A DNA stretch of 64,000 nt from Candidatus Methanomethylicaceae archaeon GD_Cm_T35_P0_bin.15 (GCA_038801785.1 JAULTD010000001.1:289404-353403), one strand, 5' to 3'. Shown: positions 1 through 64,000, numbered from the stretch's first letter. The notes: generated by a model from the letters alone, not told the origin. Numbers and translations are program-made.

Positions 1-2
1 CG

Positions 3-86
3 CGGGAGCGGGTCGAGGGGGCGTTGCAGCGGATCGAGAAGGCAAAGGCGCGCGGGCAGTCCAACCTCGAGAAGTGGTTCGGCTAG
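3..86 (+). CDS. fen: flap endonuclease FEN-1, extreme C-terminus only (rest lies outside the window)
   Basis: Frame 3 reads RERVEGALQRIEKAKARGQSNLEKWFG-stop. The terminal QxxLxxWF is the PCNA-interacting (PIP) box typical of archaeal FEN-1 C-termini. Only 27 codons are visible. Confidence 0.45.
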   Translation, partial: RERVEGALQRIEKAKARGQSNLEKWFG

Positions 87-138
87 CCGGCCCCATATTT
101 ATCCATCTTCGCCCAGATAAGAGGGGTGGTCGGCAGAT

Positions 139-558
139 ATGATAGAGTATACTTTCGGCGCAAGGGGCCATCCAAAGATAAGCGCGCGGCACAGGACGAC
201 CCTCGAGATCACGAGGGACGGGGAGGTGACGGAGCTGGGGGACTGCATAGTGGCGACCTCCTCGGAGGTTGGACTTGCCGGACTTCCCAGCGAGCTGAAG
301 GAGGCGGCCAGGAGGGAGGGGTCCGTGATCGCCCTGGAGATCACTGCCGGCGGGCTGACGGAGAGGATAACCGGGAGGGGGCACCCCTCGCTGACTTTCA
401 CCAGCGGGAGGGAGATGGTGGCCAGGAGGAGCGGCTATATCTGCGGGAGGACGCTCATGATAAGGGCCGACAAGTCTGCGCGCGATCTCGACAGGAGGGT
501 GGTTGAGGCCCTCAGGAAGCCGGAGACCCGCGTCAGGGTGACGATCACGGTCTTCTGA
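139..558 (+). CDS. DUF371 family protein (conserved archaeal, function unknown)
   Basis: 139-aa ORF. ARGHPKISARHRTTLEIT...GDCIVATSSE matches my recollection of the DUF371 pattern (GH.ni.a.H.tT.E.T....GDCI). Confidence 0.6.
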   Translation: MIEYTFGARGHPKISARHRTTLEITRDGEVTELGDCIVATSSEVGLAGLPSELKEAARREGSVIALEITAGGLTERITGRGHPSLTFTSGREMVARRSGYICGRTLMIRADKSARDLDRRVVEALRKPETRVRVTITVF

Positions 559-2416
559 CGCTACCGGGGGCATCGGCCGCCGGGAGGCGCGGGACGGCCG
601 GCTGAGGGGGGCAGGGTCCGGCGGTAACCGGCGCAGCAGGGTTGATAGGCAGCCTCACAGTGAAGGAGGACCCCTTGCCCGCAACGCTCTCGGCGCTTAT
701 GCTCCCGTTGTGGGCCTCGATCATCCTCTTGCAGGCAGCGAGCCCTAGACCCGTCCCCTTCGGCTTGGTCGTGAAGAGGGGCTTGAATAGCTTGAGGAAG
801 TTCTCCTCGGATATGCCCGATCCGCTGTCGCTGATCCTGGCTATTATGCTCCCCCCAGAACTCGCGAGCCTTATGTCGAGCTCCCCGCCGTTGGGCATGG
901 CCTGGATCGCGTTGGTGATGAGGTTGATGAAGACGCGCTTGATCATCGCAGGGTCCATCCTCAGGTTGGGCAGGCCGTCCTCTGTGGTGACGGAGAGGCG
1001 TATGTTCTGGGGGATGTTTGCCGTCGCGATTATCTCGCTTATAAGCTGGGGCAGGCTTGCGTCGACCAGCCTCGGCGCGGGGGGCTTGGAAAAGTCCTGC
1101 AGGTCCGAGACTATCTTGTTCATATAGTCGACCTGCTTCTCCAGCCCCTCAAGAAGTTTGGTTATGCGCTGCCGGGCATCGGACCTCATCTCCGCAGACT
1201 CGGTGATCGCCCGGGTGAGGTAGAGGGTATTGACGATCACCTGGAGCGGGTTCCGCAGGTCGTGGCTGACCATTGCAGCGGTCTCGCCTATAGTGGCCAT
1301 CCGCTCGGCGTCCCTCAGCTCGCGGGTCTTCTGCTCGACCAGGTCCTTCAGGTGCAGGGAGTAGAGCCGCAGCTCCTTCTCCATACACTTCCGAGCGGTT
1401 ATATCAATAATCGAGAAGAAGACCCTTGAGTAGTTCTTGTTGACGGGATCGACTATCCAGCTGAGGCTGATATCGATCTGCTCCCCGCTGAGTGTCCGGT
1501 TCTTGCGTTCGCTCTTGAAGTAGGTCCTGCCTTCGGCAATGACCGCCAGCTCCTGTTTAAAGTCATCGTAGGTCATGATCTTGTGGAGGTCCAAGTCCTC
1601 CAGGCTGCTGGCGCCGTAGAGGTCGAGGGTGGCCCTGTTGACGTCGACGATCCTGACCAGCGAGAGGCAGTAGGAGATCGCTTCGGGGTGGCTGTCCAAG
1701 TAGGAGCGGATGTCAGTTATGCCCGCTGCCACGAGTCTGTCGATATAACGTTTCACTTCGGAGAAATCGGTCTCCCAGAGGGAGATGGGCGAGTTCTCGA
1801 AGAGGCTCCTGTACCTCTCCTCGTTCTCGCGGAGAGCCTGCTCGGTCCGGACCCTCTCGGCATGCGCCTCGGCCGCCTCGAGGGCGCGGGAGATGTTGTG
1901 GGCGAGGTTCTTAATCGGGGGGATGAAGTACTCTGCGGGCGAGGCGGGCGATATGCTCAGCGCGCCGATTATACGGTCCTGCCGGAAGAGCGGGGTAATT
2001 ATGCATGAGCCATGATCATAATCCCTCGCATTCAGGATCAGGCTGGCGATCGGTCTCGGGAAGCAGTTCTGGATTAGTTCTGCGTCACTCACCTGCAGGG
2101 TCTTGCCTTCAAGGAGCACCTGCCTGAGCATCTCGGATCCAAGGTCGCATTCCATCTCGCCCAAGCGCCCCCCGATCAGCTCCTCGATGGACGCAACCGG
2201 CAGGGACGACATCCCGGCCAACCTCACCTTCGAGCCGTCGGGGGTCAAGAGGAGCATCCCCGCGCTGTAACCGGATCCCTCGAAGCAATCCTTGACGAGG
2301 CGGCAGATCTCGGACCTGTCGAGGGCACTCTGTATCCTCGAGGAGACCCGCTCGGCTAGACGGATGATCTCCATGAGACTGCACAGTGTCTCGCCCGTCC
2401 CCTGAGGTGTGCTCAC
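545..2416 (-). CDS. sensor histidine kinase (GAF-like N-terminus, PAS, HisKA, HATPase_c)
   Basis: H-box AAMVSHDLRNPLQ, N-box NLITNAIQAM, G1 DSGSGI, G2 GTGLGLAACK. PAS-like segment ERYRSLFENSPISLWETD. Confidence 0.85.
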   Translation of the reverse strand: MSTPQGTGETLCSLMEIIRLAERVSSRIQSALDRSEICRLVKDCFEGSGYSAGMLLLTPDGSKVRLAGMSSLPVASIEELIGGRLGEMECDLGSEMLRQVLLEGKTLQVSDAELIQNCFPRPIASLILNARDYDHGSCIITPLFRQDRIIGALSISPASPAEYFIPPIKNLAHNISRALEAAEAHAERVRTEQALRENEERYRSLFENSPISLWETDFSEVKRYIDRLVAAGITDIRSYLDSHPEAISYCLSLVRIVDVNRATLDLYGASSLEDLDLHKIMTYDDFKQELAVIAEGRTYFKSERKNRTLSGEQIDISLSWIVDPVNKNYSRVFFSIIDITARKCMEKELRLYSLHLKDLVEQKTRELRDAERMATIGETAAMVSHDLRNPLQVIVNTLYLTRAITESAEMRSDARQRITKLLEGLEKQVDYMNKIVSDLQDFSKPPAPRLVDASLPQLISEIIATANIPQNIRLSVTTEDGLPNLRMDPAMIKRVFINLITNAIQAMPNGGELDIRLASSGGSIIARISDSGSGISEENFLKLFKPLFTTKPKGTGLGLAACKRMIEAHNGSISAESVAGKGSSFTVRLPINPAAPVTAGPCPPQPAVPRLPAADAPGSVRRP

Positions 2417-2460
2417 CCTGACCTGATCCCTCCGATAAAGCTAACAGATAGCAACCATAG

Positions 2461-2484
2461 CATCCGCATCCGCATCCGCATCCG
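2461..2484. repeat. hexanucleotide tandem repeat (catccg)x4 in the spacer upstream of the kinase gene
   Basis: Four perfect consecutive copies read directly from the sequence. Confidence 0.9.
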
Positions 2485-2585
2485 TAGCAGTAAGCAAGCC
2501 GAATAGCGCCAGGCTGTCTGGAGATACTCTGATCCTCTCGATTATTATGCCTTGCGAGAGGGGATGCGCCCTGTCAGAGTGACAG

Positions 2586-3635
2586 TCAGGGCGATCGGGG
2601 CTCAGCCCAGACATCCAGAGCCACCTGCCACTCCCTCGGGGCGGTCGGCTTCACCACGCGGGTCCCTCTGATGTTGTAGCTGGCGAAGTACAGATCGGCG
2701 ACCCGCCGGAGTGCGGATTCTGCGCCCCTCAGAGGGTCCTCCTTGGCGAAGACATAGAGGTGAAGCATCCCGCCGCCCGGCTTAAGAACTCCGGCAGCGG
2801 CGTCGAGGAACTCGAGGGATCTGCCGGGGAGGTTCATGATCACCCGGTCTGCCACCGCGCCCAGCCGGGCGGCGGCGGCCCTCGCATCACCGCAGATCGG
2901 CTCGACCCTGCCGCAGAGTCTGTTGAGGGAGACGTTCTCCGAGAGGAGCCTTATCGCATCGGGGTTCAGGTCTATTGAGTACACATGTGCCATGGCGCAC
3001 TTTGCTATCATGAGGGAGAAGGGGCCTACCCCGGAGAACATGTCGACCACGGTCTCGCCATCCGCCACGGATGAGGCGACGCGGAATCGCTCCCAGCCGA
3101 GCCTAGGCGAGTAATACACCTTGGAGAGGTCCACCTTCACCCTGATGCCGTACTCGGAGTGGACGGTCTCCCACTTCTCTTCCCCTGCCACCACTTCTAA
3201 CCGAGGAACCCTGAACTCCCCGGCGACCTTCCCAGTCTTGAGCATCACTGTCCTCATTCCAGGGTTCAGCCTGAGGAGGGCCTTACCGATCTCCCCGCGG
3301 TAGGGGAGGAGGCCGTCAGAGAGTGACTCGACCACGAGTATATCGCCTACTGCATCGTAGGACCTAGGAAGGAGGGCATGGAGGTCCCGCGGCACAGCCT
3401 CACCCAGCGCCTCGCTCAGGGTCCTCGGGCGCTTGGCCGATGGCGGGAGGTCAGCAGTCGTTACTTCACCTTCGAGGGTGCAGGCCGCCTCTAGGGGCCG
3501 GAGGATCGGGATTAGGATGGAGCCTCCCTCCTCTCTGATCTTCCGCGACCTGTCGTAGAGGCCGAGCCTGAGCAGGGCCTGCCTGACGCGCTCCCCGCTG
3601 CGCTTCTCGGCCCTTATGCAGAGGTTGCTGCCCAA
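2586..3635 (-). CDS. trm5: tRNA (guanine37-N1)-methyltransferase, Trm5/Taw22 family (Met-10+ like)
   Basis: SAM-binding VVDMFSGVGPFSL, catalytic-region VIMNLPG, and overall Trm5b-like length and layout. Confidence 0.75.
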   Translation of the reverse strand: MGSNLCIRAEKRSGERVRQALLRLGLYDRSRKIREEGGSILIPILRPLEAACTLEGEVTTADLPPSAKRPRTLSEALGEAVPRDLHALLPRSYDAVGDILVVESLSDGLLPYRGEIGKALLRLNPGMRTVMLKTGKVAGEFRVPRLEVVAGEEKWETVHSEYGIRVKVDLSKVYYSPRLGWERFRVASSVADGETVVDMFSGVGPFSLMIAKCAMAHVYSIDLNPDAIRLLSENVSLNRLCGRVEPICGDARAAAARLGAVADRVIMNLPGRSLEFLDAAAGVLKPGGGMLHLYVFAKEDPLRGAESALRRVADLYFASYNIRGTRVVKPTAPREWQVALDVWAEPRSP

Positions 3636-3769
3636 TTGTGGTTACCTTTCGATCACACGATCGGCTGCTAGCACATTTATCTTTCCCGGTTTTGGGTTGA
3701 TGTTTTCCCGGGGGAGTTAGCGATTGCTTTTATGGTATGCAGCACACCTCATAGGACCAGATCACAACA

Positions 3770-4216
3770 ATGGGGGAGGGGGGTTTGGAGCAGCAAGGAT
3801 CGATCGTTGAGTTCGACTCAACTGAGCCAGACTGTTCCAGAGAGGCTCAGACGAAGTGGCGGAGGAGGGAGCGCCCGCGGCTGCGGGAACTGAAGATGCT
3901 TTCGCCGAGGCAGAGGAGGGTGGTGATAGAGCGCGACGGCAGGTGCGTGATATGCGGGAGCCTGAAGGAGCTGGAGGTGCACCATATTGAGGGCGTCCTG
4001 GCCCCTGATGGGCTGCAGAGGATAAACCATTATGACAATTTGGCTGCCCTGTGCAGGCGCTGCCACAGGGCAGTAACATTCCTGGAGCTATACCACCCGA
4101 TCCTCAATGTGAAGGCAGTGATCCCGTTCCTGAGGAGCAGGATCGGGCAGGACGGAGGGCCGCGCGAGGCATCCCGGATGGACAGGGGACAAGACAAGAA
4201 AGCTGGTCAGTCATAG
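3770..4216 (+). CDS. HNH endonuclease domain protein
   Basis: RDGRCVICGS...LEVHHIEG...NLAALCRRCHRAV is the CxxC...HH...N...CxxCH HNH signature. The start may instead be the internal ATG at 3896 (MLSPRQRR). Confidence 0.7.
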   Translation: MGEGGLEQQGSIVEFDSTEPDCSREAQTKWRRRERPRLRELKMLSPRQRRVVIERDGRCVICGSLKELEVHHIEGVLAPDGLQRINHYDNLAALCRRCHRAVTFLELYHPILNVKAVIPFLRSRIGQDGGPREASRMDRGQDKKAGQS

Positions 4217-4371
4217 GATGCGGGCAGAGCCAGCAGGGCAGGAGGGGCGTGAAGGACCGCCCCCCGGAGATCCGAGCCGACCGGATGTCTATCGGAGCAG
4301 GAAGCCTCTCCCACTTTAATACCGACCGGGGCTATTCATTACGATCGACTTGATGACGTAAGTTTGGGAAG

Positions 4372-4420
4372 TAGACCAGACCAGACTAGACCAGACTAGA
4401 CCAGACTAGACCAGACTAGG
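4372..4420. repeat. 10-bp tandem repeat (ccagactaga), four full copies plus a partial leading copy
   Basis: Read directly: tagaccaga ccagactaga ccagactaga ccagactaga ccagactagg. It lies about 100 bp beyond the 3' end of tRNA-Arg. Confidence 0.9.
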
Positions 4421-4521
4421 TTTTGTTTTACTTGGCCTCCCTGAAAACGGGGCATGCAACGTTCGTGGGCTGAAGAGCAGGGGGCGTTCGGAGCGGCTCA
4501 AACCATCGGCGTTTGGGATAA

Positions 4522-4599
4522 TGGCGGGTCCGGAGGGATTTGAACCCTCGACCAGCGACTTAGGAGGCCGTCGCGCTATCCAGTCTGCGCCACGGACCC
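4522..4599 (-). tRNA. tRNA-Arg (anticodon CCU), CCA encoded
   Basis: The reverse complement folds as a cloverleaf. Acceptor stem GGGTCCG/CGGACCC, anticodon loop CTCCTAA, T-arm GAGGG-TTCAAAT-CCCTC, discriminator G followed by CCA. Confidence 0.9.
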
Positions 4600-4643
4600 G
4601 CAGAGTTGTTCGGGCCTCTCCAGAGATTAACAATGGTTGCTAT

Positions 4644-5270
4644 TTATATTTTTAGCAGATTAAAGCTCAGCCCGCTGAGCACGTATGCGCCCAAATCGAA
4701 TACCCGGCTGGCCCTCTCGATTATTACCGAGTCGCTGGTTGCAACTATCCCGCCCCTCTTAAGCACCTCGACGTCGGCGCAGGCTTCGGCCGTGGCGCCC
4801 CCTTCGAGCGAGTTTTCCTCCAAGAGGCGCCTCGCCTCCGACGCGATCTCCCCGCTCCTGCTCACCGGGCTGTCGAAGACGAGGTGGACGCAGCTGGGGC
4901 CCAGCTCCTTCAGGGCGGCTATCACAGCCTCCAACGCAGCCGGTGCCGGAGCTGCCGAGCCATGGATCGCAGATACGTCGCGTGCGAAGCCGTCGTCACA
5001 TAGGTATACGGGGAGGCCCCTGAGGGCGCTGTCGACCGTGAGGAGGACATTGAAGCCGTCGACGGAGACGGAAGCCGACCGCACCTCGCCAGGGCCTACC
5101 GCCTTCCTCCTGTGCGACTCTGCCACGCCCTGCGGGTAGATGGCCCTGTAGAGGAGGAGCCTCTGCGATCTGTCGAGGCAGTAATGGTCCCCGACGAAGC
5201 GCACAGCGGACTCCCTAGCGTATCCGCGCTCTAGGAGGTACCGCAGGTCCTGTACAGCCTCTGCGATCAT
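4644..5270 (-). CDS. DUF434-like conserved archaeal protein
   Basis: Only the C-terminal 208 codons of the 333-aa track ORF look protein-like (MIAEAVQDLRYLLERGYARESAVRFVGDHY...). The ATG at 5270 overlaps the leuS stop as ATGA. The upstream part of the ORF is the out-of-frame shadow of leuS. Confidence 0.5.
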   Translation of the reverse strand: MIAEAVQDLRYLLERGYARESAVRFVGDHYCLDRSQRLLLYRAIYPQGVAESHRRKAVGPGEVRSASVSVDGFNVLLTVDSALRGLPVYLCDDGFARDVSAIHGSAAPAPAALEAVIAALKELGPSCVHLVFDSPVSRSGEIASEARRLLEENSLEGGATAEACADVEVLKRGGIVATSDSVIIERASRVFDLGAYVLSGLSFNLLKI

Positions 5271-8173
5271 GCCGAGCCCTCGATGTAGATCGCGGGTCTG
5301 AGGGGGATCGCCTGCCTGGACTTGCCCTTCGGGTCGTACTCGGGGGACTCGCCGAAGACATCTACCCTGCAACCGAAGTATGCGGAGAGGAACGCCGCGC
5401 TCCCGCTCAGGGCTGCGAACTCGTCTACCGGGTTCGCTATGAGCTTCGCCCTCTCCTCCTTCTGCATCGTCACTGCGGCCTGCGAGACAGAAGAGATAAA
5501 CTTGGCCGCCTCCCCGCCCCTGCCCCTCACCTCGGGATCCTTCATGGCCTCCCGGATAAGGTACTTCGGATCGGTTCCGGCATCTAGGAGCTTCAGGAGC
5601 CGGAGGTAGGCGCTCCACTTCCAGGCCGGCGCGGTGTAGTAGCATATGCGCCCAGGCGCGATGCCGGTGACCCTGACGATCTCAGAGGTGTCAGCTATCA
5701 GGTTCTTGAGGAGGTTCTCGGAGATCTCCGCCCTCTCATCGATGAGACGGGGATCGGACTTTGGCCACTCCGAGGTTGAGATGAAACCCCTGTGGCCGTA
5801 CCTCTCCCAGATCTCCTCGCAGATGTGCGGCGCGAACGGCGCCATCAGCCGCACCGTCATCTCGATCGCGTACTTGACTATGCCCCTCGTCTCCGCGTCG
5901 GCCGGCTTGGCGCGCTTGAGATACCACTGCACGTCCTGCTGGAGGACGAAGAGGGCTGTATGGATGGCCTCCCTCACCCTCAGGCAGTCCATCGAGGCGG
6001 TAACCTGGTCGATGGTCCTCTGGATGCGGCTCACTAGCCAGCGGGCGGCAGGGCTGGAGGGGGGCAGGTCCGAATCCCCGCCGCGCCCAAAGGAGGGGGC
6101 ATCGGCATCGGCATAATCCATAGCGAGGCAGTAAAAGTCCTCGAGCCTCGACCTCGTGCTCCTGGCGAGAGAGTCGCTAAAGTCGGCGTCCTGGAGGAGC
6201 TCGGAGGCGGAGAGTATGGAGGTGCGCAGGGTATCGGCTCCGTATATCCTGATGGCTCGCCTGAGGGGGACGATGTTGCCCATGGACTTGGACATCTTCT
6301 TCCCGTCCATCAGGACGCTGCCGTTGACCACTATGCGCCTTGGCCACAGCTCCTTGGGGAAGATCCCGACATGGTTGAAGATGAAGAACGTCAGGTGGTT
6401 AGGAACCAGATCCCTGCCGGAGTGCCGGCTGTCCAGAGGGTAGAAGTAGAGGAACTCGCGCCTGATCGCCTCCGCGGCCTCCCTGCCGGCAGCGAGCGAG
6501 GATGGGTCGCCCTTCCCTAGGAAGACATAGTCGAAGAACGCGTCATCGAGCTGTGAGGGCTGCAGGCCCATTTCCTTGAGCAGCCTGGATATGGCGTAGT
6601 ACGCCATGTAAATGGTCGAGTCTGAGAGGCTCTCGATGATCCAGTCCCTGTCCCACGGGAGGGGTGTGCCCAGCCCGGAGCGCCTCGCGCATGCCTTCTC
6701 CCTCAGCCAGTCCACGACGTTCTCGAACTCCTGCCGCAGGTCCTCGGGCATCAGGGACATCTCGCGGAGGTGTGCCCTGACAGCGTCCTTCCACCCCTCA
6801 TCGCCGTAGTTGATGAACCACTGGTCGCCGAGGAGGCTTACTATCACCTCGCAGCCGCACCGGCAGTATATGGGGCCGTTCAGTATCTCGCAGAAGGGGA
6901 TCGCGAGCTTGTTCTCGATCAGATCCTTCTTGACTGATTCCTTTGCCCTGCCCACGGGCAGCCCGGCGTACTTGCCGGTGTAGGGCAGCATCACCCCGCC
7001 GTGGAACTCCTTCTGGTAGACCTCCTTGGTCGCCTCCTCCGCCCTCGGGTCGTTCTGGTCCTTCACGCCCATCCTATCGACGACGTCCTGGGCGGGTATC
7101 CTAGAGTAGCCCTCGATCTTGATGACGGGGACGGGCTCTATCAGGAGGGGGGCGCCCACACAGTACTTCGCGAGCGCCTCGGGGTGCTTCGTCAAGTCCC
7201 TCAGGGCGAGGAGGTCGTAAGGGGCGTGTGCAGGGACGGACATGACGACGCCCGTGGCGTTCGAGGGGTCAACGAAGCTGGCGGGGAGGATCGGGATCCT
7301 GCTCCCGTTAATTGGATTAGTGGCGAACCTTCCGATGATGGAGGAGCCTTTCATCGTCCTCACGAGCTGGACGTCGTACGCCTGACTACTGAGCTTGCCT
7401 GCCGCCCGCTCGCTCACAATCAGCACCTCATCCCCCAGCTGGACCTCGGCGTAGATCGCCTCTGGGTTGAGCCAAATGTTCGTGACGCCGTAGATCGTCT
7501 CCGGCCTGAGGGTCGCGCAGAGCAGGGACTTTCCGTCGAGGCTGAACTTGATCGCGGTGAACTCCCCGATCTCAGGCTCAAGGTCCCCCCGCGTGTCGTG
7601 CTGCCCGACCGGGTTCCTGCAGGAGGGGCACCACCCTATGGGATGGACCCCCTTGGTGATGAATCCGCGGGAGTTGAGCTGGTGGAACTGCCACTCGATA
7701 AACCTGCTGTAGGAGGGATCGATGGTGGTGAATTCCCTCCGCCAGTCGATCGAGAAGCCCATCTCCTTCATACCTAGCTTGATCTCCGAGTGGAAGTACT
7801 TTGCTATGTTGAGCGGCTCGGTGAACGTCGCCATGGACTCCTTTGGGACGCCGTAGAGGTTCTCGAAGATCTCGATTACCTCCCTGTCGCCTGCGGCGAT
7901 CCTCTTGGCAATTGCGAGGATCGGTGTACCGGTGTAGTGGAACGCCATGGGCAGGAGGGTATTGTACCCCCTCATGCGCATGTAGCGGGCGTGGACATCT
8001 GCAAGCGTGTACGTCCGGGCATGACCGATGTGCTGGGGCGCGTTGGGGTAGGGGTACGCCACAGTCAGGTAATACTTCGGCCTGCCGTCGGGGTTGGCTT
8101 CAAAGGTCTTCGCCTCGGACCAGCGCTTCTGCCACTTCTCCTCGACCTTCTGGAAGTCGATAGTTGGAGGCAT
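5267..8173 (-). CDS. leuS: leucyl-tRNA synthetase (archaeal type)
   Basis: 968 aa. HIGH motif (PQHIGHARTY), KMSKS motif (KKMSKSMGN), and a CP1 editing region. Confidence 0.95.
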   Translation of the reverse strand: MPPTIDFQKVEEKWQKRWSEAKTFEANPDGRPKYYLTVAYPYPNAPQHIGHARTYTLADVHARYMRMRGYNTLLPMAFHYTGTPILAIAKRIAAGDREVIEIFENLYGVPKESMATFTEPLNIAKYFHSEIKLGMKEMGFSIDWRREFTTIDPSYSRFIEWQFHQLNSRGFITKGVHPIGWCPSCRNPVGQHDTRGDLEPEIGEFTAIKFSLDGKSLLCATLRPETIYGVTNIWLNPEAIYAEVQLGDEVLIVSERAAGKLSSQAYDVQLVRTMKGSSIIGRFATNPINGSRIPILPASFVDPSNATGVVMSVPAHAPYDLLALRDLTKHPEALAKYCVGAPLLIEPVPVIKIEGYSRIPAQDVVDRMGVKDQNDPRAEEATKEVYQKEFHGGVMLPYTGKYAGLPVGRAKESVKKDLIENKLAIPFCEILNGPIYCRCGCEVIVSLLGDQWFINYGDEGWKDAVRAHLREMSLMPEDLRQEFENVVDWLREKACARRSGLGTPLPWDRDWIIESLSDSTIYMAYYAISRLLKEMGLQPSQLDDAFFDYVFLGKGDPSSLAAGREAAEAIRREFLYFYPLDSRHSGRDLVPNHLTFFIFNHVGIFPKELWPRRIVVNGSVLMDGKKMSKSMGNIVPLRRAIRIYGADTLRTSILSASELLQDADFSDSLARSTRSRLEDFYCLAMDYADADAPSFGRGGDSDLPPSSPAARWLVSRIQRTIDQVTASMDCLRVREAIHTALFVLQQDVQWYLKRAKPADAETRGIVKYAIEMTVRLMAPFAPHICEEIWERYGHRGFISTSEWPKSDPRLIDERAEISENLLKNLIADTSEIVRVTGIAPGRICYYTAPAWKWSAYLRLLKLLDAGTDPKYLIREAMKDPEVRGRGGEAAKFISSVSQAAVTMQKEERAKLIANPVDEFAALSGSAAFLSAYFGCRVDVFGESPEYDPKGKSRQAIPLRPAIYIEGSA

Positions 8174-8244
8174 GGGACGATAACACCACCAAACGTTGAC
8201 GATAACCTGCTAACCTCTCATAGGATTAATCATTTTCCGTTTTT

Positions 8245-8280
8245 CCTTTCCTTTCCTTTCCTTACATTACATTACATTAC
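8245..8280. repeat. compound pentanucleotide microsatellite (ccttt)x3.8 followed by (acatt)x3.4
   Basis: Read directly in the leuS/alaS spacer. The second block overlaps the alaS stop codon. Confidence 0.9.
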
Positions 8281-11078
8281 CGTGTTCTCTCTCCTTCTAT
8301 CCCTCTCTCCTTCTCTCCCTCTGCCCTCATAGCCCTCTTCAGATCGGAGATGACCTCGCCGAACTTGGTCAAGTTCGAGGGATCCACCTTCCCTTGACCT
8401 ATATCGTCCCTGCCGCCTCCCCGGCCGCCCATGGATCGGGTTATAGAGCCAGCCAGCCTGCCGGCGTTGGCGCCGTTCCGGACGGCCGACCCGCCTGCCA
8501 CGACGACGATACTCCCGTCAGCAGCCGAGGCCAGCGCCACCACGAGATCGGGGTCGAGCTCTGCAGACCTGGACGCCAGGGCCAGCAGCTCGCCCCCCTC
8601 GAGCCTCTCGAAGACCCTCGACGCCAACTTGAACTTGCCTAACGGCTCGGCGCCGGCGATCAGCGCAGGGGAGATCTCGTTGGCCACTATCTTGCGGAGC
8701 CTCTCTATCTCCTTCCTCTGGCTTGAGAGGTCCCCTACCAGCTTCTCAGCGGCCTTCTCGATCCGCTCGACAGGTGTGTTGATGATCCCTGCCACGTTCA
8801 GGACAACGGACTCGGTAGACTGGACGGTCCTCAGGGCCGCCTCGCCTGAGGCAAACTCCAGCCTCTCGACGCCATCCTGGATCCTCTCGGACTTGATTAT
8901 CTTTATCAGCCCTATCTCGCCGGTGTTGCTGCAGTGGATGCCCCCGCAGGCCTCCACGTCCCACCCCTCTATCTCGACTATGCGTATGGTGGGGCCGTAG
9001 ACCACGCCCCCCTGGTAGAGCCGGAAGCCGAACCTCTGCTCGGCCTCGTTCCGGTCCATGAAGCGGGCGCGTATCGGCAGGAAGCTCATCACTGCGCGGT
9101 TCGCAAGAGTCTCGATCTCCCTCAGCTGGGCAGGCGTGACCTTCTCATAGTGGGAGATGTCGAGCCGGCTCCTCTCGACGCTCTTCTGCGCGCCCTCCTG
9201 CCAGACGTGCTCTCCTAGGACCGTGCGGGCTGCACCGAGGAGGATATGGGTAGAGGAGTGGTGCCTTGCGAGGGCCATCCTCCTCGGCCAGTCAACCCTG
9301 CATTCCACCTCGTCACCCGCCCTGGGCCGGACGCCTTCGGCGGCATTTACGAAGTGGACCACTATGCCCCTCGACTTTGCGACCCCTGTGACCTTGACCG
9401 CGCCCCCCTTTCCCTCCAGAGCAATGAGCTGCCCGGTATCGCTGAGCTGCCCCCCTCCCTCAGGGTAGAAGATCGTCCTGTCCAAGACGACCCTCCCCTC
9501 GCCAGCATAGAGCACCCTGGCCCTGAGAACCCCCAGCTTTGCATCGGAGTAGTAGACCAGCTCAGTCTGGGGGAGCGGGGGCATGCCTTCCAGTATGTCG
9601 GCCTCGGCGGCAGCCGCAGACTCCCGGCAGCCGGAGTGCCTCTGGGCGACGATCGTGTCGAATGTGTCGGGTATCTCGACCCTCACGCCGTTCTGCTCGC
9701 ATACCTCTTTCGCAACCTCGGGGGGGATCCCGTTCGAGTCGTAGAGCTCGATCAGGTTCTCGAGTGGGAGGGACCCGCCCCTGCTCACCTTCGGATCCCT
9801 GATCAGCCGCAGGATCAGGCTCTTGCCCTGCTCGAGCGTCTTTGTGTATCGGCTCACCTCGAGGTCGGCGACGGCTGTCACGTAGCCGATCCTCTCGGCC
9901 AGGCTGGGGAACTGATCCTTCCAGTGGTTGATCTGCATGGAGAGGAGTTCAGACAGGGGGACGTGCATGCCGATGGAGTCGCAGAGCCTCTTCGTCCTCC
10001 TCACGAGGAGACGAGCGAGGTAGCCCCCCTTGACGTTGGACGGGACGATACCATCGCCGAGCATGAACGCCAGCGCCTTTGTGTGGTCGAGGATGGCGGT
10101 CAGGGTCTCTAAGGGCTCCAGCTCGCGGGCGAGGGAGGCGGCGTCGGTCCCCATCAGGCCGGCGACGTGTTCCCTGACCGATCTCAGCGAGCCTGCGTCC
10201 ACGACGTTCATCATCCCAGCGTACTTGGTCATGGCAGCGAGCGTTTTCCTGTCGGGGAGGCTTATCCCCGCCAGCTTCACAAAGTCGTCGAGGAGGCGCC
10301 CGTAGACGGCCCCGAAAGCCGTCGGGGTCCCCTGGGAGAGCCAGGTCAGCCTCTCGAGACCGTAACCGGTATCGACTATCCTGAGGGGAAGGTCACGGTA
10401 TCCGTCAGGAACCTTCTTGTACTGCATGAATACCAGAGTGGAGACCTCTATGCCTCGGACGATCCCCTCGATGTCGGGACCGGCGTCGCCCCCGCCCTCC
10501 CACCAGTGCTCGATGTATGAGATCTCCTCGCCCCTTATCCCGAGCTCTTCTGTCAGGAGCTCGTGATGATACCTGACGGTCTCCTCCTTCCAGTAGACCT
10601 CATTCTCCCGCGAGTTGAAGGCGTGGTGTGCCATCATCTCGAATATGCTGAGGTGTCTTCCGCCGGTCTTCCCGACATTGTCCAGGTCGTTCATGCGGAT
10701 GCAGGGCTGCGAGATCGCCAGCGGGTTGAACGGGGGCGGGACCTCGCCGCTCGTGACGTGGGGCTGAAAGTCCGCTATGGACGCGATCGTCAGAAAGATG
10801 TCATCCCTCCACCGGGCGACGACGGGGTAGCGGTTCACTCTCGCGTGCCCCCTCTTCTCGAAGAAGGAGAGGAACGCTTCCCTCATCTCCTTGATCGAGT
10901 ACTGCCTCTTCGTCGGTGGATCCCCGAGGAAGGTGTAGGGCACGCAGGGGGAGTCGCCGCAGAGCTCCCTGTCCGGGTCAAGCGTCCAGAAGTACCTCCC
11001 GCAGGACCTGCACTCCTTTCTCGTAAAGCCGCGCTCGAGGAAGAACCTGAGTCGATATGCTTCGGGATCGACGATCAC
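8277..11078 (-). CDS. alaS: alanyl-tRNA synthetase
   Basis: 933 aa. Archaeal AlaRS N-terminus (FLERGFTRKECRSCGRYFWT), editing-domain HSSTHIL and CGGIHC motifs, and a C-terminal DHHA1-like part. Confidence 0.95.
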   Translation of the reverse strand: MIVDPEAYRLRFFLERGFTRKECRSCGRYFWTLDPDRELCGDSPCVPYTFLGDPPTKRQYSIKEMREAFLSFFEKRGHARVNRYPVVARWRDDIFLTIASIADFQPHVTSGEVPPPFNPLAISQPCIRMNDLDNVGKTGGRHLSIFEMMAHHAFNSRENEVYWKEETVRYHHELLTEELGIRGEEISYIEHWWEGGGDAGPDIEGIVRGIEVSTLVFMQYKKVPDGYRDLPLRIVDTGYGLERLTWLSQGTPTAFGAVYGRLLDDFVKLAGISLPDRKTLAAMTKYAGMMNVVDAGSLRSVREHVAGLMGTDAASLARELEPLETLTAILDHTKALAFMLGDGIVPSNVKGGYLARLLVRRTKRLCDSIGMHVPLSELLSMQINHWKDQFPSLAERIGYVTAVADLEVSRYTKTLEQGKSLILRLIRDPKVSRGGSLPLENLIELYDSNGIPPEVAKEVCEQNGVRVEIPDTFDTIVAQRHSGCRESAAAAEADILEGMPPLPQTELVYYSDAKLGVLRARVLYAGEGRVVLDRTIFYPEGGGQLSDTGQLIALEGKGGAVKVTGVAKSRGIVVHFVNAAEGVRPRAGDEVECRVDWPRRMALARHHSSTHILLGAARTVLGEHVWQEGAQKSVERSRLDISHYEKVTPAQLREIETLANRAVMSFLPIRARFMDRNEAEQRFGFRLYQGGVVYGPTIRIVEIEGWDVEACGGIHCSNTGEIGLIKIIKSERIQDGVERLEFASGEAALRTVQSTESVVLNVAGIINTPVERIEKAAEKLVGDLSSQRKEIERLRKIVANEISPALIAGAEPLGKFKLASRVFERLEGGELLALASRSAELDPDLVVALASAADGSIVVVAGGSAVRNGANAGRLAGSITRSMGGRGGGRDDIGQGKVDPSNLTKFGEVISDLKRAMRAEGEKERGIEGERTR

Positions 11079-11358
11079 ATTACTGCCCCCTACAGATCAT
11101 GGCAGAGGCGTGCACTGACGAGATACTGCATGCGCATGGGGATACGATCACTGGCCTCACCGTACTGATCAGCTCAATGCGGCAAACTCTATCCTGTCGG
11201 GTAAGTTAAACCTTATCATTAGGCGGTTTCCTGGGGGAAAACTCCGGCGGTCCGGGAGCCCGGAAGCATGGCATGTGGCACTGCGGGATGCGGAGGATTC
11301 TGGCAAAATACAAAATAAAAGATAGCAAGGGGCCGGGATGCCCCCTCCCCTTTGTGGT

Positions 11359-11682
11359 TTAACCGAAGAGTGAGCCCAGTCCTTCTGCCATCTCTTCCTC
11401 GGTAGCCTCTGCCTTCTTCTCAGCTTTAGCCTCCTTGGCTTCTGCTGCTGCGGCTGGAGCTGCTGCTGCGGCCGGAGCTGCTGCAACTGGAACTGCTGCA
11501 GCCTTGATTGCCTCATCGATGTTGACCTCGCCGAGAGCAGCGACGACTGCCTTTACGCGCGCGTCATCTACCTGGATACCAGCGGCAGAGAGAACGTTCT
11601 TCACTCCGTTCTCGTCTATAGGCTTCTTAGCGTTGTGGAGAAGCAGACCGGCATAAATATATTCGATCTTAATCACCCCCAA
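11359..11682 (-). CDS. rpl12: 50S ribosomal stalk protein P1 (L12e)
   Basis: IEYIYAGLLLH... N-terminus, Ala/Pro hinge, acidic tail ending EEEMAEGLGSLFG. The true start may be the GTG two codons inside the track ORF. Confidence 0.85.
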   Translation of the reverse strand: MGVIKIEYIYAGLLLHNAKKPIDENGVKNVLSAAGIQVDDARVKAVVAALGEVNIDEAIKAAAVPVAAAPAAAAAPAAAAEAKEAKAEKKAEATEEEMAEGLGSLFG

Positions 11683-11833
11683 CCAAGTTGGATTTTATAC
11701 GATAAGATTACTACTTAAATCCTTCGCCCTTAATCCCGCTGTGCTGATGCGGGTTTTGGCCCCTACGAGGATGTTGCCGGGGGCACTGCCCCCGTCGATG
11801 TCGCTGAAAGCACCGTTCCTCACCAGCAGCACC

Positions 11834-12706
11834 TCACACGGAAAGCTCTGGATGCTTCTCCGAGACCGCCTTCGCCAGCGCCGAGCCCCGCCTCTGTGCG
11901 AGCGAGACCGCCTCGCCTATTGTCTCGGGTATGGGGACCGCGGCGTTCACAGCCAAGCTCTTTGCCTCGTTGAAGCCCTTTGCCACCAGCAGCCGGATGT
12001 TCTCGGGCAGCGGGATAACTGCGCCCACCGAGAGGTTCATCGCGTTCTGGACGGCGGCTATCACGTTGGCGTTGTACTCGTCGAGGTTGATCGCAAGCAC
12101 GTCGCCGGGGATCACGCCGTTGTCGTAGCCCATCCTCAGCTTGAGGCCGACCATGATCGGTTTCAGGCCGAGCTTGCTCAGCAGGTCGGCAAGATCCGCT
12201 GAGATCGGTTCCCCCTTCTTGGCGACCACTGTATCGCTTGCGATCCAGACGTTGCCGTCCTGGATCTTGGTGGGGATCTTGGCAGCGCCGAACTTGCTGA
12301 GCACCGGCCCCGGCTGCATGCCCGTGTTCCCTGCAGTGACAGTTATGTCGTTGGGCGCTATGTCGCCCGGGGCAGCAGCTGACTCGACCTTGTTCTTCTC
12401 GAACATGAGGTAAAGCGAGAAGGGGTTCTTCTTGGAGAATATGAACGCGTTCTGCTCCGAGAGGTACTTTGATATGTCGTTGATGTTCTTGTATTTGCTG
12501 GCCAGGCTCGATATCGCTATCTTGACCAAGGTGTTCTTGGCGACGCGGATGATGAGGTCGTCCTTGAACTTCTTCTTGAGTACCTGGAGCTGGCTTGCCT
12601 TGAGCCCCCTGAGGTCTGCTATCGCGAAGACCGGGTAATCCCGGAAGCAAGCCTCCAGTTCCTTGACTATCTGCTTCTTGTCCACCGTTCTCTTCTTGAC
12701 CGGCAT
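11834..12706 (-). CDS. rplP0: 50S ribosomal stalk protein P0 (uL10)
   Basis: I take the start at the ATG at 12706 (MPVKKRTVDKKQIVKEL...), just downstream of the L1 stop at 12712. The track ORF extends further upstream as a shadow. Position between L1 and P1 is conserved synteny. Confidence 0.85.
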   Translation of the reverse strand: MPVKKRTVDKKQIVKELEACFRDYPVFAIADLRGLKASQLQVLKKKFKDDLIIRVAKNTLVKIAISSLASKYKNINDISKYLSEQNAFIFSKKNPFSLYLMFEKNKVESAAAPGDIAPNDITVTAGNTGMQPGPVLSKFGAAKIPTKIQDGNVWIASDTVVAKKGEPISADLADLLSKLGLKPIMVGLKLRMGYDNGVIPGDVLAINLDEYNANVIAAVQNAMNLSVGAVIPLPENIRLLVAKGFNEAKSLAVNAAVPIPETIGEAVSLAQRRGSALAKAVSEKHPELSV

Positions 12707-12711
12707 CTCTC

Positions 12712-13356
12712 TCACCTCACTCTCACGGGCTTGCCCATCGTCGTCTTGACAATTAGCGAGCCCAGATTCTGGTCTAGCTTGATCCGCCTGTCGACCGTTG
12801 TCAGGACGGCGTTGATGTTCTCGGCTATGTCCTTCGAGTCCATGTCCTCGGCCCCGACCCTGCATCTTATCGCAGGCTGATCGCGTATCCTGACGCGGAC
12901 GGCGTTGCGGTACCTCTTGATTATGGGCTCGACGTTGGCTGTCGGCGGGACCGGCTCAGGCATCTTGCCCCTCGGCCCCAGCACCTGCCCCAAGATCTTG
13001 CCCACGGACGCCATCAGATCGGTCCTAGCCGCCAGAAAGTCGCAGGATTGCGCCAGCTTCTTGGCAGCTTTCTTGTTGCCGGCGTACTGGTCCAGTTCCT
13101 GCCTGGTGATCACCAGGTCTGCTCCGGCCTGCCTCGCCTTCACGACCAGATCGCCGTCGGCTATGACGCAGACCTTCAGCTCCTTTCCTATCGGGTGCGG
13201 GAGGGTGACCGTCTCGTTGATCCTGTTCTCGGGAGCCTTGACGTCGAGGTTCTTGAAGTTCAGGATCAGCTCGACCCCCTGCTTGAAGTTCCTCTTTGCT
13301 GACGCGCTCTTTGCATCATCGACCGCTTTGATCAGCCTCTGCGTATCCAGTTGCAT
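12712..13356 (-). CDS. rpl1: 50S ribosomal protein uL1
   Basis: 214 aa, an L1-like sequence in the conserved L11-L1-P0-P1 order. Confidence 0.9.
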   Translation of the reverse strand: MQLDTQRLIKAVDDAKSASAKRNFKQGVELILNFKNLDVKAPENRINETVTLPHPIGKELKVCVIADGDLVVKARQAGADLVITRQELDQYAGNKKAAKKLAQSCDFLAARTDLMASVGKILGQVLGPRGKMPEPVPPTANVEPIIKRYRNAVRVRIRDQPAIRCRVGAEDMDSKDIAENINAVLTTVDRRIKLDQNLGSLIVKTTMGKPVRVR

Positions 13357-13357
13357 A

Positions 13358-13855
13358 TCAGGATGCCTCCGCCCGGGCTATCAGCTCATTGTATTGTCCC
13401 GCGTCGATCTCTTTCTGGATCTCGCGGGGGTCTTTACCGGCAACGGTAACGCCGATGCTGACGCAGGTGCCGATGACCTCCTTTAAGCATGACTTGAGCG
13501 TCCTGGCGACAGAGAGCGGGTACCTTGTCCTAGCTATCTTTATCGCCTGCTCTATGCTGAGGTCTCCCACCTTCTCCGTCTTGGAGTTACTCGAGCACTT
13601 TTCCAGACCGAGCTCTTTCACTATCAAGGCGCTGGTGGTAGGCACACCGACCTCGACCTCGAACACCTTCGTATCAGGGTCGGCGATTACTTTAACCGGA
13701 ACCTTCATTCCTTCAAAATCCTTGGTCTTCTCGTTGATAGCATTGACTACAGCGAGGATGTTGAGGCCGGTAGGCCCCAGGGTCGGCCCGATCGGGGGGC
13801 CGCCGGTCGCCTTCCCGCCGTCGACCTGGAAGTTGAAGGTTTTCTTTGCTACCAT
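13358..13855 (-). CDS. rpl11: 50S ribosomal protein uL11
   Basis: GGKATGGPPIGPTLGPTGLNI is the L11 N-terminal signature. Confidence 0.95.
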   Translation of the reverse strand: MVAKKTFNFQVDGGKATGGPPIGPTLGPTGLNILAVVNAINEKTKDFEGMKVPVKVIADPDTKVFEVEVGVPTTSALIVKELGLEKCSSNSKTEKVGDLSIEQAIKIARTRYPLSVARTLKSCLKEVIGTCVSIGVTVAGKDPREIQKEIDAGQYNELIARAEAS

Positions 13856-13856
13856 C

Positions 13857-14465
13857 TCAGTCTTCTCCTTTTCTTTCTGATTCTGGTCCTATCCCACTGT
13901 CTTCTGCTTCTTCGCCTTCATCTAGTTCCTCAAATGCCTTGAATATGTCCATCTTCCCTTCCTTGTCCGCTGCGGCGGTCTCCCTGACTTCGGCCTTGAC
14001 CGGCTCTCCGCGGGCGACCAGCTTGACCTGCTCCGCGTGCACCGTTATTGGAAGCGTGTATGGGGTCTCAAGGAGTTCCAGCGTGACCTCGCTCTTCGTC
14101 TTGTCTACGCGGGTGATCTTCGCCTGCATGCCCTTGAAGGGGCCCGCTATGATCTCCACCTTGTCATTGACGTTGAGCAGCTCTGCTACCGGCTTTGGCA
14201 GGATGAACTTCAGGACGTCGTTCACGTCCACCTTGCCGGCGACCCATCCCTTGATGTGCTTGACGTCTTCGATGGCGAGGTTGACGACGTTGGGACCGGT
14301 GGCCTCTATGAAGACGTACCCCCGGACGTCTTGGGGGGATATCACCGCCTTGCAGGGGATCTTCTTGGCGTTGCAACGCCTCTCTATGAGGAGGGCCACA
14401 TTCTGCTCCTGTCCGGCTGTCGTGCGGATTGCAAAGATACGGGAGGACCCCTTCTGATCCGACAC
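13857..14465 (-). CDS. spt5: transcription elongation factor Spt5 (NusG), with an acidic C-terminal tail
   Basis: NGN domain (IFAIRTTAGQEQNV), KOW motif (VEIIAGPFKGMQAKITRVD), synteny with SecE and L11. Confidence 0.9.
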   Translation of the reverse strand: MSDQKGSSRIFAIRTTAGQEQNVALLIERRCNAKKIPCKAVISPQDVRGYVFIEATGPNVVNLAIEDVKHIKGWVAGKVDVNDVLKFILPKPVAELLNVNDKVEIIAGPFKGMQAKITRVDKTKSEVTLELLETPYTLPITVHAEQVKLVARGEPVKAEVRETAAADKEGKMDIFKAFEELDEGEEAEDSGIGPESERKGED

Positions 14466-14469
14466 CGGA

Positions 14470-14655
14470 TTACCCCCTTACGCCTAGGATCAGCGAAGCT
14501 ATAAGCTGGATAATGAACCCGAATATGCCGATGACCAGCATCCCCAGCAAGCAGATCCTGACGGAGAGCTTGACCTCGTCGAAATCGGGCTTCCTGGAGA
14601 GCTTGAGCACCTTCCCCATCGACCGCAGGGACTCGGATATTCCCATTTGCTTCAC
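14470..14655 (-). CDS. secE: preprotein translocase subunit SecE (Sec61 gamma)
   Basis: 61 aa with one C-terminal TM helix. KPDFDEVKLSVRICLLGMLVIG resembles archaeal SecE. Conserved position upstream of Spt5. Confidence 0.75.
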   Translation of the reverse strand: MKQMGISESLRSMGKVLKLSRKPDFDEVKLSVRICLLGMLVIGIFGFIIQLIASLILGVRG

Positions 14656-14718
14656 CTAATCCTATTTAAGCAAGGCTAAAAAGTTGAAGTGCGATTTAAA
14701 GCTTTCCGAGATGGACGG

Positions 14719-15669
14719 TCAGATCCGAATGAGATCGATGTCAAGGTCCTCTGCCAGCGTGCGCGCGTATTCTTTGAAAGCCGAAGGGGTGCCCTTCCAG
14801 TCGACGACGATGGAGGAGCATCCGCCAAAGGTCTTCCTGGCGCACTGCCTGAGGATCGAGTAGTCCGAGCCCCGGCCGGGGGCCATTGCATACTTCGGGA
14901 TTATGTGCCCCAGCGCGGAGTCCTGCTGCGAGAGGACGAGACTGGTGAACTTCTCTGGGTAGTGGCCCCCTCCGAGCCCGAGGGAGCCGCCTCCTCTGAC
15001 TGGTTTTGAGATCGCGGACGCCACCGCCCGGGCAACTGCCTCACCGAGGGCGTTGTCGTTCCACGCCCCCTCATCGCTGCCTATCTCCACGAAGGTCACC
15101 GGAGGGGCCAGGGCCGTCGGGCCATGGTGTGTGGCCTCGAAGGAGACGTCTGTATCTAGGCCGAGGAGGTCCTTGGACCTCCGGAGCTCGCGTATGAGGT
15201 CGGACTGGAGGCAGGGGTTCGATATCCCCACCTGACCGGGGTTCCCGCCGAGAAGGGCCTCGTTCCTCAGGTTGCCAGGGGAGTGCGCGGTGAGGCAGCG
15301 TTTCCCGGACTCGCTCCGGTGACGGGAGAGGCAGAGGACCCACTCCCAGCCAGGATCGTCTTTGGGCACCGGCGCCTGCCCACGGTCCTGATCATGGCCC
15401 AGATCGTGATCGCGCTCCTGATCCTGACGGGGCGCCTGCCCGCCGCCACGGCCAGCCAGAACCGGCAGGGTCAGGGCGGTCAGCGACCCCCTGACGGCCA
15501 CCAGCCGCAGATCCGAGTATGGGGGGGCCCGGCCGACCAGCGAACCCCCCTCAGCGAGGCTGGTGCCAGCACCATCGCCGGCGCCGACGAAATCAATCTC
15601 TTCGAGCAGGTGGGAGGCGATGTTCCTTCCGGCGGGATCGTCTTCGGAGAAGACTAGCAGCTTTGCCAA
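14719..15669 (-). CDS. dtdA: D-aminoacyl-tRNA deacylase, archaeal DtdA type
   Basis: N-terminus MAKLLVFSEDDPAGRNIASHL and SRH.S..G...LTAHSPGN resemble the archaeal DtdA family. Confidence 0.65.
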   Translation of the reverse strand: MAKLLVFSEDDPAGRNIASHLLEEIDFVGAGDGAGTSLAEGGSLVGRAPPYSDLRLVAVRGSLTALTLPVLAGRGGGQAPRQDQERDHDLGHDQDRGQAPVPKDDPGWEWVLCLSRHRSESGKRCLTAHSPGNLRNEALLGGNPGQVGISNPCLQSDLIRELRRSKDLLGLDTDVSFEATHHGPTALAPPVTFVEIGSDEGAWNDNALGEAVARAVASAISKPVRGGGSLGLGGGHYPEKFTSLVLSQQDSALGHIIPKYAMAPGRGSDYSILRQCARKTFGGCSSIVVDWKGTPSAFKEYARTLAEDLDIDLIRI

Positions 15670-15683
15670 CTACCGCACCCGGG

Positions 15684-16610
15684 CTAGATGATGAGGGCCA
15701 TGAGGCCTTTCTGGGCGTGGAGCCGGTTCTCCGCCTGGTCGAATATTACTGAGCGGCTACTGTCGGCCACCTCGTCCGTGATCTCCTGCCCCCTGTGGGC
15801 CGGAAGGCAGTGCATCACGATCGCATCGGCGGGGGCACGAGCCATGAGGTCAGAGTTGAGCTGGTAGGGCCCGAGCGATGCAACCCTCTCCTGGGCTTCG
15901 GCTTCCTGCCCCATCGAGACCCAGACATCGGTGTAGACGACGTCGGCCTCCTTTACCGCCCCGAGATGATCCTCTGTCAGCGTCAGAGAAGCCCTGCCGA
16001 TCCCAAGGCCGCCGATGAATGAGTCCGGCGGCATGTACTTCTTGGGGGAGGCGATGGTCATCCTGCCTCCGAGCTTCAGGACGGCTTCGGTGAGGGATCG
16101 GCAGACATTGCTGTTCCCGTCCCCCACGAAGACTACGTTCACGCCCTCGATCCTCCCCTTCTTCTCAATGATTGTGAGACAGTCCCCTAGCGCCTGGCAT
16201 GGGTGGGCGGCATCGCTCAGGGCGTTTATCACGGGAGCCCGCGAGCACTCCGCCATCACCTCCAGGTCGGAGTGCTTGAAGACCCGCGCCACTATGCCGT
16301 CGGCGTACCTGTCGAGTGTCCGTGCGGTATCGGCCACGGTCTCGCCCCTCCCCAGCTGGAGCTCGTTCCAGCCAAGGGTTATCGGGTGCCCCCCGAGCTG
16401 GTAGACGCCGGTGTCGAAGGAGACGCGCGTCCGGGTGGAGGGCTTCTGGAAGATTAGCACGACGGTCTTGCCGGCAAGGTACGGGTGTATATGGTTCCCG
16501 GCTTTAAAGTCGGACTTGATGCTGCCCGATGTCTTCAGGATCTCCTGGATCTCTTCTTTGGTGAGGTCGGCGAGGGTCAGCAGGTCCCGCCCTTTGAGGC
16601 TGTTCATCAT
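15684..16610 (-). CDS. argF: ornithine carbamoyltransferase
   Basis: STRTR carbamoyl-phosphate motif, HPCQAL, DVWVSMG, HCLPAHRGQE. Confidence 0.9.
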   Translation of the reverse strand: MMNSLKGRDLLTLADLTKEEIQEILKTSGSIKSDFKAGNHIHPYLAGKTVVLIFQKPSTRTRVSFDTGVYQLGGHPITLGWNELQLGRGETVADTARTLDRYADGIVARVFKHSDLEVMAECSRAPVINALSDAAHPCQALGDCLTIIEKKGRIEGVNVVFVGDGNSNVCRSLTEAVLKLGGRMTIASPKKYMPPDSFIGGLGIGRASLTLTEDHLGAVKEADVVYTDVWVSMGQEAEAQERVASLGPYQLNSDLMARAPADAIVMHCLPAHRGQEITDEVADSSRSVIFDQAENRLHAQKGLMALII

Positions 16611-16701
16611 CTACCACCGATACTAATTTTCAGGTTTTTTTAGTAAAATAAAGTGCTTAAAACCTTTTCTGTAGAAGAAGGTGATGTAACTTCAATAGCA
16701 G

Positions 16702-17601
16702 TTATTTTTTAGGCGTTTTTGCTAAAATATTCTTAATAACCCAGTCAGGGTCGAAGGGCACCATGTCGCCGTAGGTCTGCCCGACGCCTAGGAAGAGGAT
16801 CGGCTTCTTTATCGCGCTTGAGATGGAGATCGCGGCGCCGCCCTTCGAGTCCGCGTCCACCTTAGTGAGGATGACCGCATCTATGGGGACATACCTGTTG
16901 AACTCCTCCGCCTGCTGGAGGGCGTCGTTCCCCGCGAGGGAGTCGCCAACGAATACTGTGAGGTCGGGGTGGACGACGCGGTAGATCTTCTGGAGCTCGT
17001 CCATCAGCCCCCTGTCTGTCTGCATCCTCCCCGCCGTGTCGATGAGGACCGTGTCCAAGCTGTTCGACTTTGCATATGCGACGGCATCGTAAGCCACCGC
17101 AGCCGGATCGGCCCCGTACCGGTGCTTCACGACCTTGATGCCGAGCCTCGCGGCATGCGCCTCGACCTGCTCCTCGGACCCTGCCCTGAAGGTGTCGCTG
17201 GCGGAGATCACTGTGCTGATGCCGTTGTCCATTATATACTTCGCGACCTTGGCGATGGTGGTCGTCTTCCCGGTGCCGTTGACGCCCACGAACATGATTA
17301 CGAAGGGCTTCTTCGCCTTGATCATACTGAGGAGCTCGGCGGTGGAGAGGTTCTCTTTCAGCATCTCCCTGAAGGCCGACTCGATCGCCGGCCCTGCGTC
17401 CTGGAAACGCTTCACCCTTGTCCCGAGCAGGCTGCCCTTCAGCTTGGCCGTGAGCTCCTCGGCAACCGGGAGCGCGACGTCGCACTCGATGAGGGCCAGC
17501 TGAAGGTTCCATAGGGACTCCTCCAGGTCCTTCTCGGAGAGAGACCTCGTCTGGAGGTCGTCCACAAAGCCGTCAAAGACTTTCTTGAGCTTCTCGAACA
17601 A
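16702..17601 (-). CDS. ftsY: signal recognition particle receptor FtsY
   Basis: SRP54-type GTPase motifs GVNGTGKTTTIAK, DTAGR, TKVDA. Confidence 0.9.
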   Translation of the reverse strand: MFEKLKKVFDGFVDDLQTRSLSEKDLEESLWNLQLALIECDVALPVAEELTAKLKGSLLGTRVKRFQDAGPAIESAFREMLKENLSTAELLSMIKAKKPFVIMFVGVNGTGKTTTIAKVAKYIMDNGISTVISASDTFRAGSEEQVEAHAARLGIKVVKHRYGADPAAVAYDAVAYAKSNSLDTVLIDTAGRMQTDRGLMDELQKIYRVVHPDLTVFVGDSLAGNDALQQAEEFNRYVPIDAVILTKVDADSKGGAAISISSAIKKPILFLGVGQTYGDMVPFDPDWVIKNILAKTPKK

Positions 17602-17604
17602 GGC

Positions 17605-18132
17605 TTACGCCCGCCTCGACGGGCTCTGCTGCTGGGACTGGGATTGGGACTGGGACTGCATATAGAGCTGGTCGATCCTGCCCTGAAGCTCATCCATCCT
17701 GGAAGTGACCTGCAACAGCTGGTTCTGTGCTGCAGCGATCTGCTCCTGCGCCCGCTTGGATCGGCTCTCGATCTCAGATATAGCGTCGTCCAGAGTCTTC
17801 TCGATCAAGACACCGGCGCCCACCCCGGCGATCACGGTCTTCACGTCCTGGAGCTGGACCCGGATATAGTTGCCGGCGCCTATGTGGATGAGGGTCTCAC
17901 CCTTGCCCCCCCTCGACCGGACCTCTTCGATGGCGGCTTTGCTCAGCGCCAGCTCGGTGACAGCGCCGGAGAGGACGTCGATCTGCTGCCTGACGGCGTC
18001 GGCATAGCCCCGGTAGTTGGTATACTCCTGCATCAGGGATTCCAGATCCCTCTGGGCGCCGCGGTCCTTGGGGCCAGCGGCCGGGGCCGGGGCCGGAGAT
18101 GAAGAAGGCGCTGACCGCTCCTCCCTGCTCAC
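17605..18132 (-). CDS. pfdA: prefoldin alpha subunit
   Basis: Coiled-coil / beta-hairpin / coiled-coil layout (LIHIGAGNYIRVQL...VIAGVGAGVLIEKT). The start is uncertain. The GTG at 18132 overlaps the LX stop as GTGA; the alternative ATG is at 18033. Confidence 0.7.
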   Translation of the reverse strand: MSREERSAPSSSPAPAPAAGPKDRGAQRDLESLMQEYTNYRGYADAVRQQIDVLSGAVTELALSKAAIEEVRSRGGKGETLIHIGAGNYIRVQLQDVKTVIAGVGAGVLIEKTLDDAISEIESRSKRAQEQIAAAQNQLLQVTSRMDELQGRIDQLYMQSQSQSQSQQQSPSRRA

Positions 18133-18332
18133 TCTTCGCTCACCGCTTTTGCGGGCTCTTCTATCGCTACAGACTCGATCTTTATCTGGTTTCGTTTGAG
18201 GCCGTGGCATCCGCCTAGCGTGCAGAAGGCCCTGTCGAGAGCCTGTTCTTTCTCCTCAGCCTCGATACTCTTCTTGAACTTTTCCCATCCGAACCCGGTA
18301 TTTATCTTCCCTTTGATTACAAATTTTGCCAT
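18129..18332 (-). CDS. rplX: 50S ribosomal protein LX (L18Ae/L20A family)
   Basis: 67 aa, MAKFVIKGKI... Conserved position between aIF6 and prefoldin alpha. Confidence 0.7.
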   Translation of the reverse strand: MAKFVIKGKINTGFGWEKFKKSIEAEEKEQALDRAFCTLGGCHGLKRNQIKIESVAIEEPAKAVSEE

Positions 18333-18339
18333 TTCGCCA

Positions 18340-19011
18340 TCACCTTATGAGGCCGAGAGAGGACTCGATCCGAGCCATCTCGGGGCCCGTAGTCGCCTCG
18401 CCCACTACAACGCCGTGGGAGTTGGCGGTCATCCCGATCCGCGGGTACGGAAATCCGCGGTTAATGGTAGAAACGTCGACGGGTATATTAAAAACTTCCC
18501 CAAGCCGGGAGAGCTCGCTCTCGGACGTCAGCGGGTGGCAGACCACGCCGCGGGATGTGGCGACGGCACAGGCACCCGGCATCCTGAGTGAGGCGATCGT
18601 CCCCTCGAAGACCTCGACCTTCAGGTGATCAGAGATGAGCCTCCTGAGGGTGGTGTCGGCGTCAGACCCCACCATGGCCGCGCTATCATTGACGAGCACC
18701 ATGTTCCCCAGCGCGTTCCTCTTGCCCTCGTAGACGGCGGCGGACGCGCCGGTCCCCTTCTCGATAAGGCCGATCTCTTCGTCTGTGGCGCTCGAAGGGA
18801 GGAGGACGCCCCTAGAGTTACCTACGATGAAGACCCCTAGCAGGACGCTACCTGAGATGGTGGCCCTCACGACAGGGACGTTGAGGGTCGAGGCCACCTC
18901 CTCCGCCACTTTCTCCGGCACATCCGGGGGGAGGAGGGCGTACCTGTCTGTGGCAAAGCTGAAGGCGCCCACGTTGGAGTTGCCGTAGAGGGAGAGGCGG
19001 GAGATAGACAA
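18340..19011 (-). CDS. eif6: translation initiation factor 6 (aIF6)
   Basis: 223 aa. Pentein repeat pattern (GNSNVGAF, GNMVLVND, ATSRGVVCHP, ANSHGVVVGE). Confidence 0.9.
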   Translation of the reverse strand: MSISRLSLYGNSNVGAFSFATDRYALLPPDVPEKVAEEVASTLNVPVVRATISGSVLLGVFIVGNSRGVLLPSSATDEEIGLIEKGTGASAAVYEGKRNALGNMVLVNDSAAMVGSDADTTLRRLISDHLKVEVFEGTIASLRMPGACAVATSRGVVCHPLTSESELSRLGEVFNIPVDVSTINRGFPYPRIGMTANSHGVVVGEATTGPEMARIESSLGLIR

Positions 19012-19017
19012 AAGGGA

Positions 19018-19539
19018 CTATGCCTCCGCCGGAAGGACGCGGACTGTGCCGTCTTCCAACTTCTGGACCCTGACGGAGATCCTCCTCTCGGACTTGCCCT
19101 TCCCCCTAGACCACAGGCGGTTGTTGAGGCGGTTATCGATCTTGGCCTCTGTGTCGAAGACCCTGGAGGCCATCTTCTTGACCTCGTTGACTGATTTGGG
19201 GGCAGCCTTATTGCCGTGCGACAGGAAGGCGTGCCTCAGGTTAACGGTGATGGTCTTCTCCTCGACCACCTTCCCGGCCTCTTCCTCCTTTGGTTCCTCG
19301 TGGGGCTTCCTGGCTTTCTTCCCCTTGCCCTTGCCCTTGCCCTTGTCTTTGCCGGCCCCCTCATCCCCTGCCTTGCCCCCGGCTTTCTCGGCCTTGCCTT
19401 CAGGCTTCGGCTCTGGCGCCGGTTCTGGCGCGGCCCCGATCTCGGCAGTTGAGGCTTCTGTTGGCAGGTCTTCTGGCGCGGCCTCTGCAGCGGGCACTGC
19501 GCCAGTCGGTCCGGCGGCGGGAGCGTTATCCTTGCTCAT
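19018..19539 (-). CDS. rpl31e: 50S ribosomal protein L31e, with an apparent ~90-aa low-complexity N-terminal extension
   Basis: The C-terminal ~80 aa (TITVNLRHAF...NRLWSRGKGKSERRISVRV) are L31e-like. An in-frame GTG at 19269 would give a canonical-length protein. Confidence 0.8.
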   Translation of the reverse strand: MSKDNAPAAGPTGAVPAAEAAPEDLPTEASTAEIGAAPEPAPEPKPEGKAEKAGGKAGDEGAGKDKGKGKGKGKKARKPHEEPKEEEAGKVVEEKTITVNLRHAFLSHGNKAAPKSVNEVKKMASRVFDTEAKIDNRLNNRLWSRGKGKSERRISVRVQKLEDGTVRVLPAEA

Positions 19540-19588
19540 CAGATGTCACCTTATCCTATCTCATCATACCATGCGGTATCAAATCACA

Positions 19589-19744
19589 TCATATCTTCAG
19601 CTTCTGGCTTCTCCAGTTCCTCATCTTCGGGTGGCGCCTGAACTTTCCACGGGTCTTGGCCACCACCCAGAGGGGCACCGGGCTGCTGACTTTACTCGCC
19701 TTTATGAGGCGTTTCTTCCTTGAGATGTGCTTGTTCCTTGCCAT
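19589..19744 (-). CDS. rpl39e: 50S ribosomal protein L39e
   Basis: MARNKHISRKKRLIKASKVSSPVPLWVVAKTRGKFRRHPKMRNWRSQKLKI. I take the start at the internal ATG at 19744. Confidence 0.9.
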   Translation of the reverse strand: MARNKHISRKKRLIKASKVSSPVPLWVVAKTRGKFRRHPKMRNWRSQKLKI

Positions 19745-19770
19745 GATGTAACCCTTCCCTTCAACTCCAT

Positions 19771-20109
19771 TCATATCCTTGTTATTGTGATATCTCGCTT
19801 TCGCCTCTGGAGCTCGAGCAGTATCCGCTTCAGCTGCTCGTCGTCCAGGGGGAGCTTGACGCGACCCTCCTGGGCGATCTGGATCAGCTGGAACTCGATC
19901 TGCTCGGCAAAGTCAGGCCTCACCATCTTGAGGTTGTTGAGCCTGCTGCGCGCCTCCGGCGAGAGGATCACCTTGAGCAGGTTCTGCTTCTGGGCCTCGG
20001 CCTCCTGCCGGGCGATATTCGCCCTCTCCTCCTCCGCAGCCCTCCTCCGCATCTCGGCCATCTTCCTCTGTTTGAGGACTTCGATGTCGTCGGGGTAGGG
20101 TTCGGACAT
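19771..20109 (-). CDS. PDCD5-like double-stranded DNA-binding protein
   Basis: 112 aa. ILSPEARSRLNNLKMVRPDFAEQIE matches the dsDNA_bind/PDCD5 family pattern. It is a usual neighbour of S19e and L39e. Confidence 0.8.
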   Translation of the reverse strand: MSEPYPDDIEVLKQRKMAEMRRRAAEEERANIARQEAEAQKQNLLKVILSPEARSRLNNLKMVRPDFAEQIEFQLIQIAQEGRVKLPLDDEQLKRILLELQRRKRDITITRI

Positions 20110-20122
20110 TGACTCTCGCCTT

Positions 20123-20596
20123 TTACTTAGCTTTTACAGGCAGGTACTTGCCCAGCTCGGGCATGTCCTTCTGGAGGTCTTTCATGAGCTTGTACGCGAC
20201 CCTGTCCACGAGAGAGAAGCCCTTCTCGGTGAGCACGCGCCCGTTGATACCGTCCTTCGCCACAAGGCCGGCCTTCTCAAGCTGCTGCAGGGCCTTCCTG
20301 ATGGAGGATGCCCCGGACTTGAACCCATGCTCGTTGAGCATCCCTCTCTTCATCCTCCCCCCGTAGACGGTCCTCAGGCGCTCGGTTCCGACCGGGCCCT
20401 CGATGTAGAGTCTCCTGAGCAGGGATGCGGACCTGAGGTACCAGAAGTCGTCCTGGGTGGGGACCCTCGAGACATGTGTGCCTGTCTTTGAATAGAGGGA
20501 CCACTCCGGCGGCTGGACCTCCTTCACATTCTCCTTGAGGTACTCTGCCACAGAGTTAATCAGTCTGTCAGCGGGGACGTTCTGAGCCAACGGCAA
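20123..20596 (-). CDS. rps19e: 30S ribosomal protein S19e
   Basis: VPADRLINSVAEYLK...PPEWSLYSKTGTH...WYLRSASLLRRLY is S19e-like. The track start is a TTG. Confidence 0.9.
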   Translation of the reverse strand: MPLAQNVPADRLINSVAEYLKENVKEVQPPEWSLYSKTGTHVSRVPTQDDFWYLRSASLLRRLYIEGPVGTERLRTVYGGRMKRGMLNEHGFKSGASSIRKALQQLEKAGLVAKDGINGRVLTEKGFSLVDRVAYKLMKDLQKDMPELGKYLPVKAK

Positions 20597-20771
20597 ACGA
20601 CATTCTCTCCGTTAACGATCCTCTGAGGATTAAAAGAACTATCTATATAAATTCTTTTATCTCATGCCATTGACCGGCATCGCGCGGCGGCCCGAGGTAT
20701 AGGCCGAGACGGCCGCTGACGGACCTGTAGCCGGAAAGCCTGCTTATATTCCGGCACGGGGATATTGACAT

Positions 20772-21908
20772 ATGGGTCCAGACGGAAAGTTCCGTGTGGG
20801 GATCTCTGGATCTTATGGTGGGCTGAACATAGGCGACGAGGCCATTCTGCAGAGCATCATCACCCAGCTGCGCGCCACGCTGCCAGTCGAGATCACCGTC
20901 TTCACGCGCGATGTAGAGGACACCATGCGCAGGCACAGAGTAGAGAGAGCGCTCCCCGTCCGGAGGATGACGCGCGCCGAGGTGGTGCCTGAGGTGGAGA
21001 GGCTAGACCTCTTCATCCTGGGCGGAGGGGGGATCCTCTTTGACAGTGAGGCGGAGGTGTACCTCCGGGAGGCGGAGGTCGCCCAGCAGAAGGGCGTGCC
21101 CGTGATGGTCTACGCGGTCAGTGCCGGACCGCTTCAGAGGGCTAGCGTCCAGAGGACGGTCAGGGACGTCCTCTCCGGAGTCGACGTGGTGACTGTCAGA
21201 GAGCGGATGGCAAAGAAGGCCCTCGAAGACGCGGGGGTACGGCGCGAGATAATAGTCACCGCCGACCCTTCGCTACTCCTCAAGCCGGAGCCTTTGCAGC
21301 AGGACGTCCTGGAGAAGGAGAGGCTGCATGCGGGGCACAGGCTGATCGGGATGTCTGTCCGCGAGCCGGGGCCGGCCGCCCCCGACATCGATAGCTCGAT
21401 CTACCAAAGGATCCTGGCGGACGCGGCGGATTTCATGATCGACCGCCTGAACGCGGACATAATCCTGATCCCCATGGAGCGCAATGTGCTCGACATGCAG
21501 CACTCCCATGCGGTCATCTCCAGGATGCTGCGCCCGCAGCACGCATGGGTCCTTAAGGGAGAGTATACCGCGGGGCAGCTCCTCACCCTCATGGGCCAGT
21601 TCGACTTTGCTGTGGGGATGCGCCTGCACTTCCTGATCTTTGCCGCTCTCCAAGGGGTCCCCTTTGTGGCCCTGCCCTACGCAGAGAAGGTGAGCGGGCT
21701 GCTTGACGACCTGCATGTAAGGATGCCCCCGCTGAGCCTTGTGAGCGCTGGCCGGCTGATTGCGTACATCGACCAGTCCTGGGACGAGCGGGAGGAGCTG
21801 AGGGCAAGGATCAATCAGCTGCTACCCAGGCTGAGGGAGCGCGCCCTTGAGAACAACAGGCTTGCGGTCGGGCTGCTCACCCGGAGGGCCGGGGGGCGGA
21901 ACCGGTGA
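20772..21908 (+). CDS. polysaccharide pyruvyl transferase family protein (CsaB-like)
   Basis: GISGSYGGLNIGDEAIL N-terminus and a C-terminal MRLHFLIFAALQGVPFVAL motif typical of PS_pyruv_trans. Confidence 0.7.
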   Translation: MGPDGKFRVGISGSYGGLNIGDEAILQSIITQLRATLPVEITVFTRDVEDTMRRHRVERALPVRRMTRAEVVPEVERLDLFILGGGGILFDSEAEVYLREAEVAQQKGVPVMVYAVSAGPLQRASVQRTVRDVLSGVDVVTVRERMAKKALEDAGVRREIIVTADPSLLLKPEPLQQDVLEKERLHAGHRLIGMSVREPGPAAPDIDSSIYQRILADAADFMIDRLNADIILIPMERNVLDMQHSHAVISRMLRPQHAWVLKGEYTAGQLLTLMGQFDFAVGMRLHFLIFAALQGVPFVALPYAEKVSGLLDDLHVRMPPLSLVSAGRLIAYIDQSWDEREELRARINQLLPRLRERALENNRLAVGLLTRRAGGRNR

Positions 21909-23385
21909 AGGGTGCCCCGGACCGGCCGGAAAGTATGCGTGGAGGCGGAAGGGGGGTGGCAGGGTGCCGGTTATAGGGCGAGCGGCAGGTACGGTCACGC
22001 TCCCGGCTCGAACCGCCAGGTTAGTCGACGGGGTCGACGTGCTCATCGTGGGCGGCGGGGCGGCGGGGCTGGGGGCGGCCATCGGTGCTGCCGATGCCGG
22101 TGCAAGGGTCGTGCTCGCGGAGCGTCACGGATTCCTCGGCGGCACAGCGACCGCCTCGTTGATGGTAACACTCTCCTCGTATCACACCTGGTCGCAGGAG
22201 GGAGGGGGGGCAGGGGGCGCCTCTGTCCTCTTCCCTGCGGATCACGGTCCGGGAAAGCCGGTCATAGCCGGCGTCCTCTCGAAGCTTGTGGGGCGCCTAG
22301 TGAGGAGGGGCGGCGGCATCCCGCCGTCTCGTAGGACGGGGTACGTCACCCCTTTCGATCCAGAAGTCTTCAAGCTAGTCTCCCTCGGGATGCTGGAGGA
22401 GGCGGGGGTCAGTATACTCCTCCACGCCTTCGCCAGCGGCGTCATATCCGATGCCGGGAGGTGGGGGGTCGTCTTCGAGACCAAGTCGGGCCCCCTGGTG
22501 ATCAGGGCAGACGCCGTCGTGGACTGCACCGGGGACGGCGATGTTGCGGCATATGCCGGAGCCCCTTATGAGGTGGGACGTGAGGGGAACGGCCTGGCAG
22601 AGCCTATCAGCCTCCTCTTCCTGATGGGAGGGTTCCGGCAGTCCCGCTTCGAGAACTATGTGAGGAGCCACCCGGGAGAGTGGTCAGGGGTCCACGGCCT
22701 CTGGAGCCTCATAGCAAAGGCGTCGTCTGAGGGGAGGCTCAGCCTCCCCCGCGAAGACATCCTGATGTTCGGGACGACGCGGGAGGGCTGGGTGAGCGTG
22801 AACAGCACCAGGATAGTGCGGAGGTACGGTGCAGATGTGCTGGACCTGACCGCGGCGGAGGTGGAGGGCCGCAGGCAGATGGCGCAGATCGTCTCTTTCC
22901 TCCGCGACTATGTGCCCGGCTTTGAGGGGGCGTACCTCTGCCAGAGCGGCTCAGAGGTGGGAGTCCGCGAGACCAGGAGGGTTGTCGGCAGGTACAAACT
23001 CACAGCGGAAGACATACTGCATGCCCGGAAATTCGACGACGTGATAGCCAGGGGGACCTACCCGATCGATATCCACAGCCCCGAGGGGAAGGGGACGACT
23101 CTCATAAGGGTGCCGCCAGGCGAGGCTTATGACATCCCGCTCCGCTGCCTCCTGCCGGCAGGTGTGGATGGCTTGGTCGTTGCCGGGAGGTGCATCTCGG
23201 GGACGCATGAGGCCCAGGCGTCCTACCGCGCCATGCCCATATGCGTCGCCACGGGGCAGGCGGCGGGGGTCTGCGCAGCGATCGCTTCCCGCGGCAGGAT
23301 ATCTACGCAGGAAGTAGCAGCGCCAGCCGTCCAAGACGAGCTGCTGCGGCAGGGGGCGGACCTGCGCAACATACGGGGCAGGTGA
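21847..23385 (+). CDS. FAD-dependent oxidoreductase
   Basis: Dinucleotide-binding VDVLIVGGGAAGLGAAIGAADAGARVVLAER. The start is uncertain: the track ATG overlaps the upstream gene, and the in-frame GTG at 21964 follows a purine-rich stretch. Confidence 0.7.
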   Translation: MRTTGLRSGCSPGGPGGGTGEGCPGPAGKYAWRRKGGGRVPVIGRAAGTVTLPARTARLVDGVDVLIVGGGAAGLGAAIGAADAGARVVLAERHGFLGGTATASLMVTLSSYHTWSQEGGGAGGASVLFPADHGPGKPVIAGVLSKLVGRLVRRGGGIPPSRRTGYVTPFDPEVFKLVSLGMLEEAGVSILLHAFASGVISDAGRWGVVFETKSGPLVIRADAVVDCTGDGDVAAYAGAPYEVGREGNGLAEPISLLFLMGGFRQSRFENYVRSHPGEWSGVHGLWSLIAKASSEGRLSLPREDILMFGTTREGWVSVNSTRIVRRYGADVLDLTAAEVEGRRQMAQIVSFLRDYVPGFEGAYLCQSGSEVGVRETRRVVGRYKLTAEDILHARKFDDVIARGTYPIDIHSPEGKGTTLIRVPPGEAYDIPLRCLLPAGVDGLVVAGRCISGTHEAQASYRAMPICVATGQAAGVCAAIASRGRISTQEVAAPAVQDELLRQGADLRNIRGR

Positions 23386-23417
23386 AGGCGGGGGCGGGCA
23401 GGGGGGCAGGGTGGTGT

Positions 23418-24644
23418 CTAGCCCCAGGCCGCTTCAGGCCGCCTTACGAACCCGGTCGCCCTCCGCTCGAACTTCCTGTTCCAGTGATGCCCTCTCCCGC
23501 CGTCACGGTCGCCGTAACGCTCCCTCTTGAACGGCAGAACCTTCACGCGGGGGCACTCCATCTGCGGGATTATGAACCTGCATGTGCGGGATATCCGTCT
23601 GAAGGAGTCATAGTCCTCCTCGCTCAACAGGACGACCGACTTGCCGGCCTCCCCGGCGCGGGCGGTCCGGCCTATGCGGTTCACATAGTCCTCCGCGTTC
23701 TTGGGGACGCTGTAGTTGAATATGTGCGTCACCCTCTTGAAGTCCAGACCTCTAGCCGCTATATCGGTCGCTACCAAGACCCGGATCTCCTGCCGGTGGA
23801 ATAGGCGTACTATGTGCTCCCTCCTCGGCTGCGAGAGGCCGCCGTGCAGCGCCTCGGCGTCGATGCCGTTGAGCCGCAGGTTCCTCGCGACGCTATCAGC
23901 GTCCCGCCTGGAGTTGCAGAAGACTATGGCAAGCTCGGGATCCTCCTCATTGAGGAGGTGGACGAGAAGAGAGAACTTGAGATGGCGGTCGACGTCGCAG
24001 TAGTACTGCTTGAGGAGGTTCTCGCTGACCCGGGTCTCGGTCGTGACCTTCTTGGCGCCCCTGGTGAACCCGTCCCTTATCGCATAGAGGCTCTCGGGCA
24101 TGGTGGCGCTGAACATGATCGTCTGTCTTTCCTTCGGGATCGCCCTCTCGATCTCCCGGATGTCGTCGATGAAGCCCATATCGATCATCCTGTCAGCTTC
24201 ATCGAGGATGAAGGTCTCGATGTTCCCGGTGTCCAAGGTACCGCGCCGCATGTGATCCATAACCCTCCCGGGTGTGCCGACCACTATCTCAGCCTTCCTG
24301 AGGCCTGAGACCTGGGGCGCCATCGCTGCCCCTCCGTAGATGCATTCGACGCGAACGCCCTTGGCATGCGAGAACCTTGAGAGTTCCCGGGCGATCTGCT
24401 GTGCTAGCTCCCTTGTGGGGGCCAATATGAGCGCCTGGGTCCTGATCCCGCGCCTGACCTTCTCCGCCAACGGGATGCCGAAGGCGGCGGTCTTGCCTGA
24501 TCCTGTCTCAGACTGACCCACGACATCATAACCCTCCTTTATGAGGGGGATGGTCTCTATCTGGATTCGGGTAGGCTCTCTGAAGCCGATCCGGTCCAGC
24601 GAGGCCAATACGTCTGTATCTATATCCATATCTTCGAACTGCAT
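23418..24644 (-). CDS. DEAD-box ATP-dependent RNA helicase
   Basis: Q-motif region, motif I SETGSGKT, PTRELA, DEAD (ILDEADRM), SAT, HGGLSQ, and RIGRTARAG. Confidence 0.9.
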   Translation of the reverse strand: MQFEDMDIDTDVLASLDRIGFREPTRIQIETIPLIKEGYDVVGQSETGSGKTAAFGIPLAEKVRRGIRTQALILAPTRELAQQIARELSRFSHAKGVRVECIYGGAAMAPQVSGLRKAEIVVGTPGRVMDHMRRGTLDTGNIETFILDEADRMIDMGFIDDIREIERAIPKERQTIMFSATMPESLYAIRDGFTRGAKKVTTETRVSENLLKQYYCDVDRHLKFSLLVHLLNEEDPELAIVFCNSRRDADSVARNLRLNGIDAEALHGGLSQPRREHIVRLFHRQEIRVLVATDIAARGLDFKRVTHIFNYSVPKNAEDYVNRIGRTARAGEAGKSVVLLSEEDYDSFRRISRTCRFIIPQMECPRVKVLPFKRERYGDRDGGRGHHWNRKFERRATGFVRRPEAAWG

Positions 24645-24844
24645 TTTCCTTCAACTCTTTGTATCTTGCGTCTGAAGCTACAGAAGCAATAGAATTAGCA
24701 TGACAGGCTAACGCTATCTTACTAGGCCTTTGTACTTTAGACTCTGATGGGTACGGCGACCGGCTATTTAAAGATGATGGGGAGGCACGGGGCTGCCAGA
24801 GCCGGCAAACCTTTATCAGGGGCAACGGATCAGACCCCTCCGCC

Positions 24845-25003
24845 ATGGTCAGCATCATCCTCACCAAGAACGAGCTGAGGTGGCGCATGAAGGGCGTCCC
24901 CTGGGGCACGGTGCATCCCGTATGCAGGCTCTGCAGATTCTGGTGCAAGTGCGACGAGCGCCACCTCACAGGGGCCTGCAAGACGTTCGAGGCGAACGCA
25001 TAA
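24845..25003 (+). CDS. possible small Cys-rich protein (52 aa, below the ORF-track cutoff)
   Basis: ATG...TAA ORF read by eye: MVSIILTKNELRWRMKGVPWGTVHPVCRLCRFWCKCDERHLTGACKTFEANA. It has five Cys and two His and fills an otherwise empty 450-bp spacer. No homology evidence. Confidence 0.3.
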   Translation: MVSIILTKNELRWRMKGVPWGTVHPVCRLCRFWCKCDERHLTGACKTFEANA

Positions 25004-25091
25004 CAGACGGGCCAGCGCGGAGCAGGGAGGAGGCGGACCGGAGGGGTCCTCTGCCCGCGGACGGTCCCCCCCACCTGGCCGACACCTGGAA

Positions 25092-25403
25092 TCAGTCACC
25101 CTTGCTGGCAGGGCGCTTTGCCAGGGGGTACCTCCTGAGGCTTTTGCAGCGGAGGCAGGTCACCGCCAGGTATACGCGCCGCTTCTCCCTGATCCTTACC
25201 CTGGCTGAGACACCGGGATAGAGGAAGGAGCCGCAGGACCTGCAGACGAACCGCTTCCACCTCCGGGGGATCCTGACGCGGGTCCTGCGGGAGATATTGC
25301 ATGCCATCTCGACGTACCGGTCGGAGAGATCGGGTCGCGTCCCCACACTCTCGAAGGCCATCCGGAACAGGCGATCGATCCTCTGCCGTGCGAGATCCTT
25401 CAC
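25092..25403 (-). CDS. rnp4: RNase P protein component 4 (Rpp21/Rpr2)
   Basis: RIDRLFRMA..., then Zn-ribbon CRSCGSFLYPG...CLRCKSLRRYPL. I take the start at the GTG at 25403; the track ORF extends to 25532. Confidence 0.75.
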   Translation of the reverse strand: MKDLARQRIDRLFRMAFESVGTRPDLSDRYVEMACNISRRTRVRIPRRWKRFVCRSCGSFLYPGVSARVRIREKRRVYLAVTCLRCKSLRRYPLAKRPASKGD

Positions 25404-25532
25404 AAGCGAGGCGTTGCGCAAGCAGATCACCCGGTAGTTGAAAGAGGATGGAGGCTGCCTAATATCGGTTACAGTCGCGCCCTCGTTTCCGTCTTGCAGG
25501 GCTGGCGAGCGGCAGGAGGCGGGACCGCTCAC

Positions 25533-25541
25533 CTATATAAA
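25533..25541 (+). promoter_or_regulatory. putative TATA box for nep1
   Basis: ctatataaa lies 32-40 nt upstream of the ATG at 25573 in an otherwise GC-rich spacer. This spacing fits a short or absent leader. Confidence 0.4.
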
Positions 25542-25572
25542 GGCGGAAGGGAGTTTAAAATCGGGACCGTCG

Positions 25573-26247
25573 ATGATCAGCATGATCATAGCGGAAGCGG
25601 CGCTCGAGACCGTGCCAGCCGAGATAGCGGATCATCCCTCGGTGAGGAACCAGGCAGCCAGGAGGGGAAAGGGGGCGGGGCAGATCCTGCTGGATATATC
25701 GTACCACTATGCGGCGATGAAGAGCCTCAGGAACTGGGAGAGGAGGGGCAGGCCCGACATAACCTTCATTACCCTGCTCAACCTCCTCGAGAGCCCGCTC
25801 AACTATGAGGGGCACCTCGCGGTCTATGTGCACACCCTCGAGGATCAGGTAATCTCGATGGATCCCCGGGTGAAGCTGCCGAGGAACTACTCGAGATTCG
25901 TGGGGCTGATGGAGCAGCTCTTGGAGGAAGGGAAGATCCCTCCGAAGGGAAGGCCGCTCATGGTGGTATCGAGGCAGAGTCTGGGCGACCTCCTCGCCAA
26001 GATAGGGCCCTCGAGGACAGTCGCCCTCACCGAGAGGGGGAAGAGGATCAGGCTCAGGGAGTACTGCCGGCAGCTGGCCAAGGAGAGCCCGGCCATACTG
26101 ATCGGCGGCTTCCAGAGGGGCGAGTTCCTGAAGAAGGACCTGGACCTCGCGGGCGAGAGAGTGTCGATATACGGGAAGCCCCTCGACGCCTGGGTAGCCG
26201 CCTCGGAGATGGCACACGGGCTCGAGCAGGCACTGGGGATACTCTGA
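25573..26247 (+). CDS. nep1: ribosomal RNA small subunit methyltransferase Nep1 (Emg1)
   Basis: MISMIIAEAALETVP...LLDISYHY...GRPDITFITLLNLLESPLN... is the Nep1/SPOUT pattern. Start taken at the internal ATG at 25573. Confidence 0.85.
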   Translation: MISMIIAEAALETVPAEIADHPSVRNQAARRGKGAGQILLDISYHYAAMKSLRNWERRGRPDITFITLLNLLESPLNYEGHLAVYVHTLEDQVISMDPRVKLPRNYSRFVGLMEQLLEEGKIPPKGRPLMVVSRQSLGDLLAKIGPSRTVALTERGKRIRLREYCRQLAKESPAILIGGFQRGEFLKKDLDLAGERVSIYGKPLDAWVAASEMAHGLEQALGIL

Positions 26248-26430
26248 GTCTGGTCGGACCGCAGCCCCTCTTGGGCTTTCCCGGGGAGAGGGGCTGCTGC
26301 CGGTCACCGCGCCCGTGCCCGCCGGGGGGGCGCCGGCCCCTGCCGCTGGCGTGCGTTCTAATTTATGGACGCTCGTGTTCAAATGTATAGTATAAAATAA
26401 CATCCGGGACGAGTATAGCACGGTGGGAAG

Positions 26431-28266
26431 ATGTCCAAACCTGCCCCAAACAAGCTTATACCGTATACTGTTATTGCCCTGCTCATAGGGTCTTTTATCG
26501 TTACTGTCGGCTACGTTGCCAGCGAGAGGTCTGTCACGGCGGTTCCCCTGAGAACCTTCTCCGGCATGGACGAGCTGCTGGGCTTCATCGAGAGGGGAAA
26601 GCTAGTGCAGAGCCAGTACTCGGCCTTCGGGCTCTTCCAGAGCAGGATGACCGCCCTTGAGGCGAACATCGCCGCCCAGACTGCCGATGCGAAGACCCCG
26701 GCCGGGCAGTACTCCTCGACCAACGTACAGGTAGGGGGCGTCGATGAGGCGGATATCGTGAAGACGGACGGTGAGTACCTCTATGTGGTCTCCGGCAGCA
26801 CCGTGAAGATTCTCAAGGCATCCCCGCCCGAGGAGGCGGGAGTGCTTGCCACGATCGAGACCGATGCCCCGTACAACCTCAACATCTACATAAACGGCGA
26901 CCGGCTGATCGTCCTGGAGAACAGCAACTACTACTGGATCATGGAGCCGGCTAAGGCGGATCAGGCCGGAGACCGGATGACGGTAGGGCTGGTGCCGTGG
27001 TACAGGCAGGCGGTTGCGGTGAAGGTTTACGACATCGCGGACAGGGCGAACCCCGCGCTCACCAACTGCATCGAGGTGAACGGGACGCTGATCGGCTCGA
27101 GGATGATCGGCAATTATGTCTACGTCGTCTCCAACCAGCCGGTAGTGCAGACAGACGGCACGGTGGAGATGCCCTCGATCAGGTGCAATGAGACGGTCCA
27201 GACCGTCAGGGCCGAAGAGATCAAGTACGTCGACGTGATAGCCCCATACTACCAGTTCATGACGGTCATGGCCATAGACGTCACGGGTACCGGCCAGCCG
27301 ACGCAGGAGACCTTCCTCTCGGGCTACTCCTCCACCATGTACGTCTCGCAGGAGAACATGTACCTCGTGGCGCCAAAGTCGACCATCCGGCTCATGGGTG
27401 CCGCATCCGGCGCCGATGCGTGGAAGGAGGAGACGCTCATCTACAGGCTGAGGCTCTCGGGCAGCAGCGTAAAGGTAGAGTCGAGCGGTGCGGTCCCCGG
27501 TCACGTCCTGAACCAGTTCAGTATGGACGAGAGCAACGGCTACTTCAGGGTCGCCACCAGTGAGTGGATGGTCAACGGCTCAGTCAACGGCCTGTACGTC
27601 CTGAACATGAACCTCGAGACGGTCGGGAGGCTGGAAGGCATCGCGCCCGGCGAGCAGATCTACTCGGCGAGGTTCATGGGCGATAGGTGCTACCTGGTCA
27701 CGTTCAGGCAGGTGGACCCGTTCTTCGTGATAGATCTGGCAACCCCCAGCGCGCCCAAGATACTGGGGTACCTGAAGATACCCGGATACTCCAGCTACCT
27801 GCACCCGTACGATGCTGACCACGTGATCGGCGTGGGGATCGAGAACAGCACCGTCAAGCTCTCCCTCTTTGATGTCTCGGACGTCTCCAGCCCCGAAGAG
27901 GTGGCGAAGTACGTCTTCGGTGGCATGTGGTCGAGCAGCGAGGCCCTGTACGACCATAAGGCGTTCCTCTTCGACAAGTCCAAGGGCCTGCTGGTGATCC
28001 CCGTCACGATGGGGCCAAGGTTCTACACCGGCGACTATAGGGCCATACAGGGCGCAGCGGTCTTTGACATCAGCGCCGACGACGGTTTCGTGCTGAGGGG
28101 CTTTATCTCCCACCAAGGGGACGGGGACGGGAGCGGGGAGTACCGCTATAACCTCCAGGTGAGGAGGTCGCTCTACATAGACGATACGCTCTACACGATC
28201 TCAGAGGGGAAGGTCAAGCTGAACGGTCTGACCAGTCTGGACCCCGTGAGGGAGATCCCTCTCTGA
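26431..28266 (+). CDS. secreted or membrane-anchored beta-propeller domain protein (Beta_propel, COG4880-like)
   Basis: N-terminal TM helix. VGGVDEADIVKTDGEYLYVVSG and C-terminal YSARFMGDRCYLVTFRQVDPFFVIDL, as I recall for this family. Confidence 0.65.
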   Translation: MSKPAPNKLIPYTVIALLIGSFIVTVGYVASERSVTAVPLRTFSGMDELLGFIERGKLVQSQYSAFGLFQSRMTALEANIAAQTADAKTPAGQYSSTNVQVGGVDEADIVKTDGEYLYVVSGSTVKILKASPPEEAGVLATIETDAPYNLNIYINGDRLIVLENSNYYWIMEPAKADQAGDRMTVGLVPWYRQAVAVKVYDIADRANPALTNCIEVNGTLIGSRMIGNYVYVVSNQPVVQTDGTVEMPSIRCNETVQTVRAEEIKYVDVIAPYYQFMTVMAIDVTGTGQPTQETFLSGYSSTMYVSQENMYLVAPKSTIRLMGAASGADAWKEETLIYRLRLSGSSVKVESSGAVPGHVLNQFSMDESNGYFRVATSEWMVNGSVNGLYVLNMNLETVGRLEGIAPGEQIYSARFMGDRCYLVTFRQVDPFFVIDLATPSAPKILGYLKIPGYSSYLHPYDADHVIGVGIENSTVKLSLFDVSDVSSPEEVAKYVFGGMWSSSEALYDHKAFLFDKSKGLLVIPVTMGPRFYTGDYRAIQGAAVFDISADDGFVLRGFISHQGDGDGSGEYRYNLQVRRSLYIDDTLYTISEGKVKLNGLTSLDPVREIPL

Positions 28267-28583
28267 GGCCTCACACTCCCCCTTTTTTCTATTCCTCATC
28301 TCTCCCCCTTTCCGCCTTCAGTTATTGCTGTAGATTCAAATCATCACCGGCTGAGGCGTAAACGGGGAGGTGTTCTGGCACAAAATTTCACCTTGGATCC
28401 GTACTGTCAATATCAGTCCTTAATGATAATCGGTTGTTTAGTGGCGGCTATGGGGGAAGGCCCGCAATATGGGCGCCCTGCCCAGCACCTGAACTGCCGG
28501 TTTTCGGCCGCCGTTGACTGCAGCTCATCCAGCCGATCAATATGCAAAGATTTAACTTTTCGTATGTTGAATGTGAGGACTAT

Positions 28584-29126
28584 ATGATTCCGAAAAAGGT
28601 CTTTTTCGTGAAGGGGGTCGGCATCCATAAGGAGAGGCTATCTTCCTTTGAGCTGGCCCTCAGGGATGCAGGGATAGAGAGGTTCAACCTGGTATACGTC
28701 TCGAGCATCTATCCTCCCAACTGCAAGATAATAACGAAGGAGGAGGGGCTCAGGGAACTCTCCCCGGGACAGATAATTTATTGTGTGATGGCGAGGAACG
28801 AGACCAACGAGCCGAACAGGCTTATCGCCGCCGCAGTCGGCCTTGCCATCCCTCACGATAAGACGCTCTATGGCTACCTCTCGGAGCACCACTCCTACGG
28901 CGAGAAGGGCGAGTATGCGGGAGAGTACGCGGAGGACCTTGCAGCCACTATGCTCGCCACCACGCTCGGCATCCCGTTCGACCTCAACCAGGCATGGGAC
29001 GAGAGGAAGCAGATCTACAAGGCGAGCGGACACATAATCAGGACGACCCACATTCACCAGTCGGCCGAAGGCCACAAGGCCGGGCTGTGGACTACGGTAA
29101 TCGCCGCTGCAGTATTCATAACATGA
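28584..29126 (+). CDS. pdaD: pyruvoyl-dependent arginine decarboxylase
   Basis: [45 protein letters not shown] contains the self-cleavage SS site region. Start taken at the internal ATG at 28584. Confidence 0.85.
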
Positions 29127-29195
29127 CTGGAATCGCCAGCTGGCGAGAGAGGCAGAATGCCCGAAGCGCGGGGGAGACGGGGCCTGGCTTGGCCT

Positions 29196-29215
29196 GACCC
29201 GACCCGACCCGACCC
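29196..29215. repeat. pentanucleotide tandem repeat (gaccc)x4
   Basis: Read directly, between the convergent pdaD and GNAT genes. Confidence 0.9.
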
Positions 29216-29217
29216 GG

Positions 29218-29961
29218 CTACCTGCTCGAGAGGCGGTTCGGTATGGGGCAGGTCTGTTTCTCATACGGGACGAGTGGGACCCTAGGGACCGTGAGGCGCA
29301 CCCTCTGCGGCATCCTCCGCGAAGCGGCGTCAAGCAGATCGTCCTTCTCGTATCCGTACGTGACGTGGTAGATCATCTCTATGCACTGTATGACAAAGTT
29401 GCTCGGCAGCTCGGCCATATCCTTGCAGGGGAACATCATAAGGTACATCTCCTCGGGCTTGGTCCCGTCCTGCGGCGGCAGGGCGTAGTGGACTCCCTCG
29501 AGGAGCCTTGCACCGAGTTTGGTGTAGAACCTTATCCGGTCGAGCCTCGTCTTCTGCTCCTTCGGATCGCTCGCGTCCTCTTTCTGGACCTCAAAGAGGA
29601 GGCCCAGCGGGTCCGGGAGGAGCCGGTAGAGTTCCTTGAGCGTATGCTTGAAGAGGCATGCGCCCACCCCTCTTCGCTGGTGGGATGGTGCCACCGCCAG
29701 ATAGTCGAGGAAGGCGACGCCCATATTGGGGAAGAGATCCACGAGGGATATGCCGATTACCATGGGACCCTCTGTTGCAACATAGAGGTGGTATGGCGCA
29801 AACCTGAGTGCGCGCATTATCTCTTCCAACGGCCATAGCTCCACCGGCGGAAATGACGACTGGTAAAGTTGCATCGCCTGTCTGAAGCGGGGATCACTGA
29901 GATCCCGGATCTCGCTTATGGAGAAATTACTACAACATTGTAGTGTCATAAAATGGATCAC
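29218..29961 (-). CDS. GNAT family N-acetyltransferase
   Basis: Acetyl-CoA binding motif LAVAPSHQRRGVGACLFKHTLKEL (Q/RxxGxG/A). Confidence 0.7.
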   Translation of the reverse strand: MIHFMTLQCCSNFSISEIRDLSDPRFRQAMQLYQSSFPPVELWPLEEIMRALRFAPYHLYVATEGPMVIGISLVDLFPNMGVAFLDYLAVAPSHQRRGVGACLFKHTLKELYRLLPDPLGLLFEVQKEDASDPKEQKTRLDRIRFYTKLGARLLEGVHYALPPQDGTKPEEMYLMMFPCKDMAELPSNFVIQCIEMIYHVTYGYEKDDLLDAASRRMPQRVRLTVPRVPLVPYEKQTCPIPNRLSSR

Positions 29962-30029
29962 TTGTCTAGCGACGAACCAGAATCATGAGGTTCTCCTTTT
30001 CATCGCCTACACCACCAGTAAAAATGGCG

Positions 30030-30260
30030 TTACTTAAAAAGTTTGTCGGTCGAGCGGGCAATCCGACGGGTTAGGATGCGGCCGCCGGGATTCGAACCCG
30101 GGATCCGAAGCTTGGGAAGGAAACTCTTGGAAAGAGTTTCATCAGAAACGGCAATTTTGATGATGTTCTGCGGGGTTGTACTGTACAGGGAAGCCAGCTC
30201 CTTCAGGCGCCCGGCTACGTCTTCAGGGACGGTCAGGACCTTGTAGCCTTTCCTGGGCAT
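30030..30260 (-). CDS. integrase N-terminal fragment Int(N), reading through the left att into flanking DNA
   Basis: Codons 1-47 (30260-30120) are element-encoded (MPRKGYKVLTVPEDVAGRLKELASLYSTTPQNIIKIAVSDETLSKSF). Codon 48 starts exactly at the first att base. The att translation LPKLRIPGSNPGGRI is the same at both ends. Confidence 0.7.
   Translation of the reverse strand: MPRKGYKVLTVPEDVAGRLKELASLYSTTPQNIIKIAVSDETLSKSFLPKLRIPGSNPGGRILTRRIARSTDKLFK
30074..30119. repeat. att site, left copy (orphan 3' half of tRNA-Gly(CCC))
   Basis: ggatgcggccgccgggattcgaacccgggatccgaagcttgggaag, identical to 39816-39861. The flanking bases differ on both sides. Confidence 0.95.
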
Positions 30261-30314
30261 AAGTGCTCGGCTACCGTATGTCAGAAGAGACGGAAGAGGT
30301 TATCGGTACATAGG

Positions 30315-31493
30315 TTACATATACTTACAGAGTCCAGCAATACGCTGGTGTAGCAGTTTTTTATCCTTAATATAACCTGCAGAATCTCGATCATTAATAT
30401 ATTCCCCACTGACTGCCAGTTCTTTCTTACTAGCTGTCACTTCATGAATTTTGGATAGATAATTAATTCTTGGTAGTGCCTTAGACAACTCCTTTTCATC
30501 GTTGGTAGCGGTAAGTAAGTAATGCAGATACTCCATATCTTTACTATTATTTTCAACAGCTAAGTCATGAGCTATTTTATCAGGATCAGGACTATAATGT
30601 ACAAAATCTTTGATGCCTAGATCATCCCTATCAAAGAACATTGTGGTTATTTTTCCTATTCCACCGCGTTTTCTTTTAATAAAGATACCATTTTCAATAC
30701 AGAAGATATCGCCAAGTCGGTATTCAGAGAAGTGTGTGCAAGATAAATGATCGTCAAACTTCCTCTTTACATCCGTCATAATTATCGCAATATTTTCGTT
30801 TTTTAGTGTGTCCCAAACATAATCGTAGTTTATAGCGACCTCTTCATAAGGATGGAAAATTAGGCCAAGGAGGTTAATAGTTCCACTCGCACTCTGGTTT
30901 TTAACGAAGTCAACTATTTGCTTAAAGTGCTTCTCATCATGTTTAAGATCCAAGAAAAAGATAGGTTCCATTCCTTCCTCCAGAATATTGTCATGTATTC
31001 CTTTGAGAATATCAAGTTGCGCTAAATTACCTAGATGAGGGACTGCCAGCAAGTTACTCTCTTTATTTTGAAGCGTGGTCTCTAGACTAAAAGTCATCCT
31101 TAGAAATTTCTCGTAGGTGGTCCTGCTTATACAAGATAGCCCACTTTGACATGGTTGCACCAGTATCAGAGGTAAAGATGCGTGGATCCCTCGTTTCATA
31201 ACGTTTTCAGCGTCAGTGTAGACATCTGAATACCCTTGGTTTTCCGAAAGAAACCTAGCTGTACAATCAGAACCTAATTTGTATGGCAGGAATAGGATGT
31301 CACTATCGTTAAGCAATGGTGTAGCAATGGGCACTTTCTTCTTGGCGTTGAGTTCCGATCGTGTTATGGATCTAAAAGGCGTTTTGAAGGTAATTCCATT
31401 TATTTGGATCTCGGTGGTCCTGCAACGATAGAATAGTTCAGACTTACGGTCTTTTTCATCAACATTATTTACGTGTACTTTAACTTTACTCAT
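30315..31493 (-). CDS. 392-aa protein of unknown function (third gene of the coupled operon)
   Basis: The ATG at 31493 overlaps the upstream stop as ATGA. AT-rich codon usage. Alternating hydrophobic strand-like segments (ILFLPY, LILVQP, LLAVPHL, IFFLDLK, LLGLIF, IAIIMTDVK). I recognise no family. Confidence 0.6.
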   Translation of the reverse strand: MSKVKVHVNNVDEKDRKSELFYRCRTTEIQINGITFKTPFRSITRSELNAKKKVPIATPLLNDSDILFLPYKLGSDCTARFLSENQGYSDVYTDAENVMKRGIHASLPLILVQPCQSGLSCISRTTYEKFLRMTFSLETTLQNKESNLLAVPHLGNLAQLDILKGIHDNILEEGMEPIFFLDLKHDEKHFKQIVDFVKNQSASGTINLLGLIFHPYEEVAINYDYVWDTLKNENIAIIMTDVKRKFDDHLSCTHFSEYRLGDIFCIENGIFIKRKRGGIGKITTMFFDRDDLGIKDFVHYSPDPDKIAHDLAVENNSKDMEYLHYLLTATNDEKELSKALPRINYLSKIHEVTASKKELAVSGEYINDRDSAGYIKDKKLLHQRIAGLCKYM

Positions 31494-32050
31494 CCTCGCC
31501 CGCGTCCCCAAGTAATTCCTTTGTATTTTTTCTTGAGTTCCGATTTATCTATAAACTCTGGATAATGTTCGTAAGCATAACGGAGTATGCCATCGGTACC
31601 TAGTTCATCCCACCCCTTCCGGTACGAACGGACTTTTTCAATAACGCGCTCGGGGATTTTACATAGTCGACCCTTGGCGTAGACGCTTCCCCTTTTAGTT
31701 AGTACAAAGGACTCATTTCGGGTATTTTTCTTACCCCTGCGTTCGATATACCCTGCGAGCTCAAGGTCTTTGAGAAGCTCCGCTATCTTGAAGCTGTACA
31801 TTCCAAATCGAAATGGGACATAGTGTAGGTCTTCAAGCGAAGTATTTTCGTAGTGTTTCCGTAGTATTTCCTCGTTAAGGAGGAACACTTCTTTCATGAA
31901 TAGAGTTCTACCATAAATTGGTTTATCATACGAGTTGAGTAATAACAGCACGATCTCGCTGGCAGTTAGCTGTGGAGGAGTTATTTTATCATATGCTCTA
32001 AGTGCCTCCTCAAAAGTGTAGAGTTTCGTCTTATCTTCTATAACGTTCAT
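31490..32050 (-). CDS. YwgA-like / Panacea (DUF4065)-like wHTH protein, copy 1
   Basis: GRTLFMKEVFLLNEE...YVPFRFGMYSFKIAELLKDLELAGYIERRG parallels the KLQKxxYxxxx...FxxYGPYSxxL...L...G pattern. The ATG at 32050 overlaps the upstream stop as ATGA. Confidence 0.55.
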   Translation of the reverse strand: MNVIEDKTKLYTFEEALRAYDKITPPQLTASEIVLLLLNSYDKPIYGRTLFMKEVFLLNEEILRKHYENTSLEDLHYVPFRFGMYSFKIAELLKDLELAGYIERRGKKNTRNESFVLTKRGSVYAKGRLCKIPERVIEKVRSYRKGWDELGTDGILRYAYEHYPEFIDKSELKKKYKGITWGRGRG

Positions 32051-32529
32051 AGTCGCACCTCTACCAGATCGCCCGCCTTGAAGTTTTTGCATGCATCCGT
32101 TTTAATCCTGTAAACTTTCAGGAAATAACGCTTGCCATTATGAAGCAACCATAGGTGTAGTGGTGGATTTCTCTGGGTTATTTCTTGCTTAATGCTATCT
32201 TGTAGCGATTGAGTTGGTCTAGTTATATACTGTAACTCCGTAACGAGGTCGGTCAAAGTGATTCCAGCTATCTTCATTTGCGCTACAGTTTCCTCTGGAT
32301 ACAAAATTCCCTCGGCAAAGCAACCGGGTTCGATTACTTCGTATTTAGTCCCGCAAGCGTGGCAATTCTTTTGTGGTATGCCCTGTACCGCATAGACGCG
32401 TGGTTTGCCAAAAGACATGGTACCGATTTTAGGAAGTTGTAGAGTCCAAGGGCTGCTTATTTGTTCAAGTGTGATCGTTTCTACAGAGCCGGCCCCACAA
32501 TAAGGGCAGTAAGCGGGCAAAGATGCCAA
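32047..32529 (-). CDS. Zn-ribbon protein, unknown function (first gene of the coupled operon)
   Basis: CPYC (aa 8-11) and CHAC (aa 56-59) pairs, followed by an ~90-aa C-terminal domain with no motif I recognise. Confidence 0.5.
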   Translation of the reverse strand: MASLPAYCPYCGAGSVETITLEQISSPWTLQLPKIGTMSFGKPRVYAVQGIPQKNCHACGTKYEVIEPGCFAEGILYPEETVAQMKIAGITLTDLVTELQYITRPTQSLQDSIKQEITQRNPPLHLWLLHNGKRYFLKVYRIKTDACKNFKAGDLVEVRL

Positions 32530-32968
32530 CCGAGCGCCTCACTTGAATTATGTCTGTTAATATAATTTAGACTGTTTATAAGCTATATCAAAAATTGTAC
32601 GATACCACAAAGTATCAGAGGTTAAGAGTCTAAACTAGTTATTTATTTTTATCAGACATAGGGTAACTATAACGCTCCAATTTTGGTAGCATTTATGAGT
32701 TTTATTTTCACCCCTCCCTCCCGCCGTAACCACCTTTCCCGAGTCCTTTTACCCTCCCGCCTACTACAAAGGACGGGAAGCGCTATGCATTCACAGCCGA
32801 CCCTGGAGGATCTGGGCGAGGAGCTCTTCAACGGGAAGGTAAAGTGCCAGAAGTGCGGGAAGTGGTGCATGTCCTGGCTCGGGCTGGCCGTACGCACTTC
32901 GGCAAGCGCCACGGGAAGCGCCTGGCGGAGGCCACGTGGGAGGACCTGGGGAAGGTGGGAGGATCCTG

Positions 32969-33130
32969 ATGGGCTGGAGGGAGTGCGAGGACGTCCTGGA
33001 GCTCGCGCTGCTAAAGATGCGCAGGTGCCGATCCGCGGAGGAGTGCAGGGGAGCGGTGGCGGATATCTTGGCGCTGGTCAAGGAAAGGAAGTTCGAGAGG
33101 CTGAAGGAGGAGCTGGGGGTGATGGAGTGA
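32969..33130 (+). CDS. possible small helical protein (53 aa) inside a GC-rich patch of the element
   Basis: MGWRECEDVLELALLKMRRCRSAEECRGAVADILALVKERKFERLKEELGVME. Its ATG overlaps the TGA of an upstream reading frame (TGATG). Confidence 0.3.
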   Translation: MGWRECEDVLELALLKMRRCRSAEECRGAVADILALVKERKFERLKEELGVME

Positions 33131-33254
33131 TGATAGTATGTTGATTAGACCTTGTCATTAAAAACTAAAATTTTTTAAAGCCAAAAAGTGATAGTGTCTT
33201 TATAATAAGAATATATTTTAGAGAAGATGGGTTTAGAAATGGGTTGGAATAGAA

Positions 33255-33698
33255 ATGGTCACCGGCGACAGAAAGAAACTCCTGACATATTTAAAATATA
33301 CTGGGAGCGAATCGATAGCTACCTTAAAAGACAGAAAAATAGCACAGAAAAAAATTTACCTTTTGCAGCGAATTGGACTGGACTTGGGATACCATTTCGG
33401 TTGGTACATCTATGGTCCGTATTCGCCTCGTCTAGCCGATGATCTATACGAAGCCTTTGATGCTCAAGACACTAAAGATATGCCGCTAGAGCAGGAAGAA
33501 AAAAATTGTTTAGACAAGTTGAACTCAATCCTGTCAAAACTTCCAGAAGACCAAAAGGACTATTGGCTTGAGCTCTTGGCATCTTTAGATGTAGTGAAAA
33601 AGAAAGAGCTTCTCAAGAAACTTAAACCGAATAAGTTTAAAGATGAAGATATCATGCGCAGTGAGGCTTTGCTTGAGAGATACTTAAGGCGAACGTAG
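33255..33698 (+). CDS. YwgA-like / Panacea (DUF4065)-like wHTH protein, copy 2
   Basis: KIAQKKIYLLQRIGLDLGYHFGWYIYGPYSPRLADDLYEAF closely follows the KLQKLLY...F.W.YGPYS..L pattern. Its stop TAG is immediately followed by the ATG of the HD gene. Confidence 0.65.
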   Translation: MVTGDRKKLLTYLKYTGSESIATLKDRKIAQKKIYLLQRIGLDLGYHFGWYIYGPYSPRLADDLYEAFDAQDTKDMPLEQEEKNCLDKLNSILSKLPEDQKDYWLELLASLDVVKKKELLKKLKPNKFKDEDIMRSEALLERYLRRT

Positions 33699-35069
33699 AT
33701 GCGTCCACATGACATTTATGATTCTGTACATGGCTACATCCACATAACAGCTGAGGGGGACGACATAGTAGCCGACCCTTATTTTCAGAGACTTAGGAGG
33801 GTACACCAGCTCGGCCTTGGAAACATGGTATTTCCCAGCGCAGAGCATACGCGTTTTTCCCATTCATTAGGCGTAATGCACATAGTGACAAAGATGGTAG
33901 ACGCATTGAACAATAACGTCGGAAGCAATTCACAGCTCATTGATAAGGACGATAAAAACCTCTTACGCGTCGCAGGTCTTCTTCACGATGTAGGGCATAT
34001 GCCTTTCTCGCACTTCTTGGAAGATGTAGCCAAATCTATGGGCAGTACTATCAGGCACGAAGATTTGGCTGGAAAGATAATTAAAGAGACCGGTCTTAAA
34101 GATGAGGTAGAAAAAGCGGTCGGTAATAAGGTGGAGGAAGTAATTTCCCTCATAAACAAAACTTATGAGTTGGACCTCGATGAAGCAGAAAAAAGAGGGC
34201 AAACTAACGCTCATGTGCTGAATAGTTTAATAAGTTCCGAGCTCGACGCTGACCGCATAGACTACTTGTTGAGGGATGCTTATCACATAGGCATCCCGTA
34301 CGGCAGTTTTGACCTAAATAGGATTTTAAATACCATGATCGTTGCAAAAACGGATGACGGTTCAATGGTTCCCGCTCTTAAAAGGAAGGCGAGACTTGCT
34401 GCCGAAAATTACATTATGGCCAGGCTGCACATGTATGAGGCGGTGTATCTTCACAAAACTATAGGTGCTTTCAATTGTATCCTAAGGGAGCTTTACATCC
34501 AAGGAATTAACGAAGGGATCCTTCCAAGCTTTGAGGAAATGGAAAGCCAAATAACCGAAGATTCTTTCTTCTGTACTTTTGACGATTATTATGTCCTCTC
34601 ACAAATACTCCATCACGATTACCGTAGCGATCACCATAAAAAATTGAAAAAGATGTTCATTGAAAGGCGCCCATTAAAACTTGCATATGAAGTAAAAAAA
34701 TCGAGAGGAACCGTAAATCCTCATGATGTAACCGCAAGTTGGATCGCATTAACTGACATATCAAAAATAAAGGATGAATTTTGCAAAAAGTACGGTCTCA
34801 AACCAGAATCAATTTTCTTTGAAGAGCCAAAGTTATCCGCTCTAAAGGTAAAACTAGATACTGCGGATTATGAGGATGCAATATACATCGAAGACGGCGA
34901 AGGCCACGCGGAGCCCATCAATAAGAATAAAGAGTCTTTCGTAGAATCCCTGCTAAAATATAACATGGATGTAAAGCGCGTTTACACATTTGAAGAGAGT
35001 GTAGAAAAAGTAAAAGAGGCAATAAAAAAAGAAATTGGAAAAAAGAAGGAAGAATACGATCTAAATTAA
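33699..35069 (+). CDS. HD-domain phosphohydrolase, SAMHD1 / dGTPase-like (COG1078 type)
   Basis: RFSHSLGVMHI, GLLHDVGHMPFSH and ELDADRIDYLLRDAY correspond to the H...HD...D metal-site motifs of SAMHD1-like dNTP triphosphohydrolases. Confidence 0.8.
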   Translation: MRPHDIYDSVHGYIHITAEGDDIVADPYFQRLRRVHQLGLGNMVFPSAEHTRFSHSLGVMHIVTKMVDALNNNVGSNSQLIDKDDKNLLRVAGLLHDVGHMPFSHFLEDVAKSMGSTIRHEDLAGKIIKETGLKDEVEKAVGNKVEEVISLINKTYELDLDEAEKRGQTNAHVLNSLISSELDADRIDYLLRDAYHIGIPYGSFDLNRILNTMIVAKTDDGSMVPALKRKARLAAENYIMARLHMYEAVYLHKTIGAFNCILRELYIQGINEGILPSFEEMESQITEDSFFCTFDDYYVLSQILHHDYRSDHHKKLKKMFIERRPLKLAYEVKKSRGTVNPHDVTASWIALTDISKIKDEFCKKYGLKPESIFFEEPKLSALKVKLDTADYEDAIYIEDGEGHAEPINKNKESFVESLLKYNMDVKRVYTFEESVEKVKEAIKKEIGKKKEEYDLN

Positions 35070-35218
35070 TCCAACGCCATCGATACAACCATTACGTTGA
35101 CTTTATGATCTCTTAGTGCCATAAAAAGGTTGTAATTGCGCGGTAGAAGTCGTGAGCTAAATTAATGAAAAATTAATTATTAATAAAAGTTAAACCTATA
35201 AAATGGCAGCGACTAAAG

Positions 35219-38200
35219 ATGACGTTTGAAGAGTCTTTTAAGAAATACCTGGAGGCAGCTTCCTCTGCCGGCACGCACCAGGCAAAGATGATCGCGTTTA
35301 CAATTTTCCTTAGCGAGGTCTTCGGAAAGTCGAGCTATGAGATCATCCAGGATGTAGAGAAGTACGTCTCAACTCGGGACAAAATAAGCATGATGACCAT
35401 AAAAGGCCGAATGGACATGCACTTTGGGCAGACAATCATCGAGTTCAAACTCAATCTTTCGCGCGAGCTGGAAGCGGCAAAGGAGGAGCTGGCCAGGTAC
35501 GCAAAGATCATGCGGAGCAATCGGCAGAAGGTCGGCGAGTGCATAGTGACGGACGGCCTGATCTTCAAAGTAATGGTTGTAGGCGACGAAGCAAAAGAAG
35601 TAAGAGAGATCGACTTCCGCAAGGTGCCGCCGGAAACGGCGATCCTTTTCCTCGACACTTACCTATTCAGCGCCAGGAAGAAGCCTACCGCAGAAGACCT
35701 CGCCATGCGGTTCGGCCCCGGCTCGCCGGTCTACGAGGAAGTAGTAGGCGGACTGACCCCTCTCTTCGGCAACATGCAAATTCCCATAAAGTTCCAGCTG
35801 TGGCAGAGGAACATGCAGATAGTTTACGGGAACGCGCCCCCAGACGAGGCTTTTGTGTCCCAGACTTATCTCATGGTCCTGGTAAGGCTGCTTTTACTGA
35901 GGTATTTGACCGGAAGAGCGCCCCCATTGCTCGACGGCCTGAACGGCAAAATCTTCCAAGAACAAGGAATCCACATCATTGAGGAAGATTTCTTCTCTTG
36001 GATTTTTGATCAGAGGTGCTGGCCGCAGATCGAACCTCTCGTCAATACGATGGTCGATGCGCTCGAATGCTACGATCTCAGCGAGATCGACGAAGACGTC
36101 TTCAAAGAGATCTACCAGGAAATCATAAAGCGCGGCGAGAGGCACAGGATCGGCGAATATTATACGCCTGAGTGGTTGGCGGAACTTACTCTCAACGAGG
36201 CAATTAAAGCGATAGGCCAGGAAAAGAAGTTCACGGTGCTGGACCCCGCGTGCGGCTCAGGCACGTTCCTGACGAAGGCAGTCATCCATCTGAAGAGGAA
36301 CGGGGCTTCGCTCAAAGAAGTCTTGGAAAGCGTTTACGGGATAGATTTGAATCCGCTGGCCATAGAGATTTCGAGGACAAACTACCTCCTGGCGCTTGGC
36401 AGGCTCATTGAGAAGCGGAAAGGGCCGATTTTCATACCCGTGTTCATGGCGGATTCGATAAAGCTGCCGGATGTCCGTAGAGAGGTCATGTACGGCGAGC
36501 CCATCCTCGCCATAGACGTCGACGAGAAATTGCAGCTGAACCTCCCGTTGGAAGTAGCGCTGGATGACAACAAACTGAAAGAGGACCTGAAGCTTTTCGA
36601 GGATATCCTGAGGGAGTACAGGACGGGCAGACTGTCTAAACCGCTGGCGCTCAAGGCCTTTGAAAGCATGTGCGGGCACAGGGAGGCGCTCAAGGAAATA
36701 CTGAAGGAAACGCTGCAGAAGATAATGGATCTAATAGACGTCGACAAGGACTCGATCTGGGTCTTCATGATGCGCAATATTTACGCGCCGTTGAGGATGA
36801 AAGAGAAAAAGTTCGACTTGGTCGTCGGGAACCCTCCCTGGGTGTCGTTCAAGTTCATCGAAAATGTCGAGTACCAGAAATTTATCAAAAAGACGGTGTT
36901 CGAATATGGGCTATTGAGTCCAAAACAAACGGACCTTTTCACGCAGATTGACACATCAACTGCATTCTACACCAAGGTAGCTGACATTTATCTTAAGGAT
37001 AGCGGCATCCTGGCGTTCGTCATGCCCAAGAGCGTCCTCACAGGAGCCAAACAGCATGAGGCATTCAAGAAACAACTCCATCCACCAATGAGGGTTTTGG
37101 GAATACACGACGTGGGTGAGGTTAAACCCCTTTTCAACGTAAAGGCGTGCATAATTATTGCCCAGAAAGGGGGAGCGACTACTTTTCCAGTGCCAGCGGG
37201 CATATGGTCTGGCGAATTGTCCAAGAAAAACGCTTTACTAAAAGACGCCAAGAAGGTTCTTGAATTGAGGGAGTCAAAGTATGTTCCACCAAAAAAGAGT
37301 GATAAAACGAGCCCGTATCATGGTGAGATGCTCTCTGGTGCAGGGATTTATCCTCGGACTTTATGGTTTGTGAAATTCGTGCCAAGCAGCTTTGGGGTCA
37401 ATCTAGAAGAGCCTTTGGTAGAAAGCCTGATTTTGCCCGACGCTAAGGCGCCTTGGAAGAGCGTAATGCTGAAGGGCAGCGTTGAGAAAGATTTTGTATT
37501 TGCCACAATGACCGGAAAGGATTTGCTCCCCTTCAAGCCGCAGTTCAAGGCGGTCGTTCTTCCGATTGAAAAAGGTTCCTACAAATACAAGATTCTCACT
37601 CCGGAGGAGTTAAGGGGAAAGGGCAAGTTAAAGATGGCAAATTGGGTTGAGACAGCAAATAAATATTGGTCTTCACTGGCGACAAAGACTTCGATAGCAA
37701 ACTTTCCCACCCCAATGGATTACATGAACTACCACAATAAGCTAGAGCTGCAAAGGACGAACCTTCGTTATTACGTGGTTTATACCGCGTCCGGTACACA
37801 CATCGCGGCTGCTGTAGTGGATACAAAAAACCTACCGCCGTTCCAGGTCGACGGCGCCAAGATACGCCCCAACGGCTTCGTCGCGGATTATAAGACCTTC
37901 TGGTTCGGCACGAATAATGCAAATGAAGCATCTTACTTGGTGGCCATATTGAACTCGAATGTTATGGATGAGATGATCAAGCCGCACCAGTCAGAAGGGG
38001 CCTTTGGAGCAAGAGACATCTGCAGATTGCCCTTCGAGTTCAACATACCTGAATACGACCCAAACAACGGTATTCACACAGCGCTTGCCGTACTGGGGGC
38101 CGAAGCAGCGAAGGAAGCGGATCGCCTCCCCAGAGCGTCCAGGATGAAAATAAAGGCGAAGATTCCCCAGATGCAGATGATAGATGAACTTACCAAGAAA

Positions 38201-38272
38201 CTATTAATGCAAAATAGATCAGACGTCTTGAGGCGTCAGGAATTAACTGATAAACGATCTAACGATTGCTAA
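35219..38272 (+). CDS. MmeI-like type IIL/IIG restriction-modification enzyme (nuclease, N6-adenine methyltransferase and TRD in one chain)
   Basis: N-terminus QAKMIAFTIFLSEVFGK...GRMDMHFGQTIIEFK gives a D-x8-ExK nuclease motif, like MmeI. Methyltransferase motif I LDPACGSGTFL and motif IV VVGNPPWV. A long C-terminal target-recognition region follows. Confidence 0.75.
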   Translation: MTFEESFKKYLEAASSAGTHQAKMIAFTIFLSEVFGKSSYEIIQDVEKYVSTRDKISMMTIKGRMDMHFGQTIIEFKLNLSRELEAAKEELARYAKIMRSNRQKVGECIVTDGLIFKVMVVGDEAKEVREIDFRKVPPETAILFLDTYLFSARKKPTAEDLAMRFGPGSPVYEEVVGGLTPLFGNMQIPIKFQLWQRNMQIVYGNAPPDEAFVSQTYLMVLVRLLLLRYLTGRAPPLLDGLNGKIFQEQGIHIIEEDFFSWIFDQRCWPQIEPLVNTMVDALECYDLSEIDEDVFKEIYQEIIKRGERHRIGEYYTPEWLAELTLNEAIKAIGQEKKFTVLDPACGSGTFLTKAVIHLKRNGASLKEVLESVYGIDLNPLAIEISRTNYLLALGRLIEKRKGPIFIPVFMADSIKLPDVRREVMYGEPILAIDVDEKLQLNLPLEVALDDNKLKEDLKLFEDILREYRTGRLSKPLALKAFESMCGHREALKEILKETLQKIMDLIDVDKDSIWVFMMRNIYAPLRMKEKKFDLVVGNPPWVSFKFIENVEYQKFIKKTVFEYGLLSPKQTDLFTQIDTSTAFYTKVADIYLKDSGILAFVMPKSVLTGAKQHEAFKKQLHPPMRVLGIHDVGEVKPLFNVKACIIIAQKGGATTFPVPAGIWSGELSKKNALLKDAKKVLELRESKYVPPKKSDKTSPYHGEMLSGAGIYPRTLWFVKFVPSSFGVNLEEPLVESLILPDAKAPWKSVMLKGSVEKDFVFATMTGKDLLPFKPQFKAVVLPIEKGSYKYKILTPEELRGKGKLKMANWVETANKYWSSLATKTSIANFPTPMDYMNYHNKLELQRTNLRYYVVYTASGTHIAAAVVDTKNLPPFQVDGAKIRPNGFVADYKTFWFGTNNANEASYLVAILNSNVMDEMIKPHQSEGAFGARDICRLPFEFNIPEYDPNNGIHTALAVLGAEAAKEADRLPRASRMKIKAKIPQMQMIDELTKKLLMQNRSDVLRRQELTDKRSNDC

Positions 38273-38949
38273 AAGTTGTAGGGCCTCCCTACCTCGTATA
38301 TCTCTTTTGATATCTTTTTCAACTCTTTAAAATAGCCCTTCGGGTACTTTTTCCAATTTATTTTTCTGACCAGGTCTCTGACTTCGTCGGACACACCGCT
38401 GCCAACGTATCATTCCCTATCCTGCTGGGCTTTGGCGTGGTGGCAATAGTTCTGGGATATGCGATCGCGAATATACGCCAGAAGAAGCCGCAGCCGCCCA
38501 TAGTGGTCCAGGTGCAGTCCAAGTACCTCAGGAAGAAGGGCAGGGGACAGGCATGACCAAGCTCCTGTCCTTGGTCGCCTGCATGTGCTTCAATGGTATC
38601 CTCTCATCCAATATGTCCTCAGCTACGCTCTACCGACTAGTGCAAGCTGGAAGATGCACTTTACTGATAGATGAATCGGAGGACTTAGCTAATCCTGAGA
38701 GGCGCCAGGACTTAATCGACTGACCGGCTTTCGGGCTTACTTTTTTTTCGCCCGTTAGATTACAAAAGAGCTGTTTTGTAATGTGTTCCGGTTTCAGCCT
38801 CTGAACTCCATAAAATAGCAGAACTGGAGTACTATATAAAAATAAAATAATATGCGGGCTTTAGGGGGAAGCATCATTGCCCCCTTTCCCTGAGAGCTGA
38901 CCGAGTTACGACAACATCCTCGCCAGCGGGAACGCTTAGCAATGATACT

Positions 38950-39765
38950 TTATGTTAGAACCTTCAGCCCTGCCCGGTCGTATATTGCCTTAAGGTTTTC
39001 AGGCGAATAATCGCTGTAATGCTTGGCCAGCACAGACCGGGGGACCCTGCCCTGGAAGGCGTCGATGAACCTGTCTGCCACGCCCAGACGGGCCATCTCA
39101 TTCGAAAACCAGAACCTCAGCACTTTGGGAGTTATCTTCAGCCCGGTCTTCTTCTGGGCTATGACGAAGAGGCAGGACTTGTCGGAGCCTCTGATAGAGA
39201 AGAGGTTCTCGGACTTGTGCTTGCTTTTCATCCACGCCCCCAACAGGTCCTCGAACTCGCCGTTGTAGAACGTCATGAAGGACCTCTTGGTCCTGGTGGC
39301 ATGCTGGGGAGTGATCATCCTCAGGCCAGTGTTTACGTTAGAGACCTTCAGCCCCAGCAGCTCGGCCCTTCTCAACCCGGTGACAGCGTACCCCACGAAT
39401 GCCAGCCGCTCGTAGTCCTCATCCAGGGCAGAGTAGAACTCTGCGAGCTCTTTCCTGGAGGGCATGCTCATTATGGGCGGGTCCACCTGCTTTATCTTGA
39501 AAGGCAGCTTCACGTCCTGATACTTGGCATAGGCGATAAACGACTTCAGGTAGTTGTTGAAGGTGTTCGGGTTCTCTAACTGCGCCAGGAAGGAGCGCAT
39601 GGCGTCTATCGTGAACGGGTTTGCTGAGAGGTACTTGCGGAGGTTTCCGGTGTACTTCTGGGCGGTCTTCCGGCTTATGTCCAGGTCAGTCAGGCAGAAC
39701 TCCTGGAACTTCAGTACTGTACCAGCATCGAACCCTGTACTGTACCCGTTTCGCGGTTGTTGCAA
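38950..39765 (-). CDS. integrase C-terminal fragment Int(C), tyrosine recombinase catalytic domain
   Basis: GLRRAELLGLK (catalytic Arg region), and RVPRSVLAKHY near the C-terminus (second Arg and Tyr). The track start is a TTG. The frame stays open upstream through the att copy as far as a TAG at 39865-39867. Confidence 0.8.
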   Translation of the reverse strand: MQQPRNGYSTGFDAGTVLKFQEFCLTDLDISRKTAQKYTGNLRKYLSANPFTIDAMRSFLAQLENPNTFNNYLKSFIAYAKYQDVKLPFKIKQVDPPIMSMPSRKELAEFYSALDEDYERLAFVGYAVTGLRRAELLGLKVSNVNTGLRMITPQHATRTKRSFMTFYNGEFEDLLGAWMKSKHKSENLFSIRGSDKSCLFVIAQKKTGLKITPKVLRFWFSNEMARLGVADRFIDAFQGRVPRSVLAKHYSDYSPENLKAIYDRAGLKVLT

Positions 39766-39815
39766 AAGCGTCTTTCTTGGTAAAGCTTCTTTGACGCCGA
39801 CAAAGAAGGTTTGAT

Positions 39816-39861
39816 GGATGCGGCCGCCGGGATTCGAACCCGGGATCCGAAGCTTGGGAAG
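39816..39861. repeat. att site, right copy (within the intact tRNA-Gly)
   Basis: Identical 46-mer to 30074-30119. Confidence 0.95.
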
Positions 39862-39894
39862 CTTCTATCCTAGACCGGACTAGACCACGGCCGC
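39819..39894 (-). tRNA. tRNA-Gly (anticodon CCC), no encoded CCA
   Basis: Reverse complement: GCGGCCG acceptor stem, anticodon arm GAAGC-TTCCCAA-GCTTC, T-arm CCGGG-TTCGAAT-CCCGG, CGGCCGC, discriminator A. Confidence 0.9.
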
Positions 39895-40062
39895 TCGTTG
39901 TAAGTGACATGCTCGCTCCTATTAATAATTAATTGTGGACCTGGTCGGAAGCGATAGCATTGCGTGCACAATCCGTTCCGTGGTTGAGGCATGAGTCCTT
40001 GTTGGATGCTGAAGATCCGCACCGCAGACAATGCTGGCAGAGTGCCCCGTCGGCCAGTCCAG

Positions 40063-40506
40063 TCAAGACTCAGCATTTATCTGGAAGATGCAGCCCTTGT
40101 CGCCCTTGGCTAGACATTCGGTCTCAGTCACCTTCAAAGGCCTGCGAAAAGCTCGGCTCAGGAAGCCCTCCAAGTAGCCCTTGAAGAAGTAGCAGATCGG
40201 CTGCTTGGATGCGCCGTACTGCCTTGCCTCGAAGCAGTCGGTCATAAAAACCTTGCCAGTGCCATCGGGGCTCAGTTCGAACCTCAGCTCGCCCCACCGC
40301 TCCTCCCGTTTGCGCTGGACGATGCCCTCGAGCAGGCCGCTCGTGCTGGAATGCTCCTGCATCAGACGCTCGCAAGAGCGGACGCCGCACCCTTTCCCAA
40401 CATCATAAAAGATTGCAAAGGCACCCGTGGAAAAGCGCTCCTCAAGTATGTTTTTAAAATCCGCGAAAGTCGAGTCGCGCATGATAAAGGCTTTGCAGTC
40501 CTTCAA
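40063..40506 (-). CDS. V4R (4-vinyl reductase) domain protein
   Basis: 147 aa with conserved Cys positions (GKGCG...CYFFKGYLEGF...ETECLAKGDKGCIF), typical of stand-alone V4R small-molecule-binding domains. Confidence 0.7.
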   Translation of the reverse strand: MKDCKAFIMRDSTFADFKNILEERFSTGAFAIFYDVGKGCGVRSCERLMQEHSSTSGLLEGIVQRKREERWGELRFELSPDGTGKVFMTDCFEARQYGASKQPICYFFKGYLEGFLSRAFRRPLKVTETECLAKGDKGCIFQINAES

Positions 40507-40740
40507 GAACCGGGAGATGGAAACGCTTTCCCGAAGATCCTTGCCCTCTTTAGCCGTTTGCTCCCCCCCTCATGCAGAGCAGTTGATTGGTAAATCGTAT
40601 TAAGGATACTTATAAGGGTTCTCGAAAATAGCTAAAAACCATCACAGCATCGCAACCGGCGCCACGAATCGGCCCAAATCTGCTCCTTTTTCAGTAAAGT
40701 CATGAGACAGGGCCTTCGAGACCAAAACGCCGAGGATCGT

Positions 40741-41110
40741 GGGGAGGAGGGCTGAGTGAGAAACTGGTCCGCCGAATATGGTGCTAGCTGTTGGTCACCG
40801 GTCTAGGATGATCATCAGACCCACTTAGAGGCGCTAGCCTCCCGGAGGGAGACCCTGTCGGTACCGCTCCGAGAACGTTCGCGGTCTATTTTGGAAAGCC
40901 CGGCTGAGAAGCGGGTATCCGCATGCACTATTCAGACGGCAGCCCGGGCATGAGGGAGAGCCTCTCGCAGTCAGCAGTCGTCCGGGCGAGAGCGACGCTT
41001 GGTCATATCGGCCGCAAGGCCGAAGCGGATGTTTGATTATGACTAAGGCGGCTTGCTTACGCTCTCCGGACTCACAGAACTGGGACGCCTGCCTGAGATC
41101 ACCCCAATAT
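40741..41110 (+). ncRNA. candidate structured RNA of unknown class
   Basis: No ORF of 60 aa or more on either strand across 40594-41032 despite high GC. GNRA-capped hairpins on the plus strand: UCGGCC-GCAA-GGCCGA and CCGGCU-GAGA-AGCGGG. Also a 7-bp helix CUCUCGC...GCGAGAG. Boundaries and strand are guesses. Confidence 0.25.
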
Positions 41111-41250
41111 GAGAGACGACCTTTCTCAAAAGAGTTCCTTTCCAGTTATCGATTAGATATGTGTACACATACTGTATATCTGTTGCGCACGTATACACAA
41201 CTTTGGAAAGATTTATAATCTGTAGCATTATCTTTGCATTAGATACATAG

Positions 41251-42276
41251 ATGGAAACTATGACTTCGAGGCCTGCCACTAGTTCATATTATATCGCCAT
41301 AGCAGGCGACAGTAGGCTGATCCATCTGTTTGAGCACCTCGTGACCGAGTCCAAGAGCATGCTTATCCCCTCCTTCGATCCCTACACGGGCTACGCCTAC
41401 CCGGACATAATGCAGGTATGCAGCGCCTCGCCTCAGGAGTCCCTGGAGATTGCGGACAAGATACTCTCGCTGGGCCTGGGCACCAAGGAATATCATGACC
41501 AGGTCCTGCGGTGCCCCTACTGCGGGGCAGAGCAGATAAAGGTGGTATTCCACTGCCCCTTCTGCAACTCGACCCAGCTCTACAAAGAGCTCCTTCTGGA
41601 GCATATCCATGACGGTGTAATAGGCCCCGTTTCGAGGTTCAAGCGCAACGGGGATGCCCTCGTCTGCCCGAGCTGCGGGGCTCGACTCTCTGAGGAAGGG
41701 AGGGACTATCGCACTGTTGGCGTCTGGTACAGGTGTCTGGGCTGCTACAAGCAGGCACCCACTCCCAAGATAGCTTATTCATGCAGGGGTTGCAGGAAGG
41801 AGGTGACGGCCCACGGGCTCGTCGTGTCGTCCATCTGGTCCTTGGCCATCAACAAGGAGGCTTTGAGGGAGTTTTCGAGGTTGCACATTGCCATCAGGCC
41901 CGTAGTCGATCTCCTGAGAAGATCCGGCTACATAACGAACTCCCCGGCAGCATTGACCGGGAGGTCAGGAGTAGTCCACTCCTTTGATGTCGTCGGCCTA
42001 GACAGGACGGGAAGGACCGTTGCGGCGGACATCATGGTCTCCAAAGAGGTCTTGGATGAGTCTGTTATAGTGCGCCTCTTTGCGAAGGTTCTGGACACCA
42101 GCCCGACCAAGACAGTCCTGATCTGCGTCCCGGGTATGGCAGAGACTGCCAAGAAGCTGGCGTCTACTTATGGGATAATTATCCTGGAGGGACGTTCGGT
42201 CAGCGAGGCCATAGCACCGCTCCCGGACATCCTAGCGCCACAGCAGTCAGACCCCGGGCAGGTGGCACCCCAGTAG
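41251..42276 (+). CDS. multi-Zn-ribbon protein with a C-terminal alpha/beta domain, unknown function
   Basis: Five CxxC pairs (CPYC, CPFC, CPSC, CLGC, CRGC). The C-terminal segment SGVVHSFDVVGLDRTGRTVAADIMVSKE...VLICVPG is reminiscent of restriction-endonuclease-fold domains. Divergent from the pilus operon. Confidence 0.45.
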   Translation: METMTSRPATSSYYIAIAGDSRLIHLFEHLVTESKSMLIPSFDPYTGYAYPDIMQVCSASPQESLEIADKILSLGLGTKEYHDQVLRCPYCGAEQIKVVFHCPFCNSTQLYKELLLEHIHDGVIGPVSRFKRNGDALVCPSCGARLSEEGRDYRTVGVWYRCLGCYKQAPTPKIAYSCRGCRKEVTAHGLVVSSIWSLAINKEALREFSRLHIAIRPVVDLLRRSGYITNSPAALTGRSGVVHSFDVVGLDRTGRTVAADIMVSKEVLDESVIVRLFAKVLDTSPTKTVLICVPGMAETAKKLASTYGIIILEGRSVSEAIAPLPDILAPQQSDPGQVAPQ

Positions 42277-42385
42277 ATGCTGCCCGACGGCCACCGACCG
42301 CCGTTCCCGTATCCGTATAGGGGCGCCCGCATCCGAACCTAGGCGCCGTATGTTCCTCGGGAAGGGGGAGCCGCTGATCCGTCGA

Positions 42386-43213
42386 TCAAGTTACGAGAAC
42401 CGCGAAGGTCAGAAGGGTCAGGAAGAGCATCACCACTATATGCTTCAGGCCCGCAGAGATGGCACCCTCGCCCATCTTCCCCGCCACCAGCCCTGAGAAT
42501 ACGCCCTGGATGACACTCAGGTAGAGGAAGAGCCTCCGGTAGGTCTCGTACTCTGCCTGGGCCATGAATATCATAGTCCCGCTCAGCCCCAGAACCGGGA
42601 GGAAGAACTGATTGAGGAGGACTACCAGCGTAACCAGGAGGACGCCGTAGGCGATATACGTGACCGCTACATAGAGCCTCATCGTTCCCCTTCTCTCCGC
42701 ATCCATGGTCAGCACAAGCCTCATGTAGTTGGAGAGTGTCCTTACCACCTTGGAGACGTCCCCTCCGGAGTGGCTCGTCTCGGCGATTATAAGGCTCGCG
42801 TTCTTCACAAGCTTCGACCCCACCCTCCTCGCGAATGAGAGGAGGGCTTCCTCCAGAGTCATCCCCAGCCTGATCTGTGCCAGAACCTTTCTCAGCTCCC
42901 GCGATGCCGCCCCATAATCCCTCATAATCGCCGTCTCGAAGGCCCTGAGGAAGGTCATCCCTGTCACCTGTGCCTCCGCTATGTCATACAGGATGTCGGG
43001 CATCCTGGCCTCGACCGCCCTCCTCCACCTGAACTCGAGGTAGTCGAGGACGCCGACCGGAAGGAGGGCGATCATCAGTCCTATGATAAAGATATAGTCT
43101 GCCAGCCTCGGATTGCTCGCGAGCATTATGACCCCCACGGAGGCTATCAGTAGCCCTGCGGCGGCGGCCGTGGCGAAGAGGGCGTACTTCTCCTTCCTAG
43201 ATATGGGGAACAA
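42386..43213 (-). CDS. type IV pilus platform protein, half-size (T2SSF domain, TadC/FlaJ-like)
   Basis: 275 aa. TM helices flank a cytoplasmic helical domain. Adjacent to a paralogous half-size gene and the secretion ATPase. Confidence 0.7.
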   Translation of the reverse strand: MFPISRKEKYALFATAAAAGLLIASVGVIMLASNPRLADYIFIIGLMIALLPVGVLDYLEFRWRRAVEARMPDILYDIAEAQVTGMTFLRAFETAIMRDYGAASRELRKVLAQIRLGMTLEEALLSFARRVGSKLVKNASLIIAETSHSGGDVSKVVRTLSNYMRLVLTMDAERRGTMRLYVAVTYIAYGVLLVTLVVLLNQFFLPVLGLSGTMIFMAQAEYETYRRLFLYLSVIQGVFSGLVAGKMGEGAISAGLKHIVVMLFLTLLTFAVLVT

Positions 43214-43215
43214 TG

Positions 43216-44106
43216 CTACTCCTCCTTGGGAACCGAGGCGTCAACTATGATCAGTATGGCCGATGAGATCACAGGTATCAGCAGGAAGATGGCAAAGTAG
43301 AGGGTCGCCAGTATGTTGATCCCTCCTCCCCCCACCAGGGACATGGCGGCCAGCATGATTATGATCACGAGGGGCAGGACGATGCCGCCAGTCACGTAGA
43401 CCTCGGCAAGGACACTCAGCATGTCGAGGGACTTCTTCATCGAGATCCTCCGGAGCCTCATGTAGTGCCTGCTCTGCAGGTGGAGGTAGCGCTTCAGGTC
43501 GCCCCCGGTCCTCTCGACCATCAGTATCCCCCTCAGCAGGTCGGCGAACTGCTTTGATGAGGACTCGTCGGCCCCCCTCCGCAGCGAGGTGTAAAAGTCC
43601 TCGCCTAAGACGTCCATCCTCCGGACGACCTCCGAGAGCTCGTCCTTGATGGTGGCATCCAGGTCTGAGGCGGAGAGGCTCTTGAAGATCCTCTCGGGTA
43701 TGACGCCTGCCCCGGCCAGTATGGCCATGTAATTAACGGCGAAGTTCATCTCCCTCTCGATGGTACTCTTCCTGCTGTTGGCAGATATCGTCGGACGGGT
43801 GTACATTATCCAGAAGGCGATACCGCCGGCCAGGAACCCTATGCCCAGGCTCATGGCTATGGCATAGAGGGGCACCGTCCGCAGGATCAGGACGGCGAGG
43901 GAGGCGGAGAAGGCGATCAGCAACGCTATTATGGTGACCATCAGCATTTTGCTGACATACTTAGAGAGCGTAATCTTCATCCCGGCTCTCTTAAGATCGT
44001 TCTCGAGGTCCTCGAAGTAGGGGAGGAGCAGATCCAGTCTTCTCCCCAGTAGCGAGTATGCGAGCTTGGAGAAGTTGGGGAGGCGGACTGACCTCCTCTT
44101 CTTCAT
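43216..44106 (-). CDS. type IV pilus platform protein, half-size (T2SSF domain, TadB/FlaJ-like)
   Basis: 296 aa with the same TM / helical-domain / TM layout. It ends 2 nt before the next gene. Confidence 0.7.
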   Translation of the reverse strand: MKKRRSVRLPNFSKLAYSLLGRRLDLLLPYFEDLENDLKRAGMKITLSKYVSKMLMVTIIALLIAFSASLAVLILRTVPLYAIAMSLGIGFLAGGIAFWIMYTRPTISANSRKSTIEREMNFAVNYMAILAGAGVIPERIFKSLSASDLDATIKDELSEVVRRMDVLGEDFYTSLRRGADESSSKQFADLLRGILMVERTGGDLKRYLHLQSRHYMRLRRISMKKSLDMLSVLAEVYVTGGIVLPLVIIIMLAAMSLVGGGGINILATLYFAIFLLIPVISSAILIIVDASVPKEE

Positions 44107-44253
44107 GATGGATCACCAAGCCTCGGTCCTGCCAGCCGGCGGGGCCTGATCTCTTGACAACAGTGAGCGGCCCTGCCGGGGACACGGGCAGAGGATAACT
44201 CGGGACGCCCCCCTAACTTATTCGTGACGCATCGTCCTGGGCTCTTATTCGGG

Positions 44254-45795
44254 TTAGTCAGGGTTTGCATTGCTGACACCGTCGGAAACACCTGCTTCGG
44301 GTATCTCGGACATGTTGTCCACCAGGGCCATTCTGAAGACCCTGTCCCTGTCAGCATAGTACTCCCTCAGCAGGTTCCCTATCTCGAGGTACCTTCTGAT
44401 CGACTTGTTCGCCATCCACCCCAAGATTACCTTCCTCGCAGCTATCTCGGAGCGGATCTCTTCGAGTGGGATCCCCCTCTCCTGGGCTATGCTTTTCAGG
44501 AGGGCACTCTCGGAGAGGAAGGTGTGCGCGTCATTCGCATGGTCCCACTTCACCAATGGGTTCAGGATGAGCTCGTTCTTCTCATTGTCGTACCCGGCCA
44601 CCTCGGTCACGTCGACCGTCCTCCGGGCAGACTTGTCGCCGACCTTCACCTTCCTCTGGATCATTATGATGTCGATTAGCCCCACGAGCATCTTGGGGAT
44701 GTTCATGGGCGCGCTCTCCAGCCTGTTCAGTACGCCCTGGACGTTCTCCGCGTGGATTGTTGCCTGGACGCCGTGGCCCGTCGCCAGTGCTTGGAAGAGG
44801 GTGTAGGCCTCGGCCCCCCTGATCTCGCCCACCAGTATGTAGTCAGGCCTCTGCCTCAGCGCGTTCTTGAGAAGGTCGAAGAGGGTTATGGCGCTCTCCT
44901 TCTTGCCGAACCCTGTCCTGGTTGCCATGGGGATCCAGTTGGTGTGGGGGATGTTCAGTTCGGGCGTCTCCTCTATCGAGACCACCTTCATGTCGGGCCT
45001 GATGAACATGGAGATGCAGTTGAGCATGGTCGTCTTCCCCGATGCGACCTCGCCCACGACGAGGATCGAGCTCTTGTTCTCGACGGCATACCAGAGATAG
45101 GCGGCCAGCTCAGCCGAGAGGGTCCCCATCTGGATGAGGTCGACTATGGTCATGGGGTCTGCCCTGAACCGCCGTATTGTGAAGGTGGTGCCCTTTCGGG
45201 AGATCTCGGAGCCGTAGGTGGCGTTTACCCTGCTCCCGTCGGGAAGGGAGCCGTCGAGGATGGGGTTGGCTATGGACAGGTGTTTCCCGCACCGGTAGGC
45301 CAACCTCACCACGAACCTGTTGAGCTCCTCCTCGGTATTGAAGAGGATGTTCGTGCGGATGGACTCGTACTCCCGGTGCCAGACGTATATGGGCACGCCG
45401 ACACCGTCGCATGAGATGTCCTCTATAAAGTGGTCTTTCATGAGTGGGTCGATCCTCTCAAAGCCCAGGGAGTCGCGCTTTATGTAGAAGAGGAGTTTGT
45501 TCAGGAGCCCCTCGTCTGCCTTTATCCGGTAGTCCTTGATTATCCTGCGCACCTCGTTCTCGACGATGGCGGAGGCGTTCCCCCCGTCGAGCTCCTTCAC
45601 GTCTATGTCGATCTCGTCGAGGAAGATCTTCTTGATCTTCTTCAGGAGGGCCTCGTCTTCGGGGGTGAGGGTCGGCATGATGAGCTTGTAGAGGTTCTCC
45701 TTCGTGGCAGGGTCCTCCAGAATCGCCACGTAGACGTAGGGTTCCTCGATGGGGTAGGTGGACCTGAAGCCACTAGAGTCCTGCGCACTCATCAC
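44254..45795 (-). CDS. type II/IV secretion system ATPase (FlaI/TadA/GspE family)
   Basis: Walker A VGEVASGKTT, SIEETPEL, Walker B/Asp box PDYILVGEIRGAEA, His box ATIHA. Confidence 0.9.
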   Translation of the reverse strand: MMSAQDSSGFRSTYPIEEPYVYVAILEDPATKENLYKLIMPTLTPEDEALLKKIKKIFLDEIDIDVKELDGGNASAIVENEVRRIIKDYRIKADEGLLNKLLFYIKRDSLGFERIDPLMKDHFIEDISCDGVGVPIYVWHREYESIRTNILFNTEEELNRFVVRLAYRCGKHLSIANPILDGSLPDGSRVNATYGSEISRKGTTFTIRRFRADPMTIVDLIQMGTLSAELAAYLWYAVENKSSILVVGEVASGKTTMLNCISMFIRPDMKVVSIEETPELNIPHTNWIPMATRTGFGKKESAITLFDLLKNALRQRPDYILVGEIRGAEAYTLFQALATGHGVQATIHAENVQGVLNRLESAPMNIPKMLVGLIDIIMIQRKVKVGDKSARRTVDVTEVAGYDNEKNELILNPLVKWDHANDAHTFLSESALLKSIAQERGIPLEEIRSEIAARKVILGWMANKSIRRYLEIGNLLREYYADRDRVFRMALVDNMSEIPEAGVSDGVSNANPD

Positions 45796-46018
45796 TGCCT
45801 ATTCTCCTTCCTCGCTATATGTCGGCACACCCTTTATTTTGCTTGTGATACCATTATTCGCCAGAGCGGCAAGGGTAATCCAGCGCAGGGTCTTCCATTA
45901 CCGACATCCAAGACGGGCGCGGGCTTGCAAGGTGCGGAGAGTGTGTTTACTGGCTTGGCAGACGGTTCAGGCAGTGCGGAGAGCGGCAACTAAGCGGTGA
46001 TCTGTTTTCTCAACAGAT

Positions 46019-46293
46019 AAAAACATTTTGTATATTTTTATCCAAAGCGTTTTAAGCAACGTTTATATACACATTTCATCCGCTAAATAGCGGTTGATGG
46101 TAGACTATGCTGACGATCAAGAGCAAGTGTAGAACAGACAAAGGAGTCTCGCCGATAATAGCGACGCTGTTATTGATAGTCATAGCTGTGGCAGCGGCAG
46201 TTGTCACTTATACGTTCGTAATGGGGTTCGTGGGCACCAGCAGCCAGAATACAGGGCCGTCGGGGCAGCTCACCTATGACACCTACTCTGTGA
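46019..46293. repeat. duplicated pilin promoter plus 5' coding block, copy A
   Basis: Aligns by eye with 52820-53095 with one 1-nt indel and a handful of substitutions. Confidence 0.9.
46062..46069 (+). promoter_or_regulatory. putative TATA box of pilin gene A
   Basis: tttatata lies 38-45 nt upstream of the ATG at 46107. The identical element is found before pilin gene B. Confidence 0.45.
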
Positions 46294-46592
46294 CAGGTGA
46301 TGCGACCAACTCTAATTTCACAGTCTATGTAAGAAATACGGGTGGAAAATCGGTCACGCTTAGTACGGTATATGTTGATGGTGTTTCATACACCTATGCC
46401 ACTGGAAATACTAGTGTACCGCAGACTGCATACTCTTGGGCTTTCACAGTTAGCGGGGCAACACAGGTTTTAGATGTTGCTCAAGTCGGCACATTATATG
46501 TAAACAGTAGCGGACTGAACCCCGCTCAGTGGCATACAGTGAAGATCGTATGCATCGACGGGACTGCCTTGGAGTTCAGCGTAAAGAAGTAA
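46107..46592 (+). CDS. archaeal type IV pilin (class III signal peptide), paralog A
   Basis: MLTIKSKCRTDKG|VSPIIATLLLIVIAVAAAVVTYTFV: a basic leader, then KG|VS, then a hydrophobic helix. Confidence 0.8.
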   Translation: MLTIKSKCRTDKGVSPIIATLLLIVIAVAAAVVTYTFVMGFVGTSSQNTGPSGQLTYDTYSVTGDATNSNFTVYVRNTGGKSVTLSTVYVDGVSYTYATGNTSVPQTAYSWAFTVSGATQVLDVAQVGTLYVNSSGLNPAQWHTVKIVCIDGTALEFSVKK

Positions 46593-46617
46593 CTTTTTGA
46601 TCTTTTTCTTCCCCTTT
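46515..46617. repeat. duplicated pilin 3' coding block plus terminator, copy A
   Basis: Identical by eye to 53269-53371. Confidence 0.9.
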
Positions 46618-46640
46618 TTCTTATCTTATTTCTATGTTTT
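46593..46640 (+). terminator. T-rich putative archaeal terminator after pilin A
   Basis: Runs ctttttga tctttttctt cccctttttc directly after the TAA. Confidence 0.4.
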
Positions 46641-46752
46641 AGCATGAATGCCTTCGCAGAATTAAATAAATACCAGCATGAGAGGTTCCGAAATCGTCCC
46701 CGCCACGGGAGGATTGATGACCCTTAGGAGCATACAGGAAAAGAGCCGCGTG

Positions 46753-47670
46753 TCAGGTCCCTTTAATCAGGCTGACAAAGTCGCAGTTGACAAAGTTCAT
46801 GGTCAGGAAGGGCTCTCCAGTCCATCTGCTGTATAGTACGGTCACGGTGTAGACCGCCCCGGGAGAGCATTGGAATTCCACATAACCTGAAGCCGCGGTG
46901 CTCCATCCAGAATCTATGCCCAGCTCGTGCACTATGATCCGGCAGTCCTCGTTCACGTAGTAGTTCAGGTAGACGGTTGAGTTGAGCGTCACTACCCGTG
47001 TGGTTGCATTGAACCCCACCTTTGTGTAGGGGCCGAATATCGGATCGTTCGATGCCGCCCCCCACGTGAAGGTCAGGCTGGCGGTCTCCCAGTAGCTCTC
47101 CCCCAATTTAGTATCGAATACCTTCCGTTCCGAGAGGTTGTACCACTGGACGTACCACCTCCCCGCCTCCATTATGTCTATCACAGACAGCCCCGTCCCC
47201 CCGACTCCGCCGCCCTCGCCCTCGCTTGCCTGTGTACCGGAGAAGAGGTTGCCCCTGCTCGTGACCACCTTCGACGCCGTCATACTTACGTAAGGTATGG
47301 TCGTGTTTATGGAGACCCTCATCTTGGCGGGCACCGCCCATTCGCCGGTCTGGACGGTGTGGTTCGACCATATCTGCGTAATGACGATCGTCCTGGGCGT
47401 CGGGTTGCTGGCCTCCACCAGGAGCATACCTGAGGAGTTCATAAAGCTCAGCTTCAGCTCTTCCATCATCCGCAGGTTTTGGAACTCTTGATCCTCCCTC
47501 ACAGTGTCGATATAGTTGGCATAGCTCTGCGCCCAAGCAAGCATCGCAGTCATCGCGACGGTGAATATTAGTAAGAAGATCATCGCGCCTATCACAGTGC
47601 TTACCCCTCGGCGCCGGCGACTGATCGGCAAACGCAGAGGCTCAGAGCCTGACCATCTCTTCATAAACAT
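46753..47670 (-). CDS. pilin-like protein with class III signal peptide (305 aa)
   Basis: ISRRRRG|VSTVIGAMIFLLIFTVAMTAML N-terminus. Confidence 0.65.
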   Translation of the reverse strand: MFMKRWSGSEPLRLPISRRRRGVSTVIGAMIFLLIFTVAMTAMLAWAQSYANYIDTVREDQEFQNLRMMEELKLSFMNSSGMLLVEASNPTPRTIVITQIWSNHTVQTGEWAVPAKMRVSINTTIPYVSMTASKVVTSRGNLFSGTQASEGEGGGVGGTGLSVIDIMEAGRWYVQWYNLSERKVFDTKLGESYWETASLTFTWGAASNDPIFGPYTKVGFNATTRVVTLNSTVYLNYYVNEDCRIIVHELGIDSGWSTAASGYVEFQCSPGAVYTVTVLYSRWTGEPFLTMNFVNCDFVSLIKGT

Positions 47671-48073
47671 TCCCCAAGGAGCTTGCGATGCTTACCGAGC
47701 AGATCGACCCGCTGAGCACCATGACGGGGGTTGTTCCGTTTACCCAGGCCCAGTACCCCGGCATAATCTCAATAGGCTCTGAGAGGGGCAGATTTGTCCC
47801 GTTGAGGAATAGGGCCGCGATCGTTACGGGCGTCCTGCCGTAATTATAGACGGCAACCGAGATCGTGTTTGTCCCTGACTTGAGGGTATCGACTATCACG
47901 AACCTCTCCATCACGATGCCGGCATTCAGCGTGTTGACCTCGCCAATCGCCGAGGTCGTGCCGGAGAAGTACCCCGCGCTGTATGTGAAGAGGGCTACGC
48001 CTATCGACGAGACGACGACGATCATCAAAAGGGTGGCGACGATCTCACTGACCCCTCTAGACAAACGCTGCAC
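47642..48073 (-). CDS. pilin-like protein with class III signal peptide (143 aa)
   Basis: MQRLSRG|VSEIVATLLMIVVVSSIGVAL N-terminus. Confidence 0.7.
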   Translation of the reverse strand: MQRLSRGVSEIVATLLMIVVVSSIGVALFTYSAGYFSGTTSAIGEVNTLNAGIVMERFVIVDTLKSGTNTISVAVYNYGRTPVTIAALFLNGTNLPLSEPIEIMPGYWAWVNGTTPVMVLSGSICSVSIASSLGNVYEEMVRL

Positions 48074-48344
48074 CGATCTTACCGATTCTTTTTAGGGCTA
48101 TATAACGACCTCGGAGTGGGGGCGGACCAGTGCCGCGGAGGGCGGCTCCCCGCATGCCGCGAATGTTGCATCGGCGGGAGCGTTGCCGGCGCAGCCGCTG
48201 GTGATCTCTCCGGGCGCACTGATGGGTTGACGCCCCGGCCGTCTATCTGGGCTGAGGCGCCGTGCATAGGTCAAAACCGTGCGGTATCGAATCCAAATCG
48301 AAACAGATTAATTCGCTGCTCGATAGAGGTGGGAGCGGTGCCTT

Positions 48345-51300
48345 ATGTTGTCCCGCCGGAGGGGAGTGTCCCCTGTAATAGCGTCGATCCTTTTGATCGT
48401 GATAGTCGTCGCATCATCAGCCGTGGTTTATTCGGCAACAAACTCTCTGAGCCTGACGCCTAAGGCAGACGCTCCTGCGATACTGGAGAACCTGAAGATA
48501 ATACAGGTCTCGGCCGACGCCAGCGTTATCTACCTCTTCATCCTGAACAGGGGCGGCGTAGACACCGCCATCGACTCCGTTTATGTAGAGTCCTGCGGCG
48601 GGGAGCTCCTCCTCAGGTACCCCGTCAGTGTAGACGTACCCGCTGGGGAGACTGTAAGTGTGGCCATCCCGAAGGGCGGGCTGGACCTGTCCAAGCCGCT
48701 CAACTTCAAGATAGCAGCCCGGAAAGGCTACTCTGCCTCGACCCTGGCTATTGTACAGCCCCTGCTGGTCTCGCCCGTCCCCTCATCGCGCGAGCATTTC
48801 CCTCAGGCATATTCTGTTGCTACAGGCACCTACGCCGCAGGCGTCCTGCCAGACTCCGTCCAGCATGTGGACGGCGCATACTTCGGCGTGACCTCAGCCC
48901 CGGCCTATGTCAGCCCCGCTTACTCACCGGCTGCGTACAGCGTCCAGACCGGCTCATATGTAAACGGGAGCGCGCCCCTCCTCTCGATCCAAGACGGCCA
49001 GAGCATGTGCTTCCTCAGCTCCGCGTCGACGCAGATCAGCCGGACTTATTACTCCACGGGCTATACCATCGTCAACGGTACGCTCGCCGGAGGCTCGCTC
49101 CCGGATACCTACGCCAACGACACTGCAGCGCTGATCTTCGATTCCTATGATGTCCCGGCTTCAATGCTATACCCTCTCCCGAACATGAACCTCACCTCCG
49201 GCGGAGATTATTGGCAGGCGTCCTCGTCGGAGGCTGCACCGTCGGTAGGGCCCTCTTCTGTAACGAACGCCTCCTCAGACTTTGTATTTGCGGGCCAGAG
49301 GGCGGTGGCGAGGACCGGGGATGCCAACAGCACCATACACGTCATATACACCGATAACTCCTACCTGCGATACGCCGTAAGCGTTGACGGCGGCAGGTCA
49401 TTCGTTGACCATGCCTATATCAGCAACACTCTCGGCGGGGGCGAGCTCGGGATGCACCCGGCCATCGCCCCGGACGTAAACAACAACCTCCACATAGCCT
49501 ACGAGTGGAGCAGCACCTCGCCGAACGAGATAGGGTACCTATTATTCGGCTACAACTCGAGCTATGGTGGAAACCCACAGTCCTCCCCTGCCTACCTGCA
49601 GGCAACGGGCACCACCAGCCTCGCCGCCCACTTTATTGCCTTCTCCTCGGAGCTTGAGACAGTCCAGCTGTACCTGGGGAATGCCAGCTCCTCCTCGGCA
49701 CTCCTCACGGTCGAACTCCGGACGGCTGCGGCGGACGGGACGCCTGATCTGAGCCCCTCGGGCTTGGTAGCGAGCGCCACCCTAGACCAGGTGCCTGCGT
49801 CCATGGGCTGGGTCAACGCCACGCTCGGTGCGACCCTCGAGGCGGGGGCGGTCTATGCCATAGTCTTGGACGCCAGCGGCGGCGCCTTCAGGTGGGGCTA
49901 CACCGAGACAGGGTACACCGGCACGAGGGGAGGGTGGTCCTACACCTCAGGGGCATGGACCGAGAGCGCCGCACGGAACTTCTGCTTCGCCGTCCCCGGC
50001 TGGCCGGGGTGGACGTTCTCGGCACCGACCGCGGTCAGGTCGGTCTCCACCGGGACGACCCTCAACAGGCCCGCGATCGCGGTCTATCCCTACCTCACTG
50101 GGACTGACCAGAGCTTTAGCACCGGGACCTCGACCGCCGCGGTTTATGGCTCGAACTATTATGCCCAGTCGTTTACCCCCCTCCAGACGAACCTTGCCGG
50201 CGTGATGCTATACCTCAGCACGACCGGGAGCCCCGATCACCTCCGTGTGGAAGTCAGGGTGGCCAATGGCGCCGCCCCTGATATGTCCGACGCGGGCCTC
50301 CTCTCGTCGGGATATATCGACGGGGGGAGGACCTCGGCAACTCCGCAGTGGTACGACTGCGCCCTCACCCGGCAGATACAGCTCAACGCCTCCCAGACAT
50401 ACTGGATAGTTCTCAAGTCGCCCTCCTCCCCGGCCGGTAACTACTGGTCTTGGAGTTATAATGCCGCCGGAGGCTACGCCGGCGGAAATGCGGCAGAGAG
50501 CACCAGTGGCGGAGGCACGTGGACGGCGAGGGCATGGGACTTCCGGTTCATGACGTGCACTGAACTCGACGAGAGGCCCGCCATCGCCTGGCATTACCAG
50601 CAGTCGAGGCCGGCCAGGCTGCGGATCGAGTTCCTCCGCTGTATCCCAGAGGCCGACCCCGCCTCGACGTCGAGCTGGATGAACATGGCGGGCACTAGCA
50701 CGACCCCCGACATCCTCTATTCGGCAAACACCGCGGACACGACGACCCGTCTGGCCATCGCAGCGCAGCCCAACACAAACGCCCTCTACGTCTTCTATGC
50801 CAGATCAGGCACGCTCAGGTACAACCGCATCTACGGCTGGAACCCCGTAACCGGGAACTGGGGCAGCGCGAGCTCCGCTGCGACCGTTCTGACGGGCGTG
50901 TCGAATAACGAGTTCTCGGCAGCCCCTAACGCCGCGAGCGACACCGTGGTCCTCACAGCGGTCACCGCCGCAACAGGCTATACGAACGTCTACTACTACG
51001 ATTCGAGAAACACCCGCGTGGACATCTCGCCTGCGTCTACCCCCATGCGGAACGCCTCTGCGACAGTCATAGCCGGCAGGATCTATGTCGTATACAACAA
51101 CGCCACCAATATATCGTACCAGTACTATGACGGGGCATGGTCGGGCGAGGTCCGCTTCTACAACGGTACGTCGTCCTCCGCTCCGAATGCCGTATACGCT
51201 CCCCGCGCATCCTCGGTGGACTTTGTCTGGCTGAGCGGCCCGTCCTCGCTATCATACGGCTCGGTCTACCCGACCGGCATCGTGAACTTCACAGGGCCGA

Positions 51301-52814
51301 CCTACGATCCCGGCAACGGAAACCCCTCGGGGAGCGGGGGCGGCTCCATCTACGCCCAGGCCGACGATCACTTCGTCGACTACTCCTTCCACAGGGCGAA
51401 CTATACATTCTACAGCGGGTTCACTACGCCCACGACATGGGGCACGCCTAACGCGAGCTTTGCGTGGAGGTTCGACCTCTCGGGCAGCAGCAGCTATCCC
51501 TACGGTACCTCCGACGGTGTGACGCTCTACTCGGTCCGCCTCATAGTTGCGGACTCATCCGGCAACGACCTCTTCCTGCTGTATACCGATGACAACGGCG
51601 GCGCGGGATGGAGAGGAACCTCGGTCGGGTACTTCTACCGGACAGGCATCAGCGCGGACTATCCCATGGCGCCTGCCACCGCGTACCGGCTGAAGGTCGT
51701 ATTCGACGTCGGCTGCTCCGACCCCGGAGACCTTTCGAAGGTGACGTTCAGGGTTGACGACGTGGGCATCTCCTTCCAGAGCTTCGCCTCCTATCTCGAT
51801 CTGGAGTTCTACGGCCCCGGCGATACCGACGACTGGGATTCGATATGCCTCGATATCGTCTCTAGGGTATCCACGGTCCCGACGAGCATGCTCGTGAGGG
51901 TGTACAATTATGCCCTCGATCGGTATCCTCTGAGCGGCGAGCAGGGCTACTTCAATTACACCGTCACCACGGCGGAGGAGGAGAGCCGGACCCTCCAGAT
52001 CACGTCCGGCGCCAACAACTTTAGGGCCGCCGACGGGAGTTGGAGGATCAGTATAAACGGAAGCGCCGAGTTGGCGGGCTTCCAGTTCGCCTTGAACATG
52101 CTGGATTTCGCCCCGCGGGTGAACGTCCACTCCGCATCTGTCGAGTTCAGCGGGGCGAGCGACGTGGACGACTGGCTCGCCATCTTATGGGGCGCTACAC
52201 ATGCCTTCAGCACACCGACCGTCGAGGTTACGATCCAGCTCTACAACTATACCGCCTCAGCCTATCCCTCCTCGGGATTTGGCTACTACGCTTACACGTC
52301 GGGGCAGGCCTACACGTATGAGCCTGCTTCCGGGACTACCTCGGACAACGCTGCCGACTACAGGGACGCCTCGGGCAACTGGAGGATGCTCGTCACGGCG
52401 ACCAAGGTAGGGAGCCCCTTCTACATGCTCAGCGATTATATCCTGTACTCGCCGACAGAGACGGCCCAAGAGGCAGTGGATGCCTGCTTCATCTTCACGG
52501 GCGTGAACGCGGGGTATTTGCTCAATATGACCTATAACATGACGTCCCTCCTCAGCGTCGGCTCCCTCAACGTGACGTTCCAGATATGGGACTACTCGGC
52601 CTCGAGGTGGAGCGGCATCTACTCCACGACGTATACTTCCAGCCCCGCCCCCAACACGCCCCAGAGTGCCCTGATAGTGGTGACCTCAGATCTGCAGAGG
52701 TATGTGAGTTCGGGCGAGACGAGGGTGAGGGTCAGCACGGAGTCGCTGACGTCATCATTCAACTTCAGCGCAGACCAAGTGGAGCTTACCGTCTGGGCGT
52801 TAGGCTTTGCCTGA
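48345..52814 (+). CDS. giant (1489 aa) pilin-like surface protein with class III signal peptide
   Basis: MLSRRRG|VSPVIASILLIVIVVASS N-terminus. Asp-box-like SVDGGRSF. An internally duplicated ~130-aa module. S/T/Y/A-rich beta-type composition. Confidence 0.75.
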   Translation: MLSRRRGVSPVIASILLIVIVVASSAVVYSATNSLSLTPKADAPAILENLKIIQVSADASVIYLFILNRGGVDTAIDSVYVESCGGELLLRYPVSVDVPAGETVSVAIPKGGLDLSKPLNFKIAARKGYSASTLAIVQPLLVSPVPSSREHFPQAYSVATGTYAAGVLPDSVQHVDGAYFGVTSAPAYVSPAYSPAAYSVQTGSYVNGSAPLLSIQDGQSMCFLSSASTQISRTYYSTGYTIVNGTLAGGSLPDTYANDTAALIFDSYDVPASMLYPLPNMNLTSGGDYWQASSSEAAPSVGPSSVTNASSDFVFAGQRAVARTGDANSTIHVIYTDNSYLRYAVSVDGGRSFVDHAYISNTLGGGELGMHPAIAPDVNNNLHIAYEWSSTSPNEIGYLLFGYNSSYGGNPQSSPAYLQATGTTSLAAHFIAFSSELETVQLYLGNASSSSALLTVELRTAAADGTPDLSPSGLVASATLDQVPASMGWVNATLGATLEAGAVYAIVLDASGGAFRWGYTETGYTGTRGGWSYTSGAWTESAARNFCFAVPGWPGWTFSAPTAVRSVSTGTTLNRPAIAVYPYLTGTDQSFSTGTSTAAVYGSNYYAQSFTPLQTNLAGVMLYLSTTGSPDHLRVEVRVANGAAPDMSDAGLLSSGYIDGGRTSATPQWYDCALTRQIQLNASQTYWIVLKSPSSPAGNYWSWSYNAAGGYAGGNAAESTSGGGTWTARAWDFRFMTCTELDERPAIAWHYQQSRPARLRIEFLRCIPEADPASTSSWMNMAGTSTTPDILYSANTADTTTRLAIAAQPNTNALYVFYARSGTLRYNRIYGWNPVTGNWGSASSAATVLTGVSNNEFSAAPNAASDTVVLTAVTAATGYTNVYYYDSRNTRVDISPASTPMRNASATVIAGRIYVVYNNATNISYQYYDGAWSGEVRFYNGTSSSAPNAVYAPRASSVDFVWLSGPSSLSYGSVYPTGIVNFTGPTYDPGNGNPSGSGGGSIYAQADDHFVDYSFHRANYTFYSGFTTPTTWGTPNASFAWRFDLSGSSSYPYGTSDGVTLYSVRLIVADSSGNDLFLLYTDDNGGAGWRGTSVGYFYRTGISADYPMAPATAYRLKVVFDVGCSDPGDLSKVTFRVDDVGISFQSFASYLDLEFYGPGDTDDWDSICLDIVSRVSTVPTSMLVRVYNYALDRYPLSGEQGYFNYTVTTAEEESRTLQITSGANNFRAADGSWRISINGSAELAGFQFALNMLDFAPRVNVHSASVEFSGASDVDDWLAILWGATHAFSTPTVEVTIQLYNYTASAYPSSGFGYYAYTSGQAYTYEPASGTTSDNAADYRDASGNWRMLVTATKVGSPFYMLSDYILYSPTETAQEAVDACFIFTGVNAGYLLNMTYNMTSLLSVGSLNVTFQIWDYSASRWSGIYSTTYTSSPAPNTPQSALIVVTSDLQRYVSSGETRVRVSTESLTSSFNFSADQVELTVWALGFA

Positions 52815-52819
52815 TCTAC

Positions 52820-53095
52820 AAAAACATTTTTTTATATTTTTATCCAAAGCGTTTTAAGCAACGTTTATATACACATTTCATTCGCTAAATAGCGGTTGAT
52901 GGTAGACTATGCTGACGATCAAGAGCAAGTGTAGAACAGACAAAGGAGTCTCGCCGATAATAGCGACGCTGTTATTGATAGTCATAGCGGTGGCAGCGGC
53001 AGTCGTCACTTATACGTTCGTCATGGGGTTCCTGGGCACCAGCAGCCAGAATACAGGGCCGTCGGGGCAGCTCACCTATGACAGCTACTCTGTGA
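52820..53095. repeat. duplicated pilin promoter plus 5' coding block, copy B
   Basis: See copy A at 46019-46293. Confidence 0.9.
52864..52871 (+). promoter_or_regulatory. putative TATA box of pilin gene B
   Basis: tttatata lies 38-45 nt upstream of the ATG at 52909. Confidence 0.45.
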
Positions 53096-53346
53096 GCGGC
53101 AGTTCTGGGAACTATACGTATACGATCTATGTAAGAAATACTGGCGGAAAATCGGTAACGGTAGATCAAGTGTATGTCGACGGTAGCGCCGGTTCGTGGT
53201 TCTTTGGAGGCGGTAGTAACACCTTAGATGTTGCTAGTGTCGGGACATTGTATATAACCAATAGTAGCCTGAACCCCGCTCAGTGGCATACAGTGAAGAT
53301 CGTATGCATCGACGGGACTGCCTTGGAGTTCAGCGTAAAGAAGTAA
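52909..53346 (+). CDS. archaeal type IV pilin (class III signal peptide), paralog B
   Basis: Same first ~60 and last ~25 residues as paralog A, with a different central region. Confidence 0.8.
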   Translation: MLTIKSKCRTDKGVSPIIATLLLIVIAVAAAVVTYTFVMGFLGTSSQNTGPSGQLTYDSYSVSGSSGNYTYTIYVRNTGGKSVTVDQVYVDGSAGSWFFGGGSNTLDVASVGTLYITNSSLNPAQWHTVKIVCIDGTALEFSVKK

Positions 53347-53371
53347 CTTTTTGATCTTTTTCTTCCCCTTT
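53269..53371. repeat. duplicated pilin 3' coding block plus terminator, copy B
   Basis: Identical by eye to 46515-46617. Confidence 0.9.
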
Positions 53372-53396
53372 CCTTTTTTCCCATTTTCCCATTTTT
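53347..53396 (+). terminator. T-rich putative terminator after pilin B
   Basis: ctttttgatctttttcttcccctttccttttttcccattttcccattttt follows the TAA. Confidence 0.4.
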
Positions 53397-53472
53397 GCAT
53401 CTGATGCATTTCAGTTGCCTAAAAATAGTAAGGGCCTGCCGGAAGCAGGCATTTTTCAGACTTGGGATGGCA

Positions 53473-54000
53473 TCATGGGGATACATATGCCTGAAGGGAC
53501 GGTACCAGCTTGCCGTTATGGATCTCGTTGCCGTCCGCGGATATGTCCAGAGTAATGCTAACCGATTCGCCGGGGTCCAGCACCAGCGGGCTGCTGAAGT
53601 GGACTTTCAGCCCGGTCTGGCTGCCGCTGGGTATCGTCAGGGGGACGGTCTCGTTGCCTATCACCGCTGTGGCGGCCGAGCTCATGAGGCGGATCTGTGA
53701 GTAGTTACCGGCGGGGATACTAAAGTTCCCGAGACTCTCGGCGGAGTTGACCAGCTGGAGCAGGTCTATAGTCGTCGTGTTGCCGCTGAGCGTTATCCAC
53801 GTTCCATTCCCGCTGCCTACGGCGCAGATCTCAATCCTGTCGAATGTGATGTATATGTGAGTCACGTTCTCGCTGTACCGCGGCGGGTCGGTGACGTAGA
53901 TCTTGACCGTTCCCATCGCGCTTACAGGCTGGCTCATCAGGGCGAACCCCGCCACTGCGAGCAGCGCTATCGCTCCCGCTATCACCAGTTTCGCGTTCAT
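53473..54000 (-). CDS. DUF4382-like secreted or anchored protein
   Basis: Signal/anchor MNAKLVIAGAIALLAVAGFALM. Then GTVKIYVTDPP...ITFDRIEI... and IRLMSS...GLKVHFSSPLVLDPGESVSITLD, as I recall for DUF4382. Confidence 0.55.
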   Translation of the reverse strand: MNAKLVIAGAIALLAVAGFALMSQPVSAMGTVKIYVTDPPRYSENVTHIYITFDRIEICAVGSGNGTWITLSGNTTTIDLLQLVNSAESLGNFSIPAGNYSQIRLMSSAATAVIGNETVPLTIPSGSQTGLKVHFSSPLVLDPGESVSITLDISADGNEIHNGKLVPSLQAYVSP

Positions 54001-54181
54001 ACCTGATCGGCCACCGGGTATCCGGTCTAGCGTTATTTAGAGGTAGTGGAGTTCAAAAATTCGAACTTGCCGCAAGCGCTTGAGGGGCACCATGCGGCAT
54101 GATGTTCAGTTGTCCCCCTGCCGGCGATAGATGGAAAGGGCAAAAGAAAGAAAGGGGTTGCCGAGACCGGCTGCCCGTTCC

Positions 54182-56389
54182 TTACATGGAGAGGAAGTCC
54201 TGCGGCTTCGGCGGCTCTGGCGAGAGGCCCTTCCGCTCGCGTATCTTCCTCACGGTGTCGCCTACCATGCTCGACGGGACAGGCGCCCAGTGGGCGAACT
54301 CTGTGCCCCAGAAGGCCTTGCCCGCGGTGGCGCTCCTCAGCTGGTCGGAGAGATCGAACGTCTCCGAGACAGGCAGTTCGGCCACCATATGCATCACCTG
54401 GCCCATCTGGTCCAGGGTGATGATCTTGCCGCGCTTGCCCGCGACGATCCTGGTTACCCCGCCCAGAAAGTCCTGCGGGACCTTCATGTCGAGCTTCATG
54501 ATCGGCTCGAGGAGGATGGGGTTGCCCGAGAGGAAGCCCGCAAACATCGTGTCGCGTATGGCCGGCATGATCTGAGACGGCCCTCTGTGTGCGGTGTCCT
54601 CGTGGACGTTGGCATCGGTCAGCTTCACCTTGATCCCCCTGACTGGCTCCCTCGCGAGCGGGCCCTCCGCCATGTTTATCCGGAATGCCTGCAGTATGGT
54701 GTCCTTGATCTCCCGTATATACTGGAGACCCTTTGTGGCGTCGACGAAGACGTTTATGAAGGGATCGACCGCCCAGATGTTCCGAGCCTCGTCCGTATCC
54801 CACCCCGCCTGTTCCCTCAGGAGCTTTGCGCGCTCTTTCGTGTCCTGATCCTCGTGCACTAGCCCCTGCTGGATGAGGTTGACCGTCTGCTCGTTGAGCG
54901 GCTCGACTATGGCGTAGAGCCGGTTGTGCTTGTTGGGGGACTTGCCCTCGAACGGCCCTGCCTGCTTGGTTATGCTCTCCCTGTAGACCACGATCGGCGG
55001 GGTGGTCGTGATCTCTATGCCCCCTGTCCTCTGCTTGAGGTCCCAGAGCGCGATCTCGAGGTGGAGGCTCCCCATGCCCGCGATCAGGTACTCTCCGGTC
55101 TCCTGGTTGATCTTCACGGAGAGGGTCGGGTCCTCGATCGCCATCTTGTGGAGGGCGTCGATGAGCTTCGGGAGGTCCCTGCTGTATTTCGGCTCTATCG
55201 CCACCGTGACGACTGGGTCGCTGATGTACTTCATCTTCTCGAAGGGCGCCATGTTCTCCTTGTCGGCCGGCCGGACCAGAGTCTCACCCGACCGGGCGTT
55301 CTCGAGTCCCAGGAGGGCAACGATGTTGCCGGCGGCCATCTCGGGGCAGATCTCGCGGTAGGGGCCCATGTAGAGGCTCACCTGCTGTGTCCTTCCCTCC
55401 CCCTTGGACATCAGCCCGAAGACGCTCTCGCCTTCGTGAACCGTACCGGAGAAGATCCTGCCGGTGACGACAGGACCGGCGTGCGGGTCGACGATGACCT
55501 TGTTGACGCAGATCACGAGCGGACCTTTCTCGTCGCAGTTGAGCATAGCCTGGCCTATCGGCGTGTTGATGTCCCCCTTCCAGATCTTCGGGATCCTATA
55601 CTTCTGGGCCTCGACGGGGTTCGGTATGTGGTCAACCACCATGTCCAAGATCGCTATGTGGAGCGGGAACTCTTTCTGCAGCTTCTCGATCTCGCCCTTG
55701 TTGTAGACGTCGATGATGTCGGAGAACTTCATCCCTTTCGACTGGATGAGCTGGAAGGTAAATCCCCACTTGTGGAGGGCCGAGCCGAAGGCCACCTGGC
55801 CCTTCATCGGGTTAACCTTCCACTTCTCCTTGAACTCATCGTCAGCGTAGGTCTGTATGAGGCTGTTAAAGTCACGGATGATCTTCATCAGCCTCTCTTG
55901 GACCTCCTGCGGGGGGAGTCTGAGCTCCTTGATCAGCCGGTCGATCTTGTTGACGTAGAGGAGCGGCCGGACCTTCTCTTCCATAGCCTGCCTCAGGACG
56001 GTCTCGGTCTGGGTCATCAGCCCTTCCACGCTGTCCACGACGACGATACCACCGTCCATTACCCGCAGGGAGCGGGTGACGTGGCCTGTAAAGTCGACGT
56101 GTCCGGGGGTGTCGACCAGGTTGATCACATAGTTCTGGTTGTTCCTCTCGTGCAGGAGGCTGACGTTCGCAGCCTTGACGGTCATCTGCCTCAGCTGCTC
56201 GATCTCGACGTAATCAAGCGCGAGGGCCTGGGCCGCGATCTTCTGCGAGATCAGCCCTGCCCCTGCTAGCAGGCTGTCCGAGAGGGTAGTCTTGCCGTGG
56301 TCGACGTGGGCAAGAGTACCTATGTTCCGGATGTTCGCCTTGTTACTCATCAGTTTGATTATCTCTTCAGTCTGTTTGTACTTCGGCAA
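54182..56389 (-). CDS. fusA: translation elongation factor 2 (aEF-2)
   Basis: 735 aa. G1 AHVDHGKTT, G3 DTPGHVDF, and the diphthamide-region HEDTAHRG. Confidence 0.95.
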   Translation of the reverse strand: MPKYKQTEEIIKLMSNKANIRNIGTLAHVDHGKTTLSDSLLAGAGLISQKIAAQALALDYVEIEQLRQMTVKAANVSLLHERNNQNYVINLVDTPGHVDFTGHVTRSLRVMDGGIVVVDSVEGLMTQTETVLRQAMEEKVRPLLYVNKIDRLIKELRLPPQEVQERLMKIIRDFNSLIQTYADDEFKEKWKVNPMKGQVAFGSALHKWGFTFQLIQSKGMKFSDIIDVYNKGEIEKLQKEFPLHIAILDMVVDHIPNPVEAQKYRIPKIWKGDINTPIGQAMLNCDEKGPLVICVNKVIVDPHAGPVVTGRIFSGTVHEGESVFGLMSKGEGRTQQVSLYMGPYREICPEMAAGNIVALLGLENARSGETLVRPADKENMAPFEKMKYISDPVVTVAIEPKYSRDLPKLIDALHKMAIEDPTLSVKINQETGEYLIAGMGSLHLEIALWDLKQRTGGIEITTTPPIVVYRESITKQAGPFEGKSPNKHNRLYAIVEPLNEQTVNLIQQGLVHEDQDTKERAKLLREQAGWDTDEARNIWAVDPFINVFVDATKGLQYIREIKDTILQAFRINMAEGPLAREPVRGIKVKLTDANVHEDTAHRGPSQIMPAIRDTMFAGFLSGNPILLEPIMKLDMKVPQDFLGGVTRIVAGKRGKIITLDQMGQVMHMVAELPVSETFDLSDQLRSATAGKAFWGTEFAHWAPVPSSMVGDTVRKIRERKGLSPEPPKPQDFLSM

Positions 56390-56537
56390 CTTCCTACGCC
56401 TCGCTGGATATTAAGGCGAAAGACTGCGAGGTTATTAAGTTTTTTCAATGCGGGGCCACCGCTGCGGGTCGTAGGGTAGGGGGCACGGTCCGCAGACGGC
56501 GGTGGGGATAGGGCAGGGCCCAGAAAAGAGGGGGGAG

Positions 56538-57149
56538 TTACTCGATCGTCGCGTGCCTCCGCTTCAGGTCCATCTCAGTCTTCCCCAGGCGCTTCATCAG
56601 CTCTGCGACGAGGCTGTCAAGGAAGACGTTGAGCGTTATCTCGAAGAGCGTGCCGAGCGGGGCGAGCGGCTCGTGCTCACCGAGGATCTGCCGGACTGCA
56701 TAGTCGTCCTCCGTGACCAGCTTAGTCCTGCCGGGGATTACGACTGTGTGGTCGGCGAGCTTGGCGAGCGGCGAGTCCCTGTGGGAGCTTATCGCCAGGA
56801 CCTTCGCCCGCATCTCCTTAGCGGCCACCGAGGCGCTGACCACAAGCTTGGTGCTGCCCGAACCGGAGATGGAGAGTATGAGGTCGCCCTCGCCGACCGC
56901 CGGCGTGATCGTCTCGCCGAAGACGTAGACGTTGAAGCCGAGGTGCATGAGGCGCATGGCGAAGGCCCTCCCGGCCAGGCCGGACCTCCCGGCGCCGATG
57001 ACGAGAACCTTGCGGGAGTCCTTCAGGTTCTCGAGCAACATCTCGATGCCCTTCTCGACCGATTCGTCGTTTATGACCTTTGACGCATAGAGGACGTAGT
57101 TAGCCATTTCCTGCATTATCCTTTTGACCAAGCTCCCTTCGGTGGACAT
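56538..57149 (-). CDS. hxlB: 6-phospho-3-hexuloisomerase (SIS domain)
   Basis: VLVIGAGRSGLAGRAFAMRLMHLGFNVYV...ILSISGSGST is PHI-like. Start taken at the ATG at 57149; the upstream part of the track ORF overlaps ecfT. Confidence 0.75.
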   Translation of the reverse strand: MSTEGSLVKRIMQEMANYVLYASKVINDESVEKGIEMLLENLKDSRKVLVIGAGRSGLAGRAFAMRLMHLGFNVYVFGETITPAVGEGDLILSISGSGSTKLVVSASVAAKEMRAKVLAISSHRDSPLAKLADHTVVIPGRTKLVTEDDYAVRQILGEHEPLAPLGTLFEITLNVFLDSLVAELMKRLGKTEMDLKRRHATIE

Positions 57150-57241
57150 ACAGCATCGAATCTGTGCGGAGACCAAGTGAGATTTAACCTCTTCGGCGAA
57201 GCGCGCCCAGATCCGGCGGGCGGGCCGGGGCTTACCTAGTG

Positions 57242-58000
57242 CTAAGGCACCCCCAGCACGAACCTCAGGGAGAGGATGAGGAGGAACGAGACCACGGTCA
57301 CGGCTATGAAGGCGTAATCCCCGCCCCTGAGTGTGAGGACGTAGAGCGGGCACCTCTTCTTGCTGGCGCCGAAAGCCCTTGACTCCATGGCATCGGCGAC
57401 CAGTTCGGCCCTCCTGAACGAGCTGATTATCAGGGGGATGAGGATGGGCACGTAGTTCTTAACGCGCTGGATGAGGCTGCCTTTCTCGAGCTCCAGCCCC
57501 CTGGACCTCTGGGCATCGATGATGATCTGCGCCTCCCTGCTCAGGGTCGGCACGAACCGCATAGCCATGTTGAAGGTGAGGGCATAGTCGTACGGGACCC
57601 TGAGCTGTACCATCGACTGCGCCAGGTCCTCGGGGGAGGTGGTGAGGAAGAATGCCGAGAAGACTGAGATCAGCGTTATGAACCGGAGGGACATCGAGAT
57701 GCCGGAGAGCGCCGCGTCCAGGAGGGGGTAGGACATAAAGATCATGGCGATGAAGTTGAAGGTGAATATGAAGACTATGAAGAAGAGTGAGCCCCTGATA
57801 GAGCGGGACCATCTGTCCGAGACCTTGCCCAGGGCGACAAGGGGGAGCGATGATGCGAAGATCAGGAGGAGGACGAGGAGGTTCGCGAAGTAGACTGCCA
57901 GTGCCGCGAAGAGGAGAACGTAGATCATCTTCGACCTGGGGTCGAGCCTGTGGACGGCCGAGGTCCCCCGCCTGTACCCGAAGCCCTGGAGGGTCTTCAC
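57242..58000 (-). CDS. ecfT: ECF transporter transmembrane component EcfT (CbiQ family)
   Basis: Multi-TM protein with a conserved ARG...R motif region (IIIDAQRSRGLE). Follows two ABC ATPase genes. Confidence 0.8.
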   Translation of the reverse strand: MKTLQGFGYRRGTSAVHRLDPRSKMIYVLLFAALAVYFANLLVLLLIFASSLPLVALGKVSDRWSRSIRGSLFFIVFIFTFNFIAMIFMSYPLLDAALSGISMSLRFITLISVFSAFFLTTSPEDLAQSMVQLRVPYDYALTFNMAMRFVPTLSREAQIIIDAQRSRGLELEKGSLIQRVKNYVPILIPLIISSFRRAELVADAMESRAFGASKKRCPLYVLTLRGGDYAFIAVTVVSFLLILSLRFVLGVP

Positions 58001-58800
58001 CGCCTGGCACCCCTGACGGCGTTCACTACTGCCTCGAGGTCGATCGAGGGCTCGGCCAGGCCGAGTTCCCAGGAGATCTCGGCGAGTTGGGGAGGGAGGA
58101 GGGACGCGCTCTCCAGGTACGCCCGGTTCACGAGAAGGTCGGCGGACCGCCCGTCTGCCAGCACCTTCCCGCGGGACATTATGATGGTCCTCGGGATGAA
58201 CTCGGCAACGAACTCCATGTCGTGTGTGACCGTGATCACAGTCTTGCCGGAGTCGTTGAGCCTGGTGAGGAGGGAGGCCAGCCGGGACTTTTGCCTGCTG
58301 TCCTGCCCCGTGGTCGGCTCGTCCATGACGATGATCTGCGGGTCGTAGCAGAGGACGGACGCCAGGGCAAGGCGCTTCCTCTCCCCGCCGCTGAGCGTCA
58401 GGGGCGATCGGTTGCGGTACTCGCCGAGCTCAAACGCCTCCAGCGCCCACTCGACCCGCCTGGACGCCTCGCCAGCCGGCACGCCGAAGTTGGCGAGGGC
58501 GAAGGAGAGCTCCTTCTCGACGGTCTCGGCGAAGAGCTGGTGGTCGGGGTTCTGGAAGACGAGCCCCACCTTCCTTGCCAGCGTGGCGACGGTCGCCTCC
58601 CTGGTATCGGTGCCGTCGACGGTGACCGTGCCCCTCTGGGGCTTGAGCAGGCCGTTGAAGTGCTTCACGAGCGTCGTCTTGCCGGCGCCGTTCTCGCCTA
58701 TCAGGGCGACGAGTTCGCCGTCCCCTATGCTGAGGGAGACAGAGTCCAGCACCTGCCTCCCGGGCTCGTAGGCGTACGAGACGTCCCTGACAACGATCAC
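57997..58800 (-). CDS. ecfA: ECF transporter ATPase component (EcfA2/CbiO)
   Basis: Walker A GENGAGKTT, signature LSGGERKR, Walker B IIVMDEPT. 4-nt overlaps with both neighbours. Confidence 0.85.
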   Translation of the reverse strand: MIVVRDVSYAYEPGRQVLDSVSLSIGDGELVALIGENGAGKTTLVKHFNGLLKPQRGTVTVDGTDTREATVATLARKVGLVFQNPDHQLFAETVEKELSFALANFGVPAGEASRRVEWALEAFELGEYRNRSPLTLSGGERKRLALASVLCYDPQIIVMDEPTTGQDSRQKSRLASLLTRLNDSGKTVITVTHDMEFVAEFIPRTIIMSRGKVLADGRSADLLVNRAYLESASLLPPQLAEISWELGLAEPSIDLEAVVNAVRGARR

Positions 58801-59645
58801 GCGGCCTCACCCCGCCTCAGGGCGGAGGCCAGTTCCCTGGAGGAGAGCGGGCGGTCGCCAGGCAGGCCGCGCCCGAGCCTCTTCGCGACCACGATCGCCT
58901 TCGGTATGCCGACGCCTATCCTCTCGGCCAAGTCGGAGTAGAGGACTTCTCGGGGGCTGCCGTCCAGGGCTATCCTGCCGCAGTCGAGGATCATGCACCT
59001 GCTGGCTATCTCGGCGAGCATCTCGAGTCTGTGCTCTACAATAATTATCGTGACGCCCGAGGCGTTGAGGCGGCTCAGCACGGAGATGACGGACTTTGCG
59101 CTGACGGGGTCGAGGTTAGCGGTCGGCTCGTCTAGGACGAGGACCTTTGGCTTCATCGCCAGGAGGGCAGCGATCGCGACCTTCTGCTGCTCGCCGCCCG
59201 AGAGCTCCTCGGGGGATTTGTGCATCAGGTGCGAGATCCCCACCGTCGAGAGGGCCTCGCTGACCCTCCGCCTGATCTCCTCCCTCGGGAGGGCAAGGTT
59301 CTCCGGGCCGAAGGCGACCTCGCGCTCCACGCTCGTGCAGAAGAGTTCATTCTCGGGGTTCTGGAAGACCAGCCCAGCCCTCCGCGCTATCTCGTGGATC
59401 GGGCTGGAAGTGGTCGGGATGCCGTCGATGAGGACGTCTCCGGTGAAGCTCCCGCCGTATGAGTTCGGTATCAGCCCGTTCAGGCATTTGCAGAACGTCG
59501 TCTTCCCGCAGCCGCTCGGCCCAGTGACGAGTATGAACTCGCCCTCCTCGGCCGAGAAGCTCACATCAATAAGGCACGGCGAAGGCGAGTCGGGGTAGCT
59601 GTAGGACACGCCGCGTACCTCGATGAGCGCCAAGCCGATCACCAC
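58797..59645 (-). CDS. ecfA: ECF transporter ATPase component (EcfA1/CbiO)
   Basis: Walker A GPSGCGKTT, signature LSGGEQQKV, Walker B VLVLDEPT. Confidence 0.85.
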   Translation of the reverse strand: MVIGLALIEVRGVSYSYPDSPSPCLIDVSFSAEEGEFILVTGPSGCGKTTFCKCLNGLIPNSYGGSFTGDVLIDGIPTTSSPIHEIARRAGLVFQNPENELFCTSVEREVAFGPENLALPREEIRRRVSEALSTVGISHLMHKSPEELSGGEQQKVAIAALLAMKPKVLVLDEPTANLDPVSAKSVISVLSRLNASGVTIIIVEHRLEMLAEIASRCMILDCGRIALDGSPREVLYSDLAERIGVGIPKAIVVAKRLGRGLPGDRPLSSRELASALRRGEAA

Positions 59646-59698
59646 GCAGTACCAGAAGCAGTATTCAGGGAAGCCGAAGTTCTAATAAAGGTAGCTAC

Positions 59699-60706
59699 TC
59701 ATTTTTTGGTAGGTATCTCCCTGAGGGGACCGGTCTTCTCTGCGATCAGGGCGAGTGCGCGGGACTCGATCTCCTGGGCGTCGCCCTTCACGTTGACGCT
59801 CGCAGCGGTAGGGTGCCCTCCACCCTGTCCGGAGAAGGACTCTGCGAGCATCTTCATGACGTCCCGGGCCAGGTTCAGGCCGGTCTTCTTGGAGATGGCA
59901 TCGGTGGATCTGGCCGAGACCCTCACGGATCTGCCGTCGGCGCTGACCACGACGGCGACGTCGGCACCGAGGTCGGTCAGAGCCCTGGCGACTGACGCCT
60001 CATAGGAGCCTATGCCGGAGAGGGCGACCACCCAGTCGCCCGGCGCCCCCGACGACCGGAAGAGGCGGAGGCGGCTCGCCCCTTTCAGCTTTGCGATCCT
60101 CTCCGAGATGTCCTGTTCGGAGGTCAGCAGCTGCAACACCTTCGACGGGCTGGATCCTAGCCTGACCAGCCTAGCCGCTGTGCCGAGCGCGGTCTCGGGC
60201 AGGATTAGGAACCGCCTCGAGTCGTAGATGATGCCTGCAAGGAGGGCGTCGAGCGCCTTCCGGTCAAGGGAGCTGCGCCTGCTGCCGAGGGCCTCGAAGA
60301 CTATCTCGCAGGTCGAGGACCGCGCCTTGACTATCGAGAAGCTCGCGTTTTTCAATGTCTTCTCATCGGGGACGTGGTGATCGATAAGCGCATACGGCGT
60401 CCCTGCCTTCTCCATCTGGACCTTCAAAGCCGGCACCTGGTCGATGGAGGGCATATCGAGGAAGAGGTAGAGGTCGGTTGCCTCCGGCGGCGTCGGGACG
60501 ACACGAACACCCAGGTATTCGATCAGCTTAGAGGAGGCGGTGTTGGTCCCTTCGGGGGCGAGGATCGTGATTAGCGGCCCCCCGGCCTGCGACTCTGAAG
60601 CGGCGAGCAGGGCGTAGGCTGCGCCTATGCAGTCGGGGTCGGCGTTGGGGTGGCAGACGGCGGTCACCTTCCTGAAACGCGAGATAAAGTCGAGGAGCCT
60701 GGCCAA
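59699..60706 (-). CDS. DHH/DHHA1 family phosphoesterase (NrnA-like)
   Basis: Motifs CHPNADPDCIGAA, LIDHH and the DHHA1 motif GGGHPTAAS. Confidence 0.8.
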   Translation of the reverse strand: MARLLDFISRFRKVTAVCHPNADPDCIGAAYALLAASESQAGGPLITILAPEGTNTASSKLIEYLGVRVVPTPPEATDLYLFLDMPSIDQVPALKVQMEKAGTPYALIDHHVPDEKTLKNASFSIVKARSSTCEIVFEALGSRRSSLDRKALDALLAGIIYDSRRFLILPETALGTAARLVRLGSSPSKVLQLLTSEQDISERIAKLKGASRLRLFRSSGAPGDWVVALSGIGSYEASVARALTDLGADVAVVVSADGRSVRVSARSTDAISKKTGLNLARDVMKMLAESFSGQGGGHPTAASVNVKGDAQEIESRALALIAEKTGPLREIPTKK

Positions 60707-60707
60707 G

Positions 60708-60974
60708 CTAGACCCTCATCTTCGAGTCGATTGCGGAGAGGGCGGCATCGGAGGCCTCGTCGGCCAAGGCGTCCGCGTCCATGCCCGGCAGCGGCTCAAG
60801 CTCGATCGAGACGTCCACCGTGAAGGTGGCACCATCCTTGTCATAGGTGACAAGGACGTCAAGGGACTTTATGAGGCGCTTGTCGACCTTGGAGAGGACG
60901 TACTGCCGAGCGGCGGCCTCTGCGATCTCGCAGACCTCCGCCAGGGTATCGTCCGCGGTCATAAAATGCTTCAC
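60708..60974 (-). CDS. DUF3194-like small protein
   Basis: 88 aa. Conserved position downstream of prefoldin beta in archaeal exosome superoperons. The family assignment is from memory. Confidence 0.5.
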   Translation of the reverse strand: MKHFMTADDTLAEVCEIAEAAARQYVLSKVDKRLIKSLDVLVTYDKDGATFTVDVSIELEPLPGMDADALADEASDAALSAIDSKMRV

Positions 60975-61351
60975 GATCCGGGCAGCGGCCCTCTTCCCGC
61001 GAGGTTGACCTGCTCCATGATGGTCCGTCTCAGATCTTCGAGCTGCTGCTTCAGCCTCTGCTCCTGCCTCTCGATCGTCTTCATCCTGAGGTCGAGCTCC
61101 TCCTTCCGCTCGTTCAGCTCGGCCACGATCTTCCCCTTCTCGGTCTTGAAGAGCAGGATCCCCACAGACTTGTAGATGACGGCGTCATCTGCTAGGTTTT
61201 TGCTCTCGTTCAGGGCCCTCTCGACATCCTTGGTCTCGAGATCGAACTGCTGCTTTCTTATGAGGATGGCCCTGAGCTGCTCCTGCATCTCCTGGAACCG
61301 CACCAACTGGTTCTGTACTTGCGGCGGGATCTGTTCGGCCATTTTAATCAC
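60971..61351 (-). CDS. pfdB: prefoldin beta subunit
   Basis: Coiled-coil / hairpin / coiled-coil layout: QNQLVRFQEMQEQL...VIYKSVGILLFKTEK...LEDLRRTI. Confidence 0.85.
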   Translation of the reverse strand: MIKMAEQIPPQVQNQLVRFQEMQEQLRAILIRKQQFDLETKDVERALNESKNLADDAVIYKSVGILLFKTEKGKIVAELNERKEELDLRMKTIERQEQRLKQQLEDLRRTIMEQVNLAGRGPLPGS

Positions 61352-61652
61352 CCTTCAATGAAACAACACTTAAAGAAGTAGAGATCCACCTTATATAAGA
61401 GTTGAGTAGGGCCCTCAAGGCAGCGATGCTGATGGCCTCTATCTCCATGCAGAGGAGAGTGCCGTCCACATAGATCGCGGTCCTGGATGCCTTCGATCTT
61501 GCGGATTCGACTTCGGGGAGGAGGGCCTCTGCGAGCTTCTCTGCGGTCTCGCGGTCGCCTATCTCAAAGCATGTCTTTGAGGTTATCAGGGCCCACCGCC
61601 CCCTCCGAAACCTTCCCGTGTGCGTTGTGCTGCAGGTCCCTCTCCCCTGCAT
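61344..61652 (-). CDS. pcc1: KEOPS complex subunit Pcc1
   Basis: EIGDRETAEKLAEALLPE...LLCMEIEAISIAALRALLNSYIRWIS matches the Pcc1/CTAG pattern. The N-terminal ~20 residues of the ORF are doubtful. Confidence 0.7.
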   Translation of the reverse strand: MQGRGTCSTTHTGRFRRGRWALITSKTCFEIGDRETAEKLAEALLPEVESARSKASRTAIYVDGTLLCMEIEAISIAALRALLNSYIRWISTSLSVVSLKGD

Positions 61653-61710
61653 AGGTCTTTACCCGTTCTCATCCTCATCTGCATCCACATCTTCGCCGTC
61701 ATATTCACCG

Positions 61711-62250
61711 TCATCTGAAGCCCTTTACCATGATCCTCGGCCCGCACGGCGCGCCGCTGGCGCGCTCCATGAAGGACACCTCTGCCAGGCAGTTCTTGCT
61801 CGGCTCGAACCTGAGCTCGGCAACTCCGGCGTCCCTGCCCGTGTGGCCGCATTCCCGGGCGACACCCCCCGGCGGCCCGACTGCCAGACGGAATGCCCCG
61901 TAGACGGCCTGGAGGGATCGGTCTTCCGGGGGAATCAGCTCGAGCCTCCTCGCCCTCCTGCTTGCGGTGAACCCCCCGAGTTCCCGCATCAGGATCACGC
62001 GGCCGATAAGGATGGAGACGATGACACCCCCGCCGGGCTCGTAGCACTCTATCAGGCGGGGGTCCCCGTATCTGCTGCTGATGAGCCATACCCTCCCGGC
62101 GCCGATGCCGGCGGCATAAGCAGAGACGAGCGCCATGCATGACTTGCCCCTCTTGAGATAAGAGAAATCGGAGGATGCCGATACCAAGTCGTTGCAGAGC
62201 GTCCTAGTCCTCGGGCTCGGCCTGTGGGAGGTGCAGAGGAGGATGGTCAT
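61711..62250 (-). CDS. Brix domain ribosome biogenesis protein
   Basis: MTILLCTSHRPSPRTRTLCNDL... resembles archaeal Brix/Imp4-like proteins. Superoperon position. Confidence 0.7.
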   Translation of the reverse strand: MTILLCTSHRPSPRTRTLCNDLVSASSDFSYLKRGKSCMALVSAYAAGIGAGRVWLISSRYGDPRLIECYEPGGGVIVSILIGRVILMRELGGFTASRRARRLELIPPEDRSLQAVYGAFRLAVGPPGGVARECGHTGRDAGVAELRFEPSKNCLAEVSFMERASGAPCGPRIMVKGFR

Positions 62251-62269
62251 GATTGCATGACCATCCAGC

Positions 62270-62551
62270 CTACTTTCTTGCGCCCTTTTCTTCAGATTTG
62301 AACTCTTCTGGCGTGAGGGTCTTCCCCAGCGTCGTCTGGGCCACGTAGGCGCCGCCGGCGAACTTTAGGCCGCAGGCGCGGCACGTCCATATCCCTGCTG
62401 CGGACCTGCTGATAGTTCCTATGGACTTGCAGCTGGGGCACCGCTGCTTCTGGGAAGCTTTCTGCTCTATCACGAGCAGCCTCTTCCTCGGGCTGGAGCC
62501 GTATCTGGGTCCGAACCTTCCCGCCGATTTGACGGATCTAGTCTTACCCAT
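62270..62551 (-). CDS. rpl37ae: 50S ribosomal protein L37Ae (eL43)
   Basis: GRFGPRYG...CPSCKS...WTCRACGLKFAGGAY Zn-ribbon. Confidence 0.9.
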   Translation of the reverse strand: MGKTRSVKSAGRFGPRYGSSPRKRLLVIEQKASQKQRCPSCKSIGTISRSAAGIWTCRACGLKFAGGAYVAQTTLGKTLTPEEFKSEEKGARK

Positions 62552-63353
62552 CTGTCTTCACCAACGGAGGAACATATTTTCGCAGCCACTGGCTTTTAAC
62601 CTTAGCCGTCTCCACTGCCCGGGTTATCTCGTCGAAGGTCATACTGCCGGCCTCTCCCTTCTGCATTGCACAGATCTTTCCGTCTTCCGTGAAGTTGACG
62701 CTGAGCCTGCAGTCCATGACCTCCTCCTCCTCGAGGGTGGGATCGACGAAGAGCTTGTCCCCTATCTTAGCCAAGGTTACCGTGACCGGCCTGTCGCGGA
62801 GGGGGACCGGCTGCTTCTCGTCCAGTATCTTGATCTCGTCCCCTTCTACGACCGCCTTGGGCATGGTCGATGTCAGGAGGGCGCTCAGCGCTGCTAGCGC
62901 GGCAGCATCAATCAGGTTGCCGCCGTGATCGAGGATGTAGATGTCCACCCACGCGATCCAGACCTTCTTGCCCGGCACGAGGCAGAGCTTGGAGGTGTCC
63001 AATATCTTGGACTCCCTCAGCCCCCTATCCACGACTCGCGCCAGTTCGATCGCGTTCTCGTTCGGCGGACCCGGTTCGAAGTCCGGCGAGGCGATGGGTA
63101 CGAACTCGGCGCTGACCGAGAGGACACCGTCGTTAGGGGTGTCGGGGAACGGGTCGCCTATCTCGTACTTCACGCCCGCCAGGACCTGGGTCTTACCCAG
63201 GTTGCAGGTAGCAGAACCGTTGGCCTTCTCTATCACGCCAGTCTTGATAGTGATCTCGCGGTAATCGGTCAGGGACCTGCCGTCCATCCTCTGACCCGTC
63301 TCCGCCAGCTCGGCGATCTGCCTCCTCTTGACTACAGGTATTACGCGGGCCAT
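62544..63353 (-). CDS. rrp42: exosome complex component Rrp42
   Basis: RNase PH-like fold: RMDGRSLTDYREITIKTGVIEKANGSA... Follows Rrp41. Confidence 0.85.
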   Translation of the reverse strand: MARVIPVVKRRQIAELAETGQRMDGRSLTDYREITIKTGVIEKANGSATCNLGKTQVLAGVKYEIGDPFPDTPNDGVLSVSAEFVPIASPDFEPGPPNENAIELARVVDRGLRESKILDTSKLCLVPGKKVWIAWVDIYILDHGGNLIDAAALAALSALLTSTMPKAVVEGDEIKILDEKQPVPLRDRPVTVTLAKIGDKLFVDPTLEEEEVMDCRLSVNFTEDGKICAMQKGEAGSMTFDEITRAVETAKVKSQWLRKYVPPLVKTDG

Positions 63354-63356
63354 CTT

Positions 63357-64000
63357 TCATGCCTCCTCGCTGTTGTTGGTCGATACCTTGAAGTGCTCCT
63401 CCAGAGCCGCTTTCTGCATTGCATATATATCGGCGCACCCCTTCTTGGCCAGTTCCAAGGACTTGATGAACTCCTCATGGGTGAGGGAGCCGTCCATCTG
63501 GAGGAGGGTCACCATGTCCTTTGAGGGCAGCATCGCCACAGGCATGTCCGCCTCCCCCTCTTTGTCCTCCTTGTCCATGACATCGAGGACTAGCTGCCCC
63601 TCGACCTTGCCCACCGCGATGCTGCTGACCAGATCCAGCATCGGAATTCCCGCGTCCGCGAGCGCCAGGGACGCGGCGTTGATGCCTGCGCACCTTGTAC
63701 TCCCGTCTGCCTGAAGCACCTCGATATAGATATCCAACATCGTGCGGGGGTAGAGTTCCGCGAAGATTGCGGGTTCCAGAGCCTCCCGTATGACCTTAGA
63801 GAGCTCTATCTCCCGCCTGCTGGGCGCGGGGGACTTGCGCTCCTCGACCGAGAAGGGCGCCATATGGTATCTCGACCTGATCAGGCACCTGTCCGAGAGG
63901 GCCAAGTGCTTGGGGTGGATCTCCCGAGGCCCATAAACGGCAGCGAGGATCTTCGTCCTGCCCAGCTCGATGTAAGCGGATCCGTCCGCGTTCTGCAGGA
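63357..64000 (-). CDS. rrp41: exosome complex exonuclease Rrp41 (N-terminus lies outside the window)
   Basis: RNase PH domain: [23 protein letters not shown]. The frame stays open from 63906 to the window edge ([26 protein letters not shown]). Confidence 0.85.

Follow-up and report, generated by a model that had tools for sequence, protein, structure and literature searches.

Split integrase gene at a tRNA-Gly(CCC) gene of a Methanomethylicia-type archaeon: probable suicidal SSV-type integration of a cryptic element

The two halves of a tyrosine recombinase gene lie at opposite ends of an element integrated at the tRNA-Gly(CCC) gene of Candidatus Methanomethylicaceae archaeon GD_Cm_T35_P0_bin.15. 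We consider it very probable that this arrangement is best explained by suicidal type I (SSV-type) integration of an element whose attP site lies inside its own integrase gene (int). The exact repeat that bounds the element, the in-frame rejoining of the gene halves, the similarity of each half to the corresponding part of uninterrupted homologous integrases, and the reappearance of this design at other loci are all direct observations, made in following up a first-pass annotation of a 64,000-nucleotide stretch of DNA (GCA_038801785.1 JAULTD010000001.1:289404-353403), here called the window. The class is defined by an attP site inside int, by att sequences of 40-50 bp at the 3′ end of a tRNA gene, and by partition of the integrase gene upon integration (PMC8371274, PMC7253208). 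The split gene yields no active enzyme, and excision requires an intact integrase supplied in trans (PMC8371274, PMC7253208). Directionality is controlled by the very disruption of the gene, with excision depending on the intact integrase of a related incoming element (PMC8371274, PMC7253208).

An exact 46-bp direct repeat (CTTCCCAAGCTTCGGATCCCGGGTTCGAATCCCGGCGGCCGCATCC, minus-strand reading) occupies positions 30074-30119 and 39816-39861, and these are its only two copies in the window. A chance origin is not expected for the exact duplication of a 46-mer within 64 kb. The proximal copy (attR, 39816-39861, minus strand) is part of a functional tRNA-Gly(CCC) gene (39819-39894, minus strand), which is the chromosomal target (attB) and is called intact after integration by ARAGORN. 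This att span opens 3 nt ahead of the anticodon and continues 3 nt beyond the tRNA 3′ end, a geometry almost identical to that of the 51-bp att of pT26-2, which opens 2 nt ahead of its anticodon and reaches 6 nt beyond the tRNA (PMC7253208). The distal copy (attL, on the int(N) side, 30074-30119, minus strand) is an orphan 3′ half of the same tRNA gene. With 46 bp taken from the 3′ part of a tRNA that is restored on insertion, the repeat falls within the roughly 40-50 bp that are characteristic of the class. The whole integrated element (30074-39861) measures 9788 bp and has a GC content of 0.38-0.53 as against 0.55-0.62 in the flanks, and the drop in GC coincides exactly with the repeat-bounded interval.

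Short-read assemblers can be misled by 46-bp repeats, and the source assembly is an incomplete metagenomic one (1.49 Mb in 8 contigs, 75% complete) in which the GC content of the element is unlike that of its host. A free element carrying an intact int gene might conceivably have been mis-joined to a chromosomal contig through the shared tRNA-like 46-mer. However, both junctions lie within one contig of 547 kb with host genes on either side, and a mis-join would not yield both attL and attR together with int halves in precisely the positions that recombination predicts. An equal layout is also present in a closed genome (CP130488.1), and an assembly artefact is therefore regarded as extremely unlikely. 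Other states of the locus were sought as well. A pattern for the circular junction (end of int(N), N46, start of int(C)) had 0 matches in viral contigs and metagenome contigs, and a pattern for the empty attB site (5′ part of the tRNA, N46, host flank) had 0 matches in metagenome contigs. Among 40 related genomes, all from outside the genus, the joined flanks (2085 nt) matched the tRNA alone; tblastn searches of seven relatives with four flanking proteins found none of these proteins beside tRNA-Gly, and the flanks are not syntenic.

In the integrated state, the larger piece of the gene is int(C) (38950-39815, minus strand; 288 codons plus stop), which encodes the core-binding and catalytic domains. 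Its frame is open from 39864 to the stop codon at 38950-38952 (304 codons), is closed upstream by a TAG at 39865-39867, and lacks any ATG upstream of residue 135 in rejoined numbering; the mechanical start is a TTG at 39765, giving a 271-aa ORF. [quoted passage not shown] It begins with an ATG at 30260 and extends for 47 codons to 30120, such that codon 48 opens at att base 30119. As integrated, this ORF reads on to a stop in the host flank (30030-30032), for a total of 76 aa (30030-30260). Both att copies are translated in the int frame as LPKLRIPGSNPGGRI, which in the proximal copy corresponds to in-frame integrase residues 48-62.

When 30260-30120, one att copy, and 39815-38950 are rejoined, the resulting 1053 nt (141 + 46 + 866) encode 350 aa with no internal stop and with the junction peptide ...SKSF LPKLRIPGSNPGGRI HQTFFVGVKEALPRKTLLQQPRNGY.... 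The first-pass annotation had proposed just such a 350-aa ORF, and recomputation returned the same stop-free 1053 nt, the identical junction peptide, and every one of its coordinates. The attP site is thus placed inside the integrase ORF, and integration has left int(N) at one end of the element and int(C) at the other, as in type I systems. A type II or pNOB8-type arrangement, in which int remains intact after integration and attP lies outside the gene, does not fit because the gene is interrupted, with int(C) lacking an ATG and having a TAG upstream in the tRNA.

By its sequence, the rejoined product is a tyrosine recombinase. The R...KxxR...Y signature (She et al. 2004, as cited in PMC8371274) is represented by R211, K293-V-L-R296, and Y329, which align with the integrase of Sulfolobus virus Ragged Hills (SSV-RH), and the full set of catalytic residues in rejoined numbering is R211, K239, K293-x-x-R296, R319, and Y329. 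Most relatives have QxLR where the window protein has KxxR, and the lysine is not invariant in the family. The catalytic domain profile PF16795 (Phage_integr_3), which is used as a class criterion in PMC8371274 and describes the SSV-type 'archaeal phage integrase', is matched by the rejoined product at 30.9 bits (cut-off 27; E = 3e-7), with the match limited to profile positions 101-145 of 161. For PF00589, the rejoined product is just below threshold. A search of 5.8 billion proteins yielded 107 relatives, nearly all of which carry a precomputed PF16795 assignment.

The evidence on descent is mixed. Matches among 50,697 phage records are to fuselloviruses only (23-26% identity, E about 2e-5, residues 131-331) and are accompanied by shared motifs, yet the family profile is closer to archaeal XerA (2.3e-30) than to the SSV1 catalytic domain (6e-6). 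Plasmid matches are restricted to Sulfolobus/Saccharolobus plasmids and to generic bacterial integrases (Rhizobium, Agrobacterium), and no Thermococcales plasmid was matched in PLSDB at E <= 1e-3. Archaeal XerA (P. abyssi 4A8E, T. acidophilum 5HXY) is the best match to the core-binding and catalytic domains both by profile and by Foldseek. However, XerA is the chromosomal dif resolvase, has no N-terminal RHH domain, carries no att within the gene that encodes it, and is never split. With the NCBIfam XerA model, the window protein reaches 41 bits, far under the cut-off of 220. A single origin has been proposed for the clade of SSV, pTN3, and pT26-2 integrases (PMC8371274).

Of the 107 relatives, eight are uninterrupted (P0002, P0018, P0020, P0029, P0036, P0043, P0047, and P0048; 349-368 aa) and extend over 100% of the query, and all eight start with MPRKGY/F..(S/L)(I/L)T(V/L)P, as does int(N) of the window; their alignment with the rejoined protein includes MPRKGY...IIKIAVSD. 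Approximately 95 other homologues are int(C)-length pieces (most 246-320 aa), some of which begin within the peptide that the tRNA encodes, as do P0004 and P0007 with ISGSNPDGP. When the 47-aa N fragment is compared with the start of the closest intact homologue, P0002 (349 aa), 31 of 44 positions are identical (70%; pairwise E = 1e-19). This comparison bears directly on the idea that the halves are unrelated genes, namely a stand-alone CopG-like regulator and a 5′-truncated integrase pseudogene, whose in-frame rejoining is a coincidence. The N fragment does form a short ORF that is complete from start codon to stop codon, it has an RHH-like predicted fold and weak matches to RHH families in Pfam, and the frame match alone would arise with a 1-in-3 chance. 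Such a coincidence is nonetheless hardly credible, given that the identity is to the first 44 residues of an uninterrupted integrase, that the same N terminus heads eight intact integrases, and that the int(N)/int(C) pairing recurs at three other tRNAs, always in frame.

The first-pass annotation had itself named homology of the N fragment to an unrelated stand-alone CopG-like protein as the outcome that would speak against its proposal. The fragment proves to be RHH-like, yet it is fused to an integrase in 8 of 8 intact relatives. The SSV-type reading offered in that annotation is likewise sustained by the PF16795 score above the cut-off, by the eight uninterrupted homologues, and by a tRNA-like attP inside an intact gene. 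This last arrangement is visible directly in the unsplit P0002 gene, which carries at the homologous position a tRNA-Pro-like 3′ half (CCTGGGGCGCTTGTGATCTCGGGTTCAAATCCCGACGGCCCCACCA) as its putative attP. The sequence is nearly identical to the att found at tRNA-Pro(GGG) in the genome from which the window derives. The P0002 gene sits on ORFan-rich contigs of 13 and 8.7 kb, in which a check for circularity found no terminal repeat of at least 15 nt.

An AlphaFold2 model of P0002 (94 aligned sequences; mean pLDDT 85.8) comprises a confident extended-helix-helix unit (residues 5-40), a stretch with pLDDT below 50 (residues 51-85) made up of the att-encoded part and its surroundings, a confident core-binding domain (residues 91-159), and a confident catalytic domain (residues 181-343). 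The att-encoded residues of the window protein (48-62) fall within the low-confidence stretch, and the att-encoded peptide is predicted to lie in a disordered linker. Peptides translated from the T-arm vary among members: the Gly, Pro, and Arg elements have GSNP, the Thr element has GVQTP, P0003 has GFKS, and the Phe element, read from the opposite strand, has GFEP. This variety would fit a linker under little constraint at the protein level.

The N-terminal unit has a predicted beta-alpha-alpha topology (extended 5-12, helices 13-26 and 30-39, pLDDT about 90). Family members match Pfam RHH_1, RHH_5, and MatP_C with E = 1e-4 to 0.03, all under the cut-offs, and VapB is also sub-threshold. Foldseek searches with a model of the 76-aa ORF return mostly RHH proteins (CopG with TM 0.71-0.80 on target, Arc, AmrZ, ParD, AtaR, and MatP) at E about 1, none individually significant. 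A PDB sequence search with the 76-aa int(N) ORF gave nothing meaningful, and a word-based search with it gave one match only. The int(N) domain is accordingly described here as RHH-like and not as a proven RHH domain.

The split design recurs within the same genome and beyond. Each tRNA of the genome was checked for second copies of its sequence, and three further cases were found. At tRNA-Thr(CGT), a 47-bp att is present at C2:257627-257673 and 267464-267510, and the halves rejoin into an open MPRKGYTTITVP... integrase. At tRNA-Phe(GAA), the att is again 47 bp (C7:20662-20708 and 14726-14772) and rejoining is in frame, with int antiparallel to the tRNA. The 57-bp att of tRNA-Pro(GGG) (C7:74210-74266 and 71436-71492) delimits a 2.8-kb remnant in which int(N) is intact and int(C) breaks off after about 40 residues. 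The genome, which is 75% complete, yielded no intact copy of the family. In the closed genome of Candidatus Methanosuratincola petrocarbonis LWZ-6 (CP130488.1), int(C) and int(N) are 14.6 kb apart with a 51-bp repeat in tRNA-Arg(TCT), the element spans about 1463595-1478248, and the halves rejoin in frame as MPRKGFRSLTLPEDLY...IIKIAVSDE....

Matches to the integrase occur in 22 of 62 species-representative genomes of the class and in 18 of 31 for the family. Not one of the 47 chromosomal matches in the 62 genomes of the class is an uninterrupted copy spanning both halves. Instead, the 47 places hold int(C) pieces starting from about residue 47-110, shorter internal or C-terminal fragments, and int(N) pieces extending from residue 1 to about 62. 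Relatives are also present in metagenome-assembled genomes (MAGs) labelled Bathyarchaeia, Nitrososphaerota, Hadarchaeia, Methanocellaceae, and Methanoperedens.

Among 94 homologues, 46 columns reach a conservation of 90% or more, and the copy in the window keeps all 46 of them, which supports the view that this integrase is undecayed and points to an insertion that is probably fairly young. The tRNA-Gly(CCC) genes of three other genomes (L009, L011, and L013) are occupied by frameshifted or truncated int(C) copies. The intactness of both halves, already remarked on in the initial reading, is borne out by the conserved columns and by the state of these same-tRNA copies. Overall, the comparisons support treating the window protein as a well-preserved addition to the known suicidal SSV-type integrases.

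Could int(C) still be active after integration? Transcription reading through from the tRNA promoter, followed by translation from a codon other than ATG (such as TTG 39765), might provide an enzyme, perhaps acting with a separate RHH fragment, that is capable of self-excision. The int(C) product (271-304 aa) includes everything that aligns with XerA, amounting to a complete two-domain core, and keeps all conserved residues. Moreover, int(C) is parallel to tRNA-Gly and abuts it directly downstream, and int(N) retains its own ATG and upstream region. Against this stand the lack of an ATG and of an identified promoter for int(C), and the behavior of its counterparts: the truncated integrases of SSV2, pTN3, and pT26-2 were unable to recombine, and SSV2 Int(N) and Int(C) did not associate (PMC8371274). 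The decay of same-tRNA copies in related genomes is also what would be expected without selection on int(C) after integration. Self-excision by int(C) is therefore judged to be quite improbable.

Under suicidal SSV-type integration, the ancestral form would have been a circle of about 9.7 kb with an intact gene for a 350-aa tyrosine integrase, the circular form being suggested by the published behavior of the family. Its 46-bp attP, identical to the 3′ part of tRNA-Gly(CCC), would have been located inside the coding sequence, in a poorly structured linker between the RHH-like and XerA-like domains. By recombining its attP with the tRNA-Gly(CCC) gene of the chromosome, the element would then have become inserted, with regeneration of an intact tRNA. 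As a result, int(C) would come to lie directly behind the tRNA, and int(N), with promoter and start codon, would be left 9.7 kb off at the other end. By analogy with the published behavior of the family, excision would need an intact integrase in trans. The element has no recognisable replication gene, and an autonomous circular life is at most conceivable.

Integration might also act as a switch and not as mere gene death. A free 76-aa RHH-like protein made from the int(N) promoter and start could repress incoming related elements, confer immunity to them, or interfere with them as a dominant-negative partner, although we consider this proposal unlikely. Several observations are compatible with a switch and do not demonstrate it. 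The predicted disordered att linker would allow the domain to be detached and retargeted; the 2.8-kb tRNA-Pro remnant has an intact int(N) next to a destroyed int(C); and a 45-nt block that includes a 9-bp inverted repeat is shared by int(N) copies for different tRNAs.

This 45-nt block (30120-30164, minus strand) abuts att and matches the int(N) end of the tRNA-Pro remnant without a single difference (100% identity). In the DNA upstream, identity between the two loci is only about 60-65%, their att sites differ, and the block ends exactly at att. The inverted repeat (GAAACTCTT-TCC-AAGAGTTTC, 30120-30140) is perfect, with 0.04 expected by chance. Neither the block nor the inverted repeat is present in 31 other genomes of the family, and an att-adjacent palindrome serving as a family-wide binding site is thus disfavoured. 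Because of this absence, the block would more plausibly reflect a local swap of int(N) modules than a binding site under conservation, along the lines of the chimeric-integrase model of module exchange (Badel et al. 2020, PMC7253208). A scan for bacterial-type promoters and terminators around int(N) was uninformative, as the models are bacterial and the host is an archaeon.

The recognisable cargo of the element is defence-like. Three overlapping genes (30315-32529, minus strand), encoding proteins of 160 aa, 200 aa (wHTH-like), and 398 aa, would lie upstream of int on the same strand in the circular form, and the 200-aa protein matches PADLOC PDC-M19A and phrog_24871. The first-pass annotation had placed int as the fourth gene behind this putative three-gene operon in the circle, a reading of the geometry, namely a 54-nt gap on the same strand. 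Two genes on the plus strand (33255-35069) encode a 147-aa adaptor-like protein and a 456-aa HD-domain phosphohydrolase resembling dGTPase and SAMHD1 (PF01966, PF19276; PADLOC dGTPase 7.5e-10), for which the NCBIfam dGTP triphosphohydrolase matches are under the cut-off. A further plus-strand gene (35219-38272) encodes a 1017-aa single-chain type IIG restriction-modification enzyme that is MmeI/Eco57I-like (PADLOC REase_MTase_IIG 8.3e-90; PF02384, PF07669, PF20473). The defence-like assignment covers the type IIG enzyme, the HD dNTPase-like protein with its adaptor-like gene, and the three-gene module.

No capsid, packaging, or replication proteins were found in the element by PHROG, Pfam, NCBIfam, or PADLOC. 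An identity as a virus or a plasmid was considered and rejected for want of a capsid, packaging, or replication match. Judged on gene content, the most fitting name for it is cryptic integrated element, following the usage of Krupovic et al. 2019 (PMC6563490).

The phenomenon is already well described for SSV1, pTN3, and pT26-2, and the picture of its mechanism is unchanged. The SSV1, SSV2, and SSV-RH integrases of Sulfolobus fuselloviruses (PF16795; PDB 3VCF, 4DKS, 3UXU) likewise have attP inside int, upstream of the core-binding domain, with an att of about the 3′ half of a tRNA gene, and their genes are likewise broken into an int(N) and an int(C) part when integration takes place. The SSV-RH integrase shares with the window protein the box I Arg, the beta-hairpin Lys, KxxR, and FQGRxPxSxLxKHY, and its annotated att is at the equivalent place before the core-binding domain. 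Its N-terminal domain, however, does not align with that of the window protein and is not RHH-like in appearance. Furthermore, the host here is a Methanomethylicia-type archaeon and not a member of the Sulfolobales, and the element has no fusellovirus genes.

The 'suicidal' integrases of pT26-2 and pTN3 from Thermococcales and Archaeoglobales (Badel et al. 2020, PMC7253208; Cossu et al. 2017) are similar in having many integrated copies per lineage, in showing signs of int(N)/int(C) module exchange, and in having no known directionality factor. The pT26-2 int gene is antiparallel to its tRNA, whereas int of the window is parallel, although the tRNA-Phe element of the same genome is antiparallel. 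The hosts of pT26-2 and pTN3 are deep-sea hyperthermophiles, unlike the hosts here. NitEve-E3 of Thaumarchaeota (Krupovic et al. 2019, PMC6563490) is, by its description, likewise cryptic, with no viral hallmark genes and a split SSV1-like integrase, and was found outside hyperthermophiles; the cargo of the window element differs in consisting of three defence-type modules. Homologues of the window integrase occur in Thaumarchaeota/Nitrososphaerota MAGs.

What distinguishes the window member is its RHH-like N-terminal domain and its defence cargo. No paper was found in the literature that links the Methanomethylicia lineage to integrases, and the lineage is unmentioned in a 2021 review of archaeal tyrosine recombinases (PMC8371274). 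Suicidal SSV-type integration is now documented in this lineage, and elements of this type can act as carriers of a compact defence gene set. Placement of attP within a predicted disordered linker behind an RHH-like domain may account for the switching of tRNA targets seen in the family. Since the split design is present in the complete genome of M. petrocarbonis LWZ-6, both excision and trans-activation would be testable at the bench if that organism is cultured.

The integrase family to which the rejoined window product belongs is also represented elsewhere in the source genome. Outside the window, tRNA-Thr(CGT) harbours a second element, about 9.9 kb long (G000:C2:257597-267510, where G000 is the source genome and C2 one of its contigs). 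It is flanked by a 47-bp att, and its integrase gene, which belongs to this family, is also split; the two halves can be joined in frame to yield a product of about 355 aa. A third element outside the window, about 6 kb in length and also with a 47-bp att, occupies tRNA-Phe(GAA) (G000:C7:14726-20738). In this instance, the integrase gene is antiparallel to the tRNA, its halves likewise rejoin in frame, and its start codon appears to be TTG. On contig C2, 31 bp from the 3' part of tRNA-Leu(TAG) recur at a distance of 17 kb on the downstream side of the tRNA (299870-299900 and 317118-317148). Such a repeat may be the mark of another integrated element; no integrase of the window's family was detected at the locus.

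Related integrases are found in other genomes. The complete Methanosuratincola petrocarbonis LWZ-6 genome (CP130488.1) carries a 14.6-kb element in tRNA-Arg(TCT), at about 1463595-1478248. Its att measures 51 bp, and its integrase, again a member of this family, is split. In addition, a homologue with 36% identity to the window's archaeal integrase is encoded on a contig assigned by binning to a Desulfobacterales bacterium (JABXJW010000102.1), which could reflect either a binning error or cross-domain transfer.

Two further features of the window element deserve mention. A block of 45 identical nucleotides is shared by window 30120-30164 and G000:C7:71493-71537, at the int(N) end of two elements that target different tRNAs (Gly and Pro, respectively). 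The block ends exactly at att and contains a perfect 9-bp inverted repeat. Separately, a patch of higher GC content (window 32530-33255) separates two divergent cargo operons, and no convincing gene was found within it.

The tRNA-Pro(GGG) carrier of the 45-nt block is a 2.8-kb remnant outside the window (G000:C7:71436-74266; att of 57 bp), in which int(N) is intact and int(C) is broken off after about 40 residues. Because the remnant's att is nearly equal in sequence to the internal attP of P0002, the closest uninterrupted homologue of the window integrase, tRNA-Pro(GGG) is probably the target of P0002's element. P0002 is carried by two contigs (JAVZFI010000039.1, 13 kb; JAVZKW010000058.1, 8.7 kb), on which no terminal repeat was found. 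Besides P0002, nearly all of their genes are ORFans, the exceptions being a single Rce1-like protein and an additional integrase fragment. These contigs probably represent an episome of Methanomethyliaceae, either a virus or a plasmid.
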